A stretch of DNA of 64,000 nt. It comes from Candidatus Woesearchaeota archaeon. GTDB lineage: Archaea; Nanobdellota; Nanobdellia; Woesearchaeales; JACPBO01. Under the pieces are notes generated by a model. The model saw only the letters and a list, made by a program, of their open reading frames with translations, made no database searches and was not told where the DNA came from. A program made the translations under genes and the position numbers. Of the stretch, positions 1-64,000 are shown in pieces. The stretch's first letter is position 1. Each line of letters opens with the position of its first letter. The stretch spans positions 22,844 through 86,843 of the forward strand of contig JAUSCS010000009.1 of assembly GCA_030651135.1 (NCBI GenBank), given 5' to 3'.

Positions 1-997
1 TTGCCGACGTATCTTTGCCTTTTTCTGTCATTCTTTCAAGGATGCTGCTTAATTTGGTTTCCAATTGCTTTGACTTGACTATAATGCCGCCGATCCTTGC
101 ATTCACAACCTTACCGGCATGAATTTCTGCTTTGTTTTTTACTGCAGCCCATTTGTCTTTTAACTCCTTTGCTACTGCTGTTATTTCTTCTTTTGTCTGA
201 GCAGCTTCTATCTTTGCCTTGATTGCTTCGATTTCGCTGATCTGCGCATTAATCTCTCCAATTGATTCGTTTGCATCTGAATCAGCCAGATCTTCGCTGG
301 ACTCGATCTTTGAGCTTAGCTTGTTAAGATACTCTATCATCACATCAGCTGTATTCAGCAACTGTTCCTTTGCCTGCGTCATTATTGATGCTCCTAATTC
401 GGCGCATTCAGTTGTGTTTGTGTTCTTGCACTCTGCAAGCTTTTCTTTTGTTTCGTTGAACTTAAGGCGTGCATCCTGGTATTTTTCTTTTGCTTCGCTG
501 TATCTTTCTTTTGCATCTGTGAATTTGTCTCTTGCATTTTCAAGCTTTTCTTTTACTATAACTCTTGCCTTATAAGCGTGCTCTGCCTTATACTGCCTGA
601 ATTCGCCTGAATTCTTTAATTTTTCAAAGTCAGCTTCGTGTTTTGCCTTGTTTTCAAGGATTTTATCTAATCTCTCAAGATCCTTTTCCCCTAGCTTTTC
701 AACAAGCGCAATTCTTTTTTCATATTTATCTTGGCATCCCGTCAAATTCTTTTCATTGCATTTATCAACAGCAATCATAAGCTGACCTTTTTGATGCTCC
801 CTGACAGCTTCGACCTTGCTTCCGAGCTTTTCCTTCAGTTCATCAAGGGTTAAATTACTGTTTTTTGCTATCTTCACAGCCGTTACAATCTTTTTCCCAA
901 AGTTCTCTTTTGAATTATTTTCTGCAAATGCCATTGGCATCAGGCTGATTAGAAATACAGCCAATACAAAAAGTGCTATTGTTTTTCTCATTTTCAT
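1..997 (-). CDS. Secreted coiled-coil protein, 5'-partial in window (continues past position 1)
   Basis: My own minus-strand translation from ATG at 997: MKMRKTIALFVLAVFLISLMPMAFAENNS..., a signal peptide followed by Lys/Glu-rich helical repeats. A GGGAGG Shine-Dalgarno sits just upstream. It is absent from the ORF track because it runs off the window edge. The plus-strand ORF 219-575 is its low-complexity shadow. Confidence 0.5.
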   Translation of the reverse strand, partial: MKMRKTIALFVLAVFLISLMPMAFAENNSKENFGKKIVTAVKIAKNSNLTLDELKEKLGSKVEAVREHQKGQLMIAVDKCNEKNLTGCQDKYEKRIALVEKLGEKDLERLDKILENKAKHEADFEKLKNSGEFRQYKAEHAYKARVIVKEKLENARDKFTDAKERYSEAKEKYQDARLKFNETKEKLAECKNTNTTECAELGASIMTQAKEQLLNTADVMIEYLNKLSSKIESSEDLADSDANESIGEINAQISEIEAIKAKIEAAQTKEEITAVAKELKDKWAAVKNKAEIHAGKVVNARIGGIIVKSKQLETKLSSILERMTEKGKDTSA

Positions 998-1221
998 GAC
1001 CTCCCGTGTTGTTTTAATTTTCATTAAACAATATAATCTTTAACAACTATTATGAGCGCTTTATTTATAAATAAACTTTTTTTAGCCGAAATTTAAAGTT
1101 TTTATCAGCCTTTTAATGCTTTATAAAGCTCTATTTGGCCTCTTTTTACTTTATATAGCAATAATTATTCTGATATTTACAGGATAAAATTAAAGTCTTA
1201 GAAACATTTTTATAGTGATAT

Positions 1222-1926
1222 ATGTTTACTGCTGCTATGAAGGGGGCGATATCTTTAATACTGCTTTTTTTATTATTCGTAAATATAACATACGCAGCAA
1301 CAATATTCGGCGATATTTATGACCTTTCTTTAAACAGAATAGACAATGTAATAGTTGAGATCAACACCATACCGAATCAGCAGTATGTCTCGAAGAACGG
1401 AACTTATTCTTTTGATGCACCAGCGGGAGATTATATAATAAAGGCAAATTATTATCTTAATAATGTTCTCGAATCTTCTGCTGTTGAAAAGATCTCTGTA
1501 AAGGCAGAAGGAAGGTTCAGGCTTGATCTGATCCTGTTCCCCTCATTTGAAGATGAAAATCAGTTGCTGAACGAGAGCATTACAGTTCCAGCAACTTTTG
1601 AAAGTCCTAATTATTTAGTTTATTTTTTGATTATCATTTTAGTCTTGATCGTCTTATTGGCTGTTTTTTATTATTATAAAAAAATAAAGAAACCAGTAAT
1701 AAAAGGAACTGAAAAAACAATCTCGAAAGAAGAAAGCAAACCTTCTGATCTGGACCAGATAATAAAGCTCATAAAAAAAGAAGGCGGAAGGGCAACGCAA
1801 AAGGATTTAAGAAGACAGATTCCTTTATCAGAGGCAAAAATAAGTTTGATGATTGCAGAGCTTGAAGACAAAGGCGTGGTTAAAAAGATAAAGAAGGGAA
1901 GGGGGAATATAATAATCTTAAAATGA
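1222..1926 (+). CDS. Membrane-anchored winged-helix protein (signal peptide, extracytoplasmic domain, one TM, C-terminal wHTH)
   Basis: N-terminal hydrophobic leader, a central TM (YLVYFLIIILVLIVLLAVFYYY), and a C-terminal segment KDLRRQIPLSEAKISLMIAELEDKGVVKK typical of MarR/TrmB-like wHTH. Confidence 0.45.
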   Translation: MFTAAMKGAISLILLFLLFVNITYAATIFGDIYDLSLNRIDNVIVEINTIPNQQYVSKNGTYSFDAPAGDYIIKANYYLNNVLESSAVEKISVKAEGRFRLDLILFPSFEDENQLLNESITVPATFESPNYLVYFLIIILVLIVLLAVFYYYKKIKKPVIKGTEKTISKEESKPSDLDQIIKLIKKEGGRATQKDLRRQIPLSEAKISLMIAELEDKGVVKKIKKGRGNIIILK

Positions 1927-2747
1927 AAATATTGATTACTGGCGCAAGCAGCTATGTCGGGGCGCGTTTATATTCTGATCTATCTAAAAAATTCGATGTT
2001 GTTGGAACATACAATACAAATAAAATTTTTCCAGAGCTTGTTCAATTAGACATAACTGACCATGATGCGGTTATGCAGATTGTTAAAAAATTCAAGCCCG
2101 CTGCAATTATACATGCTGCAGCCAATCCAAGCGCCAGATGGTGTGAATCAAATCCAGAGCTCGCAGTAAAAATTAACGAAGATGGCACAAAAAATATTGT
2201 TGATGCTGCAAATGCAATAAAAGCAAAAGTTATTTACATTTCCTCTGTTATGATTGCGATTGTTCCTCAAAATGCGTATGGAAGAACAAAACTCGCCGGG
2301 GAAGAATATGTTAAAAATACGAAATATGGGTTCATAATATTAAGGCCTTCTTTGATCATCGGACTTAGCCCAAATACAACTAATGACAGGCCATTTAACA
2401 GAATACTTCAAAATATTGATGAGAAAACACCTGCAATTTATGATACATCGTGGAAATTTCAGCCTACATGGCTCAGCCATATTTCAGAGGTTATACAAAT
2501 ATCGCTTGAAAAAAGTATAACAAATGAAATCATTCCAATAGCTGTTCCTGAATTGAAATCCAGATTTGACATTGCAAAGGATATATTGTCTTGCTTTAAT
2601 ATTTCAGTAACGCCAAAAAATGAAAATGATAAAACCCCTGTTATAACTGTTACGCAAGATAAATTAAAACAATTTGGGCTTCCATGTTATAATTATTCAG
2701 AGATAATAATCAAAATTGTGAATGAAATAAAAGGGAGAGAAAAATGA
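1923..2747 (+). CDS. NAD(P)-dependent epimerase/reductase, SDR fold (RmlD-like)
   Basis: N-terminal Rossmann motif MKILITGASSYVGARL. 274 aa. The start overlaps the upstream stop (ATGA). Confidence 0.55.
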   Translation: MKILITGASSYVGARLYSDLSKKFDVVGTYNTNKIFPELVQLDITDHDAVMQIVKKFKPAAIIHAAANPSARWCESNPELAVKINEDGTKNIVDAANAIKAKVIYISSVMIAIVPQNAYGRTKLAGEEYVKNTKYGFIILRPSLIIGLSPNTTNDRPFNRILQNIDEKTPAIYDTSWKFQPTWLSHISEVIQISLEKSITNEIIPIAVPELKSRFDIAKDILSCFNISVTPKNENDKTPVITVTQDKLKQFGLPCYNYSEIIIKIVNEIKGREK

Positions 2748-3166
2748 AGCACAAACAGGCAAATGATATTTTCTATGTTATAAGGCTGGAGAAAGGAGAA
2801 AAGATAATTGAAGGCATTATTGATTTTTGCAGTAAAAATAAAATCAGGAACGGCCTGTTTTTTGGATTGGGAGCGATAAACAGAGTTGAGCTTATGCATT
2901 ATGTTGTTGATACAAAGACGTATTCTTCCAAAATTATAGAAGAGCCCTTGGAGATTGCGAATATGACTGGCAATGTGATGATCATGGACAGCAAGCCAAT
3001 ACTTCATACGCACATTACTGTTTCTGACAAGGATATGAGGCCTTATGCCGGGCATCTGAAAGAAGCAACAGTTGCAGCAACATGCGAAGTATTCCTTGTA
3101 AAGCTGGATTCTGAAATAAACAGGAAATACAGCGAAGAGATTGGCCTGAATCTTCTTGATATGTAA
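2744..3166 (+). CDS. PPC/DUF296-domain protein
   Basis: 140 aa. The YVIRLEKGEKIIEGIIDFC...GLGAINRVEL pattern resembles the PCC (DUF296) domain. Translationally coupled to the upstream gene. Confidence 0.4.
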   Translation: MKHKQANDIFYVIRLEKGEKIIEGIIDFCSKNKIRNGLFFGLGAINRVELMHYVVDTKTYSSKIIEEPLEIANMTGNVMIMDSKPILHTHITVSDKDMRPYAGHLKEATVAATCEVFLVKLDSEINRKYSEEIGLNLLDM

Positions 3167-4325
3167 GATGAAAACATTGTTAGTTATAGGCATTGATCCC
3201 GGAACAACATCTGCTTATGCAGTGTTTGATATAAACAAACAGCTTATTAAAAAAGATTATTCCAAAGAGCACAATATCAGCAGAATAATCTCTGAAGTGA
3301 TGAAGCTTGGAAAGCCTTTATTAGTTGGCTCTGACAAGAATCCACCTTCCAGCTTTGTTGTCGAGTTTGCAGCCAAAACAGGAGCTGAGTTGATATATCC
3401 TGATAAAGACCTGCTTGTTGAAGAAAAAAAGGAATTTGCGAAAGAACTGGTTTATAGCAATCCTCACGAATTAGACGCCATCTCTTCTGCATTGTTTGTT
3501 TTCAAAAGGCTGTCTGCATTGTTTACAAAGCTCGATATTTTTGTCAAGGAAAATAAAATAGAAGACATTGAAAACGAGCTGAAGGAAAAAGTTATCAGAG
3601 AGAAGATAAGCATGAAAACTGCTCTGGATGAAATAAAGAAGAAAAGTGTTGTGACGATCTATGAAAAAAGAGAAATCATAATAAAAAGGCAGCCTGAAGA
3701 TTATGAGAAATTAAGAAAAGAGCTTGAATTGGTCAGGGATTTCAATAAGAAATTAAACCAAAGAATAGAGATTTTGCAGGCAAAGAATAAAAAGCTGTTT
3801 GAAAGGATCAGCTCAAAACCAGAAGTGAGGCCCGAAGGAAAATATAGGGAAATGCTCGGGTTTAAGGAAAACAAGATTTTTTCATTGTCGAAGAACAATA
3901 AAAAACAGGAGGAAGAATTAAGCAGATTAAAAGAGGATCTGAAGAACATTCACAGCTTTATTTCAAAGATTGGCGATGAGAATTTTCTTGCTAAAAAACT
4001 GGATAACTTCACAAATCAGGAATTTGAATCAAAGAATAAGATATTGAACATTGGCAAAGAAGACGTGCTGTTTGTTGATGATCCAAATACCTACAGCGAA
4101 AGAATAATTGAATCTTTGAAAGACAAAGTAAGGTTTGTGATATTCAAAAAAGAGCCATCAAAGAAATTAAGGGAAAACTTCATTTTTATTAATTCAAAAG
4201 AAATTCAGATCGAGGAAAACGAGTATTTTGCGATTGCGAATAAAAAGGATTTTGAAAGTCAGAAAGAGAAGGCAGATATACTGAGCAAGGTTGTGCAAGA
4301 ATATAGACGAGAAAAAGCAGCTTAA
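3156..4325 (+). CDS. RNase H-fold (YqgF/RuvC-like, DUF460-type) protein with long coiled-coil C-terminus
   Basis: N-terminal VIGIDPGTTSAYAVFD resembles the YqgF/RuvC catalytic start. The Lys/Glu-rich remainder is predicted coiled coil. Confidence 0.4.
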   Translation: MICKMKTLLVIGIDPGTTSAYAVFDINKQLIKKDYSKEHNISRIISEVMKLGKPLLVGSDKNPPSSFVVEFAAKTGAELIYPDKDLLVEEKKEFAKELVYSNPHELDAISSALFVFKRLSALFTKLDIFVKENKIEDIENELKEKVIREKISMKTALDEIKKKSVVTIYEKREIIIKRQPEDYEKLRKELELVRDFNKKLNQRIEILQAKNKKLFERISSKPEVRPEGKYREMLGFKENKIFSLSKNNKKQEEELSRLKEDLKNIHSFISKIGDENFLAKKLDNFTNQEFESKNKILNIGKEDVLFVDDPNTYSERIIESLKDKVRFVIFKKEPSKKLRENFIFINSKEIQIEENEYFAIANKKDFESQKEKADILSKVVQEYRREKAA

Positions 4326-4327
4326 AG

Positions 4328-4753
4328 TTAAAGCTTGCCAAAATCCAGCATCATCTTCTTTCCGGTTTTAATGTTCTTTGCGCTTATCTTCTTTCCAGTC
4401 CCCATGATCTCCACTTTCTCGCCTTTGTAAGTTATGATATCACCTTTCTTGATCGCTGCCGGTGTGAATTTCACACTAACGCGGTGGACTTCCTTGCTTG
4501 TCAGCCTGTCCATTGTGAAAAGCCTGGTGGTGATCAAAAGCTCGCCCCTGAAATGCTTTTTTAATCTCTTGCCTAAGCTTATCAGAAACCCATTGTTGCT
4601 CAGATAAAGATCAACCCCTTTTTCAACATCAACAGCTTTCGCTACAAATATGCGTTCGCTTTTTTCCCTGTTGATCTGAGCTTTGACAAAGCTTATTATT
4701 TCTTCAGTCGGATTTCTCAGCTGAAGCACACCTTCATAATAATTTTCATTCAT
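4328..4753 (-). CDS. Hypothetical protein (KOW-like C-terminus)
   Basis: 141-aa ORF with no Cys and a basic C-terminal half. I do not recognise a family. Confidence 0.35.
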   Translation of the reverse strand: MNENYYEGVLQLRNPTEEIISFVKAQINREKSERIFVAKAVDVEKGVDLYLSNNGFLISLGKRLKKHFRGELLITTRLFTMDRLTSKEVHRVSVKFTPAAIKKGDIITYKGEKVEIMGTGKKISAKNIKTGKKMMLDFGKL

Positions 4754-4756
4754 AAT

Positions 4757-5443
4757 TTGTGTTATAAAACCGATATATTTATAATATTTTTCATTATTTT
4801 AAAGCAAATGGGAAAATTAACTAAATTTCTGAAAAAAACATGGCACTTCATATGGCATGAGGACAGCTTACTGAGCTGGATCGTCAACATAATCCTTGCT
4901 TTTGTTCTGATTAAATTCATCGTCTATCCTGGCTTGGGATTGGTCCTGGGCACATCCCATCCGATAGTCGCTGTTGTTTCATCAAGCATGGAGCATCATC
5001 AGCAATTCGATGAATGGTGGGCTTCTCGTGCATTGTGCGAGTCAGGGGCATGCAATCAGGGCCAGTTTTATGCTAAGTACAATGTCACAAAAGAAGATTT
5101 CCAGAAATATCCGTTTGCAAAGGGCTTTAACATAGGCGATATAATGTTTTTAAGGAAAGCTGATCCCAAAAGCGTAAAAATGGGAGATATAATTGTTTTC
5201 AGAAGCCCATATAGGTCTGATCCGATAATTCATCGAGTCATCAAGAAATGGACAGACGGCAATATTTATTATTTCAGGACAAAAGGCGACAACAATGCAG
5301 GCCATGTGCAGGATGAGCTGCAGATAACTGAAGCGCAGCTTGTTGGAAAAACTCTTTTCAGGGTTCCTTATCTCGGCTATGTGAAAATCGGCTTTGTGAA
5401 GTTTTTATGCGTGTTTGGAAAATTTAACTTTTGCGTGAGGTGA
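4757..5443 (+). CDS. Signal peptidase I, archaeal/eukaryal Sec11-type
   Basis: N-terminal TM followed by the VVSSSMEHH serine motif (SSMEP-like), with the conserved His region downstream. Confidence 0.6.
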   Translation: MCYKTDIFIIFFIILKQMGKLTKFLKKTWHFIWHEDSLLSWIVNIILAFVLIKFIVYPGLGLVLGTSHPIVAVVSSSMEHHQQFDEWWASRALCESGACNQGQFYAKYNVTKEDFQKYPFAKGFNIGDIMFLRKADPKSVKMGDIIVFRSPYRSDPIIHRVIKKWTDGNIYYFRTKGDNNAGHVQDELQITEAQLVGKTLFRVPYLGYVKIGFVKFLCVFGKFNFCVR

Positions 5444-5760
5444 ATAATATGTTCTGCCCAAAATGCGGCTCAATAATGCTGCCTAAAAAAGGCATTTGGC
5501 AGTGCTCGTGCGGCCATAAGGATAAAGGAAAGGAAAACTTAAAGCTGAAAGATGAATCAAAAAAAGAAGCCAAGAAAGACATAATGTTCGGGGTTGCAGA
5601 TGCAGGTAATGAGATGCTTCCGTTGACAGATGCAGAATGTGACAAATGCAGGCATGGCAAGGCATATTTCTGGACAATGCAGACAAGGGCAGGTGATGAA
5701 GCTGAAACAAGATTCTACAAATGCGAAAAATGCAAGCATGTATGGAGAGAATATAAGTAA
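5431..5760 (+). CDS. tfs: Transcription factor S / RNA polymerase subunit M (TFIIS-type zinc ribbon)
   Basis: 109 aa. N-terminal CPKCGS...CSCG ribbon and a C-terminal CDKC...TRAGDEAETRFYKCEKC TFIIS-type ribbon carrying the acidic DE hairpin. Confidence 0.75.
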   Translation: MREVNNMFCPKCGSIMLPKKGIWQCSCGHKDKGKENLKLKDESKKEAKKDIMFGVADAGNEMLPLTDAECDKCRHGKAYFWTMQTRAGDEAETRFYKCEKCKHVWREYK

Positions 5761-5765
5761 TTGAA

Positions 5766-6014
5766 ATGAGTGAATTTCCGGATTTCTTAAAAGACAGGGA
5801 AAAAATAAAGATCATTGCAAAGCCAAATTCTTCTAAAACAGAGATCATCGGCTATGATCAGGAAAAATCCGCATTAAGGCTGAATGTGAAAGCCCCTCCT
5901 GAAGAGAACAAGGCGAATATAGAGATCATAAGGTTTTTTAAAAAGCTGCTGAAGAAAGATGTAAAAATAATCTATGGATTGAAAGATAAAGAAAAGATCA
6001 TAAGAATAGAATAA
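5766..6014 (+). CDS. DUF167/YggU-family protein
   Basis: 82 aa with the IKIIAKPNSSKTEI...LNVKAPPEENKANIEIIRFF...IIYGLKDKEK pattern characteristic of UPF0235. Confidence 0.5.
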   Translation: MSEFPDFLKDREKIKIIAKPNSSKTEIIGYDQEKSALRLNVKAPPEENKANIEIIRFFKKLLKKDVKIIYGLKDKEKIIRIE

Positions 6015-6506
6015 TTACGCTTTCAAATAAATCTTCGTATCTGGAATATTCAGCTTTACAAACTCAACCCCTGCTTCTTTGAACAGCTCAATGGCATCCT
6101 TGTCAGGGTAATCGCTGAATGTGACAAATCTCTTAACTTTTGAATTAACGATCATCTTTGCGCAGATGTTGCACGGCGAATGAGTGCAGTACATTGTTGA
6201 TCCTTCTGTATGCTTGCCGTGCAGCGCAGCCTGTATTATTGCATTCTGCTCAGCATGCACTGCCCTGCATATCTCGTGCCTTGTTCCGGAAGGTATTTTC
6301 AATTCATCCCTTAAGCAGCCGAGCTCAAGGCAGTCTTTGCAGCCTCCAGGTGCGCCATTATAGCCTGTGCTTATGATGTGCTTATCTTTGACTAAAACAG
6401 CTCCGACATTATGGCGCTGGCAGGTAGCTCTCTCGCCAATAACCGCAGCTATCTTCAGGAAATATTCATCAACACTCGGCCTGTTTGTTTTTCTTTCTTG
6501 TGTCAT
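6015..6506 (-). CDS. dCMP deaminase (cytidine/deoxycytidylate deaminase family)
   Basis: Zinc-binding motifs HAEQNAI and CTHSPCNICAKMI. 163 aa. Confidence 0.75.
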   Translation of the reverse strand: MTQERKTNRPSVDEYFLKIAAVIGERATCQRHNVGAVLVKDKHIISTGYNGAPGGCKDCLELGCLRDELKIPSGTRHEICRAVHAEQNAIIQAALHGKHTEGSTMYCTHSPCNICAKMIVNSKVKRFVTFSDYPDKDAIELFKEAGVEFVKLNIPDTKIYLKA

Positions 6507-7056
6507 TTTATTGTATTATCGATCTTATTTTTTAACTCTTTAATTGTTCCGTCATTAATAATGATTTTGTCAGCCATTTTGATGCAGATCCCAAGCTGCT
6601 GCTTTGTTTTATCCTGGCTGAACTCTTTCTGCTCCTGTTCCCTGAACTGCTCCAGTGTTTTGTAAGCTTCCTGCCTTCCAAACCTTTCTTTCAGCCTTTT
6701 ATATCTTGCTTCAATCGGAGCATCAACAGCAGCAAAAATGAAATTTTTTAATTTTTTCAGTTCATTCACTTCTTCTGAATTTCTTATTGAATCAATGATT
6801 GTATTTTTTGACAGATCAATCTTTTCAGCAATTCTCTTTGCAAGTATATTCGCCCCAAGCTCTGATCTCAGTTTATTCCCCATATTTATTAAGCTTTCCC
6901 TTGTTTCAGCGATGTTCTGCTTTTTCAGCTCGTCTCTTATGGCATCAGAAAGCGAAAAATAAGCAAATCCTTTCTGCTTCAAATAGTCTGCAGCAGTTGT
7001 CTTTCCAGCTCCGTTTGTTCCTGTAAGCCCGATTATGATCTTGATGCACCCCGTGA
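6503..7056 (-). CDS. P-loop nucleotide kinase (dephospho-CoA kinase / dNMP kinase-like); N-terminus unresolved
   Basis: In-frame translation upstream of the ORF-track start reads IKIIIGLTGTNGAGKTTAADYLKQKGFAYFSL, a Walker A motif. The frame is open to a stop near 7063 but contains no ATG/GTG/TTG before 6982, so the real start is non-canonical or the 5' end is damaged. Confidence 0.5.
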
Positions 7057-7508
7057 TTGTGTCTTATCAGTTTATTTATATAGTTTGTGAAAAAAGAGCA
7101 GAGAGGAAAAGTTTTTATATGAGTCTTAATTATTCTGATATATGAGCATAACTTTGACGGCATTATTGGGCGAATTCGTTGCATTTAATATGGCGGTTAG
7201 TGTTCCGTTTGCTTTTTCTATTAGTTTTTTAGCAGGATCTTATGACGATTATAAAAGAGGGGAATTTTTAACTTTGAGATCTTCAATCAAATATCATTGG
7301 TTTGTGGTATCAAGAATTAATGCCATGGATTTTCGGTTAAATGAACAGGATTTTGATAGGAAATATGCTCCTATTATTCAAGAGTATTTCAAGGAAGAAT
7401 TATAGTTGGCTTCTAAATGGAGTTTTTTATTTGATAAATCGAGACTACTAAATCCAAAACCATAAAGCATATAAACAAGATATCTAAAATCCATATAGGG
7501 GGTTTTGG

Positions 7509-8375
7509 ATGAAAGCATATCTGGATATTATTAAGAGGATTCTTGATGAAGGAGTTATTAAGAAAGACAGGACTGGAACAGGCACTATCGCTATTGCAGG
7601 AGCTATGTTTCAGCATGACATGGCTGAAGGCTTTCCTTTGCTTACCACTAAAAAAGTTCCTTTAAGGCTGGTTGCGTCTGAGCTTGAATTTTTTATTAAA
7701 GGGATTTCAGATAAAAAATGGCTTCAGGAGAGAAACAACCACATTTGGGATGAATGGTGTTCTCCAGAGATAATTCCTTATTCCCATGATGAAGCAGCAA
7801 AAAAACGAATGATGGAAGAAAGGGATTTAGGACCGATTTACGGATGGCAGTGGAGGCATTTTGGAGCAAAATACGAAGGCTATGACAAGGATTATAATGG
7901 AAAAGGAGTTGACCAGCTTAAAAGATTGGTTGATGATTTAAAAAATAAGCCGTACAGCAGGCAGATGCTAGTGCTGGCATGGAATCCTGTTGATGTAAGC
8001 AAAGTAATTCCGCCTTTTTGCCATTATGGTTTTCAGGTAACTGTCCTAAATAACAAACTGAACCTGATGTGGAATCAGAGATCTGTTGACAGCGCATTAG
8101 GCCTGCCTTTTAATATTGCAAGCTATGGATTATTGCTGCATCTGCTCGCCAAGGAAACCGGCTTTAAAGAGGGAAAGCTTGTTGGTTTCTTGGGAGACAC
8201 ACATATTTATCTAAACCATGTTGAAGGGCTGAAAGAGCAGCTTAAAAGAGCGCCATTCAAACTGCCTTCAATAAAAACCGAGAATTTTAAGTCTATATTT
8301 GACTGGAAATTTGAAGACACAAAAGCTGAAAATTACGAGTGTCATCCGGCAATAAAATTTGAGATAGCGGTGTAA
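7509..8375 (+). CDS. thyA: Thymidylate synthase (ThyA type)
   Basis: DRTGTGTIAIAGAMFQHDMAEGFPLLTTKKV, GPIYGWQWRHFGA and LPPCH-like motifs. 288 aa. Confidence 0.9.
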   Translation: MKAYLDIIKRILDEGVIKKDRTGTGTIAIAGAMFQHDMAEGFPLLTTKKVPLRLVASELEFFIKGISDKKWLQERNNHIWDEWCSPEIIPYSHDEAAKKRMMEERDLGPIYGWQWRHFGAKYEGYDKDYNGKGVDQLKRLVDDLKNKPYSRQMLVLAWNPVDVSKVIPPFCHYGFQVTVLNNKLNLMWNQRSVDSALGLPFNIASYGLLLHLLAKETGFKEGKLVGFLGDTHIYLNHVEGLKEQLKRAPFKLPSIKTENFKSIFDWKFEDTKAENYECHPAIKFEIAV

Positions 8376-8378
8376 GAA

Positions 8379-8897
8379 ATGACTGAAATAATCGTGATTG
8401 CTGCAGTTGCGCAGAACAATGTGATCGGAAATAAAGGCGACATTCCGTGGAGAATACAGGAGGATTTCCAGCATTTTAAGGAAACAACATGGGGCCATCC
8501 GTGCATTATGGGTGATAAAACATATGAATCATTGCCTGAAAATGCAAAGCCGCTTCCTGGAAGGGAAAACATTGTGCTTACTTTTGACAAAAATTACAAG
8601 CCAAAAGGAACAACAATATTCTTTGATTTTGATGAAGCAATAGAGTGCTGCAGGAAAAAAGGCGTGGAGAAGGCATTCATTGCAGGAGGGGCAAGCATCT
8701 ACAAATTAGGATTAAAAGTGGCAGATACCTTTGAGCTGACAAGAATATATAAAGATTATGAAGGCGATGTTTTATTCCCTGAAATTAATTTTAATGAATG
8801 GGAACTGGTTAAAAAAGAAGATAAAGAAGGAAAGGATAAAAAAACAGGAGAGAATGTTAAGTTTTCTTTCCTGACTTACAAGAGGAAGAGAAAATGA
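8379..8897 (+). CDS. folA: Dihydrofolate reductase
   Basis: VIAAVAQNNVIGNKGDIPWRIQEDFQHFKETT is the canonical DHFR N-terminus. Starts 4 nt after the thyA stop. Confidence 0.85.
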   Translation: MTEIIVIAAVAQNNVIGNKGDIPWRIQEDFQHFKETTWGHPCIMGDKTYESLPENAKPLPGRENIVLTFDKNYKPKGTTIFFDFDEAIECCRKKGVEKAFIAGGASIYKLGLKVADTFELTRIYKDYEGDVLFPEINFNEWELVKKEDKEGKDKKTGENVKFSFLTYKRKRK

Positions 8898-10147
8898 AAA
8901 CAGAAGAGCTGAAATCATCAGACATTGAAGTTTATAATGCAATACAAAATGAATTAGAAAGGCAAAGAACAGAATTAAACATGATCCCTTCTGAAAGTTA
9001 CGCAAGCAGGGCTGTTTTAGAGGCAATGGGAAGTGTGCTGAACAATAAATATGCTGAAGGCTATCCTAAAAAAAGATATTATCAGGGAAATAAATATTGC
9101 GATGAAATAGAAACTATTGCGATTGAAAGGGCCAAAAAACTCTTTAATGCAGAGCATGCAAATGTGCAGCCAAATTCCGGGAGCCCTGCAAACATGGCAA
9201 TTTATTTTTCTGTCTTAAATCCCGGAGACAAAATAATGGGCATGGACTTAAGCCACGGCGGCCACCTGACTCACGGAAGCCCTGTAAATTTCTCAGGAAA
9301 GCTTTTCAGCTTTGCGCATTACGGCGTTGATAAAGAAACTGAAATGCTCGATATGGACAAAGTGAGGGAAATTGCGCTTAAAGAAAAGCCAAAGATGATT
9401 GTTTCAGGCTATACTGCATATCCGAGAACAGTTGATTTCAGGAGATTTCATGAAATAGCCCAGGAAATCGGAGCATATTCAATGGCAGATATATCTCATA
9501 TTGCCGGGCTTATAGTCGGAGATGTTCATCCTTCTCCATTGCCGTTCACAGATTTTGTGATGACAACAACGCACAAAACATTGAGGGGCCCAAGAAGTGC
9601 CATAATTCTTTGCAAGGAAAAATATGCAGCTCAACTGGATAAGGCAGTATTCCCTGGATTGCAGGGCGGACCGCATGAGCACACCATAGCCGGAAAGGCT
9701 GTCTGCTTTAAGGAAGCAATGGAGCCTGAATTTAAGCAGTATGCAATGCAGATCGTTAAAAATGCAAAAGCGCTTGCAGAAACACTCATGGCTAAGGGCA
9801 TAAAGCTGGTTTCAAATGGAACAGACAATCATTTGATTTTGATTGATCTTATCAAAACAAAATCAGCAGGAAAACAAGGCATGGGCAAAGAAATAGCTGT
9901 TGCGCTTGAAGAAGCAGGAATAGTCCTTAATGCAAACACAATCCCATTTGATCCCTCAACTCCGTTTAAGCCATCCGGATTAAGACTGGGAACTCCTATA
10001 TTGACGCAAAGGGGAATGAATGAAGATGAAATGAAGCAGATCGGAGAGTGGATTGCAGATATTATTGAACATCCAAATGATGCAGCATTAAAGCAGAAAG
10101 TAAGGCAGAATGTTCTTGATCTTTGCAGGAAGTTTCCGATTTACTGA
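8894..10147 (+). CDS. glyA: Serine hydroxymethyltransferase
   Basis: The PLP-lysine region TTTHKTLRGPRSAIIL and overall SHMT collinearity across 417 aa. The start overlaps the folA stop (ATGA). Confidence 0.9.
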   Translation: MKTEELKSSDIEVYNAIQNELERQRTELNMIPSESYASRAVLEAMGSVLNNKYAEGYPKKRYYQGNKYCDEIETIAIERAKKLFNAEHANVQPNSGSPANMAIYFSVLNPGDKIMGMDLSHGGHLTHGSPVNFSGKLFSFAHYGVDKETEMLDMDKVREIALKEKPKMIVSGYTAYPRTVDFRRFHEIAQEIGAYSMADISHIAGLIVGDVHPSPLPFTDFVMTTTHKTLRGPRSAIILCKEKYAAQLDKAVFPGLQGGPHEHTIAGKAVCFKEAMEPEFKQYAMQIVKNAKALAETLMAKGIKLVSNGTDNHLILIDLIKTKSAGKQGMGKEIAVALEEAGIVLNANTIPFDPSTPFKPSGLRLGTPILTQRGMNEDEMKQIGEWIADIIEHPNDAALKQKVRQNVLDLCRKFPIY

Positions 10148-10240
10148 TTAAGGCTGTGAATAGCAGTTAAGTGAAAATGATCCCTTTATCGCTTCTTTTA
10201 TCCGATACATTTTTAACTTAGTCTATTCATTTAATTTATC

Positions 10241-11017
10241 ATGGTACAAGTACAAACTTTTTCAGAAGGAAAGGTGAAAAACAGAAATGAGGATTATTTT
10301 AATTATAGTGAGAGTTGTTTTGTTATTGCCGATGGTGCTACTGATAAAAGCGGTCGAAATTATAATGGCCAAACAGGAGGAGAACTTGTTTCTCGAATTG
10401 TCGTAAATGAATGTTTATCAACCAATCTAAATGGAATTGAATTGATCAACCACATTAACAAAAAAATCAGGGAAGCATATACTAAACTGAACATTTTGAA
10501 AGATATCAAAGACCCAAAATATAGATTTACTTGCGGATTCATTTGTGTAAGGGTAATTGGCGGTAAAACAATAATCACTTATTTAGGAGATTTGGGTTTT
10601 AGAATTAATGGAATTGAAGTTTATCAGGAAATAAAACAAATTGACATTAATGATTCAGAAGAAAGATCAAAATATATTCGAGAAACAAATGACGTTGAAG
10701 GAAGCAGAAATCACATAATGCATTTACTCGTAAAACAATTCGAATATCAAAATAATCCCAATGACTCTTTGGGATATGGAGTAATTGATGGCTCTAAAAC
10801 ACCCTCTAAGTTTATAAAAACCTTTGAATACTATACTGAAAAAATAAAGACAATCGAACTATTTACTGATGGTTATTTTGATACATCCCAAGAAGTCTCA
10901 ATTAAAGGATGGGAAAAAGCTTTTGAAAAAGTTGAAGAAGAAGATCCAGATAAATGGAAAAAATATAAATCGACTAAATCTAAGGATGATAGAACGATAG
11001 CAATAATTACATTCTAA
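10241..11017 (+). CDS. PP2C/SpoIIE-like Ser/Thr phosphatase (tentative)
   Basis: The N-terminal NEDY...VIADGATD pattern resembles the PP2C metal-binding motif. Weak call. Confidence 0.35.
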   Translation: MVQVQTFSEGKVKNRNEDYFNYSESCFVIADGATDKSGRNYNGQTGGELVSRIVVNECLSTNLNGIELINHINKKIREAYTKLNILKDIKDPKYRFTCGFICVRVIGGKTIITYLGDLGFRINGIEVYQEIKQIDINDSEERSKYIRETNDVEGSRNHIMHLLVKQFEYQNNPNDSLGYGVIDGSKTPSKFIKTFEYYTEKIKTIELFTDGYFDTSQEVSIKGWEKAFEKVEEEDPDKWKKYKSTKSKDDRTIAIITF

Positions 11018-11028
11018 ATGATAACGTT

Positions 11029-11445
11029 CTACAATCCAATCCACTTGTCAACATCCTTTGCTATCTTTTTCAGATCTTCATAAGCCCTTTTTGCATCATT
11101 CTCGATCTCATCAATAAGAACTTCCAGCTTGTCAACCCTCAGCAGGTATTTCCTTCCTTCGTGCGTGATAATTCCTGCTTCCATGAGCTTGTTCATATGA
11201 TGCACAACAGTTCCCCTGGTCAGGTCAAGCTTATAAGCGACTTCATCGCTTGACAGCGGCTTCTTTGTTTTGGCGCTTTTCACAAACTCAACAAAGATTC
11301 GGAAGCAGCTGCTGTCCTTGTCGCGGAGATTGAACAGGCCAAGAGAGCTGCCCAGCCATTGCAGTTCACGATTAATGTTCTTTTCAACAGGCTTGTTGGA
11401 GCTTATTATGGTGAATTTAAATGTTGGCGCCATATCTGAGAGCAA
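11029..11445 (-). CDS. Winged-helix transcription regulator, divergent from grpE (candidate heat-shock regulator)
   Basis: LDLTRGTVVHHMNKLMEAGIITHEGRKYL is an ArsR/wHTH-like recognition helix. It shares its promoter region with grpE, which carries a palindromic operator. Confidence 0.5.
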   Translation of the reverse strand: MLSDMAPTFKFTIISSNKPVEKNINRELQWLGSSLGLFNLRDKDSSCFRIFVEFVKSAKTKKPLSSDEVAYKLDLTRGTVVHHMNKLMEAGIITHEGRKYLLRVDKLEVLIDEIENDAKRAYEDLKKIAKDVDKWIGL

Positions 11446-11514
11446 GACGTCTTTATATATAAAACTTTCTCTTTTAAACCGAAAACTATTTAAATAAGTT
11501 CATCTTACCACGTT

Positions 11515-11537
11515 TTCGTTGATTTAAAGTCAACGAA
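11515..11537. promoter_or_regulatory. Perfect palindromic operator TTCGTTGA-N7-TCAACGAA in the grpE/regulator divergent promoter
   Basis: The sequence ttcgttgatttaaagtcaacgaa has 8-bp perfect arms, and the spacer contains a TTTAAAG TATA-like element about 45 nt upstream of the grpE ATG. Confidence 0.6.
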
Positions 11538-11572
11538 ATAAAGAGGGGTTATAGTGTTTTGACAAGGCAAAA

Positions 11573-12073
11573 ATGATTGAAAAATCAGAGAATAAAAACA
11601 AAGAAAAAGAACTGAAAGATAACTTGGATTTCAATAAACACTTATCAGAAAAAGACAGCAAAATAAAAGAATTAACAGAATTATTGCAGAGGCTGCAGGC
11701 TGATTTTGAAAACTATAAAAAAAGGGCTGAAAAAGAGAAATGCGATCTTGCAGGATATACTGCATGCAAGCTTGTTTCGCAGTTTTTGCCAATACTGGAC
11801 AGCTTTGAGCTTGCATTGAAGAATGACCAGGATCATCAGAAATTTGTAAAAGGCGTTGAGCTTATTTACTCGCAGTTTTATTCGTTAATGGAAGATTTTG
11901 GATTAACTCCGATTGAGACAGTTGGAAAGAAGTTTGATCCTTACGAGCATGAAGCTTTATTGAGCGAAAAATCAGACAAGGATGAGGATATTATTTTGGA
12001 AGAGCTGCAGAAGGGCTACAAGCTGGGAGATGTTGTGATCAGGCACAGCAAAGTGAAGGTGAGCAAAAAATGA
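11573..12073 (+). CDS. grpE: GrpE nucleotide exchange factor
   Basis: Coiled-coil N-terminus then DFENYKKRAEKE...FDPYEHEAL, typical of GrpE. It precedes dnaK. Confidence 0.8.
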   Translation: MIEKSENKNKEKELKDNLDFNKHLSEKDSKIKELTELLQRLQADFENYKKRAEKEKCDLAGYTACKLVSQFLPILDSFELALKNDQDHQKFVKGVELIYSQFYSLMEDFGLTPIETVGKKFDPYEHEALLSEKSDKDEDIILEELQKGYKLGDVVIRHSKVKVSKK

Positions 12074-12258
12074 TTGAAGAAACAGATGGAGTTTTTGCTC
12101 AAGCCGATAAAATAAACAAAAAAGCAGAGATGACAATAATAGGGGATCTTTTTTACGATGTTGTAAAAGATGGTTTGTCCAAAGAAACAAGAAAAAGAAC
12201 AGGTGTAGAAGGCATTTATGAAATTGCATATGATCATGCAATGAGTCCGCGTATATAA
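12070..12258 (+). CDS. Small hypothetical protein overlapping the grpE stop
   Basis: 62-aa ORF whose start overlaps the grpE stop (ATGA). No recognisable motif. Confidence 0.25.
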   Translation: MIEETDGVFAQADKINKKAEMTIIGDLFYDVVKDGLSKETRKRTGVEGIYEIAYDHAMSPRI

Positions 12259-12264
12259 ATTCAA

Positions 12265-12774
12265 ATGACTATTACAAGAGAAACAAAAGAAGAAGAAATT
12301 GTAGAATTAGGCAAAATAGAATGCGGAGACTGCGATCACTGCTGCCGCTTTGGAGGCGGTTATCTGCTGCCTGGAGAGATCAAAGAAATTTCAAAAAATT
12401 TGAAATTAAGCGAGGATGAGTTCAAAAAAAACCATTTGGAAGAAGCAGAAAAGTTCAACACAAAATTATTCCGCTTTAAGTCAATAAAAATAAAAAACAA
12501 TTACGGGCCGTGCATTTTTTTAGAAAATAAAAAATGCGCAATAAACGAGTTCAAGCCGCTATACTGCAGAATAGGAACGTGCAGCAAAGACGGCGAAGAG
12601 ATAGTGAAATGGTTTGACTTGAATTTTTGCGTGAATGCAAATGACCCGGAATCAGTAAGGCAGTATGCATCGTTCCTAAAATCAAGCAATGCAATAGAAG
12701 GCGGCAAGTTAGGGGAGCTAATAAAAGACGAAAAAAGGCTGAAAGAAATTTTAAGTTATGAAATGTTGAAATAA
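12265..12774 (+). CDS. YkgJ-family CxxCxxCC zinc/iron-chelating domain protein
   Basis: IECGDCDHCCRFGGGY matches the CxxCxxCC signature. A paralog lies at 28557-28925. Confidence 0.5.
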   Translation: MTITRETKEEEIVELGKIECGDCDHCCRFGGGYLLPGEIKEISKNLKLSEDEFKKNHLEEAEKFNTKLFRFKSIKIKNNYGPCIFLENKKCAINEFKPLYCRIGTCSKDGEEIVKWFDLNFCVNANDPESVRQYASFLKSSNAIEGGKLGELIKDEKRLKEILSYEMLK

Positions 12775-12784
12775 GAGGTAAAAA

Positions 12785-13096
12785 ATGAACACAACTACAA
12801 AGCAAAAAAAATACATCACGTCAGAAGCAATACTGAGGTATTTGATAGGCGAAGATGACAAGATAGAGACGCTGATAATGTGCGAATCTTCAGAAGTTGA
12901 AATCCTGACATCAGATTTTGAGATTTATGAAGCGCTCGGCTCAATAAAGCCATATGACAGCTTCAAGCTGAACAAGCTGACAAAAATGTTTGAAGTTGTG
13001 AAGATTGTTTCATACGAGGAAACAATGCACAAGCAGAAGAGCATACTGACTGATGCAAGAGTGGAAGAATTAAGGGCGAAAGCTTTGACAAAATAA
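12785..13096 (+). CDS. Hypothetical protein
   Basis: 103-aa ORF between the YkgJ-like gene and dnaK. No motif recognised. Confidence 0.3.
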   Translation: MNTTTKQKKYITSEAILRYLIGEDDKIETLIMCESSEVEILTSDFEIYEALGSIKPYDSFKLNKLTKMFEVVKIVSYEETMHKQKSILTDARVEELRAKALTK

Positions 13097-13146
13097 TGAT
13101 TGCGATTAAAATTAATTCAAATAAAAATTAAAAGTGGAGGACTAAA

Positions 13147-15084
13147 ATGGGAAAGGAAAAAATAATCGGAATTGATCTTGGAACATCAAACTCAGCAGCA
13201 GCATTCTTGGAAGCCGGAAGGCCGAAGATAATACCGAGCAGCGAGGGCGTTACAGCATATGGAAAGGCATTTCCTAGCCATGTTGCATTTACAAAAGACG
13301 GGCAGCTGTTAGTTGGAGAGCCCGCCAGAAGGCAGGCTGTTTCCAATCATGAAGGAACAGTCTCTGCATTCAAAAGAAAAATGGGGACAACATTCAAATA
13401 TAATATCAGGGGCAAAGAATACACGCCTCAGCAATTATCTGCATTTTTGCTGCAAAAGATAAAAAAAGATGCTGAAGAATTCTTAGGCGAGAAAATAGAA
13501 AAGGCTGTCATAACCTGCCCTGCTTATTTTGATGACAACCAAAGGCAGGCAACTAAAGATGCCGGGACAATTGCAGGATTGGAAGTTGTAAGAATAGTAA
13601 ATGAGCCGACTGCCGCATGCCTTGCTTATGGCTTGGATAAAGCTCATCAGGAATTCAAGATACTTGTTTTTGATTTGGGCGGCGGAACTTTAGATGTTAC
13701 AATAATGGAATTCGGCCAGGGTGTTTTTGAGGTTAAATCCACATCCGGCGATACGCAGCTTGGCGGAACTGATATGGATAATTTAATTGTTGATTTTATA
13801 GTTTCTGAATTCAAAAAGCAGGAAGGAGTTGATTTAAGCAAAGATAAGATGGCAATGCAGCGCCTTAGAGAAGCAGGGGAAAAGGCAAAGATAGAGCTTT
13901 CAAATGTTATTGAAACAGACATCAATCTTCCATTTATAACAGCAACAAATGAAGGCCCGAAGCATTTGCAGCTCAAGCTGACAAGGGCAAAGCTGGAGCA
14001 GATCATTGATCCAATCATAAAGAGATGCAAACACCCTCTGGAACAGGCAATTTCTGATGCAAAGCTTGCAGCAAAAGATATTGGCAAGATTATTTTAGTC
14101 GGTGGACCTACAAGAATGCCCATTGTTCAGAAATTTGTCGAGGATTTCGTTGGCAAGAAAGCTGAAAGAGGGGTTGACCCGATGGAATGCGTTGCAATGG
14201 GTGCAGCAATACAGGCAGGCGTATTAGCTGGAGAAGTTAAAGACATTTTATTGCTTGATGTTACTCCGTTGACATTGGGAATTGAAACATTGGGCAGCAT
14301 AAGGACTCCGCTTATAGAAAGAAATGCAACAATCCCGACAAAGAAGAGCCAGGTATTTTCAACAGCTGCCGACAGCCAGACTGCAGTTACAATACATGTT
14401 TTGCAGGGTGAAAGGCCTATGGCTACTGACAACAAGAGCTTGGGGAGGTTTGATTTAGTTGGCATACCGCCTGCGCCAAGGGGAATTCCTCAAATTGAAG
14501 TTACATTTGACATTGATGCTAATGGGATATTGCATGTTACTGCAAAAGACCTTGGAACAGGGAAGCAGCAGTCAATCAAGATAATTGCGCCAAACAAACT
14601 AAATGAAGCAGATGTTGAAAGAATGAGGAAAGAAGCAGAAGCGCATGCTGAAGAGGATAAAAAACACAAAGAAGATGTCGAGATCATCAATAACGCGGAT
14701 ACATTGATCTACACAACAGAAAAGTTGTTCAAGGAATTCGAAGGCAAAGTAAAAGAAGACGAGCTTAATGATGTGAAAAAGGAAATAAATGAATTGAAAG
14801 AGCTGATGAAAGCTGAGAAGAAAGATGTTGATGCAATAAAGAAAAAGTTTGAAGAGATAAATGAGAAAATACAGAAATTAAGCACTGAACTGTATCAAAG
14901 GGTTTCAGAAGAAAGGGCTAAGGCGCAGCAGAGTGATACGCAGCAAAATGGAGCAGGCCCTGATTACGTCAATCCAGGAGACATTCCTGAAGAAGAGCAA
15001 GAGCAGCCTAAAAAGAAAGATAAAGTTGTTGATGCAGAGGTTGTAAAAGAGAAAGATGAGAAAAATAATAAAAAGAAAAAATAA
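13147..15084 (+). CDS. dnaK: Hsp70 chaperone DnaK
   Basis: [35 protein letters not shown] and the C-terminal substrate-binding and lid regions. 645 aa. Confidence 0.95.
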
Positions 15085-15087
15085 AGA

Positions 15088-15399
15088 ATGAAAAAAATCA
15101 AATCACAAAGCGATGCCAAAAGCACTCCGTATGTTCGGGCAGATAAAACACCATACTGCGAAATCTGCGAGCTGAAAATAGAAGGCGTATGCAAGGATAC
15201 TAGAAAGTGCAGGATCCTGAGCAAAGAAGAGGTTATTGATCTCTGCAGCGCAAACGAGGAAATGGATGATATTTCAATGGATTATGTTCTCAACAACTTT
15301 GCATTCATACAGTATGAGGACAGGTCATGGGTTACGATGAGGAAAGAAAGCGGCAAAAAGGCAAAGCAGAGAGTCAGAAGATTAAGCATTGCAGGGTAA
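15088..15399 (+). CDS. Hypothetical Cys-containing protein
   Basis: 103-aa ORF with YCEICELKIEGVCKDTRKC. Unknown. Confidence 0.3.
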   Translation: MKKIKSQSDAKSTPYVRADKTPYCEICELKIEGVCKDTRKCRILSKEEVIDLCSANEEMDDISMDYVLNNFAFIQYEDRSWVTMRKESGKKAKQRVRRLSIAG

Positions 15400-15401
15400 A
15401 G

Positions 15402-15992
15402 ATGAAAATTCCAACAAAAAAAGAGTGCTATAAGCTGTTGAAGAAATATTCTGTTCCACTTAATGTAATAAGGCATGCTGAAGATGTGTGCAGGGTTTCT
15501 TTGTTTATCGGAGAGAGAATGAAGAAAAGGGGAGAAAAGATAAATCTGAATTTATTGGAAGCAGCATCCTTATTGCATGATATTGACAAGATCCATACAC
15601 TGAACAACGGCAGGCACGGCATAATGTCCTGCGATATTCTGAAAAAAGAAAGATTCAATGCGATTGCAAGATTTGCTCTCATACACGTACTGCATGCAAT
15701 CTTAAGCACCAGAACCATGCCTAAAACATGGGAAGAAAAGATTTTTTATTATGCTGACAGGAGAGTCAATCCCGAAGGGATAGTTTCAGCGAAAAACAGA
15801 TTTGATTATTTAAGGCAGCAATATGGAACAAAAGATAAAAAAATAATGAAAATGATCAACGAAGCAGAGCCTAAAGTGAAAAGGCTGGAAAAAGAGATAT
15901 TTTCAAAGATTAAACTGAAGCCTGAAGAAATAAACAAGCTGACTGCAGCAGAGCAATATGGCAAAAGACTACTACAAAATACTTGGCGTTGA
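15402..15992 (+). CDS. HD-domain phosphohydrolase
   Basis: [14 protein letters not shown]...LLHDIDK is an HD motif. I start it at the internal Met (MKIPTKK) to avoid overlapping the upstream ORF. The track start is 15327. Confidence 0.5.
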
Positions 15993-17049
15993 TAAGCATG
16001 CATCAACTGAAGAAGTAAGAAGGGCTTACAAGAATCTTGCTAAAAAATACCATCCTGATTTGAACAAAGACAATGATGCAACTGAAAAATTCAAGGAAAT
16101 AAATGAGGCTGCTGCTGTTTTGGGCGACCAGAAGAAGAGAGAGCAGTATGACAGATTCGGCACAGCAGAGGTTCCGCCTGGATTTACGGGATTTGATTTT
16201 GGAGACCTTGGAATGGATGTTGATTTTGGCGATATATTTGAGGGTTTTTTTGGCGGCAGCGATATATTCGGAGGCAGAAGAAGGCAGGCAGCGCATGGGT
16301 CTGATTTAAGGTTTAACATGGATATTGAGCTTGAAGATGCTGCTTTTGGCGCAGAGAAAACAATTTCTTTAAGAAAACTGGAGAAATGCCCTGAATGCAA
16401 TGGAACCGGGGCTGAAAAGGGAACTGATTTTATCACATGCCCTGATTGTGCTGGAACTGGTTATATTAAAAGAAGCCAGAGAACTCCATTCGGAATTTTT
16501 TCAACCACAACAGCATGCCCGAAATGCAGCGGCTCTGGAGAATATATAAGGGAGAAATGCGCTGAATGCAATGGCAAAGGCAGAATAACTGCAAATAAAA
16601 AAATTGAGCTCAAAATTCCTGCTGGTGTTGAAGATGGAATGCACCTTAGGGTTACAGGAGAGGGCGAGGCTGGCGGTAAAGGCGGAAGAGCAGGAGACCT
16701 TTACGTGGTTATCCGCATAAAGCCGCACAAAACATTTGAAAGAGATGGCAATGAAATTAATGTTGAAATCCCAATAAGCTTTTCAACTGCCGCTATTGGC
16801 GGCGAGATAGAAGTGCCGACTTTGAATGGCAAGAAAACTTTGAAGATATCTGCTGGAACCCAGTCGAATACAATCTTCAGGATGAAAGGAGAAGGAATTC
16901 CCAATCTGAATGGCTTCGGGAAAGGATCTGAGAATGTTAAGGTTGTTGTAAAAGTCCCTGATAAACTGACAAAGAAGCAGAAAGAGCTGATCGAAGAGTT
17001 TGAGAAAGAGGGCAAGAAAGGGTTTCTTGGGAAAATGTTTTTATGGTGA
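15958..17049 (+). CDS. dnaJ: Hsp40 co-chaperone DnaJ
   Basis: J-domain DYYKILGV...HPD, a Gly/Phe-rich region, and four CxxCxGxG zinc repeats. Confidence 0.9.
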
Positions 17050-17190
17050 ATTTTTTTTCGTGGTTTTTATTTTAAACAACAAATTGCATCTTTTGCAGTA
17101 ATAAAGAATCTTTTCATTGCCTTTAATGTCGCTTCCACAGAGAGGGCATGCTTTTTCCATCACTTTTACTGGCTCTCTTTTTTCACGCAT
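17041..17190 (-). CDS. Small zinc-ribbon protein (49 aa), convergent with dnaJ
   Basis: My translation: [49 protein letters not shown]. Two CxxC pairs. Not in the ORF track because it is under 60 aa. Confidence 0.3.
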
Positions 17191-17229
17191 GAAACATAGA
17201 AAATGAATTATTTTTAAAGTTATGTGAAT

Positions 17230-17610
17230 CTAAGATTCAGTTTTTTTGTTTTCATATCCAAAATATTCTTTTGCAATCAATTCCAGCGCCATGATGGATG
17301 AGAATGACTTATGTGTTGCAGCACTATTGGTGGCTTCAGCAATCATTACTGCCTTATCCAAAGACAAGCCTCCGATTGCATCATTTGTTGTTCCAAACAA
17401 GCTTCTGAATCCATCTCCACGTATTATCGGGTAGACTTCATATAGCCCATATCCTCCGCTGCCTACGCCGCGATGCGAACTTATGATTGTTCCTCTACGC
17501 AACAGCACAACGCCGCCATTAAAAGGCTGAACAGCATATTTGCTGATCAACTCAGGATCAATGGATTTTAACTCTTTTATCGCTTGTGCAACTGTTTTAT
17601 ATTTTGGCAT
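17230..17610 (-). CDS. Hypothetical protein
   Basis: 126-aa ORF, Gly-rich in the centre. No family recognised. Confidence 0.3.
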   Translation of the reverse strand: MPKYKTVAQAIKELKSIDPELISKYAVQPFNGGVVLLRRGTIISSHRGVGSGGYGLYEVYPIIRGDGFRSLFGTTNDAIGGLSLDKAVMIAEATNSAATHKSFSSIMALELIAKEYFGYENKKTES

Positions 17611-17728
17611 TCATACCCCCTGCTTTATTGAAATAAGATGTTATTTATAAACTTTTCTTTTGTAACTACTATGAAAGAGATTTATTTTATGCTCTTGAGC
17701 TTCATAATCTTTAAAAACCGAATGGCTT

Positions 17729-18586
17729 TTGCTTAAATTAATGATCTTCGTCTCAACAGCCTGCCTGAAAGGGCTTAATGGAGGATTTGAAAAGGACTTA
17801 TTCAGGGTTTTAGAGCTTTATAAAAACAGCAATATAAAAAATATAGAGCTTGGCAGCGTCCATTCTGAAATGGATCCTGATTTTCTTTTAAAATTTTTAT
17901 TGAAGTACAAGGAAGAAAACGATGCAAAATTCATAATCCACGGATTTTTTCCTCCGATTAAGGAAAGTGTAATGATCAATATTGGATCGCAAAACAAGGA
18001 CATTCTTAAAAAGTCAATGCTGATTGCGACAAATGCCATAGATCTGTGCAGAAAGCTTGATGCAAAACTTTACAGCCTGCATGCAGCAGTGCTTGGCGAG
18101 GTTGATGCCCACGGGATTTACATAACAAAGAAATACGACAAGGAAAAAGTGCTTGAAACTTTTGAAGAGAATTTAATAAAGATCTGCGGGCTTGCAGGCA
18201 GCCAGGGAATAAAAATCGCAATTGAAAACCATGGCGGCGAATGCGGGGATGATTTTTTCACAAGAAAAGAGCATTTTTTAAATTTATTTGAAAAATTAAA
18301 AATAAAAAACCTCGGAATCCTGATTGATGTAGGGCATTTGAACACTGCAGCTAAAAAATTCGGCTTTGACAGGGGCGATTTTATAAAATCAATGCAGCCA
18401 AAGGCATTTGCAGTGCACTGCCATGAGAATGACGGGAGCTATGATCAGCACAAGAATGTAAATAAAGAAACATTAAGGGATTTTGACAAAGAAATCATTA
18501 AAAAAATTTTCATCACATCGGAAGCAAATGGATTGGGCATTAATGATATTATTCGTGGAAAGAACATTTTAGAGCAAAGCTTTTAA
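17729..18586 (+). CDS. Sugar-phosphate isomerase/epimerase, TIM-barrel (xylose isomerase-like)
   Basis: The spacing of acidic and His residues (HAAVLGE, IENHGG, DVGHLN, HCHENDG) fits the AP endonuclease 2 / xylose-isomerase-like fold. Confidence 0.5.
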   Translation: MLKLMIFVSTACLKGLNGGFEKDLFRVLELYKNSNIKNIELGSVHSEMDPDFLLKFLLKYKEENDAKFIIHGFFPPIKESVMINIGSQNKDILKKSMLIATNAIDLCRKLDAKLYSLHAAVLGEVDAHGIYITKKYDKEKVLETFEENLIKICGLAGSQGIKIAIENHGGECGDDFFTRKEHFLNLFEKLKIKNLGILIDVGHLNTAAKKFGFDRGDFIKSMQPKAFAVHCHENDGSYDQHKNVNKETLRDFDKEIIKKIFITSEANGLGINDIIRGKNILEQSF

Positions 18587-18611
18587 AATAACAAAAACTT
18601 TCTGGCATAAA

Positions 18612-19232
18612 ATGAGGCTAAAAACATCAAAAACAGAAATCGATCATCTGTGGAAAGCATGGCTTGCCATTTCAATAGCATTTGCAATAGTCCTTGGCGG
18701 AGGGTTTTCAGTCAGCCTGTTCTCTTTCAAATTTTTGCTAAACATAATATTCGCAGCATTCACAGTCGGAATCGGATTTTTGCTGCATGAGCTGTCGCAT
18801 AAGCTTACAGCGCAGCATTTTGGGTATTGGTCTGAATTCAGGGCGAATTTTCAGATGCTTTTTTTGATGATTGTAATGAGCTTTTTAGGATTTGTTTTTG
18901 CCGCTCCTGGAGCAACCATGATAGCAGGAAGAGTTGAGAAAAACAAATACGGAATGATTTCAGCAGCAGGCCCGTTAATTAATATTTTTCTGGCATTGAT
19001 CTTTCTAGGGTTAAGCTTTGCAACTCCTTTTTCTTTTATTACTGTCTTTGCTTTGTACGGGCTGCTGATCAACAGCTGGCTTGCATTGTTTAACATGATT
19101 CCTTTCGGAATTTTAGACGGAGCAAAGGTGATAAGGTGGAATGTAATTGCCTATGCTTTAATTGTCATTGCTTCGCTGGCGTTGGTTATGGTCGGGAATT
19201 CACTTATTAAGAATGTTGCCATGCTGGTCTGA
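18612..19232 (+). CDS. Polytopic membrane protein with HExxH (metalloprotease-like)
   Basis: Several TM helices and an LLHELSHKLTAQHFG motif. Confidence 0.4.
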   Translation: MRLKTSKTEIDHLWKAWLAISIAFAIVLGGGFSVSLFSFKFLLNIIFAAFTVGIGFLLHELSHKLTAQHFGYWSEFRANFQMLFLMIVMSFLGFVFAAPGATMIAGRVEKNKYGMISAAGPLINIFLALIFLGLSFATPFSFITVFALYGLLINSWLALFNMIPFGILDGAKVIRWNVIAYALIVIASLALVMVGNSLIKNVAMLV

Positions 19233-19247
19233 TATTATTTATTCTTT

Positions 19248-19988
19248 TTATATTAAACTAACTAAATTGTATATGTCCTTCTGAGTAAACAAGAATGTGC
19301 TTTGTTTCTTTTTTGGAGAAATTTTAGATCCTATGTTGTTTTCTCTGGCAATATCACAAAGCCTTTGATTAGTTATTTTCACTTCTGGCTTTATTAAGGA
19401 TAATGATTTGATTACTTTCTCCGAATTAAATAGCGGTTTGCCCTTTCTATTTCCTATATATTCCAACCACGAATCAAGCAGGATAAATCTAACTCCGTTT
19501 TTAGCCCTGTTCTTTTTTGGCTCATAACCGACAAGGTAGCGTTCAGAAACTAAATAGTAGATGACATTTTTGCAGCTTATTCCCAACCTGGCTAATACCT
19601 CTCCCATGAGTAAAACCTCATTTTCTTTTCCATCCAGATCATATACATCGATATACCTTTTTCTCTCGTGTGAATAAAACCACAGGGCAGGTTCAATTAG
19701 TTCAGTTAGCCTTTGATCATTCTTAGAGAACTCAAACAGTGTAGGTAACCTTTCAATTTCTACTTCCTCTCTTTGAAGCACATACATTTTTTTAATGAAA
19801 GAATCAAGTAATCTTCTCCCTTTAATCCCCTTTACAAGACGTGCTGTGTCTTCTACGCTGACGTAAAGCTCTTTACTTTTTCTTACGAATCCAACTAAAC
19901 CCATGTTAGCATATTTTCTTAACGTACAGCGCTCTAGACCAAAACGCTCTGCGACATCCTTGCTTGGTTGGTAGTTAGTATCATCCAT
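19248..19988 (-). CDS. Hypothetical DNA-binding protein (N-terminal MerR/excisionase-like HTH)
   Basis: The N-terminus VAERFGLERCTLRKYANMGL resembles an HTH. The rest is unknown. Confidence 0.3.
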   Translation of the reverse strand: MDDTNYQPSKDVAERFGLERCTLRKYANMGLVGFVRKSKELYVSVEDTARLVKGIKGRRLLDSFIKKMYVLQREEVEIERLPTLFEFSKNDQRLTELIEPALWFYSHERKRYIDVYDLDGKENEVLLMGEVLARLGISCKNVIYYLVSERYLVGYEPKKNRAKNGVRFILLDSWLEYIGNRKGKPLFNSEKVIKSLSLIKPEVKITNQRLCDIARENNIGSKISPKKKQSTFLFTQKDIYNLVSLI

Positions 19989-20047
19989 GCAACTATGAAA
20001 AAAACAACTTATTTAAAAACCTTTCTATATTTACTACTTAAGAGATG

Positions 20048-21775
20048 TTATAAGTTTTTAACCATATACAGCCCTTCTTTTTTATAGCCTAATCTTCTGT
20101 AATAATTCCTTGCGCCGATCCCTGAAATCACAACAATCCTGTTTTTGTAATATGTCTTTGCGATCTCTTCCGCCGTTTTCAATAATTCTTTTCCCAGGCC
20201 GCGGTGCTGTATTGCGCCTTTTTTGCCAATAGCAGCTGCCTCGCCATAGACATGCAGCTCTCTTATTAAAGCAGAATCCTCTGTTATCTCTTTTCTTAAA
20301 AACTGCGAAGGGAATCTTAAGCGGCAGAATCCGAACAAAATCTTGTTTTTGAAATCCTCTGCAGAGATAAAGAATTCTGTGCCTTTTGATGCTTCATAAT
20401 AAATTGATTTTATTTCTATGCTTTTCATGATTTTCTTGATATTTTTGCCTTTTAAATAATTCCCAGCTTCCCTGCACCGTATGCAATTGCATTTTATTTT
20501 CTTGTCTTTCATTATTTTTTCAACATACTGCCTTAAGTTGGTTTTATCAACACCTGCTTCAGTGGCATAAGTCGGGATGTCTCTCTGTATTCTCATTATC
20601 CTCGCATAAGAAGGAACGCATTTCTTGAACTCTGCAATCAGATGCGCAGCTTTTTCAGTTGTTAATGGCTTATACTCCTTTTTTTTGTACATACCATATA
20701 ATTTAGTTCCTTTCAGAACCATGCAGGGATAGATTTTGAGCATATCAGGCCTGAAATCCTGATTTTCAAAAAGCTCTTTTAATGCCTCTAAATCCTTTTT
20801 ATATGAAACTCCGGGCAGGCCGGGCATGACGTGATAATTTATCTTGAAACCCAGGTCTTTTAAAATTCTTGTTGATTCGATTGCATCTTTTATTGTATGG
20901 CCTCTTTCAATTTTCTTCAGAACATCATCATAAACTGTCTGGACGCCAAGCTCAACCCTTGTTGCCCCCAATCTCAGCATTTCATTCCCCTGCTTTAATC
21001 TTCCGTAATCCGGCCTTGTTTCCATTGTCAGGCCAACGCATTTGATATTTGAATTTTCATTTCTTTTTTGCTCTTTTTCAAGCGCTATGCTTTTTATTTT
21101 ATTTTTCATAACTGATAATTTTTTCTGGATTCTTTTTGTCCTTTCTTTATCTTTCACTTCTGCAGGCAATTCGAAGAAATCTTTAAATTTCAAAATGTTA
21201 AATTCTTTATTTTTTTCAAAAAACAAATCAGAAAAATCATTCATTGCCTTAAACGCGTATTTGATGAAATTCTCCTGGTATTTTTTCGGAAAGCTTGGAA
21301 AAGTTCCGCCCATTATGATCAGCTCGATCTTTCCCGGGAAATGGCCGAGAACAATGTACTGCTCCAGCCTGTTGAACACCTGAAGATAAGGGTCATAGTT
21401 ATTCCTCATTGCCCTTAATGTTGCAGGCTCTTTTCCTGTGTAGGACTGAGGAACTGTGCCGAAATAGCTCTTTATCCCGCCGGGGCAGTATATGCATTTT
21501 CCATGAGGGCATTTAAACGGCTTAGTCATAATTGCACAAACAGCAACTCCGCTTATTGTTCTGGTTGGCTTTGTCTGCAGGTATTTTTTTATTTTTGGAA
21601 GATCCGCTTTAGAAGCGTGCATTAAGATCTGTATATCTGTAGGAATAACCTTCATCTGGTGTTGTTTAGAGAGCTTTATCTTTACATTATTCAGCCTGTT
21701 CTTGCTGATCTTTTGTTTTTTTATGGTTTCAATTATTTCTTTGAAAAAGCCTTCCATAGAAATAAGAAGGTGCAT
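20048..21775 (-). CDS. elp3: Elongator subunit Elp3 homolog (radical SAM plus GNAT; tRNA U34 modification)
   Basis: The radical-SAM cluster CPHGKCIYCPGG (Cx4Cx2C, as in Elp3) and a C-terminal GNAT motif (RGLGKELL). 575 aa. Confidence 0.85.
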   Translation of the reverse strand: MHLLISMEGFFKEIIETIKKQKISKNRLNNVKIKLSKQHQMKVIPTDIQILMHASKADLPKIKKYLQTKPTRTISGVAVCAIMTKPFKCPHGKCIYCPGGIKSYFGTVPQSYTGKEPATLRAMRNNYDPYLQVFNRLEQYIVLGHFPGKIELIIMGGTFPSFPKKYQENFIKYAFKAMNDFSDLFFEKNKEFNILKFKDFFELPAEVKDKERTKRIQKKLSVMKNKIKSIALEKEQKRNENSNIKCVGLTMETRPDYGRLKQGNEMLRLGATRVELGVQTVYDDVLKKIERGHTIKDAIESTRILKDLGFKINYHVMPGLPGVSYKKDLEALKELFENQDFRPDMLKIYPCMVLKGTKLYGMYKKKEYKPLTTEKAAHLIAEFKKCVPSYARIMRIQRDIPTYATEAGVDKTNLRQYVEKIMKDKKIKCNCIRCREAGNYLKGKNIKKIMKSIEIKSIYYEASKGTEFFISAEDFKNKILFGFCRLRFPSQFLRKEITEDSALIRELHVYGEAAAIGKKGAIQHRGLGKELLKTAEEIAKTYYKNRIVVISGIGARNYYRRLGYKKEGLYMVKNL

Positions 21776-21871
21776 TTATTTTATAAAGCTATTGAAAACT
21801 TCATTTATTGCAGAAACAGAATAAAGCAAATAATATGCGCATATCATCAAGACAAATGCCTTTATTGGTAT

Positions 21872-21944
21872 AAGACAGGTGTCTTGATAAAAATCGAAAG
21901 ATTTATAAAGTCAGGTGTCTTAATAGTAATGAGACAGATGACTT
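21872..21944. promoter_or_regulatory. Three repeat operators (AAGACAGGTGTCTT, AAGTCAGGTGTCTT, GAGACAGATGACTT) upstream of the HEPN-MNT operon
   Basis: The first copy is a perfect palindrome AAGACA-GG-TGTCTT. The copies sit at 21872, 21908 and 21931. A TTTATAAAG TATA box lies at 21902-21910 between copies 1 and 2. The ATG is at 21948. Confidence 0.5.
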
Positions 21945-21947
21945 AAA

Positions 21948-22358
21948 ATGAAAGAAGAGAAGCACGATGAAACTTTAAAGGAAGTTTTAGATGAGATAGA
22001 GGCGGCGCTCAAAGACCCAAGGGGATTATTAGCGCATCAAAGGAGACTGGCTTTTTCGCTTTCTTTGGGAGCAACGAATCTCTTAGAACTTCATTTTCAT
22101 AAGCTCAGTATCATAAAAGAAGGATCGAAAATTAATCATTTATGGTTCAAAAAGAAAAAAGAAAAGGTTCTGGGGTATCTGCAGAAACAGATAATTTCAC
22201 CAATAAATTCTGTGCAGGACATAGATAAGGTTATTGAAATGGCCATCAAGATAGAAGAAAAAAGAGATGACCTGGCTTATGGCGCTCCTGCAACGGAGAG
22301 GGCATTGCAGGAAAAAATAAATCTGTTTTTCGAATTTAAAAAGATGTTAAAATGTTAA
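21948..22358 (+). CDS. HEPN-like protein, partner of the downstream MNT
   Basis: Small all-helical protein placed immediately before and overlapping a minimal nucleotidyltransferase. Three repeat operators lie upstream. Confidence 0.4.
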   Translation: MKEEKHDETLKEVLDEIEAALKDPRGLLAHQRRLAFSLSLGATNLLELHFHKLSIIKEGSKINHLWFKKKKEKVLGYLQKQIISPINSVQDIDKVIEMAIKIEEKRDDLAYGAPATERALQEKINLFFEFKKMLKC

Positions 22359-22951
22359 AGGCATACTCAGGATATTTTGCAGCATACCTGCTGAATAATT
22401 TGAAAAATACAGAAAATATAGAAAGGATCATACTTTATGGCTCTGTTGCAAAAGAAGAGGCCACGAAAGAGAGCGATATTGATATTTTTATTGAAGTTAA
22501 AAAAAAGACAGAAAAAATTGAGAAAGAATTAAAAGAAGCAGAAAAAAGATTTTATCAGAGCAGGGATGCTGCTTTATTCAAATCAAAAGGCGCAGATAAT
22601 AAATTTAATATTAAGATAGGAAAATTAAAAGACTGGAAAGAATTATACAGGAGCATAGCCTCCACCGGGATTGTCTTATACGGCCCATATGAAATAAAAG
22701 AAATTCCCTCCGGGGTTAAGCATTCCGTCATTGTTTTCTGGCAGAAAATAGGAAAAAACAGAGGAGCCTTTCTTAATAAATTATACGGCTTCAAAATCAA
22801 AGGCAAACATTATGCCGGCCTGATTTCAAAATTTGACGGAAAAAAACTTGGAAAAAGTTGTGTAATGTTTCCAATACAATATAAAGAAGATATATTCAGA
22901 TTATTAAAAGGATATGAAGTAATAGCGAAAATGATAGAGGTTTTTAGTTAG
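22352..22951 (+). CDS. Minimal nucleotidyltransferase (Pol-beta superfamily, MNT)
   Basis: LYGSVAKEEATKESDIDIFIEV matches the GS...DxD NTase signature. Overlaps the upstream gene by 7 nt. Confidence 0.6.
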   Translation: MLKAYSGYFAAYLLNNLKNTENIERIILYGSVAKEEATKESDIDIFIEVKKKTEKIEKELKEAEKRFYQSRDAALFKSKGADNKFNIKIGKLKDWKELYRSIASTGIVLYGPYEIKEIPSGVKHSVIVFWQKIGKNRGAFLNKLYGFKIKGKHYAGLISKFDGKKLGKSCVMFPIQYKEDIFRLLKGYEVIAKMIEVFS

Positions 22952-22963
22952 AGTTCTATTAAA

Positions 22964-23980
22964 TCATAGAGCTTGCTTAAATTGTGGATAGCACCCAGGA
23001 TAATAGTCCAGCTTGTCCTCATTCATCACAATAACGAAGTCATAGTGCTTGATTATATCTGAGAATTTGTCCCTTATATCCAGCATAATATTATGGAATG
23101 CGTTGAAATCATCTATTTCAAAATCCAGTTCAATATCCCATTCACCAATGCAGTTTATAATATATGTTAGATTCTTTAAATAATTGCAGTGCTGGAAGAA
23201 CTGGCTGTATTTTTGTTTTGTTAAGCTCCTGAACTTTATCAGTGCCTTGCAGTAAATCCAGTTGAATTTATTTAAGTTTAAGAATACCCTGTGGATCAAA
23301 ATAATATTCTCTTTTTTCAAATTTTTAATCCTGTAATTCACGATTCTTGGCGTGGTTTTCAGCCTCTGCGCAATTTCTATTATCGGCATTCTCGCATTAT
23401 TGACAAGGATTTTTATGATCTCCTCATCCACGGGATCTATTTTTAAATCATCTTTTTTGCCTCCCTGAAAAACAGCAGGGAAAGGCTCTTTATTTTCCAA
23501 AAGGTATTCCTTTCTCCAGTGAGGAACTCCTGTGCTGATTGAAGTTTCCCTTAAGCTTATGTGCTGGCTGAATTTTTCATCCAGTTCTTTTATCGCTTCA
23601 TTAAACTCATAAACATCTTTAACTATATACCCTGCAATTATATCAAATTTCCCGGAGCAGGTGGCAATCCATTCTGTCTTTTTATGCTGCTTTAAGAACC
23701 CGATAATTTCGCTTATTGTCTTTTTATCTGCGTTTTCAAGCGAAAGGTATATTTTATACTTTGAAAAGCCGAGCTTGTAAGTATCGATCACAGTAGAGAA
23801 TCTTGTGATGATGTTATCTTTTAAGAGTTTTTTAATCCTGTAATCCACAACCTGCTTGCTTAATCCTACTTTCTTGCCTATTTCTGAATCTGCCTGCCTG
23901 CAATTAACATCAAGCTGGTACAATATCTTTCGATCCTTCAGATCAAGGAATTCTGAGAGCATATTATGATATAATGACAA
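22964..23980 (-). CDS. Transcription regulator with two Lrp/AsnC-type HTH modules
   Basis: ILYQLDVNCRQADSEIGKKVGLSKQVVDYRIKKL, with a second HTH near residue 190 (IIKILVNNARMPIIEIAQRL). Divergent from the radical-SAM gene. Confidence 0.5.
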   Translation of the reverse strand: MSLYHNMLSEFLDLKDRKILYQLDVNCRQADSEIGKKVGLSKQVVDYRIKKLLKDNIITRFSTVIDTYKLGFSKYKIYLSLENADKKTISEIIGFLKQHKKTEWIATCSGKFDIIAGYIVKDVYEFNEAIKELDEKFSQHISLRETSISTGVPHWRKEYLLENKEPFPAVFQGGKKDDLKIDPVDEEIIKILVNNARMPIIEIAQRLKTTPRIVNYRIKNLKKENIILIHRVFLNLNKFNWIYCKALIKFRSLTKQKYSQFFQHCNYLKNLTYIINCIGEWDIELDFEIDDFNAFHNIMLDIRDKFSDIIKHYDFVIVMNEDKLDYYPGCYPQFKQAL

Positions 23981-24067
23981 TTAGTTTATAAATTTTGTTA
24001 TTTTGACAAAAAAATCAATAGAACATTTTAATTATCTATCAAGTTATTACTGTAATGTGATAAAATA

Positions 24068-25996
24068 ATGGCAAAACAAAAAAACTACAAAATCGCATTG
24101 TTTAGCTTACCTCCTTACCAGCCTGTTTATATGCACCCTGCAGTTCCTTATTTAACAGGTTATCTTAAAAAATATTTGCCTGATGTTGAAGTTGTTCAAA
24201 AAGATCTTAATACAGGCTCTTTGGATTATTTTTTAGGATCTACCCCGAAGTTCATGAGAAATATTGCTTCGTACAGGGATTTTCAGGGGCATAAACAAGC
24301 AAGAAGAGAACTATCTGCCAGAATAGAGCACGCAACAGAAGGAAGATTACATATTGTAAGAAACACTGTCAATTACGACTTAGCCCAAACAGGAGAGGAT
24401 TACAAATCTAGAACTGGATTGCTTCAAGTTGCTCAACAAAAAGAAAGAAACTTATTTTATGAATATTTCAGAACTGAAGTTCTTCCATCTTTAGAGGGAG
24501 TTAATCTTGTTGGTCTGTCTGTTAGCGACCAGAAACAATTGGTTCCTACAATGGTTTTAGCTTCTGTGATTAAAGAACAGTATCCTGATACCAAAGTTGT
24601 TATTGGTGGAAATATAATCACAAGAAATTACGATGTTCTTTCACAGGATAATGAATTGAATAGAAGGTTATTTGATCATTTTGATTATTTGGTTCATCAT
24701 GAAGGAGAAGTTGCAATTAAAGAATTAGTAGAAAGATTAAAAGAAGGTAAGGCTGTAGAAGGTGTCCCTAAACTTATTTACAGAGATGGTGGAAGAATCA
24801 AAGAAAATCTTCGGTTTGTTGTTGAAAATGTTAATGCCATTCCTGCACCAGATCTCGATGATTTAGTTGCTCAAGGAAACCATTGGACTCCTGAATTAGT
24901 AATTCCATATTTGATTGGAAGAGGTTGTGATTGGGGAGGTTGTAATTTCTGCGATATCCCTGCGGGTTATGATGGTTCTAGAACAAGAATGGAAAAAGTG
25001 ACAGGCAAGAAATTTGAAGTGGAAGGCAGTACTGGAAAAAGAAGAGTCCAAGATTTGGATAAGGTTATTGAAGACCTTCGAGACCTAAAAGAAAGATATA
25101 GCACAAAGTATTTTAGTTTTGGGGATGAAGAATTGGCTGGAGATTCATTAAGAGATTTTGTTGATAAAATTTTAGAATCTGATTTAGATATAGAATGGGA
25201 ATGTTATGGAAGGATTGAAGATATTTATTTAGATAAAGACTTTTGCAAAAGATTAAGAGAGGCCGGATGTAGATTTATACAGTTCGGTATTGAATCTGCC
25301 AGCCAAAAAGTTCTGGACACAAGTAATAAAGGCTACAAATCCGGATTGACTGGAAGAGTTTTGAGAAATACATATGAAACCGGGATTATGAATCATGCCT
25401 TTATTCTAATTGGATTGCCAGATGACAGTATAATTGAGGCATCTCGGCTAATTACTTTCTTAGAAGAAACTGCTCAATACATTACTACTATGAAGCCAAT
25501 AATGTATAAAGTTTCAAAATGGTCTCCTATGGCATTGAAGCCAGAAACTTTTGGACTAATGCTAGATAAAGAAAATACTCCAGACCTTGAACAAAGAATA
25601 AGTGTAGAAAAAGATTCCGGGATGATGAGCAGGCATAAAGCAGGAGCATTTGTTAGATTATTAGAATTATGGGTTGCACAACATCATAAAGTGAATCCTG
25701 CAACAAGCGAATATATGTTTGCCCAGAGACTGTTTCTTTCACGAGACGAATTGGAAGAATTTGGGAGAAGCGTTGATTACCAAGTTGAACTCGGATCCAA
25801 TGATTTAAAAGCAATAAAACGAGTATTTCACGGATTAGTTCAGGAATTAAAAACAAAAGCGTACGATGGTGCTGTAAATAGAGATATAAGAATAGAATAT
25901 GAACAGATGTATTTGGAATTGAAAGATCAAAGAGCGCCTGAAAACTTAGAGGAGATTATTTCTTTATTAAGAAAAACAGCTTCAGTGAATTACTAA
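24068..25996 (+). CDS. Radical-SAM enzyme with N-terminal B12-binding-like domain and Cx4Cx2C cluster
   Basis: The N-terminal roughly 250 aa are Rossmann-like. GRGCDWGGCNFCDIPAG carries three Cys spaced Cx4Cx2C. There is a C-terminal extension of about 200 aa. Confidence 0.55.
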   Translation: MAKQKNYKIALFSLPPYQPVYMHPAVPYLTGYLKKYLPDVEVVQKDLNTGSLDYFLGSTPKFMRNIASYRDFQGHKQARRELSARIEHATEGRLHIVRNTVNYDLAQTGEDYKSRTGLLQVAQQKERNLFYEYFRTEVLPSLEGVNLVGLSVSDQKQLVPTMVLASVIKEQYPDTKVVIGGNIITRNYDVLSQDNELNRRLFDHFDYLVHHEGEVAIKELVERLKEGKAVEGVPKLIYRDGGRIKENLRFVVENVNAIPAPDLDDLVAQGNHWTPELVIPYLIGRGCDWGGCNFCDIPAGYDGSRTRMEKVTGKKFEVEGSTGKRRVQDLDKVIEDLRDLKERYSTKYFSFGDEELAGDSLRDFVDKILESDLDIEWECYGRIEDIYLDKDFCKRLREAGCRFIQFGIESASQKVLDTSNKGYKSGLTGRVLRNTYETGIMNHAFILIGLPDDSIIEASRLITFLEETAQYITTMKPIMYKVSKWSPMALKPETFGLMLDKENTPDLEQRISVEKDSGMMSRHKAGAFVRLLELWVAQHHKVNPATSEYMFAQRLFLSRDELEEFGRSVDYQVELGSNDLKAIKRVFHGLVQELKTKAYDGAVNRDIRIEYEQMYLELKDQRAPENLEEIISLLRKTASVNY

Positions 25997-26017
25997 GAAT
26001 TATGGCCGATCCTAACA

Positions 26018-26490
26018 CTAAACTGTTACATTAGCAATCTTCATCTTCACAAACTTATTTATCTCCAGATAAAGCGCTCCGGCTCCTGACATGAGGATCA
26101 GCAGCAGGAATTCGTAAATGCTCAATGCGGTTGTATCAAATACATTCTGCAATGCCGGAATATAGACAACTGATATGACTGCCAGCAAAGAAACCAGCAC
26201 TGACAAAATGAGCCATTTGTTCTTGAAAAATCCGACTCTTGATAATGGATAATTCACAGACCTGCACGAAAATGCCTGGTAAAGCTCGAACATGGCAATC
26301 ACAATGAGCCTTCCATCTGCGGGTATTTTTGCGCCTGTTTCCAGAATTATTATATCGCCAGGTACAAGATTGATGGCATCTATTGCTTCGACTTCATTGT
26401 TTCTCAGAACACCTGCCTTTAAGGCTGAGCTTTTGAATTGATTCAGTAAAATCTCAAAAGGGCTGGTTCTTTTGCCTTCTTTAAGCTAGT
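26018..26490 (-). pseudogene. Decayed P-type cation ATPase: actuator-domain fragment fused to the last TM segments, with no start codon
   Basis: Read upstream of the 94-aa ORF in the same frame, the sequence gives ...VLRNNEVEAIDAINLVPGDIIILETGAKIPADGRLIVIAMFELYQAFSCRS.... This is an A-domain motif (PGDIv.l..GdkiPADgRl) joined directly to the C-terminal TM region of the same pump. The phosphorylation and nucleotide-binding domains are missing. Confidence 0.5.
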
Positions 26491-26598
26491 TAAGGCCTAT
26501 TGCTGCAGCCTTTTTGCAGCTTCCTCATTGCTTAAGCCTTTTCTTGAGCTGTTTAGGCTTTCAGAGTTTCACCAGCTGTTTTTTGATAATATTCCATC

Positions 26599-26922
26599 TT
26601 ATTCTTTTTTCTGCCATCTCAATGATTCTTTTTTTATTTCTTTCAGATTATTCAAGAAATGCTCTAAGCAGTCAATGCCGCAGAACGATGCCTTTTTCTT
26701 GAAGTCATCCGGGCCGAAGATCAAGGTATAGTTGCTTGTGGAGTACGGATCAAGCTCATTTGCGCAAACCTTGCATATTGTCTGATGCAGTTTTTCCCTT
26801 TCTTTTATTTTGTTTTCAACGAATTTTCTCAGGTGAAAGCCGCCTTCCTCAAGGTCTCTTTTTATCTTTTTTAATTCATCTTCATCAAGGTAATCTACCA
26901 CGTCCCTTAATCTTTTGTCCAT
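26599..26922 (-). CDS. Zinc-finger protein (CxxC...CxxxC)
   Basis: ICKVCANELD...CGIDCLEHF. Coupled to an upstream ribbon-helix-helix gene by an ATAATG overlap. Confidence 0.35.
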   Translation of the reverse strand: MDKRLRDVVDYLDEDELKKIKRDLEEGGFHLRKFVENKIKEREKLHQTICKVCANELDPYSTSNYTLIFGPDDFKKKASFCGIDCLEHFLNNLKEIKKESLRWQKKE

Positions 26923-26924
26923 TA

Positions 26925-27068
26925 TTTCACCTCGGTTTTTGAGAACAGCTTTATCTTGATATATGAAGAAACAGAGATCCCTAGCTTTTTTGCTTCCTCT
27001 TCAATTGCAGCCTTTTCATGGTCATTAAGGTAAACATGGACCATGTTGTTTCTGGTGTTTTTTTTCAT
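26925..27068 (-). CDS. Ribbon-helix-helix (CopG/Arc-like) small regulator
   Basis: My translation: MKKNTRNNMVHVYLNDHEKAAIEEEAKKLGISVSSYIKIKLFSKTEVK. A beta-strand then two helices, typical of RHH. Under 60 aa, so not in the track. Confidence 0.4.
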
Positions 27069-27081
27069 TGTGCGGGTTCTG

Positions 27082-27153
27082 TATTTAGTATTATTATAGT
27101 ATTATTTAGGTATTTATATAGTATTTTATCAGTATTAGTATTTAAAGATTGTG
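27082..27153. repeat. Degenerate AGTATTW tandem repeat tract in an intergenic region
   Basis: tgtatttagtattattatagtattatttaggtatttatatagtattttatcagtattagtattt contains at least seven GTATT cores. Confidence 0.5.
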
Positions 27154-27211
27154 ATTTTCTAATAAACAACATGAAGAAGTGTGTTTAGTCTAAAAATAAG
27201 ATATTCTGAGT

Positions 27212-28333
27212 TTACAACCCGCGACCCTTCATAAAGTATTTCGCATCACCGCCATCAACAAGCCTTGCTATCTTCTTTGTTTCGGTATCCACAATAAAGA
27301 TATGCCCGATAGGGAGATAAACAAGTATGTGCCTGTCGTCAGGAAGCCATGTTGGGTCACTATAACCACTATATCTATCACCTCTCCATTGGATGATAGT
27401 CTCTGTATAATTTGGATTGGCATACATCTTTTTCATCTTAGCACTCAAATCATGTTCTATGGCAGCGGGAGCATAAGAGCTCATTTTAATACTGCCTTCG
27501 TTTATGAAAATTACTTTTTTGTAATCATTGGAGGATTCATAACCATCCCCCATTCCAGATGTAAAATCTCGTTGATATAAAGATAAAGAAGCATTGTTAA
27601 TACAGGATTCGAAAGGGTCGTCTACGTATCCTTCTTCCCATGGCTTTTTCTGAGCATAACTACAAATTAAAACAGCCTTTTCAAATGAAAAGTCATATTC
27701 GAAAAATAAATCACGCCCATCGTTCTCTGAAAATATCCGTGAACCATAAACAAGAACTTTTTTGCCCTCTTTGTAAAAATAAGCATTTACTCCAACAGCT
27801 GCACTAAATCTTGAAATATCCTCTAATTCTTTTAATTCGGTAACTTGATTAGTATTAAGGTCTACGATATAAAAATATGGTTGGTCTAGTCCATTTATTT
27901 GACCATCAATGGAATGAAGTAATTTTGGATTATAATTACTATCTGTTTCAGTAGAAATAACAAACAACCAGTCTCCATCAGGTGAGAAACGTGATAAGCG
28001 TATCTTCTCACCTTTAGTTTGGAAAACAGAGGATGTTTCAGTACCATTCTCATTAGTTATATATATCTGTTTGCCTAAATGAATAGCAATCTGGTGTTTA
28101 GCAGGGTCAAGCATAAAATGGTCTACTAAACCATCAAATATTTTTTTGCTATTTGTTCGGTCGGCCTGTATTGAGTAGAGTCCATCTTGAGTAGCATAAA
28201 ATATTGTTACATTAGGAGCCCATGAAATTCTTTCTTCAAATTCTATAGGAAACTGTGAACTATTGCAGCCAGATAATAAAAGAACGTTTACTAATAAAAA
28301 CAGAGATAGTGTAATCCTTAATTTCAACTGCAT
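27212..28333 (-). CDS. Secreted lipoprotein with beta-propeller (PD40/TolB-like) repeats
   Basis: Signal peptide plus the lipobox LLSGCNSS, then repeated hydrophobic/aromatic-Gly-Asp blades. Confidence 0.45.
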   Translation of the reverse strand: MQLKLRITLSLFLLVNVLLLSGCNSSQFPIEFEERISWAPNVTIFYATQDGLYSIQADRTNSKKIFDGLVDHFMLDPAKHQIAIHLGKQIYITNENGTETSSVFQTKGEKIRLSRFSPDGDWLFVISTETDSNYNPKLLHSIDGQINGLDQPYFYIVDLNTNQVTELKELEDISRFSAAVGVNAYFYKEGKKVLVYGSRIFSENDGRDLFFEYDFSFEKAVLICSYAQKKPWEEGYVDDPFESCINNASLSLYQRDFTSGMGDGYESSNDYKKVIFINEGSIKMSSYAPAAIEHDLSAKMKKMYANPNYTETIIQWRGDRYSGYSDPTWLPDDRHILVYLPIGHIFIVDTETKKIARLVDGGDAKYFMKGRGL

Positions 28334-28380
28334 AAGATTTTTTAACGAGTATTCTCTATTTAAAACTTTTCTTTTATATC

Positions 28381-28551
28381 CTAGCTCTCAAACCTTCCCT
28401 TGACCTTGTATTTGTCTGATTTCAGGATCTCTTCAACTTCCTTGTCAAACGAGTTGTCAGGCTTGTTGAACAGCCAGTGGAAGACAAAGAACGAAACAAA
28501 CAGGACAACGGCGATTACAATGCCCTCTTTTGAGAATATTTCGATCATATT
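28381..28551 (-). CDS. Small single-TM protein (56 aa)
   Basis: My translation: MIEIFSKEGIVIAVVLFVSFFVFHWLFNKPDNSFDKEVEEILKSDKYKVKGRFES. Confidence 0.25.
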   Translation of the reverse strand, partial: NMIEIFSKEGIVIAVVLFVSFFVFHWLFNKPDNSFDKEVEEILKSDKYKVKGRFES

Positions 28552-28556
28552 AGCTG

Positions 28557-28925
28557 CTATATCTTTGGAATATATAAATTTTTTGCATATCTGACCTTTA
28601 CTTCCTCAAGATGGTGCATTGGCTTGCAGTCTTCAGCTGTTTTTTTGCTGAAAAAAGGATAATCCCTGCATGCCTTCGGCAGTATGTTATATATTTTGCA
28701 TGACGTTGTGCCGTCGGTATTTTTTACCAGGAAGACGCAGTCTCCGTTGATCAGCCTCATATAGCCTTCCTGATCCTTCCTGAACGGATGGTTCATGAGA
28801 AAATCAGCATGGCCTGCAGCCTCTATCTTGGTTATATCTGATTTATTCAGCCTGAAAAGAAGCCTGCAGCACTGTCCGCAGTTCTCGCATCTGAAGCTTT
28901 TCTGTGTAATCCTCTTTTTCGTCAT
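28557..28925 (-). CDS. YkgJ-family CxxCxxCC domain protein
   Basis: FRCENCGQCCRL matches the CxxCxxCC signature. Paralog of 12265-12774. Confidence 0.5.
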   Translation of the reverse strand: MTKKRITQKSFRCENCGQCCRLLFRLNKSDITKIEAAGHADFLMNHPFRKDQEGYMRLINGDCVFLVKNTDGTTSCKIYNILPKACRDYPFFSKKTAEDCKPMHHLEEVKVRYAKNLYIPKI

Positions 28926-29509
28926 TCGATCTGCCTTATTATTCTTAAAAAATTATTGTCATTTATGTTATTTTTATAAATCTTGCAGCTTTCAATCATT
29001 TCTTTCCTGTTTATTTTTATACTTTTCTCTTTTAACAGTTCTGAAACAAAATCTGAGACCAGAAAAACCGAGAACTGCGTGACATTGGCTGGCCTTTCGA
29101 TATAATGAGCGCGCTCGAAGTCGACCAGAACAGGTTTATTATGCTTGGTTATTATAATGTGCTTGTGCGGATGCGACATCTCTTCCTTGTTTATTTTCAG
29201 CTTGTCTAATTGATATAATTGATCATAGAGTGTTTTTATCATTTTCAATATTATATTTTTATTGTTCTCTTTTTCAATAAAATCCAGAAAATAAATGCCG
29301 TCAATAAACTCCATTCCCAGCTTTCCATTTTTAAAAAATAAAGCCTTTGGCCCGATATTCTTTTTGTTCAGTATTTTCAAGAATCTGAATTCATTCTCGA
29401 TCCTGTTCTCAGCCCTGCTTTCAGGATTTTTTATTTTGATGATTATTTTCTTGTTCTTGTATTTGGAAAAATAAATCAATCCGCGCTTGCCTTTTTTGTA
29501 GATCTGCAT
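28922..29509 (-). CDS. Small atypical protein kinase (Bud32/RIO/Kdo-kinase-like)
   Basis: An N-terminal Gly-rich/Lys region, a catalytic-loop-like HPHKHIIITKHN, and a DFG-equivalent LVDFERA. Confidence 0.4.
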   Translation of the reverse strand: MQIYKKGKRGLIYFSKYKNKKIIIKIKNPESRAENRIENEFRFLKILNKKNIGPKALFFKNGKLGMEFIDGIYFLDFIEKENNKNIILKMIKTLYDQLYQLDKLKINKEEMSHPHKHIIITKHNKPVLVDFERAHYIERPANVTQFSVFLVSDFVSELLKEKSIKINRKEMIESCKIYKNNINDNNFLRIIRQIE

Positions 29510-29530
29510 TTTGTTATCACTTCAATTTTC

Positions 29531-30097
29531 CTATAATTCTTCCAGAATGTCTTTCTTTTTATATTCTACGTTGCTTCTTTTTAATATCTCATCAAATTCC
29601 ATTGAATGTTCAAGAGGAATTTTTACAACGCCTGCCGAAATCCTTATCCCATTAAGCATCTTAAGAATGCCTTCTTTTTTTCTGCCTGCAAGGATATAGT
29701 TAAATTTTACTTTTTGAGAATGGTTTAATCCTTTTAAATTATACCAAAATAAGGAATACGACCTAAATCCGAGTGTTTCACAAAATTTTCTATTTTTAAA
29801 AATGCTTATGCCCTCAAAAAATACACCCGTTCTTGCCATGAATTCATTTGAAAATAAATCTTTCAGCAATATCTGTTTTATATCAATGTCTTCTTCAAGC
29901 TTTTCTTTTATTTTATTTTTTATTGCCTGAATGGCATTGAGCCTTTCCTCCAAACTTCCTGCCAGAAAGATAACAAGTATATCTATATCTCTGGCTTTAT
30001 ATTTTCCTTTAACCAGCGATCCGTATACAACAATATCAAATATTTCCTTTCCTGCTTTTTCAGATTTCAAGCATTTTTCTAATTTTTTCAATATCAT
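29531..30097 (-). CDS. Minimal nucleotidyltransferase (MNT)
   Basis: IFDIVVYGSLVKGKYKARDIDILVIF matches the GS...DxD motif. Confidence 0.6.
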   Translation of the reverse strand: MILKKLEKCLKSEKAGKEIFDIVVYGSLVKGKYKARDIDILVIFLAGSLEERLNAIQAIKNKIKEKLEEDIDIKQILLKDLFSNEFMARTGVFFEGISIFKNRKFCETLGFRSYSLFWYNLKGLNHSQKVKFNYILAGRKKEGILKMLNGIRISAGVVKIPLEHSMEFDEILKRSNVEYKKKDILEEL

Positions 30098-30398
30098 TTT
30101 TTATCAATTCCGCGGATTCCTTGTCCATCTTTTTAGTGTAACTGTCTTGGTAAAAAGGGAAATCCCTGTCCACTATTTTGTAGATTTCTCTGAATTTCTC
30201 CTCAAGAACCCTGAATCTGTCAGAGTGGGAAGTCGGGACACGGCCTTCTTTTCTGAGGATGTATATATCGCATAAAGCAACTAGTGCTTTAAAGAAAAGA
30301 GTCGTAGCTGTATTATGCTTGCCTTGTTTAAATGCGCTTACACCGAGCTCGTAATACTCATAAAAATTTTCTTTTAATATTCCTTCCTTTTCATTCAT
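30060..30398 (-). CDS. HEPN-domain protein (Rx4-6H motif)
   Basis: RVPTSHSDRF carries R-x4-H. All-helical, 112 aa. It overlaps the MNT start. Confidence 0.5.
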   Translation of the reverse strand: MNEKEGILKENFYEYYELGVSAFKQGKHNTATTLFFKALVALCDIYILRKEGRVPTSHSDRFRVLEEKFREIYKIVDRDFPFYQDSYTKKMDKESAELIKNDIEKIRKMLEI

Positions 30399-30443
30399 GT
30401 ATGATACAACTTAATATGAGTATTTAAGCTTTTTGGTTGTAAT

Positions 30444-30509
30444 ATACAACAATTCATACAGTACAACAAAATAACGTTATTTTGTAGTTTATGTTGTACA
30501 ATACAACAA
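30444..30509. promoter_or_regulatory. TACAACAA direct repeats plus palindrome TGTTGTA-CAA-TACAACA upstream of the HEPN-MNT pair
   Basis: The motif occurs at 30444-30452 and 30462-30470 and as an inverted pair at 30493-30509, within the 118-bp gap between the TrmB gene end and the HEPN start. Confidence 0.45.
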
Positions 30510-30516
30510 AGCTCAA

Positions 30517-31254
30517 TCATTTCCTCGCCTGTTTCCACATTAGCTTAAATTGATTCAGGTAGCTCATTGCATTGTCCTTGTTCTTAATAACAACAGCAAT
30601 CGGCGGCTTTGCAGTCCAGATAAATAAGATTACTGTGTCTTTGTAGATCATTGTGTCTGTAATGCTTGAATATTCCTTTGGATGAAATCTTGCTTCGCCA
30701 ATATAGTCTTTTAATAATTGAGAATTTTTTTCTTTTATTTCTTCATTAAAGATGCAATACGATTTTATTCCTTGCTTTCTCTTTCTTTTCTGCCACAGCT
30801 CCCAGTATGGGCCCATTATATCTTTAAACAATCCAGAAACTCCAAAATCATAATATTCTCCTTTATTGCCAAGCTCTTCCAGTATTTTGTCCAATACAGA
30901 GCGAATTCCTTTAATGCCATAATAAACAGTAACTTCCTGCTTTTCCTTGCTTGCTTCTAATCTTGATTTAAGAATCGGCATTATTTCTTGTAATTTTTCC
31001 TGCCTTTCCTTTAAAACATCCATCAATCGTTCAGGGCTTGCAGGCTCAAAATGCTGCTTTTTGCCTTTAATAACAGATGAAACAAGGCCTTTTTCCTTTA
31101 ATCGCTGCAGGATCTGATAAGTTGTTCCCCTATGCAGGCCTGTTTTCTTGATTACTGCCCCTGCTAAAGTTGATCCTGTTTCTATTAATGCAAGATAGAC
31201 TTTTGATTCTGCTTCTGACAAGCCTAGCTCTTCTAAAACATCAAGTTCCGGCAT
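30517..31254 (-). CDS. TrmB-family transcription regulator
   Basis: N-terminal LGLSEAESKVYLALIETGSTLAGAVIKKTGLHRGTTYQILQRLKEKGLV HTH plus a TrmB-like C-terminal domain. Confidence 0.6.
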   Translation of the reverse strand: MPELDVLEELGLSEAESKVYLALIETGSTLAGAVIKKTGLHRGTTYQILQRLKEKGLVSSVIKGKKQHFEPASPERLMDVLKERQEKLQEIMPILKSRLEASKEKQEVTVYYGIKGIRSVLDKILEELGNKGEYYDFGVSGLFKDIMGPYWELWQKRKRKQGIKSYCIFNEEIKEKNSQLLKDYIGEARFHPKEYSSITDTMIYKDTVILFIWTAKPPIAVVIKNKDNAMSYLNQFKLMWKQARK

Positions 31255-31255
31255 T

Positions 31256-31885
31256 TTATACCATCAACTGCCTTATTATGTTGATAAATTCCTCTGCAGT
31301 ATTGATCGCTCGTATTGCATTGTATTCCTCTACACTAAGTGTTACATTATAGGTAAAGGTTTCTCTGTCATTTCTCACCAGGTCATACTGTTTAGCATAC
31401 TCGTAGGCTTTTTCTTGAAAGTCTTCAACACTGATTTTTTGAATTTGAGCAGTAGTTTCGAAAGTCTTTAAATATTCTTCATAAAGATGTTTTGCTAACT
31501 TTTTAGTTTTGACTAAATAATACAGTATAATATACTCCGTCGTTATATGAACTCCCCTTAAGCCTTCCCTTAGTTTTGTTTTGTATTTTAATGCCAAAAA
31601 TGCATGAACAATATAGTACATGGAATAATAAGCAGCAGCTACAGCTTCTGCATAATCTTTATATCCTTCACCGACCTTGAGGATCTTTTTATCAGAGTCC
31701 TCTTTAGAAGCATTATAGATGAGTTTTGCTGTTTCCAATCTGTTCCTGCTTTTTTCCCGATAGAAATCAGCAATTTGGTGCTTTTCTGTTTCAGAGAGCT
31801 TTTTCAGATCATTCGATTGGGTAAGCTCTAAAATTCGTTTTTCTGCAATTATGATCTTCTTTTCGATTAAATCCTGCATTTTCAT
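31256..31885 (-). CDS. HEPN-like protein, partner of the upstream HTH-MNT
   Basis: Helical 209-aa protein. Paralogous to 50746-51303 (shared AAAYYSMYYIVHAFLAL / LAYYSMYHCLLAALF segment). Confidence 0.4.
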   Translation of the reverse strand: MKMQDLIEKKIIIAEKRILELTQSNDLKKLSETEKHQIADFYREKSRNRLETAKLIYNASKEDSDKKILKVGEGYKDYAEAVAAAYYSMYYIVHAFLALKYKTKLREGLRGVHITTEYIILYYLVKTKKLAKHLYEEYLKTFETTAQIQKISVEDFQEKAYEYAKQYDLVRNDRETFTYNVTLSVEEYNAIRAINTAEEFINIIRQLMV

Positions 31886-32490
31886 CTTTTATACGCCCCA
31901 TTCAGTAATTGATAATACCCTTCTACACCATATAAAATAACATGGTATTTTCTCGCTTCATTTCCTATATTTAATGCACCGGGATTAAGAATCATTTCCC
32001 TAAAATCATTTGTATCGATAAAATTCGGCGCTTTTTTTACTTTTGTGTACGCTTTGTGCATTGCATCTTCTATTTCACGTATATCTTTTTTATCCCGAAC
32101 AATAATTAATAAGTCAAGGTCGGATTTTGCTGTTTGAAGTCCTTTAGCATAAGAGCCAAAAACAAGCAAAATAAAAAAAAGATTCTTGGCAGATATAAAA
32201 ATATCTTCAAGCATCACTTGTATCCACGGGTATTTTTGCAGTAAGTCCTTTTTTCTTTTTAGTTCAATATCAACAAAAACAGGGGTTGGCGCGAATTCAT
32301 TTAATGTGACAATCTGTGCAGGGGGAACAGGCTCTTTTTTAATGATGTTTTTCTTCTCCAGATCAGCAATATTATTGTAAACCAAGGTATATGACTTGCC
32401 TAGTTTTTTAGCAATGCCTCTAATGGTAGGCTTCTCTTCGGGATGGCTTAATAAAAAAACTAAAATTTGTTCTTGGGTCTTGGTTAGCAT
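31882..32490 (-). CDS. HTH-fused minimal nucleotidyltransferase
   Basis: An N-terminal wHTH (TIRGIAKKLGKSYTLVYNNIADLEKKNII) then FGSYAKGLQTAKSDLDLLIIV. Paralog of 51278-51835. Confidence 0.6.
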   Translation of the reverse strand: MLTKTQEQILVFLLSHPEEKPTIRGIAKKLGKSYTLVYNNIADLEKKNIIKKEPVPPAQIVTLNEFAPTPVFVDIELKRKKDLLQKYPWIQVMLEDIFISAKNLFFILLVFGSYAKGLQTAKSDLDLLIIVRDKKDIREIEDAMHKAYTKVKKAPNFIDTNDFREMILNPGALNIGNEARKYHVILYGVEGYYQLLNGAYKR

Positions 32491-32701
32491 TTTTTATTAT
32501 ACTAATGGTAGTATCAACTGATATTAATTATAAGTTATATAAAAATGTTTTGTTTTTGACTCTGACAATACAGGCAAGTAAAAGCAAAGCGTCTATTTAA
32601 ATCTTTCTATTCTGTCGTCTTGATTAAGACTACAATAATTTAAATACCTGCCACACTATTACTACTATGAGGTAAGTAAATATAAGATGATGTGAGGAAA
32701 A

Positions 32702-33061
32702 ATGAAAACAAACCGAGATACGGTATTGATGAGCGGACTGCACGACCTGGTCGCAGAGGGGGTCTTGCATTTCAGTGAATATGATGTGGATTGCATAAAG
32801 AGTAACTTGGACAGCCACACCACATACTACATAGACTCGACCAAGAATCTGGGCACTCACATAGCCGACATGGTAAAAAGCGACAAGATAGGTATAGTGG
32901 CCAGAAACTGGACCATAATGGACCGCGTGGATACCGCACTGACAAAGAGAGATTATCGATGTGATGACTCTTCGTGGGGCAACCATGGCAGTTATGGGAT
33001 GTACAGTTACCACAAGGATACCAGACTGAATAAAACCCATCTGAGAATAACAAAAGACTGA
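32702..33061 (+). CDS. Hypothetical protein, first gene of a compositionally atypical cassette
   Basis: 119 aa. Codon third positions are conspicuously G/C-rich (gac ctg gtc gca gag ggg gtc ...), unlike the surrounding genome. No family recognised. Confidence 0.4.
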   Translation: MKTNRDTVLMSGLHDLVAEGVLHFSEYDVDCIKSNLDSHTTYYIDSTKNLGTHIADMVKSDKIGIVARNWTIMDRVDTALTKRDYRCDDSSWGNHGSYGMYSYHKDTRLNKTHLRITKD

Positions 33062-33102
33062 GATTAACTAAAAAAAATAATAAATCAAGGAGGTAAAGGA
33101 AA

Positions 33103-33333
33103 ATGGAAAGACAATACCAAGAAATTTACGGTGGAACAGTTGATGTGTCAAGAGAGGAAGAAACTCTCAAATATGGATTAACTGAAACAGGAACACTTAG
33201 TGAGAGAGGTTTAAGAAGCACAGTAGAACAGATAAGAAATGAATTTTTAGATAGTGCTTTGAGAACACAAAAAATTATTGGTAAACCTATCTCACTCGAA
33301 TATACAATATATGAAATTTCGGAGAAAAAATAA
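33103..33333 (+). CDS. Hypothetical small protein, cassette gene 2
   Basis: 76 aa, preceded by a strong AAGGAGGT Shine-Dalgarno. Confidence 0.4.
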   Translation: MERQYQEIYGGTVDVSREEETLKYGLTETGTLSERGLRSTVEQIRNEFLDSALRTQKIIGKPISLEYTIYEISEKK

Positions 33334-33349
33334 ATAAAATCAGAGGTAA

Positions 33350-33667
33350 ATGAAAATGGTATCGATAGATGTGTATAAAGCAAAATATTCAGGCAAAAAA
33401 GAAGATTGGCAAAGTACTTATTACGCCGATTCAGATGAAGCATCTTGCTTTACTAGTTATCTAAAAGGGGATACCTTGAGGGAATTAGCAGAAAATCTAC
33501 CGAAAATTCCAGTAGACTATACTCGTGGAGTGTTTGAAATAAACTACTCACCGCCTTTTCATACAAAAGTGTCTTCTGGTGGTATAATCAAGTTAAAGCA
33601 CCTTAATTTATTAGAAAGAAGAATTTTCGAGTATTATTTAAGTAAAAATTTGCGAAAAGAAGGTTGA
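33350..33667 (+). CDS. Hypothetical protein, cassette gene 3
   Basis: 105 aa, preceded by a GAGGT Shine-Dalgarno, 16 nt after gene 2. Confidence 0.4.
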   Translation: MKMVSIDVYKAKYSGKKEDWQSTYYADSDEASCFTSYLKGDTLRELAENLPKIPVDYTRGVFEINYSPPFHTKVSSGGIIKLKHLNLLERRIFEYYLSKNLRKEG

Positions 33668-33685
33668 AGTTATTGCAAATCCATT

Positions 33686-34222
33686 TTATTTTTGGATCAA
33701 ATAAACCATCAAATCCTCAAAAAACACGTGCTTTTTGCACAATAATCTGTATTTTAACTTGTTTTTCTTTATCAAACTATTAATCATTCTCGGATTTGTC
33801 AGCGATGAAAAAACCATCAGAATAATGCCTTCTTTTTTAAGATAGTTATTTGCTTTGCTCAGAAACCTTTCAATAACCTCATATCCTTTTTTGCCGCCTT
33901 CTATGGTTATATCCTTGACTTTCAGATCAGAAGGCAGATAAGGCGGATTGAAGATAATGGTGTCAAATTTTATGTTTTTAACATTGGAGAACAAGTTGCT
34001 TTGCCTGAATGTTATTTTTTTGTTTTTATTTTTATTTTTTAAATGATCAATAACATCTTTTTGCACATCTGATGCAATAACTTTCTTTACGTCTTTCTTT
34101 TTTGCTGCTTCTATTGCCTGTATCCCTGAGCCTGTTCCGAGATCAAGCACAACTCCTCTTGCATATTTCCTGACTTGCTCCGCTAATAAATAAGAATCAT
34201 CACTAGGCTCATAGATCGTCAT
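33686..34222 (-). CDS. HemK/Mtq2-like N5-glutamine (protein) methyltransferase
   Basis: SAM motif VLDLGTGSGIQAIEAA and substrate motif IIFNPPY. Confidence 0.7.
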   Translation of the reverse strand: MTIYEPSDDSYLLAEQVRKYARGVVLDLGTGSGIQAIEAAKKKDVKKVIASDVQKDVIDHLKNKNKNKKITFRQSNLFSNVKNIKFDTIIFNPPYLPSDLKVKDITIEGGKKGYEVIERFLSKANNYLKKEGIILMVFSSLTNPRMINSLIKKNKLKYRLLCKKHVFFEDLMVYLIQK

Positions 34223-34358
34223 TTTCCAGGATTAAGCCCTTCACACATTGTAATGAGATTTCCGCAGTTGTCGCATTCATAATTAGTATAGCGGGAATTG
34301 CCGCTGTCCATGACACCTTTTCTGACCATCTTCCCGACTTTGCATTTTATGCACAGAA
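34219..34358 (-). CDS. Small 4-Cys zinc-ribbon protein, translationally coupled to the methyltransferase (Trm112-like candidate)
   Basis: My translation: MNNILCIKCKVGKMVRKGVMDSGNSRYTNYECDNCGNLITMCEGLNPGK. Its stop TGA overlaps the methyltransferase ATG (ATGA). Confidence 0.35.
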
Positions 34359-34364
34359 TATTGT

Positions 34365-34838
34365 TCATTTGAATTCCTCATCTATTTTTTTAACATACTC
34401 TTTTACCCTTGCTAATATTGAGCTTAATAAAAAGCTTTCTATTTTCTCGTTGAATACATCAAGGATCATTGAATGCTCTGTAATTCTGTACATGTTATCT
34501 ATTTTTTCTATCAGGAACAAATCCCTCAATCTTTTTAGCTGCCTTCTTATGTTTGATCCTGCTATTCCGAGCATTGCAAGCTTATGGCTTTTTCTGAGCT
34601 CTTTAACCTGCTCTTCAACATCAACACTGCTTAATTCTTTCTTGTTTTTCTTAGCATCCAATAAAACATAGAGAACATCAACAACAACATCTCGGGAATC
34701 ACCTGGCTGCAGCAAGCCAAGGCTCAGGCATAATTTTTTAACAAGATCCCTTCTTTCAAGGTTTTGCGGCTTTTCATATCTCCTTAAAGTTATTTCAGCC
34801 AGCGGCGTGTCTTTCGAGACTTTTTGATCCATGGTCAT
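34365..34838 (-). CDS. Hypothetical helical (winged-helix-like) protein, first gene of the MTase operon
   Basis: 157 aa. LRRYEKPQNLERRDLVKKLCLSLGLLQPGDSRDVVVDVLYVLL. Family not recognised. Confidence 0.35.
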   Translation of the reverse strand: MTMDQKVSKDTPLAEITLRRYEKPQNLERRDLVKKLCLSLGLLQPGDSRDVVVDVLYVLLDAKKNKKELSSVDVEEQVKELRKSHKLAMLGIAGSNIRRQLKRLRDLFLIEKIDNMYRITEHSMILDVFNEKIESFLLSSILARVKEYVKKIDEEFK

Positions 34839-34879
34839 TTATTAGAATAGCTTGTTTATATAGGTTTTGATTGAAGGTT

Positions 34880-35731
34880 TTATTTCACCTGAAATCCTCC
34901 ATATCCAACAGCTTTTTCATCAGCATAAACAGTTCGCCATTCAGTGTAATGGGTTTTTTTAGTTCCTAATGCGATCCTTCCCTCTGCTATCATCTTCAGT
35001 ACAGTTGTCAGGGCAGGCCAGTCGCTAATTTCTTTCTGCCTACCTTGATGGCCTTTCTTTTCTTTTGTTCCATCAATATATTGCCGTAAAAGAGCGTCTC
35101 TTTCCTGAACCGGCAATCTTAAAAATTCTTCATCAACAGGCAAAACATGCCCCTGTGCCAGAATCTCGCCATGGTCTGGCTTTCCGTCAACTATTATTAC
35201 CGATGACCTTGTTTTTGTTTCACCTGCTTTTATCGCATCATAAACAGCATCATCCCCGATGTATTTTCTGCGTGGCTCATTATACTGATAAACCTTAACA
35301 AAATGGTCTCTGGAATCCCTTGGAATGGAAAATTCTGAAAAATCCAGAATAGAAAGATCAGCAGGATGCACATTGATTATTTTATCTTTAAAACAGCTTA
35401 ACAAGGGTTCTTTAACCAGCCTCATATAGCCGCCGAGAACAATAAGATCTATTGCAAAGTCATTTTCTTTCTCATACCTTTTTAATAGATCCAATATCCG
35501 CTTATTATAGTCAATGCTTTTTTCACCTTCTTCTTTTTTAAGAAACCTCTTCTCAACATTAGCCAGCTCTTCAAGTACCAATAGCCCAGCATTCTCTTTA
35601 TCTGAAAAGATCAGTTTCGGCTTTATCACTTTAGCGCATTCCCTCAGGTTAGTCCCAGATCCAGATCCAAAGCCGACCCAGTTGAAATCTTCGTATTTGC
35701 CTGAATAGATTGGAGTTATTTTTTCTGTCAT
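34880..35731 (-). CDS. purN: GAR formyltransferase-like (PurN family) with extension
   Basis: GFGSGSGTNL, INVHPADLSIL and GETKTRSSVIIVDGKPDHGEILAQ align to PurN motifs. It opens the pur cluster. Confidence 0.55.
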   Translation of the reverse strand: MTEKITPIYSGKYEDFNWVGFGSGSGTNLRECAKVIKPKLIFSDKENAGLLVLEELANVEKRFLKKEEGEKSIDYNKRILDLLKRYEKENDFAIDLIVLGGYMRLVKEPLLSCFKDKIINVHPADLSILDFSEFSIPRDSRDHFVKVYQYNEPRRKYIGDDAVYDAIKAGETKTRSSVIIVDGKPDHGEILAQGHVLPVDEEFLRLPVQERDALLRQYIDGTKEKKGHQGRQKEISDWPALTTVLKMIAEGRIALGTKKTHYTEWRTVYADEKAVGYGGFQVK

Positions 35732-35735
35732 TTTC

Positions 35736-37043
35736 TCATAAAGCCTTATTTGCTATATCTTTTCTATAGATAAATACAATCTTATTATTCAGCCTTGTTG
35801 TAGTGTCATCAATAAAGTGTACTGCTTTATAAGCTCTTGATCGGGCATCTCTGATTCCATCAGCAGAATATACAGTAACTCCCAATACTCTTCCGCCCGT
35901 GGTCACTATCTGCCCATCTTTTATTCCAGTACCTGCATGGAACACTTTAACATCAGACAAGCCAGAAACCTCTTCAAGACATCCGATCGGCAACCCGGTT
36001 TCATATTTTCCAGGATAACCATTGGAAGCCATCACAACGCAGCAAGAAGCGCCTGGATTGAACTCAACATTTACTTCGTCAAGTTTTCCATCGAGAGCAG
36101 CTGAGATTGCCGGATATATGCCTCCCTTAAACATCATAACAGATGGCTGGGCTTCAGGATCTCCAAATCTACAGTTATATTCTAGAATCTTAAGCCCATC
36201 TTCCGTCATAATAACAGCGGCATATAAAAACCCTTTGTACTCTCTGCCCTCCCCTTTCATTTTCCTGACTAATGGAGTCATCATTGTATCTGCAACATAC
36301 CTTACCACCCCTTTGTCTGCAATAGGAGCTGGGCCATAAGCACCCATTCCACCCGTATTAGGACCCAAATCATTATCAAGCAAACATTTATGATCTTGCA
36401 CAGACATTTCTAAAGGAATTACTCTTTCACCATCAGAAATTCCAAAAACAGAAAATTCCTGTCCAAACAATCTTTCAGCAACCAAAACATTAGGCCCATA
36501 CAGCTTAGCATGGTCCTCTAATTTAGATAAAGCTTCTTCTTTGCTACCACAGACATAAACACCCTTTCCTGCCGTCAAACCGCGGGCTTTAATAACAACG
36601 CCTTTGCTTGTACTCATTTGGTGTATGGCATTTAAAGCTTCTGATGTTGTAGAGCAGCAAATAGATCTTGCCTGAGGAATACCTGAGTTCGCCATTAAAT
36701 CATGCGATAAAAATTTGTCAGATTCTATTTCAGCAGCAACACTTCTTGGGCCAAATATTCTATAAAACCCCCTTTGGTTGAAAATATCAACAATGCCGTC
36801 AACCAAAGGTTGCTCTGGACCGACAACAACCATATAAACCTTTTCGTTCATAACAAGATCATAAAGTCTGTCAACATTCTCTTTTTTTGCCACATTAATG
36901 TCCACATTCCTGCATTTTTCATCTTTTCCAGTTCCTGCATTTCCAGGAGCATATAGTACTTCATCCACTTTAGGATCCTGAGCAATACTCCACCCTAATG
37001 CATGCTCTCTTCCGCCTGATCCAATAACTAAGACTTTTGCCAT
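35736..37043 (-). CDS. purD: Phosphoribosylamine-glycine ligase
   Basis: MAKVLVIGSGGREHALGWSI, an ATP-grasp core. 435 aa. Confidence 0.85.
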   Translation of the reverse strand: MAKVLVIGSGGREHALGWSIAQDPKVDEVLYAPGNAGTGKDEKCRNVDINVAKKENVDRLYDLVMNEKVYMVVVGPEQPLVDGIVDIFNQRGFYRIFGPRSVAAEIESDKFLSHDLMANSGIPQARSICCSTTSEALNAIHQMSTSKGVVIKARGLTAGKGVYVCGSKEEALSKLEDHAKLYGPNVLVAERLFGQEFSVFGISDGERVIPLEMSVQDHKCLLDNDLGPNTGGMGAYGPAPIADKGVVRYVADTMMTPLVRKMKGEGREYKGFLYAAVIMTEDGLKILEYNCRFGDPEAQPSVMMFKGGIYPAISAALDGKLDEVNVEFNPGASCCVVMASNGYPGKYETGLPIGCLEEVSGLSDVKVFHAGTGIKDGQIVTTGGRVLGVTVYSADGIRDARSRAYKAVHFIDDTTTRLNNKIVFIYRKDIANKAL

Positions 37044-37054
37044 TTTGTTTACTC

Positions 37055-38503
37055 CTACAATGTTTTTTTATGGTGATATTTGTCAGCAATTAATCTAACA
37101 ATCTCCTTGCTTTGTCCTATATATTTTAGCGGGTCTGTTATCTCTCTCAAAGTTGTTTCATTTAATCTGCCTGTAACTTGCTCATTCGTCAGTAAAACAT
37201 CAATAAATGCCGTTCTAGAATTCCAGGCGCAAGTTGCTAATTCCCCCATCAAATCATGAGCCTGGTTCCTTGTTAATGGGTCCTTTACTTTTCTGTGATC
37301 TGTCAAATAAGTCATTACTAATTGGGCTGTAACAATTCCATAGCTTCTTAAAACTCTTTCTTTTGCTCTCTCTTCCCTTAACTCGATCCAATAGGCAATG
37401 TTAGCCAATCTTCTTATTGCATGATCTGTAAATTTAAACCCATCTTCGAGATTTATTCTTGAGTTTGCCGATGCAGCTAAATTTCTTGCATAAGGCATCT
37501 CACAATTCATTAAAGCGGTGACGAGATTGCCTGCCAGGTAGTTTCTTGCTGACATAAACTGCTCTTCTTCTGTCGGGTTGCCGTTTTTAGCATCTTTATG
37601 AGGCATTGCAGAAGAACCTTTTTTCTTCTGCGGAGCAGCATTGATGAAAATATTGACATCATCGCTTCTTCCCCACGCAATATATTTTGCAATGTTGTTC
37701 ATTGTTTCCCCCAATCTCGACATAACATATGCAATGTCTGCTTCGAACTCTAGCCCCGGCAATTGTGTTGCAGCGTCCATAAAGCCAATTCCTAGTTTTT
37801 TGCAATATTCTTCCTGTAATTTTATCCCATCAATGCCTAAAGCCAAAGCAGAGTGATGATTACCTGTAGCGTCTCCCCATTTTCCAATAACCGAATGTTC
37901 ATAAACAAATCTTAGAACGTCTAGTCCGGACTGAAGCATTTCTGCGTAATGTGCAAAAGGCCTGCCAGCGACTGTTGGAAGAGCATCGTAACCATGTGTT
38001 TCATCCATATGTGGCTTATCAATCCATAATGAAGATTTATCTATTAAAATATCTCTTAAGTTTTCTACGGAATCCGCGATTACACACAAAGACAGTTTTA
38101 GCTGTATTGCTCTTGCTGGCTGTGTCGTGTCTGCGCTTGTTTTTGCTTTATTTATGTGGGATCCTGCTTCAGGGCTTACTTTTTCTTCCAATGACGTGTT
38201 AATTGCAATAACATCATGGCTTCCTTTCTCTTCTAATTCCCTTATCCTATCAGGGTCTATGTGCCTTAATGACGCTTTTTCTGCGATCTCTTCTGCCAAA
38301 TCCACAGAAACAATATCGGGGTATAATTTTGCCAATGTCCTTGCTGCTTCGCCTTGAACATATAAGCTATATTCAAAGGTCTTTTCATCCCCCCAGATGT
38401 CAACCATCTCAAAAGTCCCGTATCTTCCTGCTGCCAATTTAGTTGTATCTACCTTGTAATCTTTTGGAAATCTTGGTTTTGGCTGAGTTCTTTCTTCTTT
38501 CAA
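37055..38503 (-). CDS. purB: Adenylosuccinate lyase
   Basis: Fumarate-lyase signature GSSAMPHKDAKNGNP (GSSxMPxKxN). The pur context favours PurB over ArgH/FumC. Confidence 0.75.
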   Translation of the reverse strand: MKEERTQPKPRFPKDYKVDTTKLAAGRYGTFEMVDIWGDEKTFEYSLYVQGEAARTLAKLYPDIVSVDLAEEIAEKASLRHIDPDRIRELEEKGSHDVIAINTSLEEKVSPEAGSHINKAKTSADTTQPARAIQLKLSLCVIADSVENLRDILIDKSSLWIDKPHMDETHGYDALPTVAGRPFAHYAEMLQSGLDVLRFVYEHSVIGKWGDATGNHHSALALGIDGIKLQEEYCKKLGIGFMDAATQLPGLEFEADIAYVMSRLGETMNNIAKYIAWGRSDDVNIFINAAPQKKKGSSAMPHKDAKNGNPTEEEQFMSARNYLAGNLVTALMNCEMPYARNLAASANSRINLEDGFKFTDHAIRRLANIAYWIELREERAKERVLRSYGIVTAQLVMTYLTDHRKVKDPLTRNQAHDLMGELATCAWNSRTAFIDVLLTNEQVTGRLNETTLREITDPLKYIGQSKEIVRLIADKYHHKKTL

Positions 38504-38509
38504 CTTGGT

Positions 38510-39571
38510 TCACCTCAAACATCCTTCTTCTGCTAATGCTTCCAATATGATCTTTTTCCTCGGCGCTGTTGTTATTTCAGGCAATGTTCCTGTTATTGCT
38601 TCCCGTATATTGCAATATTTTACTATCCCCTCTACCATGACATCATCAGGCATCCAATATTCTGCAAGCTTTTTTTCATCCTTGTGCAAACCAAGGCTTT
38701 CTACATGATCTCTGAAATGCTGCTTGTCAGCCTGCACGATTATAAATTCATTTTTTTCAGGGTTAAACTTATATTTCTCTTTGTTCCAGAATCTTGAGGA
38801 ATCCGGCGTTACATGCTCGTCTATTAGTCCAATAACATCGCTAGGCAGATAGCCGAACTCCCATTTTGTGTCTGCTGGCAAATCTCCTTTGGATTCCAGA
38901 TAAGAATTTATAAAATTGTATAGCTCAAATCCAATATCCATTATGTGGGTAAGGTCTTCCGGCTTTCTTAAGCCAAATGCCTCATAATTTCTTTTTATGA
39001 TCTCTGCTGTAAGTTTAGGGTCATTTGCTTCTGGATTCAATCCCCTGAACTCAGGGATTGAAAAATCTTTAGCCTGGCCTTTTGCTGTTGGCGTAAATAT
39101 TACCTCATCTAATTTCTCATTTTTTCTATAGCCTGGCCTTAATTTTACACCGCAGAATTCCATTCCTTTTTCAGGTCCATTTACTTTTTCATAATCCTTC
39201 CATGCAGAGCCTGTCAGATATTTTCTGAAAACCATCTCAACCAATATTGGATTTGCTTTCAGCACACGCCATGTGTTGGGCGCAATGTTCCTGATAAAAT
39301 GATTTGGAACAATATGCTTTGTTTTTTCAAAAAAATATGAGGAGATTGCATCAAGGTTTTCCCCCTTTGCGTATACTCGTCTTTTGTGCACAACATCATG
39401 GGTTGAAAGATTGTCGCTTGATATCATGATCAATTCATTATCTGTGACATCATAAACAGTTCTTACCTTGCCCATTTTGGGCGGAGTTCTGACATCAATT
39501 TCAGGGTAGACTTCTCTCTTCAAAGTGTTGTTCATGATCTCCGGTGTTATTAGTTTTTTATCAATTGCCAT
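38510..39571 (-). CDS. purC: SAICAR synthetase (eukaryote-like long form)
   Basis: Position within the pur operon and 353-aa length. The sequence is alignable by eye to the Ade1-type enzyme. Moderate confidence. Confidence 0.6.
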   Translation of the reverse strand: MAIDKKLITPEIMNNTLKREVYPEIDVRTPPKMGKVRTVYDVTDNELIMISSDNLSTHDVVHKRRVYAKGENLDAISSYFFEKTKHIVPNHFIRNIAPNTWRVLKANPILVEMVFRKYLTGSAWKDYEKVNGPEKGMEFCGVKLRPGYRKNEKLDEVIFTPTAKGQAKDFSIPEFRGLNPEANDPKLTAEIIKRNYEAFGLRKPEDLTHIMDIGFELYNFINSYLESKGDLPADTKWEFGYLPSDVIGLIDEHVTPDSSRFWNKEKYKFNPEKNEFIIVQADKQHFRDHVESLGLHKDEKKLAEYWMPDDVMVEGIVKYCNIREAITGTLPEITTAPRKKIILEALAEEGCLR

Positions 39572-39586
39572 TTTTCACCTCCTTGT

Positions 39587-40876
39587 TCAATGTCTAAAAT
39601 GCCTCATTCCTGTAAAGATCATGGCTATGCCATATTCGTTTGCGGCTTTGATAACATCATCATCGTATTTAGATCCGCCTGGCTGTATTATGTGCTTAAT
39701 GCCGGTTTTGGCTGCATCATCTATGCCGTCTCTGAAAGGAAACATGGCATCTGATGCCAAGGCACAATTTCCCATTTGCAATTCAATGTATTCTTTTTTT
39801 CTTTTGCCGTACATATGATCTTCTTCAGGCTGCAAGTTGGCTTTAAATCTTTCATCAAATTCTCTTGCCAGATTTTCCCTTGCCTTTTCAGCAGAAATTC
39901 TGACAGAAACAGCCCTGTTTGGCTGGCCAGCCCCCATTCCCAGTATTTGATAATGCCCTGGCTTATACTCTCTCGCAATAACTATGGCATTTGATTTTGT
40001 ATGCTTTGCTGCTTTCCATGCATGGTCATAATTCCCCATCAAGCTCGTGCTTGGCTTTGCATCTGTTACAATGCCGATTGTTTTTACATCTTCTCCTTCA
40101 ATTATTTGATAAGCGCCTTCAAACAAATCCTCGATTGTTTCTAAATACAGCCTGTCATCAGGAGTTTGCATTAATAATCCGCCTATTACGCATTTTATCT
40201 CCAATCCTGCATAGCCTCTGATCAAATCACCAACAGCCAGCAATCTTATGTCTTTTTTCCATGCTTTTAAAGCTTCAAGGGCATCTGGCTCATATTCAGG
40301 GGCAATTATAACTTCAACAAAGGATTTCTGAGCTTTATTAGTATCTATAATCTTCTGCGCTGTTTCTAAATCAAGCCTTCTGTTAAAGGCATCTACAGAG
40401 CCAAATGCAGAAACTGGATCGCCAAACCATGCTGCTTCAAAGGCCTCTGCTAATGTTTCCCCAGTAGCATAGCCGCACGGATTTGTATGTTTTATTACAG
40501 AGACGCCTGGCTTTTTTAGTTCCAAAACCGATTCTAAAGCTGCATTAGCATCAATTATGTTATTGTAAGAGAGAGGCTTTCCATGAAGCGGATCAACATG
40601 CAAAATGGAAGACCCATTAAAGTTTTTATCTTCGTAAGCCGATGCCTTTTGATGCGGATTCTCGCCATATCTGCAGGAGATTTTTCTATCAAAAATAATC
40701 GAAGAGCTTTTTATTATTTCTTTGATCTTGCCTATTAAATCTCCTTTGGTTGTAGGCAAATGGCGGTCTAATGGCAAATCACCATAGATCTTAGCAAGAT
40801 CTCCGAGCAGCGCATCCATATTCACAAATGAAACTTGTTTTGGAAAGTCATGATTTTCTTTTTCTGATTCTGGCAT
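39587..40876 (-). CDS. purH: AICAR transformylase (PurH C-terminal domain only)
   Basis: The C-terminal ...GIKHIIQPGGSKYDDDVIKAANEYGIAMIFTGMRHFRH is typical of PurH. At 429 aa it lacks the N-terminal IMP cyclohydrolase domain. Confidence 0.75.
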   Translation of the reverse strand: MPESEKENHDFPKQVSFVNMDALLGDLAKIYGDLPLDRHLPTTKGDLIGKIKEIIKSSSIIFDRKISCRYGENPHQKASAYEDKNFNGSSILHVDPLHGKPLSYNNIIDANAALESVLELKKPGVSVIKHTNPCGYATGETLAEAFEAAWFGDPVSAFGSVDAFNRRLDLETAQKIIDTNKAQKSFVEVIIAPEYEPDALEALKAWKKDIRLLAVGDLIRGYAGLEIKCVIGGLLMQTPDDRLYLETIEDLFEGAYQIIEGEDVKTIGIVTDAKPSTSLMGNYDHAWKAAKHTKSNAIVIAREYKPGHYQILGMGAGQPNRAVSVRISAEKARENLAREFDERFKANLQPEEDHMYGKRKKEYIELQMGNCALASDAMFPFRDGIDDAAKTGIKHIIQPGGSKYDDDVIKAANEYGIAMIFTGMRHFRH

Positions 40877-40877
40877 T

Positions 40878-41717
40878 TTATTTTCCTCCCAAATCGCATC
40901 TATTTATTATTGATATTTTATTTTCTGATGTTTTTCTGTTTGAATAAACAACTGCAACTCCAACACGGAAATCCTTTGCAGGATCCTCCATTCCCCTGAT
41001 TTCAAGAGGCGCCAATGCATCATAAACTTCTTTTGCAGTTTCGTCAATTGTTTTGCCCTCTAAACCAACATCAAGAGGCCCCCCCGCAAATGAAGGCAGT
41101 GGATCAATGTTTTTTCCACTATAAGTTGCAATTAATTTTCCTTTGCCTCCTTCTAAAGCAATATCATAACAATCATCATGCCTAGAACCCATTTGGTCTC
41201 TTCTCATTATGTAAAACGCGGCGCTGTCTGGCTGCAGGCAGCCGCTTATCCTTGGCGTGAAATTCGGATCATCAGGTTCATGCTTCGTTATATCAATCCA
41301 GCCATTTTTAGAATCATATTGAGGAGATGCTATTTCAAAAGCCTCGTTTAATATTTTTGCAGCATTTGTTTTAAGAGGATTAGCTTTGGCTGCCCTATAG
41401 ATTAATGCTGTTTGTGCCCCATTGCTGACAATTAGCGCATTGTTTATTAATGCTATTGCAGGATAAATCAGCAAAGCAGGATTTCCTTTTTCCAGCTGCT
41501 TTTTGTCTGTGACATCTGTTCGAATTACCCCGCTTCCAACCTCTGCATCCTTATCTTCTACGAGCTTTCTTGCTTGGCTTGGCGGGCTTCTTCCTGTAAT
41601 GCCGTAAACAAGTATGTTGTTTTCTTTACCAAGATCTTGGCCGATTATGATAAATCTTCCAGGATATTCCATATTTGCTAATGCTTCTAATCCTTCAATC
41701 ATTTTTATTACCTCCAA
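40878..41717 (-). CDS. purO: Archaeal IMP cyclohydrolase PurO-like
   Basis: YPGRFIIIGQ...VYGITGRSPPSQARKL resembles PurO. It compensates for the missing IMPCH domain of purH. Confidence 0.55.
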   Translation of the reverse strand: MEVIKMIEGLEALANMEYPGRFIIIGQDLGKENNILVYGITGRSPPSQARKLVEDKDAEVGSGVIRTDVTDKKQLEKGNPALLIYPAIALINNALIVSNGAQTALIYRAAKANPLKTNAAKILNEAFEIASPQYDSKNGWIDITKHEPDDPNFTPRISGCLQPDSAAFYIMRRDQMGSRHDDCYDIALEGGKGKLIATYSGKNIDPLPSFAGGPLDVGLEGKTIDETAKEVYDALAPLEIRGMEDPAKDFRVGVAVVYSNRKTSENKISIINRCDLGGK

Positions 41718-41749
41718 TTAAAATCTTTCACACTTCTCGTTTTTATTCA

Positions 41750-42646
41750 CTATAAAGTTTTCACTTCTCCATTGACAACAAGCACGCCATTATGGTCATT
41801 TAACGTTTTTGATTTCTTTTGTTTTGCTTCTTCTATTATACCAAAGGCTGCATAGCTTTGCGTCAATTGCGCAGCAATCTGCACTGCATTTTTATAAGAA
41901 CCGATGCTCACAACACCCGTTGCTACTGTCTCATGCAGGTCTCTCATATATTCAAAAAAGTCATAAATAGGCGGTTCTCTGATGCATATTTGAACACCAT
42001 TTCTTAGCTGCCTATCGATGCGATTAATGTAATTCCCTCTGCTGTTAAAGATGGTTACAACAACATCGTTCCTCTTAATTTCTTCAATATCTTTGATTTG
42101 GTATTTTAGATTCAGATCATTAAAAGCTTTTTCTAATTCATCCATGGATTCTTTGCCGATATGCTCGTTATTCAGAACAGCAATTGTTTCATTAAACCTG
42201 CTCTGCAGGAATCTGTATCCTATGTTTAATGCAGCATAGCTGTTGTCCAAGCCTACTGTCAATACGGGATTTAAAGGCGGCTTTTCTGCTGTTGAAAGGA
42301 ATGAGCTTAATCCATGAGTAACGCTGTCTGTTATTGGTATGCCTATTACAATATCTGAGATTGTTGCGTAGGTCTTTACAACTCCGGTGAGAACATTGCT
42401 CATGCCAGCTCCGCATATGTAAACTTTCATTTCAGTTCGGGCTTTAAGTTCAGCCATTATTTTAGCAACCTTTTCAGGCGTGTTGTCTGCGGAAGCATAG
42501 AAAACTGCAACCTCCAAGCTAGGCAGTTCTTTTCCCGCCCTCACAATTCCCGGCAGCACCTTTTCTTCGTCGCTTGTTGAGCCGAATATGGCTGTTAATC
42601 TTGTCGTTTTAACCTCTTTTGTTTTACATATACCCTTCAAACACAA
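41750..42646 (-). CDS. purE: PurE-like (AIR carboxylase/mutase) with a roughly 140-aa C-terminal extension
   Basis: LTAIFGSTSDEEKVLPGIVRAGKELPSLEVAVFYASADNTPEKV resembles the PurE GSxSD...SAHRTP region. Confidence 0.5.
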   Translation of the reverse strand: MCLKGICKTKEVKTTRLTAIFGSTSDEEKVLPGIVRAGKELPSLEVAVFYASADNTPEKVAKIMAELKARTEMKVYICGAGMSNVLTGVVKTYATISDIVIGIPITDSVTHGLSSFLSTAEKPPLNPVLTVGLDNSYAALNIGYRFLQSRFNETIAVLNNEHIGKESMDELEKAFNDLNLKYQIKDIEEIKRNDVVVTIFNSRGNYINRIDRQLRNGVQICIREPPIYDFFEYMRDLHETVATGVVSIGSYKNAVQIAAQLTQSYAAFGIIEEAKQKKSKTLNDHNGVLVVNGEVKTL

Positions 42647-43913
42647 CAGGCTTTTTTCCAGGCAGGATGAGTTTTGTTTTTAAATCGCCAGACCCGGAAG
42701 CTACATGGCCTATTATTTTGCCTTTGATTCCTTCCTGCTTAGCCAATTCAATTGCTTTATTTGCATCATTTTTATTTACAATGCATGCAAACCCCATTCC
42801 CATATTCAGTTTTCGGTATATTTTTTCTGCATCATATCTTTCTGTGATCTTGCCTTTTTTGAATTGCCCTTCCACTTCCTCTTCAAATAATTCGAATATG
42901 GGCTGCGGCGTGATTGGATCATCTATAACATACTCCACATTTTTGCCGGCTCTGTTAAAATTAGCCAGTCCGTTTCCTGTTATATTGACGCCAATGACAT
43001 AGGGAAATTCTTTTGCGATCCTTGCCATTGCCCTCGAATAGATTATAGTCGGCTCCAGCAGAACTTCTAAAAATGTTTTTGAGCCATAGCCAGGAACTTT
43101 TTCATCAAGATGGAACCATCCCGTGTATTCTTTCCTGTATTTTTCCCTTTTTTCAAAATGCCCATTAAGCAATCTTAATCTTGCTGCAGTATAGCCATTT
43201 GAATGAAGTCCGGATGACTCAAACCCAACAATAATTTGCTTTGGCTTTATATAAAACTCAAATCCATTTTCCGTGAATACGCCTTTCTCAAGAACATCCC
43301 TTTTGCTGATAAAGCCGAAGCCCGAAAACACCAGCTCGAAACCATGCATTTCATCAACTGTTGTTATTGTTTCCTCTAAAGATGCTGTTTCACATTTTCC
43401 GAGATTTATTTTAGGCACTTTGAGAATGTTGGAAACATCTGCTAATTTCATTGCTTTTATGAGCCCGAGCTCAACATCGCCTGCAATCTCTTTCTCTTCA
43501 TAAGCAGCCTGGCATGCTGTAAATTTAGTGAGCTGATCAAAAAATGCGCTTCCCCACGGAGCAGCATCATTTACATTCATTGCAATGCCGTCAATTGCAA
43601 TTGTGTCAAATTTTCCGGCAATTGACGCTATTCTTTGTTTTTGCAGAAGATCTGATAATTCAGGATATTGCACAGAGGCATGAGCCAGCATTAATTTGCT
43701 GCCTACGCTGTCGCAGGTTGAGAAAGAATAATATTCAGGATGGATTGTTTCGTATAAATCAGAAAAAAACCCGCCGACTATGCGCCTTGAGAACAGATCG
43801 GCTTTTGAATTTGCTATTGCTTTCTTTGCAGCTTCAACTGACTTGGCTTCGCGATTTTCGTAATCTTCTCCCAGTTTTTGTGTCATTTTATTTTTTCCCC
43901 TCACTCCATGCAC
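42624..43913 (-). CDS. purM: AIR synthetase-related protein (PurM-like, long form)
   Basis: GGFFSDLYE...FSTCDSVGSKLMLA is collinear with PurM fGGF...DGVGTKLklA, but the DGVGTK motif is divergent and the protein is about 85 aa longer. Confidence 0.45.
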   Translation of the reverse strand: MHGVRGKNKMTQKLGEDYENREAKSVEAAKKAIANSKADLFSRRIVGGFFSDLYETIHPEYYSFSTCDSVGSKLMLAHASVQYPELSDLLQKQRIASIAGKFDTIAIDGIAMNVNDAAPWGSAFFDQLTKFTACQAAYEEKEIAGDVELGLIKAMKLADVSNILKVPKINLGKCETASLEETITTVDEMHGFELVFSGFGFISKRDVLEKGVFTENGFEFYIKPKQIIVGFESSGLHSNGYTAARLRLLNGHFEKREKYRKEYTGWFHLDEKVPGYGSKTFLEVLLEPTIIYSRAMARIAKEFPYVIGVNITGNGLANFNRAGKNVEYVIDDPITPQPIFELFEEEVEGQFKKGKITERYDAEKIYRKLNMGMGFACIVNKNDANKAIELAKQEGIKGKIIGHVASGSGDLKTKLILPGKKPVVFEGYM

Positions 43914-45832
43914 GTTGTTGCCGGCGGCTTGTCTGTAACATCAATTACATATGCGCCGACATTGTATTTTTTTATCAAAGTATCGTGAATTTCATCAAGG
44001 CATTCCCATGACATTCTGATCATATTTTTTTTTCGGTATTCTGCTAAATTCTCTCTTTTGACATCTAGAGGTTCTATAGGGGAAACTGTCATAAAATCAT
44101 CAGTTAAAACATTCCTTGATGCAACACTTCTCTTTCCAGCATTATAGATGTCAGCTCCAAACAATACAAATATTGTCTGGCTTATATTCCTGCTAAACCC
44201 ATAATCATCTATTATTCCTCTTCCTTCGTAGTCAACATCTTTCAATAAATCAATTGTTTCTCTGCTTACAGTTGTAGGTATTAAGGAAGAAATATTTACA
44301 GGATCAGCTCTAGGTTTAACTTCATACACAATTCTATTAATGTCATGAATCTCTTCTGGAATTCTTTTAGCTGCTTTTCTTATCTTTTGCCAGTTTCTTT
44401 CTCCTCTCAACAAAGCCAAATAAGAGTAAGTTCTTCCATCTCCCTGCACTCCTACTGTTTTTATCGGCAATACATACCCTTCTAGTCCTTCTTCTCTTGC
44501 TATCTGGCTTACTCTATCATTTATTTTGTAAAGTGCATCGTTTACCCATTCAGGATTTCCATTTACTATTCTTATTCCGAGACCTGGCCCTGGAAATGGC
44601 TGCCTTTCAGAAATAGTGGGGGGAAGCCCAATTTCTCTTGCTGCTTCCCTGACTTCATCCTTGAATATCAATCTGTTTGGCTCTACAATCCTTCCACTTT
44701 TTTCCATTTCTTCTATGAATTTGCATCCTACGTTGTGGTGTGATTTTATTGTTGCCGCTTTCCTGCCTACTCCTTTTCCGCTTTCTATCCTATCAGTATA
44801 CAGCGTCCCTTGAGCAAGGAATGTTTTTTCAGGATCAAGCTTTAACTCAGAGCATTTTTCCTGCATTATTTTTCCAAATAAATTGCCAATTGTTTTTCTT
44901 TTTTGTTCAGGGTCGCTCATCCCCTCTATTGCATTGATAAATCTGTCCTCAGCTTTCACAACTATCAGCGCTACACCTGTTTTTCTTAAGCTGGCTTCAA
45001 CCTCCTCTGTCTCGTTTTTTCTCATCAACCCTTCGATATAAACATTGTAAATTTTTCCTATGCCTTCTGTCTTTGCAAGAACTGTTGCGACAAAGCTTGA
45101 ATCAACTCCTCCGCTTACAAAACATATAACGTCGTTTTTTCCAACAGTCTCTTTTATGTATCTTTTGCACTCTTCTATGTAATTTCCCATTGTCCAGCCG
45201 CTGCCGCAGCCGCAAATATCATGCACAAAATTAGAAATAATGTCTTTTCCCTTTGGCGTGTGGGTCACTTCAGGATGGAATTGAACGCCGTAAATTTTCT
45301 TTTTGTCATTCGCTATTGCCGCAACATGGTCTTTTGTTTCTGCAATCACCCTGAATCCGCTTGCCAGCCTTCTTCCATCAACACTGTCGCCATGGCTCAT
45401 CCAGCCAATAATTTTTTCATCTAAACGTGAAAACAACGGGTGAGCATTGTCGATTTTAATTTCTTTTTCGCCATACTCTTTTACAATATGTTCTCCATGA
45501 AGAATTCCGTCTCCAAAAAAGAAATTTAGAAAATATTTGTTCCACCAATCCTTATTTACAAGTGTATGATTCATCTGCTGCATTCCATAGCAGATGCCCA
45601 GCATCGGGATTCCCTGTTCAAATAATTTCTTGTCAGCAAGAGGAGCTCCTTTTTCATATACGCTTCTAGGCCCTCCTGAAAGGATTATCCCCTTTGGTTT
45701 TTCTTCCAGGATGCTGTTAAGGCTGCAATCATGGGGCTTTATTTCCGAAAAAACATTGCACTGCCTTACTGTCCTGGCTATCAGCTGCGTGTATTGGCCT
45801 CCGAAATCAAGCACAATTATTTTTTCTTTCAT
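43901..45832 (-). CDS. guaA: GMP synthase (glutamine-hydrolysing), fused long form
   Basis: N-terminal GATase (IIVLDFGGQYTQLIAR, GICYGMQ) and PP-loop FVSGGVDSSF. 643 aa. Confidence 0.8.
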   Translation of the reverse strand: MKEKIIVLDFGGQYTQLIARTVRQCNVFSEIKPHDCSLNSILEEKPKGIILSGGPRSVYEKGAPLADKKLFEQGIPMLGICYGMQQMNHTLVNKDWWNKYFLNFFFGDGILHGEHIVKEYGEKEIKIDNAHPLFSRLDEKIIGWMSHGDSVDGRRLASGFRVIAETKDHVAAIANDKKKIYGVQFHPEVTHTPKGKDIISNFVHDICGCGSGWTMGNYIEECKRYIKETVGKNDVICFVSGGVDSSFVATVLAKTEGIGKIYNVYIEGLMRKNETEEVEASLRKTGVALIVVKAEDRFINAIEGMSDPEQKRKTIGNLFGKIMQEKCSELKLDPEKTFLAQGTLYTDRIESGKGVGRKAATIKSHHNVGCKFIEEMEKSGRIVEPNRLIFKDEVREAAREIGLPPTISERQPFPGPGLGIRIVNGNPEWVNDALYKINDRVSQIAREEGLEGYVLPIKTVGVQGDGRTYSYLALLRGERNWQKIRKAAKRIPEEIHDINRIVYEVKPRADPVNISSLIPTTVSRETIDLLKDVDYEGRGIIDDYGFSRNISQTIFVLFGADIYNAGKRSVASRNVLTDDFMTVSPIEPLDVKRENLAEYRKKNMIRMSWECLDEIHDTLIKKYNVGAYVIDVTDKPPATTCME

Positions 45833-45844
45833 CTTAAATCATTC

Positions 45845-46663
45845 TCATTTAACATACTCGTAAGCATTTCTGAACAAAATTAAGCCCGAAGGCTCTTTTC
45901 TGGCTCCATCTCTTGTCCACAAAGGATCTGACAATGGGTTAGTTGTTTCTGGATGAGGCATCATCCCAAGCACATTGCCTTTATAATTGCATATGCCTGC
46001 AATATGGTCAACAGAACCTGTTGGATCTGCCCTTAGATTGCTTTGTCTTTTTCCCAACATTTTTCTTTCAGGTGTAACATATGTAAATACAACCTGATCA
46101 TTATTCCGAAGTTTTTTCAAAACAGCAATATCATTGCGATAGTATCCCTTTGTGACTAACTTTCCTTCCCCATTATCCATGTGCATAAGCAGCACATCAT
46201 CAATTCCTCTTGTCCATATGCATTTTCCTCTGTTGACATTATCAAGACTTACAGGATAATCCATAAATCTTCCGGCATCTGTATCATAAAGTGCTAAATT
46301 AACTTCCCCAAATGGTTTTTTTGCTGTTGAAATAAGCCCAGCCACTGTCAAATCCTGAAAACCATTGCACACACCCAAAAAAAGCCTGCCTTCATCTACA
46401 AACCGCTCCATTTCAGATTTCACATTGGGATGCAGGAAATATTTTCCAGCCAGTGAGCCTGCAAAATTATAATCCCCAAAGCCAAATCCTCCAATATCAA
46501 ATATCAAAGAATATTCAAGAACACTTTTCTTTTTTGAGAGCAGGTCATTCATGAAGACATGCTCTACTTCAAAGCCCACATGCTTCAAGGACCATTCACT
46601 TTCCCTATACCTGTTTTTACCAGGCAACCACAATATTGCAGCTTTTGGTTTTTTTGTCGGCAT
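45845..46663 (-). CDS. purQ: FGAM synthase glutamine amidotransferase subunit
   Basis: LGVCNGFQ catalytic motif and the GMMPHPE His region. Confidence 0.7.
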   Translation of the reverse strand: MPTKKPKAAILWLPGKNRYRESEWSLKHVGFEVEHVFMNDLLSKKKSVLEYSLIFDIGGFGFGDYNFAGSLAGKYFLHPNVKSEMERFVDEGRLFLGVCNGFQDLTVAGLISTAKKPFGEVNLALYDTDAGRFMDYPVSLDNVNRGKCIWTRGIDDVLLMHMDNGEGKLVTKGYYRNDIAVLKKLRNNDQVVFTYVTPERKMLGKRQSNLRADPTGSVDHIAGICNYKGNVLGMMPHPETTNPLSDPLWTRDGARKEPSGLILFRNAYEYVK

Positions 46664-46669
46664 TTTTAT

Positions 46670-49312
46670 TCATGGAAGTTCTGCGAAATTGTAAGCAGAT
46701 TTCCATGCCTTTCCTATTTTATCTAGTGTTGTCGAAACAGCGGGTGTTAAGTCAGGGCAGACAACTTTGAAATCTTGGGTAGAGTCTGTAAGCCCGATTA
46801 AATTATAAGGTATATGCGTTCTGTTCATCATATTCTCAAATTCTTTATGTCTGTGTGCATCTACTTCAAATAATGCTCTTGTAAGAGTTTCTGAGAATAA
46901 AAGCTCATGGTTTTCTAATGAGGAGAAATCCTTATCGCAAAGCGTTATTTGCATTCCATGTCTTCCACCATAAGCCATTAAAGCCAGGGCAGTCACAAGG
47001 CCTCCAGCTGCAATTATTTTTGAAGAGCGGATAATGCTTTCTTTTGGATCTGCATTCACACAATTTTGAACAATATGATGTAGGTCATGATATGTTCTTT
47101 TTGCTAACTGCTCGTCCAATTCCGGAACTTTATTACCTATATAACCATCAACATGGTACTCTGACTTTCCTCCTGCAAACTCGTCTTTTCCTTTTCTTTT
47201 AAAATGCTGTATCGCATAAAATACAGAGCCACCCAACTCTGCTTTAGTAGGTGAACCAACAAGATAAATCAGATTTCCAGGATTTTTTGCAAATGATGTT
47301 AATGTTTTTCTTACATCGTCTATAACTGACATTGCTGAAAAATGAAGCATTGTGGGAATATAGTACTTTTCTCCGTCTTCCACATGATTGTTATTGGAAC
47401 TGTCTTTGCCTACTATGCCTGGCGCTTCAAATAAAACAACCATATCAGCAAAAGTCTGATAACCCACAGCCATTCTTCCTAATTCCTCATCATCTCTTTT
47501 TATGTTTGCAAATGACCAATTGTCGCCTGTTGCCATATGATGGGGATTTCCTCCGGCAACTATATTTCTCATAATGCCCTCATCAAACATTGACTTAACC
47601 ATATTCCTGACGCTCTTTATTCCCCTTCTCGAGTTAATTGCTATGGAAATAACAGCGCCTTTATAGTAATCCATAAATGGCTGAATCACAGCAGCATCGT
47701 TTGGCGCATCATAATGAGGGCCTGAGAGTGGGCCGTGGACAGTTGCATTGCCTACATGATGGTCAAATTTCCTCGCCATAACCATCTCATTGCTTCCTAT
47801 TGTTGGGTAAGCCAATACTTTCAGAAAATCTTCTGTAAGGTCTTTTTTTCTTTTTATAATAGGCTCTGGCAATTGGAGCTCTTTGTAAATAGCTGTTCTC
47901 CTAACCTTTGGCTTGCCATTTCTTAAGAAATTAACATTCGCATCAAAAACAACAGTCTTTCCATTATTCTTCGTTAATCTGATTCTGCCATCTCCTGTGC
48001 AAGTTCCTAAAACAGCTGCAGGAACACCAAAATATTCCATTGTTTCCACTAATGTTTTTGCGTGCTGTGGCCGAACAGTTGCAGTCTGCCTTTCCTGTGA
48101 TTCTGACAAAATCAATTCAAGGTCTGTTAGGCCTTTTTCTTTTGTCCAAATCCTGTCTAGATAAAGAACTCCGCCATTGCTCATTTCAAACAATTCAAAG
48201 CAACTTGCATTATAGCCGCCGCCGCCAGTATCTCTTTGCTTGGTTATTATGCTCATTGGAAAAATAAATCTGTTAAGGACATAAGCCCATGCCTGCTGAA
48301 CAACAGGGTTTCCGATTTGAACTGCACCGCTTAGCCTTTTTGCCTGTTTTTTCTCAGTCTCTGTTAGGGCTCCTTTGCCAATAACATGCCCGCCCATTGA
48401 AGCCATGGTAGCGCCTTCTAAGCCATCTCTTCCTGTTGCGCCTCCCCATGCAACTAGCTTATCTCCGGGCATAATCCTTTGTGCCTTGAGATATTCGTCA
48501 ATATCCACCACGCCAAAAGCACCCGAGAAACATAAAGGATTGGTAGCAAATATTCTATTGGCATCTATTTTTGAGATTACTGTAGGAACTCCAAATTTAT
48601 TTCCATAACTTTCATTTCCCTTTACCCCATCAAGCAAATATTGAATCGGAAGATGAACGCCTTTAGGAACTTTTTTCAAGTCCAAATCAGGTGGCGGAAG
48701 GCATAGCACATAAGTTGCTCCTCTTAAATCACCAAGAACTGCCAAAATGTCTCTTATGTCTCCGCCTAATGCTGTTTCTGTGCCGCCTATTGCATAAATC
48801 TTGAATGGGAAATTGTGTGTTTCGCATTTGTACGCAAGGCCAAGCTTGACAAATTTCTTATGATCAAAACCAACTTTGCTGCCTTCAAAAACACCCATGT
48901 AAATTATGCCTGCATCGTCCTTGAACATTGATGCGACAAAATCTTTATTTAAAAATTCAGAAGCATGGAAGATTGTTTCCTTAATGAGGTTTTTATATTG
49001 CGTTATGATTGGCTCAACGCCATTGCCAAGAGAATAATCGAGAAGTTTTATTCTTCCTTTGCTTGTTCCATGCGCTGAATGCTCACACCACTGCTGATCA
49101 ACCATCTTAAGAAACATTTGTGCAAAATCAGAGTTTATTTCAATGCCTTTATTTTTCCAGTAGGGCAGTTCTTTTTTCATTTCTTTCTGAACAACTGCCG
49201 CCTCACCTGGAAGAAAAGCCAATCTGTGATGGGCAACAAAACTATCAAGCTCTTCATGTTTTAAATTCAAAAATTTTCCCCATTCAAATTTTACTGATTC
49301 ATCTATTGCCAT
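46670..49312 (-). CDS. purL: FGAM synthase II
   Basis: 880-aa PurM-superfamily tandem fold with many Gly-rich ATP-binding segments. Adjacent to purQ and purS-like. Confidence 0.8.
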   Translation of the reverse strand: MAIDESVKFEWGKFLNLKHEELDSFVAHHRLAFLPGEAAVVQKEMKKELPYWKNKGIEINSDFAQMFLKMVDQQWCEHSAHGTSKGRIKLLDYSLGNGVEPIITQYKNLIKETIFHASEFLNKDFVASMFKDDAGIIYMGVFEGSKVGFDHKKFVKLGLAYKCETHNFPFKIYAIGGTETALGGDIRDILAVLGDLRGATYVLCLPPPDLDLKKVPKGVHLPIQYLLDGVKGNESYGNKFGVPTVISKIDANRIFATNPLCFSGAFGVVDIDEYLKAQRIMPGDKLVAWGGATGRDGLEGATMASMGGHVIGKGALTETEKKQAKRLSGAVQIGNPVVQQAWAYVLNRFIFPMSIITKQRDTGGGGYNASCFELFEMSNGGVLYLDRIWTKEKGLTDLELILSESQERQTATVRPQHAKTLVETMEYFGVPAAVLGTCTGDGRIRLTKNNGKTVVFDANVNFLRNGKPKVRRTAIYKELQLPEPIIKRKKDLTEDFLKVLAYPTIGSNEMVMARKFDHHVGNATVHGPLSGPHYDAPNDAAVIQPFMDYYKGAVISIAINSRRGIKSVRNMVKSMFDEGIMRNIVAGGNPHHMATGDNWSFANIKRDDEELGRMAVGYQTFADMVVLFEAPGIVGKDSSNNNHVEDGEKYYIPTMLHFSAMSVIDDVRKTLTSFAKNPGNLIYLVGSPTKAELGGSVFYAIQHFKRKGKDEFAGGKSEYHVDGYIGNKVPELDEQLAKRTYHDLHHIVQNCVNADPKESIIRSSKIIAAGGLVTALALMAYGGRHGMQITLCDKDFSSLENHELLFSETLTRALFEVDAHRHKEFENMMNRTHIPYNLIGLTDSTQDFKVVCPDLTPAVSTTLDKIGKAWKSAYNFAELP

Positions 49313-49314
49313 TT

Positions 49315-49905
49315 TTATTTTCTGTAAATCAATCTCTGGTGCCTTTTGCTAATAGGGCTTTGCATAGCGCCCATATTATCCATGTCAATAGGAAAATAAA
49401 TGACTTTATGGCATTTCGAGTCAATCGGGCTTTGGTTTGCAATCACTTCAAGATCTTTTTTGTTTAATTTTCCTCTAAGCGTATACTGGCTTGCTGTTCT
49501 TAAAGAGCTGAGCTCTATTCCTAAAACATCTTTTATTGCTCGCTGGACAAATTCACCCTCCACATCACTAACAAAGGGCTGCGTCTTAAAGCCAAAGCGC
49601 AGAATCCAGTCTCCAACATGCTTTTTATTAAAATATTTTTCTGCAAAAGGATCAAAACCAGCATATAGGGCATAAGAATGAATGACGGGGTTAATCAAAA
49701 TTTCTTCCGCTATTTCATAATAGCCAGCATCATCATTTGGTTTTGTTTCTATTAGCCACAATTTAGAAATGTTTAGTTCATCAATTTGAAGCCCAAAATT
49801 TCTGACAAGATAGCCTTTTTGCCCGATGCCCTTTCTATCGGGCACTTTATCCTCTTTACTGTTCCCAACAGCGATAACTGAAATAGTTTTAGCTTTTTCT
49901 ATCAT
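49315..49905 (-). CDS. purS: Tandem PurS-like protein
   Basis: 196 aa, about twice the length of PurS. The second half (PFVSDVEGEFVQRAIKDVLGI) resembles the PurS core. Position directly upstream of purL. Confidence 0.4.
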   Translation of the reverse strand: MIEKAKTISVIAVGNSKEDKVPDRKGIGQKGYLVRNFGLQIDELNISKLWLIETKPNDDAGYYEIAEEILINPVIHSYALYAGFDPFAEKYFNKKHVGDWILRFGFKTQPFVSDVEGEFVQRAIKDVLGIELSSLRTASQYTLRGKLNKKDLEVIANQSPIDSKCHKVIYFPIDMDNMGAMQSPISKRHQRLIYRK

Positions 49906-50022
49906 TCCATCCCCTCTTGAAACAATTATGTAAAGTTAAGTGGTATATTTATAAACATTTCTATTCTAGAATGGTAACATTTAAAGATATGGCTGTAATT
50001 CAGATATACAAATAAACCAAAA

Positions 50023-50550
50023 TCATTTCTTCATCTTAAGCACATCAAGCAATTCATCAGCTTTCAGCAAAGCCAATCCTGCCTTGTTGCCGCATATCTC
50101 TACTTTTATGATCTTCTGCGGCTTTTCAAGATCAACATTCTTCCTGTCAATAACTTCGGTAAGCTTTAAAATAAGATCCGTTACGCCTTCCTTGTCATAA
50201 TGCCTTTTATTTAATTCCATCTTCCATCTGTCATTCGGCTTTATGCCTTTAATAAGGCCCTTTATTCCTTTCTGCATGTCTTTTACAGTGGATTTTACCC
50301 ATTTGTCTATAGGCGTATAGTGGAATGTCTGCTCAAATTTAGAGATGTCTTTTTTTGCCTTGTTTAACAGCGAGCTTACAATCTTCTTCGGATTTGGAGC
50401 CCGAATCATGAACACTCCGTCAATGCCTGACTTCAGAAATTTAGGCTTTACTTTCAGCTCTTTCAACAACGCTTCTATCTCGGCCTTTGTGCTTCCTGCA
50501 TGTGCAGGATCATATGTAACAATAAGATTTGCATCAACCATATTTATCAC
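50023..50550 (-). CDS. Hypothetical basic protein (possible THUMP-like RNA-binding)
   Basis: 175-aa Lys-rich protein. Weak resemblance to small archaeal THUMP proteins. Confidence 0.3.
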   Translation of the reverse strand: MINMVDANLIVTYDPAHAGSTKAEIEALLKELKVKPKFLKSGIDGVFMIRAPNPKKIVSSLLNKAKKDISKFEQTFHYTPIDKWVKSTVKDMQKGIKGLIKGIKPNDRWKMELNKRHYDKEGVTDLILKLTEVIDRKNVDLEKPQKIIKVEICGNKAGLALLKADELLDVLKMKK

Positions 50551-50745
50551 CCCTTATTGCAGCTATATGTTATTTAGTATTTATAGTTTTTGTTTTAGGC
50601 TCCTCCGCTTCTTTTCCCTTCTCTTCATCTTCTTCAATAAAGAGCCCAATTGCCTGTCAAAAACCACCCATCATAGATGGGTGGCATGTAGCTGCGTTCC
50701 ATCGCATCAGGCGGTTAATTGGAAATGTTCACATTTCCAATTTGC

Positions 50746-51303
50746 TCAAAAATGCAAACATTTTTGACATTTGAGCATGCTCAGAATTTTCCACATATGA
50801 AAAAGGTTGGCTTTCTGCCACCAGTCAAAGACTGGATGGAAAATTCTGACATTTCCATGATACTCTTTTATCTTCTCTTCATTTAGATTAGCCATAAGAT
50901 TGCTCATCTCTGTAATGAATTCTTCAGCAATCTTGATAGAATTAGATGCTTCTTTCTGGTTAACTGCAAAATCAACATAGTACTGCTTGTCTACCCTCTC
51001 AGATTTTGCATTTGAAATTTTGGCATTGTCAATTCCAAATGCTTTTTTGAGAAGTATTATTGAGGCAGCATGATTTTCGCATTTTATGCCTATCCTAAAC
51101 AATGCCGCAAGAAGGCAATGGTACATGGAATAATATGCCAATGCAACTGCGTCTTTAAGGTTGCCTATCTTCAATAGAGCCTTTGCTGAAGATAAAGATT
51201 CATTTGACCTTAGGATGTACGCTTCTTTAATATCCTCACTTGGCTCAACTTCCTGCAGTTTTTCCTGCTTATGCAGCTTAATCAAAAAATTTATTTTTGT
51301 CAT
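50746..51303 (-). CDS. HEPN-like protein (paralog of 31256-31885)
   Basis: Shared LAYYSMYHCLLAALF segment. Overlaps the upstream HTH-MNT gene. Confidence 0.4.
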   Translation of the reverse strand: MTKINFLIKLHKQEKLQEVEPSEDIKEAYILRSNESLSSAKALLKIGNLKDAVALAYYSMYHCLLAALFRIGIKCENHAASIILLKKAFGIDNAKISNAKSERVDKQYYVDFAVNQKEASNSIKIAEEFITEMSNLMANLNEEKIKEYHGNVRIFHPVFDWWQKANLFHMWKILSMLKCQKCLHF

Positions 51304-51835
51304 AGTAAATCTCAGTGCCTTTTATTATCACATGATTTTTTTCTATTTCTTTAATAAGCAGGCTATCCTTATTATAGCTGCCTATTTTTACGCTTATTTT
51401 TGAATCTATCTGCTCCACTTCTTCTTTTAGCTTAGCATCTTTGGTGTCTATGTAGATATCAATGTCGCTGCCTTTAGCTGCAATGCCTTTTGCATATGAG
51501 CCAAATAGGATTGCCAAGCTTATTTTTTGATTTCTCCTGATTAGCTCTATGATCCTCCTTAAATGAGGGTACTTCTTTAATATCTCTAATAGCTTATGCG
51601 GTTCAACAAGATAAGCATATTGCTTTGCCTCCAGTGTTTTTTTCAGAAAAAATACCTTATTTCTTCCTTCTTGCTTAAAATCAACAATATTATCTCCGTA
51701 CAATTCATGGACTTTTCTTGCAATGGTGGTTTGATTGGTTTTTAACAGCCTAGCAAGCCCTCTGATGTGATTGTCGCTCTTGAAAAGCGATTCGATGATT
51801 TTAATATTGTAATTATTTTGTGACATATGTAACAA
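51278..51835 (-). CDS. HTH-fused minimal nucleotidyltransferase (paralog of 31882-32490)
   Basis: N-terminal HTH plus LAILFGSYAKGIAAKGSDIDIYIDT. Confidence 0.6.
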   Translation of the reverse strand: MLHMSQNNYNIKIIESLFKSDNHIRGLARLLKTNQTTIARKVHELYGDNIVDFKQEGRNKVFFLKKTLEAKQYAYLVEPHKLLEILKKYPHLRRIIELIRRNQKISLAILFGSYAKGIAAKGSDIDIYIDTKDAKLKEEVEQIDSKISVKIGSYNKDSLLIKEIEKNHVIIKGTEIYYDKNKFFD

Positions 51836-51865
51836 TAATATTACAGTACTATATAAATGTTTCGT

Positions 51866-52366
51866 TTAAGGCATTGCATTTTTCCACATATCCTCAAAGA
51901 ATTCCCTGTAGTATTCATAATTTTGTTTGGAATGAATAATAAAGGCAGTTGGTTTCTCATGCCAGACCACAGTCATTACATTGCCATTAAATATGAAGAT
52001 TCCTATTGGTATTGATTGTTCTGTAAATCTAAATCTCATTCCTGGATGTTTATGATGCTCTAATAGAGTATCTTTTAGCTTAATATTGGATATTAATCTT
52101 GCTTTAATTCCTTTCTCAATTCTTTTTTTATGAAAATTCTGAAAAAATATGATAGTTTCCTTTAATTTAAGCTCTTCTCCCAGTGTAAAAACAAGATATT
52201 CTTCTCCTTTATTCAGCGTTTCCAGAATAAGGTTGAATGCTGATTTCATACCCTCTAATGACTCATAAACAACAGCTTCCTGCTTTTCTTCAGCAAGCTT
52301 TCTTCTTTGCTCTATCTGCGGGATTATGTTTTCTTCAAGCTCTTTCTTCTGCTCCTGAATCTGCAA
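51866..52366 (-). CDS. TrmB C-terminal-domain-only protein (no HTH)
   Basis: The C-terminal 130 aa are collinear with the C-domain of the TrmB regulator at 30517-31254 (...FEDMWKNA vs ...FKLMWKQA). The N-terminus is a coiled coil rather than an HTH. Confidence 0.4.
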   Translation of the reverse strand: MQIQEQKKELEENIIPQIEQRRKLAEEKQEAVVYESLEGMKSAFNLILETLNKGEEYLVFTLGEELKLKETIIFFQNFHKKRIEKGIKARLISNIKLKDTLLEHHKHPGMRFRFTEQSIPIGIFIFNGNVMTVVWHEKPTAFIIHSKQNYEYYREFFEDMWKNAMP

Positions 52367-52543
52367 CTTCTTTTTTAACCTGCTCGTAAGGAGGAAAGAA
52401 ATTAATCAAATTGTTTAAGTCTCTTTCGTATTCTTCTTTTGAAGGAAACTTCAGCTTAGAAAGGCTGCTTTTTTCCTCTTTTAACTTTTCAAAAAGAAGC
52501 TTCTCATCTATTTCAACTTTCTTATTCAGAAGAATCCAGATAA

Positions 52544-54037
52544 TTACACAACAACAACGCCATCAAACTCTTTAATAGCTGAAACAGCATAATCCAGCTT
52601 TCTCTGGCTTTCTGCGTATACTGTAAATAATGTTTCGTCTTTATTCACTTTATCGCCGACATGCTTGTAAAGATAAACACCTGCTCCCTTGTTCTGCGGA
52701 GCGCCTGCAATCCTTGCGATCTTTGATATTGAATGATTATTCACAATCTTAACAACACCTTGTTTTGGCGAAAGCACAGTATAGGCAAACTCGCCGATTT
52801 TTATGTCCTGCGGCATAATTTCTTTTCCGCCCTGCGCTTTTATTATTTCAATAAATTTTTTGTAAGCTCTTCCATCATTCACTATTTCAGATGCCTTTTT
52901 CAGGCCCTCTCCCTTCTTCGCTTTATACCCCATTTCAAGCATCATACCGGCCATATTCAGTGCTTTTATTCTCAAATCCTGAGGCCCTCTGGGATCATTT
53001 CTTAAAATCCATAAAACATCACGAGCTTCAAGGCTAGGCCCGATTCCATTTCCTATTGGCTGCGTACCATCAGTTAAAATAACTTTAACAATCATCCCAA
53101 GAGCTTTAGCTAATTCTTCAAAGCCTTTTTTTAACTGCAATGCTGATTTTTTATCCAAAATTTTCGAGCCCTTGCCATAAGGAATGTCAATCAAAACATG
53201 CGTTGCAGAAACAGATGCCTTTTTTGCCATAACGCTGGCAAGCAGCTGCGATTTTGCATCTATTGCAAGAGGCTTTTCAACTTTTATAATCTTATCATCT
53301 GCAGGAGCGAGATTAAGAGCGCCGCCCCACACTAAGCAGCCATTTGTCTTTTCAACAATCTTTTTCATTTTAGGAAGCGGAATATTGACATTTGTAAGCA
53401 CTTCAACTGTGTCTGCTGTTCCAGCTGGGCTTGTAATGCTTCTCGAAGATGTTTTTGGAATTGCCAGGCCAGCTGCTGCAATTATCGGAACTATTATCAT
53501 TGTTGTCCTGTTGCCAGCAACGCCTCCAGAGCAGTGCTTGTCCATAACAGGATAGCGGTGCAGCTTTAGCTTTTCGCCAATGTCAGACATTGCCTTTGTC
53601 AGCAAAGCTGTCTCTTTCATAGTCATTCTGTTTGCATAGCAGGCAGAAACAAAGTAAGTGAGCTCTATTGCATCCAGCTTGTTGTGCACAATGTCCCACA
53701 CAATCTGGTCAATCTCTTTTTTATCCAAAGTTCCGCCGTCAAGCTTCTTCTTTATAAAATCAATTGACAAGGGCTTTCTTGCAGGAATTATCTCAACAAT
53801 GTCCTTGTCTTTTAAATTCAGAGAATCAATAATCTCCTCGAAAACTCCGATATGCCCTTCTGGAACAGCCTTTTCGCTTTCTGCAATATCAAGCACAACA
53901 GTTTCAAGCTTGTTTCCTTTTTTTATTTTAATCCTGTCCAATGCATGCAAATCCATTTTTGCAGCATCTTTTTGGTTGAGTATTGCCACTAAAACATCCC
54001 CTGTTGCAATATCCATGTCTTTGACAATTAATTTCAT
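52544..54037 (-). CDS. AMP phosphorylase (thymidine phosphorylase family, archaeal long form)
   Basis: DKHCSGGVAGNRTTMIIVPIIAAAGL matches the pyrimidine-nucleoside phosphorylase signature. The N-terminal extension and 497-aa length are typical of archaeal AMPpase. Confidence 0.75.
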   Translation of the reverse strand: MKLIVKDMDIATGDVLVAILNQKDAAKMDLHALDRIKIKKGNKLETVVLDIAESEKAVPEGHIGVFEEIIDSLNLKDKDIVEIIPARKPLSIDFIKKKLDGGTLDKKEIDQIVWDIVHNKLDAIELTYFVSACYANRMTMKETALLTKAMSDIGEKLKLHRYPVMDKHCSGGVAGNRTTMIIVPIIAAAGLAIPKTSSRSITSPAGTADTVEVLTNVNIPLPKMKKIVEKTNGCLVWGGALNLAPADDKIIKVEKPLAIDAKSQLLASVMAKKASVSATHVLIDIPYGKGSKILDKKSALQLKKGFEELAKALGMIVKVILTDGTQPIGNGIGPSLEARDVLWILRNDPRGPQDLRIKALNMAGMMLEMGYKAKKGEGLKKASEIVNDGRAYKKFIEIIKAQGGKEIMPQDIKIGEFAYTVLSPKQGVVKIVNNHSISKIARIAGAPQNKGAGVYLYKHVGDKVNKDETLFTVYAESQRKLDYAVSAIKEFDGVVVV

Positions 54038-55044
54038 TTTTGGATAGACTCCCTATAGAATTCAATTATGTTTACAAACAATGTCATGATGGCTGGGCCT
54101 ATCAGCACGCCTACAAAGCCGAACAAAACCAGGCCGCCTAAAACTCCGATAAGCACAAAAACAGGATGAAGCTTTGACCTGTCGCCTATAATTTTCGGCT
54201 TTATTATGTTATCAATGGTTGAAATCAGCAGCGCGCCATAAATTAAAAGCCCGATGCTCAGAAAGATTTCAGTGTTGCTGCCGGCATAATAGCCGTTGAT
54301 TAGCTTAATTAATGCAGCTGGCAGCCAGACAACCCATGACCCTACAAAAGGTATCATTGCTGCAATCGTCAGTATAAGGGCCCAGAATATAGGATGATCA
54401 ATCCTGAAAATATAGAATCCTATCAAGCCTATTATGCCCTGGATAATTGAAACAATTATTGTGCAGAATACAACAGCATAAAGCATGCTCCCAATTCCCT
54501 TTTCAAGAGTCTCTTTTTGTTTTTCTTTCAGCGGAAGGATTTCTTTTATCCTTTTCAGCAGCTGCTCGCCGTTAACTAAAAGGAAGAATATTGTGAAGAG
54601 CGCAACAAACATGGATATTAGCTTTTTTGGGATGCTTAGCAAAAATCCTGAAGCCTGGTCTGATATGAAAGAAGCAGAGTCTTTTAAGAGCTGCGTTATA
54701 TAGTTATTTATGTTTTCATTGATAAAAATTTTAAAACCCTCTATGGCAAAGCCGCCTTTGGCTGCGCTGTATACAGAATATGCCTGTTTGTAAAGCGCTC
54801 CTATCAGCAAAGACGCTGCTGCTATTGAGATCAGCAATATGAGAATAACTGTTATTGATGCAGATAAGTATGGCCTTTTTGTTTTTGCCAGAAGCCATCT
54901 GTAAACCGGATAAAAAATGTAAGCAACAACTGCAGCTGTAAGCAATGCTTCAATGAATGGCCTTGCAATTAAAAAAGCAAGAATGAAGATGACAACAGCC
55001 AAAACAATGAAAAACACGCCCCTGTATTGCTTGATTTGAAACAC
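54034..55044 (-). CDS. AI-2E family (PerM/YhhT-like) permease
   Basis: Eight predicted TM segments in the AI-2E topology. GTG start preceded by AAAGAGG. Confidence 0.65.
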   Translation of the reverse strand: MFQIKQYRGVFFIVLAVVIFILAFLIARPFIEALLTAAVVAYIFYPVYRWLLAKTKRPYLSASITVILILLISIAAASLLIGALYKQAYSVYSAAKGGFAIEGFKIFINENINNYITQLLKDSASFISDQASGFLLSIPKKLISMFVALFTIFFLLVNGEQLLKRIKEILPLKEKQKETLEKGIGSMLYAVVFCTIIVSIIQGIIGLIGFYIFRIDHPIFWALILTIAAMIPFVGSWVVWLPAALIKLINGYYAGSNTEIFLSIGLLIYGALLISTIDNIIKPKIIGDRSKLHPVFVLIGVLGGLVLFGFVGVLIGPAIMTLFVNIIEFYRESIQK

Positions 55045-55061
55045 CTCTTTTTAAGTTATAA

Positions 55062-55214
55062 TGGGCCCAGCCGGACTTGAACCGACGACATTCACCAGTT
55101 TGAACGTTTTACGCTAGTCAAGGCAGCGTCACTCGCTTCGCTCGTTCCGAGCCTCGACTCACTTCGCTACGCTCGTTCGTCAAGGTGACATCATAGCCAC
55201 TAGATCATGAGCCC
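55062..55214 (-). tRNA. tRNA-Val (anticodon GAC) with 80-nt intron after position 37
   Basis: Folded by hand. Acceptor GGGCUCA/UGGGCCC pairs 7/7 (one G-U), discriminator A. D-loop AGUGG. Anticodon stem UCACC/GGUGA, loop UUGACG|U. T-arm GUCGG-UUCAAGU-CCGGC. Exons 55178-55214 and 55062-55097. The intron 55098-55177 is GC-rich, and AACG/CGUU pairing at its ends fits a bulge-helix-bulge. Confidence 0.7.
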
Positions 55215-55351
55215 TTCAATATGCAACCATAAACGAGAATTCATTTATATAGCTTTTGCTTCTTTAGTAAGCGACAAAAATAAGCCATAGAATAAATCGC
55301 TTACTAAGGTTTGCCAGACATAACAATTTTATGAGTTATTTATGTCTGGCA

Positions 55352-55585
55352 TTACTTTTTGTCTTTGGCTTTTACAACAAAGTAATATATGATCGCTCCG
55401 ATTAAGCCGACTAAAACTAGTACCAGAATCCAGACGATCTTTTCTGTTTCGTCCTTGAATGTTCTTTTCGCGCAGTCAATTATCATGAAGATCCAGAAAA
55501 TAAAGGCAAGGATGAATATTGCCATAAAGATTAAGAACAGTAATGAAATGAAGATGCCCATCCACATTGCTGTTTCAGCTGCCAT
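55352..55585 (-). CDS. Small two-TM membrane protein
   Basis: 77-aa hydrophobic protein with a C-terminal Lys cluster. Confidence 0.3.
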   Translation of the reverse strand: MAAETAMWMGIFISLLFLIFMAIFILAFIFWIFMIIDCAKRTFKDETEKIVWILVLVLVGLIGAIIYYFVVKAKDKK

Positions 55586-55652
55586 TTTAACACATCATCT
55601 TATTGTCATTTAAATACTTTTAGATAAAGCACATTAGCAGATACACTTAGCT

Positions 55653-55898
55653 CTATCGCGGGTTTCTACAACAAGATGCGGATATATGCAAATATTGAAA
55701 TGGGCCTTGAACTTCAACAACCACTTCATTTTTGTTGATGTTGAATTTGTCATAGCCAAGCTTCCTTATTCTTTCACCAAGATTATCCCTGCTGATCAAT
55801 GGCGGTGTTGCGCAATTATAGCAAGGCAGTCTGGGCATATATCTGCCTTCAGGCAGTTCGCGTATCTCTGTTTCTTTTCCTTCATATAAAACTTTCAT
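55653..55898 (-). CDS. Small Cys-containing hypothetical protein
   Basis: 81-aa ORF with CYNC and SASCC. Confidence 0.25.
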   Translation of the reverse strand: MKVLYEGKETEIRELPEGRYMPRLPCYNCATPPLISRDNLGERIRKLGYDKFNINKNEVVVEVQGPFQYLHISASCCRNPR

Positions 55899-55924
55899 TA
55901 TAACGCCCCCTTTATGTTAATAAA

Positions 55925-56008
55925 GAGCCTCCGACGAGAGTTGCACTCGCGACCTCCACCTTTTTAGCACGATACCAAGGTGGCGCAATAGCTACTATGC
56001 TACGGAGG
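55925..56008 (-). tRNA. tRNA-Thr (GGU)-like gene with 11-nt intron and atypical T-loop
   Basis: Acceptor GCCUCCG/CGGAGGC is a 7/7 Watson-Crick stem, discriminator U. Anticodon stem CCACC/GGUGG, loop UUGGUA, then intron UCGUGCUAAAA (55961-55971), then A. T-stem GCGAG/CUCGU. The T-loop reads UGCAACU instead of UUCRAAU and the D-loop reads AGUAGC (A in place of G18), so this is possibly a divergent or pseudo-tRNA. Confidence 0.4.
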
Positions 56009-56047
56009 CATAACAGTTGTTTTTTATTTGTTATTTATAAAGTTTGT

Positions 56048-56764
56048 TTAAATTTTAAATGCCTTGAAGAGCCATTCGAAAAAAGAAGTTATGCCGGAAC
56101 GCTGCTGATATGCTGCATTAGTAGCTTTATTGGCATCGCTTACAGCATCATTGCTTTTATTGAGAATTTTCTCCTCTGCTTTTTCTAGCTCGATGATCGG
56201 CTGCCTGACAACACCCACGGAACTGTTCGCAATTATTGAAAAATAGCTCAGATATCCGAAGCCAGGGACTTTTGCTTCGTAATATACATAATCTATGCTT
56301 TCTGCTATTCTTTTTGCCGGGAACTCCATCCACTTGTCCTTTTGGTTGTACCGCATAAGAACAATATTCGGGTCTTCGGCAAATCTTTCAAGCCATGATT
56401 TTTTGATTCTAAACTCAATCTTCAGGGATTCCATCTCAGCATCCCTTATGTTCGAGTTTACAACTTTGATGTGTTGGTATGCGCCAGCAGGCGCCCCTAT
56501 TCCTTCTTCAGGCTCTGCAAGCCTTTCAAGTTTCATGCTCGTATTCACAAATTCTTCTGTAAGCTCAAGGTGCATGTTGGTGAAAGCGATCTTATCAGTT
56601 GTTATTGACAATGTCGCGTCAGTAAAGCCCAGGATCGAAAACAAAAAAATCTGGTAGTTGTCCTTTGATATTCTGGGGGTTATTGTTATAGCAGAAACTA
56701 TTGATAAATTGATTAAAATCATGCAAAAAATTATTAAAAACAATTTATGGCTGTTTATTTTCAT
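56048..56764 (-). CDS. Secreted protein with N-terminal signal/anchor
   Basis: MKINSHKLFLIIFCMILINLSIVSA signal peptide. 238 aa, no recognised domain. Confidence 0.4.
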   Translation of the reverse strand: MKINSHKLFLIIFCMILINLSIVSAITITPRISKDNYQIFLFSILGFTDATLSITTDKIAFTNMHLELTEEFVNTSMKLERLAEPEEGIGAPAGAYQHIKVVNSNIRDAEMESLKIEFRIKKSWLERFAEDPNIVLMRYNQKDKWMEFPAKRIAESIDYVYYEAKVPGFGYLSYFSIIANSSVGVVRQPIIELEKAEEKILNKSNDAVSDANKATNAAYQQRSGITSFFEWLFKAFKI

Positions 56765-56839
56765 ACTTACCCCCTATTGCCCAAACCCCCTTTTATGAAG
56801 AAAATGCGGTCCAATTTAAAAATGTAATGCCGAAGATGC

Positions 56840-57187
56840 CTAGCTCCCATAATACGAGCTTTTCTTATAACCCAGCTTCAATCTCGCATCATCATATGCC
56901 TTATGATCCTCCAAGATTATCTCGATGAAATCTTTGTTTTGCTCTTTGATCAGTACAGCTCTCACATCAGAGGCTATTTTCCTGAAGAACACATACAAAT
57001 GCTTAAATTCCTTCTTTGAAGGGACAGAGCCAAGCTCCTTGTTTTCTTTGCATCTTCTGCACCACTCGATAAGGTCATTTAACATCCCTTCTTTTAATTT
57101 GACAATGTAATCATCAAAATTTTTGTTAAACTTTATTTGGTTTCCAAAGATCTCAAGCAATTTCTGCTTTGCTTTTTTGTCTTCCAT
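56840..57187 (-). CDS. Small helical protein, likely HEPN/DUF86-like partner of the upstream NTase
   Basis: 115 aa. Overlaps the end of the NTase gene 57153-58028 by 35 nt, like the other pairs. Confidence 0.3.
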   Translation of the reverse strand: MEDKKAKQKLLEIFGNQIKFNKNFDDYIVKLKEGMLNDLIEWCRRCKENKELGSVPSKKEFKHLYVFFRKIASDVRAVLIKEQNKDFIEIILEDHKAYDDARLKLGYKKSSYYGS

Positions 57188-58028
57188 AAATCATCTCCTC
57201 GTATGCGTTCTTGAATCTTACTAAATGGCTGTTTGGCTTGATGTTCTTAATCGATTCTTCAAGCGTTTTTATATAAGTATGGACTTCGACGTATAAATAT
57301 GTTTCTGAAAAAATATTTTTGCACAATTCTTTCATAAGCATATCGAGATGCTCTAGTTTGATTTTTGATGATATTTCTTTCAGCTCCCTGCCATTAAGCA
57401 GCCTGTTCCTGCAAAAAAGATTGTAATCGAAGACAAGCCTTCTTACAGACTCCGGCTTTTTTTCTTTCCTCATATGCTCAATTACTGCCTCATGGTATGT
57501 TCCCATCAGCCTTGATAAAGAGGGCTTTTTCTTCTTCGCGTTATTTGGTATCATGAAATTAGATGCTGAAATCAATGAAGCTGACTGAAATACAGGATTG
57601 GTTAATCTTTTCTCTGATAGGAAGATCACGTGCTTATTTTCATCCCATTTTTCCTTGTAGCCCTTTTTTGCAATGATAAAAACATCAATATCATTAAATT
57701 CCTTGGAGAACAAAAAAGAGCCGGCTATGAAGACTTTGTCGTGCTTCTTTGAATAGCCGTCTATGAGCTTCTTGGCTTCCGCTAATCTTGCCGGAATTAT
57801 TTCACTAGATCCACTAACCCAGTATTCTCTGTCCTTTTGTTCCCTTGAAAGCGAGTCGAGTGCTTCCATCTTCTTCTTCACAGATGTGTAAAGCGACTTT
57901 TTCTCGGCATTTGAAAGTCTAAGGCGATTACTGTACTTTTTCAGAACACTGAACTGTTTTTCTGTGAATATCAGAGGAACAAATAGCTCTTCTTTCTCCG
58001 CTACTATTTTTAATATTTTTTCATTCAT
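57153..58028 (-). CDS. Nucleotidyltransferase-domain protein
   Basis: KVFIAGSFLFSKEFNDIDVFIIA matches the GS...DxD motif. Confidence 0.5.
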   Translation of the reverse strand: MNEKILKIVAEKEELFVPLIFTEKQFSVLKKYSNRLRLSNAEKKSLYTSVKKKMEALDSLSREQKDREYWVSGSSEIIPARLAEAKKLIDGYSKKHDKVFIAGSFLFSKEFNDIDVFIIAKKGYKEKWDENKHVIFLSEKRLTNPVFQSASLISASNFMIPNNAKKKKPSLSRLMGTYHEAVIEHMRKEKKPESVRRLVFDYNLFCRNRLLNGRELKEISSKIKLEHLDMLMKELCKNIFSETYLYVEVHTYIKTLEESIKNIKPNSHLVRFKNAYEEMIYGRQKSKAEIA

Positions 58029-58107
58029 ATTACCTTATAAAGTAATACTTATATTTAAATATTTCGATTTTTCATTAAAAATATTAATAATTTTATTAGA
58101 AATGTAA

Positions 58108-58292
58108 TGCGGAGGAAGGGACTCTCAAATCCTGAGGATTTGCTTTTCCTCTGGGATATTCGAACCCTCGGACCCATTCCTTGCCAAGGCAACTCGCATG
58201 CCCAGACTCTAAGGGACAGGATGTCCTAGCTGGTCTTAAGTATCGCACCACATCTGAGTCCTGCGCGTTTGACCAGGCTTCGCTACCTCCGC
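58108..58292 (-). tRNA. tRNA-Leu (anticodon CAG) interrupted by probably three introns (anticodon loop, variable region, T-loop)
   Basis: Acceptor GCGGAGG/CCUCCGC 7/7, discriminator A. D-arm GCGA-AGCCUGGUCAA-ACGC. Anticodon stem CAGGA/UCCUG, loop CUCAGA, with a 30-nt insert before A38. A T-arm reading GAGGG-UUCGAAU-...-CCCUU forms only if a 37-nt insert (AUCCCAGAGG...GAGAGU) is removed. A further roughly 33 nt must leave the variable region to give a class-II Leu arm. Confidence 0.5.
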
Positions 58293-58341
58293 ATAATGCC
58301 TAGTCTTTAAACAGAAATAAGAAAACACTTTATAAAACTTT

Positions 58342-58890
58342 CTAAGCTTCTTCCTTGCAGTCCATGCACATCAGAACGCCGTCAAGATCCGTGACTTTCT
58401 CAGCGTATTTGCCGCATATCTGGCATACGCCTTCTGACGCCTTTCGCTTGCCTAATCGCTTTCTTTCCTCTTCTCTTATTTCGAATTTTTCAACCAGAAG
58501 ATCAAACAATTGCGGCTCTATTTTAAGTACATCTTTTAATGTAAGCAATCCGATGAATTTTTTACCGTAAATAACAGGCAAGTGCCTTATGTTTGAGTCT
58601 CTCATCTTAAGCAAAGCATCAAAAATATCTGCTTCAGGGCTGATTGACACCATATTTATTTCCATATAATCCCCGACTTTCGACTTAGAAGCATCAATGC
58701 CCTTCGCAACAGCTTTTCTGACAATGTCCTGCTCTGTTATTATGCCCTGCAATTCTTCTGCTTTTTTGATCAGCAATGCGCCAACATGCTTCTCAGCCAT
58801 GAGCTTGGCGCAATCCTGCAAACTCATTCCAGAAGTGATTGTAATTGGATTTTCCGTCATTGCATCGCAGACTTTAAAGCCGGTTTTCAT
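58342..58890 (-). CDS. CBS-pair protein with C-terminal zinc ribbon
   Basis: Two CBS motifs (VGALLIKK..., HLPVIYGKKFIGLLTLKDV) and a C-terminal CQICGKY...CMDCKEEA. Confidence 0.55.
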   Translation of the reverse strand: MKTGFKVCDAMTENPITITSGMSLQDCAKLMAEKHVGALLIKKAEELQGIITEQDIVRKAVAKGIDASKSKVGDYMEINMVSISPEADIFDALLKMRDSNIRHLPVIYGKKFIGLLTLKDVLKIEPQLFDLLVEKFEIREEERKRLGKRKASEGVCQICGKYAEKVTDLDGVLMCMDCKEEA

Positions 58891-58901
58891 TTAGTTCACC
58901 T

Positions 58902-60824
58902 TTAATAGTTTACCATAACCTCGACATCCTTGCCGAAAAATGATTTAAGGCTCTCAAATAATGGCTCTTTTATAAACACGCGCGGAGGGATTTTTTCATT
59001 CACAAGTGCTTTTTCCATTTCTTCAATTGAAGACTCTTTTGCTGCGCCCAAGCTGCCGTCTTTGTTTATAATGGCTTTTGTAATTTCCTTCTGCTCAGCA
59101 TCTATGTCATGAATGATAAACGCTTCCTTTTCGAGCAGCAAAACTTCGCCGAACTTTGTTCCGTGTTTCACTCTCACTCTGGCTTTCTCTATTTCCAGGC
59201 CGCGCTTTCTCTGGATGTATTCGATCAGGAACTTTATGAAAGAAGAGGAATCTTTCTTTACCTTTTCAACTTCCACTTTTGTGAGCTTCTTTTCATCATA
59301 ATCTTTTTTTGCCTTTATTATTTCATTCAATATTCTCAAAAATTTTGCAGGAATCTTCCCTTCAGCTATAAGCTTGTCCTCAAACATACTGACAATTTCA
59401 ACATCTGCAACTTTTTCAACGCCCTCTAATTTTAATATGTCCCTTATCATGGTTACAATCGTGTCATAAATGCGGACCATGTCTTCTTCTTCCTTTATCT
59501 TTTCTATCTGGCCGAATAATTTTTTTATTCTTTTAAGGTAATCTTCTGCATTTGTCAGCAGCTCGTCAAGCTCTTTTCCTGTGAGTGATTTTTTTGTTCC
59601 GTGCTCAAGCTCTTTTCTGACCTGGATATTCTTCTCTAAAAGCTTGATGTATTTCTCTTCAAGCATCTTTTCCTTATCAACAAATATTTCCTTCATCAAT
59701 GCAGGAGTTTCCTTAGGAGTTGGAGGCGGTATGCCAAAAAGCATCAGTGCAGCCTGGCTTGGAGTAAGTATTGCATAATAGATGTCTTCCATTCCCAGAT
59801 CCTGCAGCCTGAAATGAACTCGCTTCAGCATTTCTTCGCCTGATGACATGAACATATCAATTGCCTCTGCGCTTGGCTTTATCTTGCCCATTTTCAATAA
59901 TTGCTTCCAGGGCATAAAGATGCCCCTGTCGTAGAATGGAACACCGTCTCTGAGCAATGTGAATATTATTGGGTTTGCCTCTTTCAGGCTGTCCCAGAAA
60001 TCTGTCAGAATGTAAACCTGGATGTTCAGCTTGTTTTTAACCCCGGTTATATCGCCTGCTTCAATTCCCATGCCGATTATTATCGCCCTTAATTTGTCTT
60101 TCAATTCTGCCCTTGTCATCCGCTTGACATCTGTGTCATCAATTACAACCCAGACATCAATGTCAGATGTTTTTGTTGCCCTGCCCTGAACTAATGAGCC
60201 TGCCAAAACATAAGAAACAATGTAGCGCTCGAATTTCTTCAGCACCATTGATTTGTGTATTTCGGCTATTTTTATTGCTGAAAGCATTCCAAGATCATAA
60301 ACAGGGGCAGACATTGCAATAAGCTGCAATAAGTCATATTTTGCATCATAGCAGCTCTGCCAAAGCTCCGACAGAATCACTATTTCAGGAGTCAAAGACT
60401 TGTCAACATCCTCGGCCATCTTTGTTATTATTGCAGAAAGCTTTGTTGCCAGCTCCTGCTTTGACATCTTCTGGCTGTCAGAATCATCAACCAATACAAG
60501 AACATTTATTTTTTCTGTACCTTCTTTTTTCTCTTCCTGTTTTTCACTGGTTTTTTCTTTTGGATCAATATATTCTTCTGGCTGCGCCTGAGTAGGTTTT
60601 TCCTCGCCTTTCCTCTGCGGCGGCAGCAATGCGATCCCCATGATATATTTGTCGAACTTTTTAAGAACTTCTTTCTGGAACCTGTCAATCTTTTCCTTTA
60701 TTTCCTTTATCTTTTCCTGGGCTTCTTTTGGGAGATTTTCAGGGATCTTTAATGCCAATTCATTACCTGATTTTTGCTTCTCTTCAGAATTTTTTTTATT
60801 TTCCTTTTCTTCTTTCTTTGCCAT
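58902..60824 (-). CDS. Large (640 aa) protein with two nucleotidyltransferase-like modules and helical domains
   Basis: Lys/Glu-rich N-terminus. A first degenerate NTase (INVLVLVDDSDS). A second clear NTase (AGSLVQGRATKTSDIDVWVVIDD), each followed by helical segments. Confidence 0.4.
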   Translation of the reverse strand: MAKKEEKENKKNSEEKQKSGNELALKIPENLPKEAQEKIKEIKEKIDRFQKEVLKKFDKYIMGIALLPPQRKGEEKPTQAQPEEYIDPKEKTSEKQEEKKEGTEKINVLVLVDDSDSQKMSKQELATKLSAIITKMAEDVDKSLTPEIVILSELWQSCYDAKYDLLQLIAMSAPVYDLGMLSAIKIAEIHKSMVLKKFERYIVSYVLAGSLVQGRATKTSDIDVWVVIDDTDVKRMTRAELKDKLRAIIIGMGIEAGDITGVKNKLNIQVYILTDFWDSLKEANPIIFTLLRDGVPFYDRGIFMPWKQLLKMGKIKPSAEAIDMFMSSGEEMLKRVHFRLQDLGMEDIYYAILTPSQAALMLFGIPPPTPKETPALMKEIFVDKEKMLEEKYIKLLEKNIQVRKELEHGTKKSLTGKELDELLTNAEDYLKRIKKLFGQIEKIKEEEDMVRIYDTIVTMIRDILKLEGVEKVADVEIVSMFEDKLIAEGKIPAKFLRILNEIIKAKKDYDEKKLTKVEVEKVKKDSSSFIKFLIEYIQRKRGLEIEKARVRVKHGTKFGEVLLLEKEAFIIHDIDAEQKEITKAIINKDGSLGAAKESSIEEMEKALVNEKIPPRVFIKEPLFESLKSFFGKDVEVMVNY

Positions 60825-60999
60825 TTAAAGACCCACCCTTAAAGAGAACTAATAAGCGATTGTTTATAAATATTATGGTTTTATTGATTTTGAGATTTTC
60901 ATAATTTTAATTCCATAAAAAACAAAACATATATATAGAAGTGATGACTTAGGAATGGTATTAATTAAACTTAAAAATAACGATAAAAGGTGATGAAAG

Positions 61000-61665
61000 A
61001 TGGCTGGACAAAAATACAAATATGAAGAAGAACATAAAAAGATTTATCATAAGATGTTAGAAGCAATTCCTTTAAAAGATTACATAAAACAAACAAAAAA
61101 ACACGGAGATGCTTGGACATCGGCTTTAGAAGTTTTAAAGGGAAAGGGTGTGGCTCATATTGATGATGGAATTGAACTTTTAACTGATGCAGTAATAGCA
61201 TATAGAAGGGCAGCAAATCTGCCTTTTAGCGATGACCCTAAGCACAGACATTATGTTGTATCTGAAATCAGGCACATTCTTAATGATAGGGAATTTTCAA
61301 AAGGGCTCGGTGAAGACCCTGAAAAAATGTTAAAAGAGGGAAATGCTCACATTATATTAACCCAAATATTACAACTGGAAAAAGACAGAGATTTAGAAGG
61401 AAAGTTAGATTATGAAATGAGAAAAATATTATCGCCTGATAAAGATTTTGATTTTTACCACGGAATAGCTCATTATTATGCAAGTCTACGTCCGACACTA
61501 AGGTTCAGTAAAGGGAAGCTTACTAAGATGTCTTCGCAGGAAGGAATAGTTGGCGCCATAAAATCTGCATATAAGCAAGAAATTAGCAACCAGTTGGAAG
61601 ATCATAAAACAGATGAAGGGTATAAAACAAAGAAAAGAGGTACAACTGATGAGGATACTCACTAG
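61000..61665 (+). CDS. Hypothetical soluble protein
   Basis: 221-aa ORF. No motif recognised. Confidence 0.35.
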   Translation: MAGQKYKYEEEHKKIYHKMLEAIPLKDYIKQTKKHGDAWTSALEVLKGKGVAHIDDGIELLTDAVIAYRRAANLPFSDDPKHRHYVVSEIRHILNDREFSKGLGEDPEKMLKEGNAHIILTQILQLEKDRDLEGKLDYEMRKILSPDKDFDFYHGIAHYYASLRPTLRFSKGKLTKMSSQEGIVGAIKSAYKQEISNQLEDHKTDEGYKTKKRGTTDEDTH

Positions 61666-61676
61666 TGGTAGCCCAA

Positions 61677-62522
61677 TTATTTTTCTTTTTCCATTTCATC
61701 CATTGTTCTGATCAAAAAAACCCTTGATACCGTAAAATAAGGCAGAAAGATCGCCAAAAATAAAATAATCGCCAGCAGATAATTTATTGCAAGGGAGTAT
61801 TTCAATATTAAAACAATCAAAAACAAAATAAAGATCAAAATCAAATAAATGGAAAAGGCATATTTTATTTTTTTAATGCCAACTATGAAGATCTTTTTTA
61901 TTAATTCTTTTAAACTATATCTCTGAATAATGGAATAAGCCATAATTATAAAATAAAAAAATATAATAAAAACAACCACAGAAATGGCAATAGTTGTATT
62001 CTGCGGGACTGCAATCACCGATGTCATGCTGCGGCGTATGGAATCAAAAGATATTACTGAAATCAACGAAGCAACTAAAAATAAAATAAAGCTGATCAAT
62101 GAAAACTTCATAAAAAAATTAAAAAATCTTGCCTTGATCTTCAGCATTTTATTTGCAATAATCCAGTTTATTGACTGCAGAATGCACCATGCTATGAATA
62201 AAAATAAAGCAAAAATAAAAGCCGACTGCATAATTGTATTCAAATTCTGATTCACCAGTGCATTTTGGGTAGAGAAATCAGGCTGAATAACAGATCCTGG
62301 GTTGACTGAGATCTGCTGGGCTATTGCAGAGTACTGGTTCAGTATCGGAATGAGTATTTTCAGCGAGTCAAATATTTTTTTAACTGTAAAGCCAAGCATA
62401 CCAAAAGAAAAGAGCAAAAATAAAAGATCGAGAAAAACCGAGAGAATGAATAAAAGAGAGTTTTTTCTTATAGCCTGGAATGTTGCTTTGAGGCTTTTGG
62501 TCAAGAGGGTTGTGAGGGTCAT
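61677..62522 (-). CDS. Polytopic membrane protein
   Basis: Seven or more hydrophobic helices. Ile/Phe-rich. Confidence 0.4.
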   Translation of the reverse strand: MTLTTLLTKSLKATFQAIRKNSLLFILSVFLDLLFLLFSFGMLGFTVKKIFDSLKILIPILNQYSAIAQQISVNPGSVIQPDFSTQNALVNQNLNTIMQSAFIFALFLFIAWCILQSINWIIANKMLKIKARFFNFFMKFSLISFILFLVASLISVISFDSIRRSMTSVIAVPQNTTIAISVVVFIIFFYFIIMAYSIIQRYSLKELIKKIFIVGIKKIKYAFSIYLILIFILFLIVLILKYSLAINYLLAIILFLAIFLPYFTVSRVFLIRTMDEMEKEK

Positions 62523-62529
62523 TGTAAGA

Positions 62530-64000
62530 TTAAGGTGATTGGCAGCAGATTTGGCCAGAATCGCATTTACCAGTATCAGCTAAATCAGTTAATTGCGTAA
62601 ATGAAGTAGGACATGCTCCGCTATTTTCAGGCGGAAGACAAACTCCTTTTTTAGCAGGATTGCTCTTATCACTACATTCCTTTTCCCAGACATAAGCTGT
62701 TATTATTTGTGAAAAAGCCTCTGCATTTGCTGGAGCAACCAATGCTTTGCCTTGAAATGTGTGTTTGTCATTTAAAGTGGGTGTCCAACTATAGGTGCTT
62801 GTTTTCTTGTCTGTAGTAGATATGACTGTAGGGGTAGGTGGTTGCAGATTGTTAATAATTACATAAGCACTGTTCATATCGCTGCTTGTTGTTAGTTTAA
62901 TTTCATAGCTTCCGGGTTTTTTTAATAAAATCGGACTTGTTGACTTACCATCAACAGTGAAAGAACTAACAGTTGCCGAAACTGTTTGACCGGTTCCTTG
63001 AGCAGCAGGATCGCATATAACTTTGAAATTCACTGATTTTTCCTGAATTGCTCCGTTATATGTTGTTTTTTGCTCAGAAGGAACATACTGTTCCGTGGCT
63101 GTATCTTTTTTATAGTCATATAATGCGAATACAGCATTCCATGGCTGTTCTTTATTGTCGCAATTAAAGCTAGAGTCGATTGTGGTTGTCTGGGCTGCCT
63201 GAGGGTTATAATTAAATATTGTTGAAGCATCGGTGCTTGGTTTGTCATTTATATAAACCTGAATATTTGCACTGCAAGTTACTTTTTTATTTAAAAAATC
63301 ATAAGTGCAATCTGTTATTTTATCAGCCGCTACTGATGATGTGAAAGTTGGAGGAGGACCATCAGAATAAGCACCAGTTCTATATCCAAATTTATCTGAA
63401 GCTTTATTATAAACTAGTTCAAAAGCATCATTGCATTGCATTAAATTAGGATTGATTGAAATAGAACTCGCTGAAATCTTTCCGCCGCTGGTTATTTTAT
63501 TGGCATCATAAGCTACATTGGTGATTTGCACACACCCAGTTGTTGAAGTTGGTGTTGAGGCTTTTCTTCTGAACATGTCTTCCGTTATTATAACATCAGG
63601 CAATGTAAATTGATGCTGCTTATTCTCAGAAAGCAGTTTTACTGGTTGATTTGGTGCATTATTGCCGCTGCTCATCTCAGGAATTACAACGCCATTCTGG
63701 TTTGTTACAGTCCATCTCAATTGTTTTGTATAAGAGCAGAACTCTCCAGCTCCGCCAGCGCAATATTCATATTGGCGCTCTTTCGCATCTGTAGGCAGTT
63801 GCTGCGCTATTCTCGCAGATACTTGCAACTTCTCATCTTTTTTGAAAGGCTCTGCTTTTACATAAGGATCGCCATCAAAATACGCCTCTCCTATGTTTTG
63901 GCCGATGTTCAATCTGCACAGATAGCTCGCAGTTCCTATGTCAAAGCTGCAGAATGCCGGCGGATTTCCGCCTTCCTGCGTTATGCTGCATTCCTGCTTG
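62530..64000 (-). CDS. Large secreted Thr/Ser/Cys-rich surface protein, N-terminus probably beyond the window end
   Basis: The ORF is open to the window edge. Thr/Ser-rich repeats with paired Cys (e.g. CDSGQICCQSP) suggest an extracellular adhesin or S-layer-like protein. Confidence 0.4.
   Translation of the reverse strand, partial: KQECSITQEGGNPPAFCSFDIGTASYLCRLNIGQNIGEAYFDGDPYVKAEPFKKDEKLQVSARIAQQLPTDAKERQYEYCAGGAGEFCSYTKQLRWTVTNQNGVVIPEMSSGNNAPNQPVKLLSENKQHQFTLPDVIITEDMFRRKASTPTSTTGCVQITNVAYDANKITSGGKISASSISINPNLMQCNDAFELVYNKASDKFGYRTGAYSDGPPPTFTSSVAADKITDCTYDFLNKKVTCSANIQVYINDKPSTDASTIFNYNPQAAQTTTIDSSFNCDNKEQPWNAVFALYDYKKDTATEQYVPSEQKTTYNGAIQEKSVNFKVICDPAAQGTGQTVSATVSSFTVDGKSTSPILLKKPGSYEIKLTTSSDMNSAYVIINNLQPPTPTVISTTDKKTSTYSWTPTLNDKHTFQGKALVAPANAEAFSQIITAYVWEKECSDKSNPAKKGVCLPPENSGACPTSFTQLTDLADTGKCDSGQICCQSP

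Follow-up and report, generated by a model that had tools for sequence, protein, structure and literature searches.

Fusions of a minimal nucleotidyltransferase (MNT) to a HEPN domain have been listed as a DPANN-specific cluster, described as 'MNT fused to HEPN … typically in house-keeping context' and set apart by its 'unusual conservation' in that context (Makarova, Wolf & Koonin 2019, PMC6393860). Fused MNT-HEPN proteins (FhepTA, the fused form of type VII HepT/MntA; SO_1440; PMC13000451, PMC7641770) have been studied experimentally, and auto-oligoAMPylation is known for proteins of this kind (PMC13000451). A HEPN domain that is fused to an MNT has as a rule been domesticated for substrate binding or regulation, and DUF294_C also belongs to the HEPN clan (PMC3710099). 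Here we describe a 640-aa protein encoded in a 64-kb stretch of DNA (the window). Its family probably corresponds to the DPANN cluster cls.004259 (reference NEQ050), a match made by description and not by sequence: both combine an MNT and a HEPN domain in one protein, occur under DPANN names, and show unusual conservation in a housekeeping context. A homology search with the short, 363-aa form of the family listed 120 relatives, and NEQ050 did not appear in that list. The published account of the cluster (PMC6393860) also differs from the present family in containing no duplicated pseudo-NTase, second HEPN-like bundle, C-terminal domain, CBS partner or rpl35Ae linkage. The original prediction, made from the sequence alone, had found no known architecture to match; this has to be given up for the MNT-HEPN fusion as such, which is listed among DPANN clusters (PMC6393860) and studied in FhepTA (PMC13000451), and stands for the rest.

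The 640-aa gene is surrounded in the window by a CBS/zinc-ribbon gene, a tRNA gene, an unrelated NTase-like ORF and genes for surface proteins (Table 1). Its homologues begin at the same point in the alignment and share the N-terminal MAKK, and direct reading of the sequence reveals a TATA-like box followed, before the ATG, by a GGTG Shine-Dalgarno-like motif, so that the box is a putative promoter of the gene's own. As originally described, the ORF comprises a Lys/Glu-rich tail, a degenerate NTase and a canonical NTase. The helical regions, in contrast, do not follow each NTase in turn as had been proposed: the order is N-tail, pseudo-NTase, intact NTase, HEPN, HEPN-like bundle and α/β C-domain. 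The accompanying suggestion of two fused toxin-antitoxin-type modules is supported: the polypeptide looks like two MNT/HEPN modules that have fused and partly degenerated.

Table 1. Positions of the 640-aa gene, its domains and the neighbouring features in the window.
Feature	Position	Strand	Description
640-aa protein ORF	58902..60824	-	640 aa, ATG start
Lys/Glu-rich N-tail, residues 1-32	60729..60824	-	Poorly conserved, predicted disordered
Degenerate (pseudo) NTase, residues 33-179	60288..60728	-	Internal duplicate of the active domain
Disordered K/E/P/Q insert, residues 72-102	60519-60611	-	Where the GS…DxD loop would sit
Intact Pol-beta-type minimal NTase, residues 180-312	59889..60287	-	G209 S210, D221xD223, D/E275
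HEPN domain 1, residues 313-440	59505..59888	-	R403-K-E-L-E-H408-G409, Rx4H-type motif
Second HEPN-like four-helix bundle, residues 441-548	59181..59504	-	No Rx4H motif
C-terminal α/β domain, residues 549-640	58905..59180	-	Six β-strands, two helices
CBS-pair/zinc-ribbon protein gene	58342..58890	-	182 aa; Pfam CBS 95.1 bits, two repeats
TATA-like box TTTATAAA	60863..60870	-	About 40-46 nt 5' of the 640-aa-gene ATG
tRNA-Leu(CAG)	58108-58292	-	Three introns; starts 49 nt past the CBS stop
NTase-like ORF	57153-58028		291 aa

The N-tail shows pLDDT values below 50 over residues 1-26, and its identity to the reference is 34% among close homologues and 15% among far ones. The pseudo-NTase possesses neither the GS nor the DxD element, with 'KIN' in place of 'DID', and in the alignment it reads 'KINVLVLVDDSDS' versus 'DIDVWVVIDDTDV'. 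Its origin by internal duplication is apparent from BLASTP (residues ~100-185 against 217-305, E=3e-15) and from the AF2 model, in which residues 33-178 adopt the same fold as the active NTase and their secondary structure parallels that of residues 180-310. The second copy, recognised by Pfam NTP_transf_2 (PF01909) over residues 197-244 at 24.8 bits (cut-off, 21 bits), carries the MNT-type motif GS-x(10-13)-DxD as G209, S210 and D221-I-D223, which are invariant among 30 close homologues; the domain also has an invariant IDDTD stretch at 228-232. The first HEPN domain combines the HEPN fold with an Rx4-6H RNase-type motif (R-K-E-L-E-H-G-T-K-K) and an invariant PPPxPKET loop. The C-terminal α/β domain is missing from the shorter orthologues of Aenigmarchaeota, Parvarchaeota and Nanoarchaeota, and homologue variants of ~700 aa possess an N-terminal TPR, which suggests protein–protein targeting. 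With a pLDDT of 70.6 and a pTM of 0.46, confidence in the model of the whole protein is moderate, so that the packing of the domains and the proposed NTase/HEPN cleft are predicted only.

Searches of the PDB by sequence, with either the protein or the family profile, returned nothing significant, and only the fold searches were informative. In these, the best matches of the NTase are DrrA, KNTase, GlnE, LinB and MNT, all of them enzymes that modify proteins or small molecules. The protein shares with type VII HepT/MntA and FhepTA a Pol-beta NTase with GS…DxD placed N-terminal to an Rx4H HEPN domain, but it spans 640 rather than the 276 aa of FhepTA, has duplicated, partly degenerated domains and an extra C-domain, and lacks the acceptor Tyr of the RX4HXY motif, the second position after the His being E, T or K in the family; it is also no member of NCBIfam MntA (NF047752; 22.7 bits against a cut-off of 60). 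The combination of an NTase with a HEPN-derived C-terminal domain is likewise found, at the level of fold, in the aminoglycoside and lincosamide nucleotidyltransferases (KNTase ANT(4'), AadA, ANT(9) and LinB), from whose sequence families the protein stays apart (18 bits against a cut-off of 340 for ANT(9) in NCBIfam; no Pfam KNTase_C match in the protein or in family members). Unlike these enzymes the family has kept the HEPN motif, and it shows a housekeeping spread rather than that of a resistance gene. GlnE alternates NTase and helical domains (NTase-helical-NTase-helical) with both NTases active, whereas the present protein runs NTase'-NTase-HEPN-HEPN' and has a single active copy, and Pfam sequence-family membership in GlnE, GlnD_UR_UTase or DUF294 was not found.

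The 182-aa CBS protein matches the prediction of a CBS pair with a zinc ribbon: behind the two repeats lies a C-terminal Cys4 ribbon (C156/C159/C175/C178; CxxC-x15-CxxC at residues 156-178), whose cysteines are retained by 35 of 41 homologues. Its gene does adjoin the 640-aa gene but, lying at lower coordinates on the same strand, is transcriptionally downstream and not upstream as had been stated. The spacer between the two measures 11 nt and reads as carrying an SD-like AGGTGA, and the genes are probably co-transcribed. The CBS gene immediately follows the 640-aa homologue in 30 of 69 loci and lies no more than 3 kb away in 37 of 69, so that the loss of synteny which the original prediction had named as speaking against its proposal is not seen; the linkage recurs at two distant orthologues (L082 and L087). 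Against a functional link stands the level of synteny, only about 50%, part of which may be inherited gene order. PDB relatives of the CBS protein include ST2348, MJ1225 and 3ghd, the last described as a 'CBS domain protein fused to a Zn-ribbon-like domain'. The architecture of a CBS pair with a C-terminal Cys4 ribbon is thus common to 3ghd-type proteins and the 182-aa neighbour, but their sequence relationship is one of generic CBS similarity (E=5e-6). The TA0289 family has the same fusion of a CBS pair to a Zn-ribbon-like domain, and we know of no NTase link for this family of CBS/Zn-ribbon proteins (3ghd/TA0289). A similar set of building blocks occurs in DUF294 (PF03445)/DUF294_C proteins (COG2905), whose single chain combines a cNMP-binding domain, a CBS pair, an NTase and a HEPN-clan domain. 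The three blocks in common (CBS pair, Pol-beta NTase, HEPN-like domain) are functionally linked by fusion there and by an operon here, where the CBS pair has its own polypeptide and is joined to a zinc ribbon. Like the present family, the DUF294 proteins are uncharacterised. Weak DUF294 matches were obtained for 8 of 28 family members, with a best E of 0.0028, below threshold.

Homology searching retrieved more than 4,193 near-full-length homologues, ~70% identical. At least 526 GTDB species genomes carry one, and among 1.84 billion representatives only 835 clusters (50% identity) reach E<1e-3. Wherever informative, source names are Woesearchaeota, Pacearchaeota, Nanoarchaeota, Aenigmarchaeota, Parvarchaeota or 'DPANN group'; all other titles are either generic ('archaeon') or the placeholder 'uncultured Methanosarcinales'. 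Each of the best 80 loci lies in an assembly of its own, which agrees with a single copy per genome. By pairwise identity within the same genomes, the family (84.9%) is as conserved as RNA polymerase subunit RpoD (84.3%) and more so than the ribosomal proteins S13 (73.7%) and S4 (64.8%). A widely conserved, single-copy housekeeping gene is what the original prediction had set against its own proposal, and the distribution agrees with such a gene. It also departs from the patchy, multi-copy, mobile and fast-evolving pattern typical of type VII TA genes, the gene being off mobile elements, present at one locus per assembly in the best 80, and lineage-wide.

The surroundings of the homologues point in the same direction. 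Six loci place the homologue directly before an S13-S4-S11-RpoD operon, four divergent loci have rpl35Ae directly after it (L081, L083, L086 and L089), and an aenigmarchaeal one has it two genes before rpl35Ae (L088); the rpl35Ae-linked loci are labelled Woesearchaeota, Pacearchaeota, Nanoarchaeota and Aenigmarchaeota. In L087 the homologue ends an exosome superoperon, after Rrp4-Rrp41-Rrp42, and eIF2γ/S6e form a further housekeeping context. The window itself has neither the tandem 'c0' paralogues nor an S13 operon, both of which adjoin homologues elsewhere. A 291-aa NTase-like ORF on the tRNA/CBS-gene side of the locus was considered as a counterpart of the short MNT-HEPN paralogue found near distant orthologues and rejected; it has no relatives in the PDB, Pfam or PADLOC. 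The family is a lineage-conserved gene in housekeeping-type surroundings and not a mobile or signalling defence system, and the window locus accordingly does not constitute a new one.

Conservation is distributed unequally between the two putative activities. In 131 close members and 164 distant ones, the catalytic residues of the NTase are 95-100% conserved, and no other domain is under such strong constraint (91% identity in close and 62% in distant members). Rx4H is kept in 130 of the 131 close relatives, whereas ~36% of the distant orthologues have another residue in place of R403, in most cases Tyr or Phe (29%). Since the NTase residues are near-invariant and R403 is often lost, the family conserves NTase rather than RNase chemistry; the window protein and its close relatives keep a complete R-x4-H, and HEPN RNase activity may exist in that clade. 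Slow evolution like that of RNA polymerase, ribosomal and exosome neighbours and a perfect NTase site together argue for a central function.

The favoured reading, which we consider somewhat probable (about 55%), is that a domesticated MNT–HEPN fusion has given rise to a nucleotidyltransferase with a housekeeping role, whose activity the CBS protein may tune. Forms of 330-440 aa are seen in Aenigmarchaeota, Parvarchaeota and Nanoarchaeota, and the ancestral fusion of a minimal nucleotidyltransferase with a HEPN domain would persist in them, the Woesearchaeota/Pacearchaeota lineage having presumably gained the N-terminal inactive NTase copy and the C-terminal α/β domain. Judged from the conserved residues, the NTase would be an active, Mg-dependent enzyme in which G209/S210 and D221/D223 (with D/E275) bind NTP and metal, while the HEPN dyad would provide a platform for substrate binding or regulation, comparable to that of kanamycin nucleotidyltransferase, GlnE or DrrA. 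We infer that the likeliest substrate would be a hydroxyl of a conserved cellular macromolecule associated with translation or RNA. Such a role would be lineage-wide and housekeeping, concerned with neither addiction nor defence, and the CBS/zinc-ribbon partner could plausibly tie the activity to adenine-nucleotide (energy) status.

Alternatively, the protein could be a self-contained, fused type VII TA or dormancy switch resembling FhepTA. R403/H408 would then form an RNase acting on tRNA, rRNA or mRNA that the NTase silences in cis by ATP-dependent (oligo)AMPylation, until a drop in ATP, possibly sensed by the CBS protein, frees it and halts translation. The presence of both folds in a single chain, the Rx4H motif of the close relatives and the known auto-oligoAMPylation of fused MNT-HEPN proteins (PMC13000451) are in keeping with this scheme, and translation-related neighbours would suit a translation target. 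The missing Tyr acceptor, the frequent loss of R403 in distant orthologues and the restriction of the motif to one of two HEPN bundles nevertheless make it unlikely. TA toxins normally evolve fast, and a gene that is neither mobile nor patchy, with RpoD-like conservation, does not behave like one.

An equally doubtful proposal is an RNA-directed nucleotidyltransferase (3'-tailing, repair or CCA-like) that works with the exosome or ribosome machinery, the HEPN dyad, the C-domain and the K/E-rich segments being the parts that would bind RNA. RNA binding is common among HEPN domains, 17 of 28 members give weak Pfam matches to MTPAP-like (the poly(A) polymerase palm), the exosome and ribosomal-protein genes lie close by in other genomes, and an encoded CCA is missing from both tRNA genes of the window. 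Pfam and NCBIfam, however, detect none of the neck or body domains of class I CCA enzymes or PAPs, and the top NTase folds listed above are not RNA polymerases. The more specific idea of a CCA-adding enzyme was discarded, as domain and fold searches gave no supporting match.

The tiny genomes of DPANN archaea contain few conserved genes that are specific to the lineage. In other archaea, CBS-domain ribosome hibernation factors (Sri, ARC and HibA) have recently been found. A speculative and rather improbable reading is that the protein is a core, DPANN-specific translation regulator derived from a TA module, either a ribosome- or RNA-processing-associated AMPylase or an AMPylation-gated HEPN RNase, which would read adenylate charge with its CBS/zinc-ribbon partner and turn the translation machinery of these host-dependent archaea from activity to dormancy and back. 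If so, it would parallel Sri, ARC and HibA while acting by enzymatic modification.

A non-catalytic structural or ribosome-associated factor that has merely kept an NTase-like fold is less probable still. The pseudo-NTase copy, the degenerate second HEPN, the disordered K/E-rich segments and an overall conservation of the very high kind common in subunits of large complexes would agree with it, but near-perfect retention of every catalytic NTase residue in ~300 diverse members is hard to reconcile with a protein that neither catalyses nor binds nucleotide. Least credible is the CD-NTase/CBASS- or cOA-type second-messenger system of the original prediction, in which the NTase would make a signal and the CBS protein act as its sensor or effector: a predicted active NTase does sit beside a nucleotide-binding CBS module in conserved adjacency, and Foldseek returns CdnE and Hailong HalB as weak matches, but those to CdnE are marginal (E 0.03-0.09, TM 0.13-0.14), PADLOC finds nothing beyond a generic MNT-like resemblance (PDC-S09), with no hit to a CD-NTase (cGAS/DncV-like), Cas10, CARF or SAVED model, no signal-activated effector (CARF, SAVED, TIR, TM or nuclease) is found among the window neighbours, and a lineage-wide, extremely conserved gene amid ribosomal and exosome genes is the opposite of a defence island.

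A domesticated housekeeping nucleotidyltransferase, as favoured here, would clearly exemplify the recruitment of a toxin–antitoxin module as a housekeeping enzyme. Its substrate, once found, could bring to light a post-translational or RNA modification that is new to the control of archaeal translation. Through the CBS partner, a connection with energy sensing becomes testable.

The tRNA gene beside the CBS gene is, as predicted, a tRNA-Leu with three introns: 30 nt at position 37/38, ~30 nt in the variable arm and 37 nt in the T-loop. The unspliced gene was missed by ARAGORN and by Rfam (E≤1), and ARAGORN called tRNA-Leu(CAG) only after in-silico removal of the three inserts. An Rfam tRNA at 55062-55214 is a different gene, 3 kb from the real one, which occupies the spacer between the CBS gene and the 291-aa ORF. 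Adjacency is the sole tie seen between this tRNA-Leu and the 640-aa/CBS module, and the tRNA gene has a TATA-like box of its own.

The 640-aa protein is built, in order, of a pseudo-NTase, an NTase, a HEPN domain, a HEPN-like bundle and a C-terminal domain. A single Pol-beta-type NTase is recognised by Pfam (residues 197-244, 24.8 bits; G209-S210 and D221-x-D223), and internal BLASTP reveals that residues ~100-185 duplicate residues 217-305 of the same chain (E=3e-15). This N-terminal copy, in which the GS…DxD loop has given way to a disordered insert of biased composition (residues 72-102) and 'KIN' stands where the active copy has 'DID', is predicted to be dead. The first HEPN domain contains an Rx4H-type motif (R403-K-E-L-E-H408-G), no such motif is found in the second HEPN-like bundle, and residues 549-640 form an α/β domain. 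AlphaFold modelled residues 441-640 with a pLDDT of 87.3; the full-length model reached only moderate confidence (pLDDT 70.6), and its inter-domain geometry is therefore unreliable. Structurally, the NTase part resembles DrrA, minimal nucleotidyltransferase (MNT) antitoxins, KNTase/ANT, LinB and GlnE. The two MNT/HEPN modules of the original prediction are thus present in content, but the NTases and helical parts do not alternate along the chain.

The minus strand carries every gene of the region. A TATA-like TTTATAAA is located ~40 nt 5' of the 640-aa ORF start, together with a GGTG motif. The adjoining CBS/zinc-ribbon gene, whose domains had been read correctly from the sequence, starts 11 nt past the stop codon of the large ORF and is preceded by an AGGTGA Shine-Dalgarno-like motif; it is therefore downstream of the large ORF, whereas an upstream position had first been proposed, and the two are probably co-transcribed. 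The suspected three-intron tRNA-Leu also holds: the unspliced gene was detected neither by ARAGORN nor by Rfam (the latter even at E≤1), and ARAGORN called it only once the three inserts (30 nt at 37/38, ~30 nt in the variable arm and 37 nt in the T-loop) had been spliced out manually. It has its own TATA-like box and lacks an encoded CCA.

Features of the window and of related loci (L-numbers denote loci carrying orthologues of the 640-aa protein)
Feature	Coordinates	Strand	Details
640-aa ORF	58902-60824	-	start codon ATG
CBS/zinc-ribbon gene, 182 aa	58342-58890	-	two CBS repeats (Pfam, 95 bits); C-terminal CxxC-x15-CxxC ribbon
tRNA-Leu(CAG), 185 nt	58108-58292	-	49 nt beyond CBS gene; ARAGORN on spliced sequence
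291-aa ORF	57153-58028	-	own GS…DIDVF NTase motif; 35-nt overlap with 115-aa ORF
115-aa ORF	56840-57187	-	
Second tRNA gene	55062-55214	-	Rfam, 42 bits; single 83-nt anticodon-loop insertion; short variable arm
AI-2E-family transporter and AMP phosphorylase (497 aa) genes	52544-55044	-	
'c0' tandem paralogues, L004	8486-9712		
'c0' tandem paralogues, L028	8620-10336		
'c0' tandem paralogues, L031	7841-9569		
Exosome superoperon, L087	635-8473		OZ246410.1, 774-kb genome

Residue conservation was computed over 131 close and 164 distant family members. In the active NTase, the most conserved segment of the protein (identity of 91% in the close and 62% in the distant group), G209 is kept in 100% of both groups, while every other position listed here is kept in 100% of the close members and in 91% (S210), 96% (D221 and D223), 98-99% (D229, D230 and D232) or 92% (D/E275) of the distant ones. 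In the HEPN motif, K404 and E407 are almost invariant, R403 drops from 99% to 64% (Tyr/Phe in 29%) and H408 from 99% to 80%, and the position two residues past the His, where HepT toxins have an AMPylated Tyr, is occupied by E, T or K. What the family keeps is therefore the chemistry of nucleotidyl transfer. Neither the canonical RNase dyad nor the type VII acceptor site extends to all members, although R and H are both present in the window protein itself.

More than 4,193 homologues of the protein are in the databases, and the top 120 are all 606-660 aa long and 67-75% identical over their full length (bar one 97%-identical NCBI entry), the named entries being Woesearchaeota or Nanoarchaeota MAGs. 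A search of 1.84 billion 50%-identity representatives gave only 835 clusters at E<1e-3. Scanning one genome per GTDB species placed relatives in at least 526 genomes, and the best 80 loci came from 80 different assemblies, which, as assemblies and not complete genomes, suggests one copy per genome. Many loci are labelled 'uncultured Methanosarcinales archaeon' (binchicken/SPIRE-type MAGs) but, judged by this marker and by gene neighbourhood, are clearly Woesearchaeota-like; the name looks like a placeholder for the taxonomy. Orthologues that are more distant but still full-length (25-58% identity) are labelled as Woesearchaeota, Pacearchaeota, Nanoarchaeota, Nanoarchaeia or 'DPANN group'. Aenigmarchaeota, Parvarchaeota and other Nanoarchaeota have shorter forms (330-443 aa), of which the two that were aligned (363 and 441 aa) match the active NTase and HEPN region only. 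Some divergent genomes encode an additional 253-270-aa NTase+HEPN paralogue two genes upstream, and six homologues (P0186, P0191, P0198, P0206, P0214 and P0224; 1083-1340 aa) bear an N-terminal TPR-repeat extension of ~700 aa. In six genomes with ribosomal genes as common neighbours, mean identity was 84.9% for the 640-aa protein, against 84.3% for RpoD, 73.7% for S13, 64.8% for S4 and 93.9% for S11; over 150 genome pairs it was 71%, and 53% for the CBS neighbour. The gene behaves as a core informational gene, not as a toxin–antitoxin or defence gene.

Among the 80 close loci, the CBS/zinc-ribbon gene is the commonest neighbour. Of the 69 with enough sequence, 30 have it directly downstream on the same strand and 37 have it no more than 3 kb away, in agreement with the originally suggested gene pair, and its cysteines are kept in 35/41 homologues; inherited gene order, and not function, may account for part of this synteny. 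Tandem 'c0' paralogues (3-4 copies of ~180 aa, no Pfam match, absent from the window) come after the CBS gene, or straight after the NTase-HEPN gene, in 23/80 loci, and in six the orthologue directly precedes the S13-S4-S11-RpoD operon. Further afield, rpl35Ae directly follows the orthologue in L081, L083, L086 and L089, and lies two genes further on in L088 (Aenigmarchaeota). An AP_endonuc_2-like gene of ~600 aa (550-663 aa) sits a few genes upstream in L081, L086, L088 and L089, the order in L081, L086 and L089 being AP_endonuc_2-like gene, 253-270-aa MNT-HEPN paralogue, long MNT-HEPN gene and rpl35Ae; L088 shows the same neighbourhood without the short paralogue. Woesearchaeota, Aenigmarchaeota and Nanoarchaeota labels are represented among L081, L088 and L089, and trm1, tfb and rps8e come next after rpl35Ae in L086 and L089. 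In L087 the orthologue stands last but one at the end of the exosome superoperon (Rpp14, PsmA, SBDS, Rrp4, Rrp41, Rrp42, RpoK, …, PIN), followed by a CBS gene; the orthologue in L082 adjoins one too.

The best-supported reading is that the 640-aa protein would be a domesticated MNT–HEPN fusion acting as a housekeeping nucleotidyltransferase, a route proposed for KNTase, GlnE/GlnD and DrrA (Anantharaman et al. 2013, PMC3710099). Its active NTase would perform the transfer, with the HEPN dyad serving as a platform for substrate binding or regulation. Because translation and RNA-processing neighbours recur and TPR-fused variants exist, we infer that the substrate would be a macromolecule, protein or RNA, of that sphere; the CBS/zinc-ribbon protein is probably a functional partner sensing adenosine nucleotides. 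In the uncharacterised DUF294/COG2905 family, a single polypeptide combines the same three building blocks (CBS, NTase and HEPN-like). A switch in which a HEPN RNase is regulated in cis, as in FhepTA, the fused form of type VII HepT/MntA (PMC13000451), would accommodate R403 and H408 of the window protein, but is weakened by the missing Tyr, by distant orthologues that have lost R403 and by a non-mobile, slow-evolving gene. An RNA-tailing or CCA-like enzyme finds no support in either domains or fold. Nor is the CD-NTase/cOA-type second-messenger system of the original prediction supported: similarity to CD-NTases or Cas10 is absent, there is no effector gene, and the population genetics are wrong for such a system.

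Makarova, Wolf & Koonin (2019, PMC6393860) list a DPANN-specific cluster of MNT fused to HEPN, cls.004259, with NEQ050 as its reference protein, and note its unusual conservation and its typically housekeeping gene neighbourhood. All our measurements fit this published description, and membership of the gene in this uncharacterised family is therefore very probable. The locus is neither a new system nor the signalling device first suspected, but it stands out within archaeal dark matter and is open to testing. To our knowledge, the literature describes neither the duplicated four-domain architecture of the Woesearchaeota/Pacearchaeota branch (dead NTase and second HEPN-like bundle) nor the RpoD-equal conservation of the family, its rpl35Ae linkage across divergent DPANN lineages or its CBS/zinc-ribbon partner.

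Beyond the tRNA-Leu, the 291-aa and 115-aa ORFs form a TA-like pair. The former is without relatives in Pfam, NCBIfam, PADLOC or PDB and without a homologue among the 80 related loci; it was rejected as the short MNT-HEPN paralogue of other lineages, and it resembles an insertion specific to its lineage, placed between the tRNA-Leu and the remaining syntenic block. The second tRNA gene, missed by ARAGORN, likewise lacks an encoded CCA. The AI-2E-family transporter and AMP phosphorylase genes, which lie downstream in the window, also neighbour the orthologues of L085 and L070, so the synteny of the larger block is ancient.
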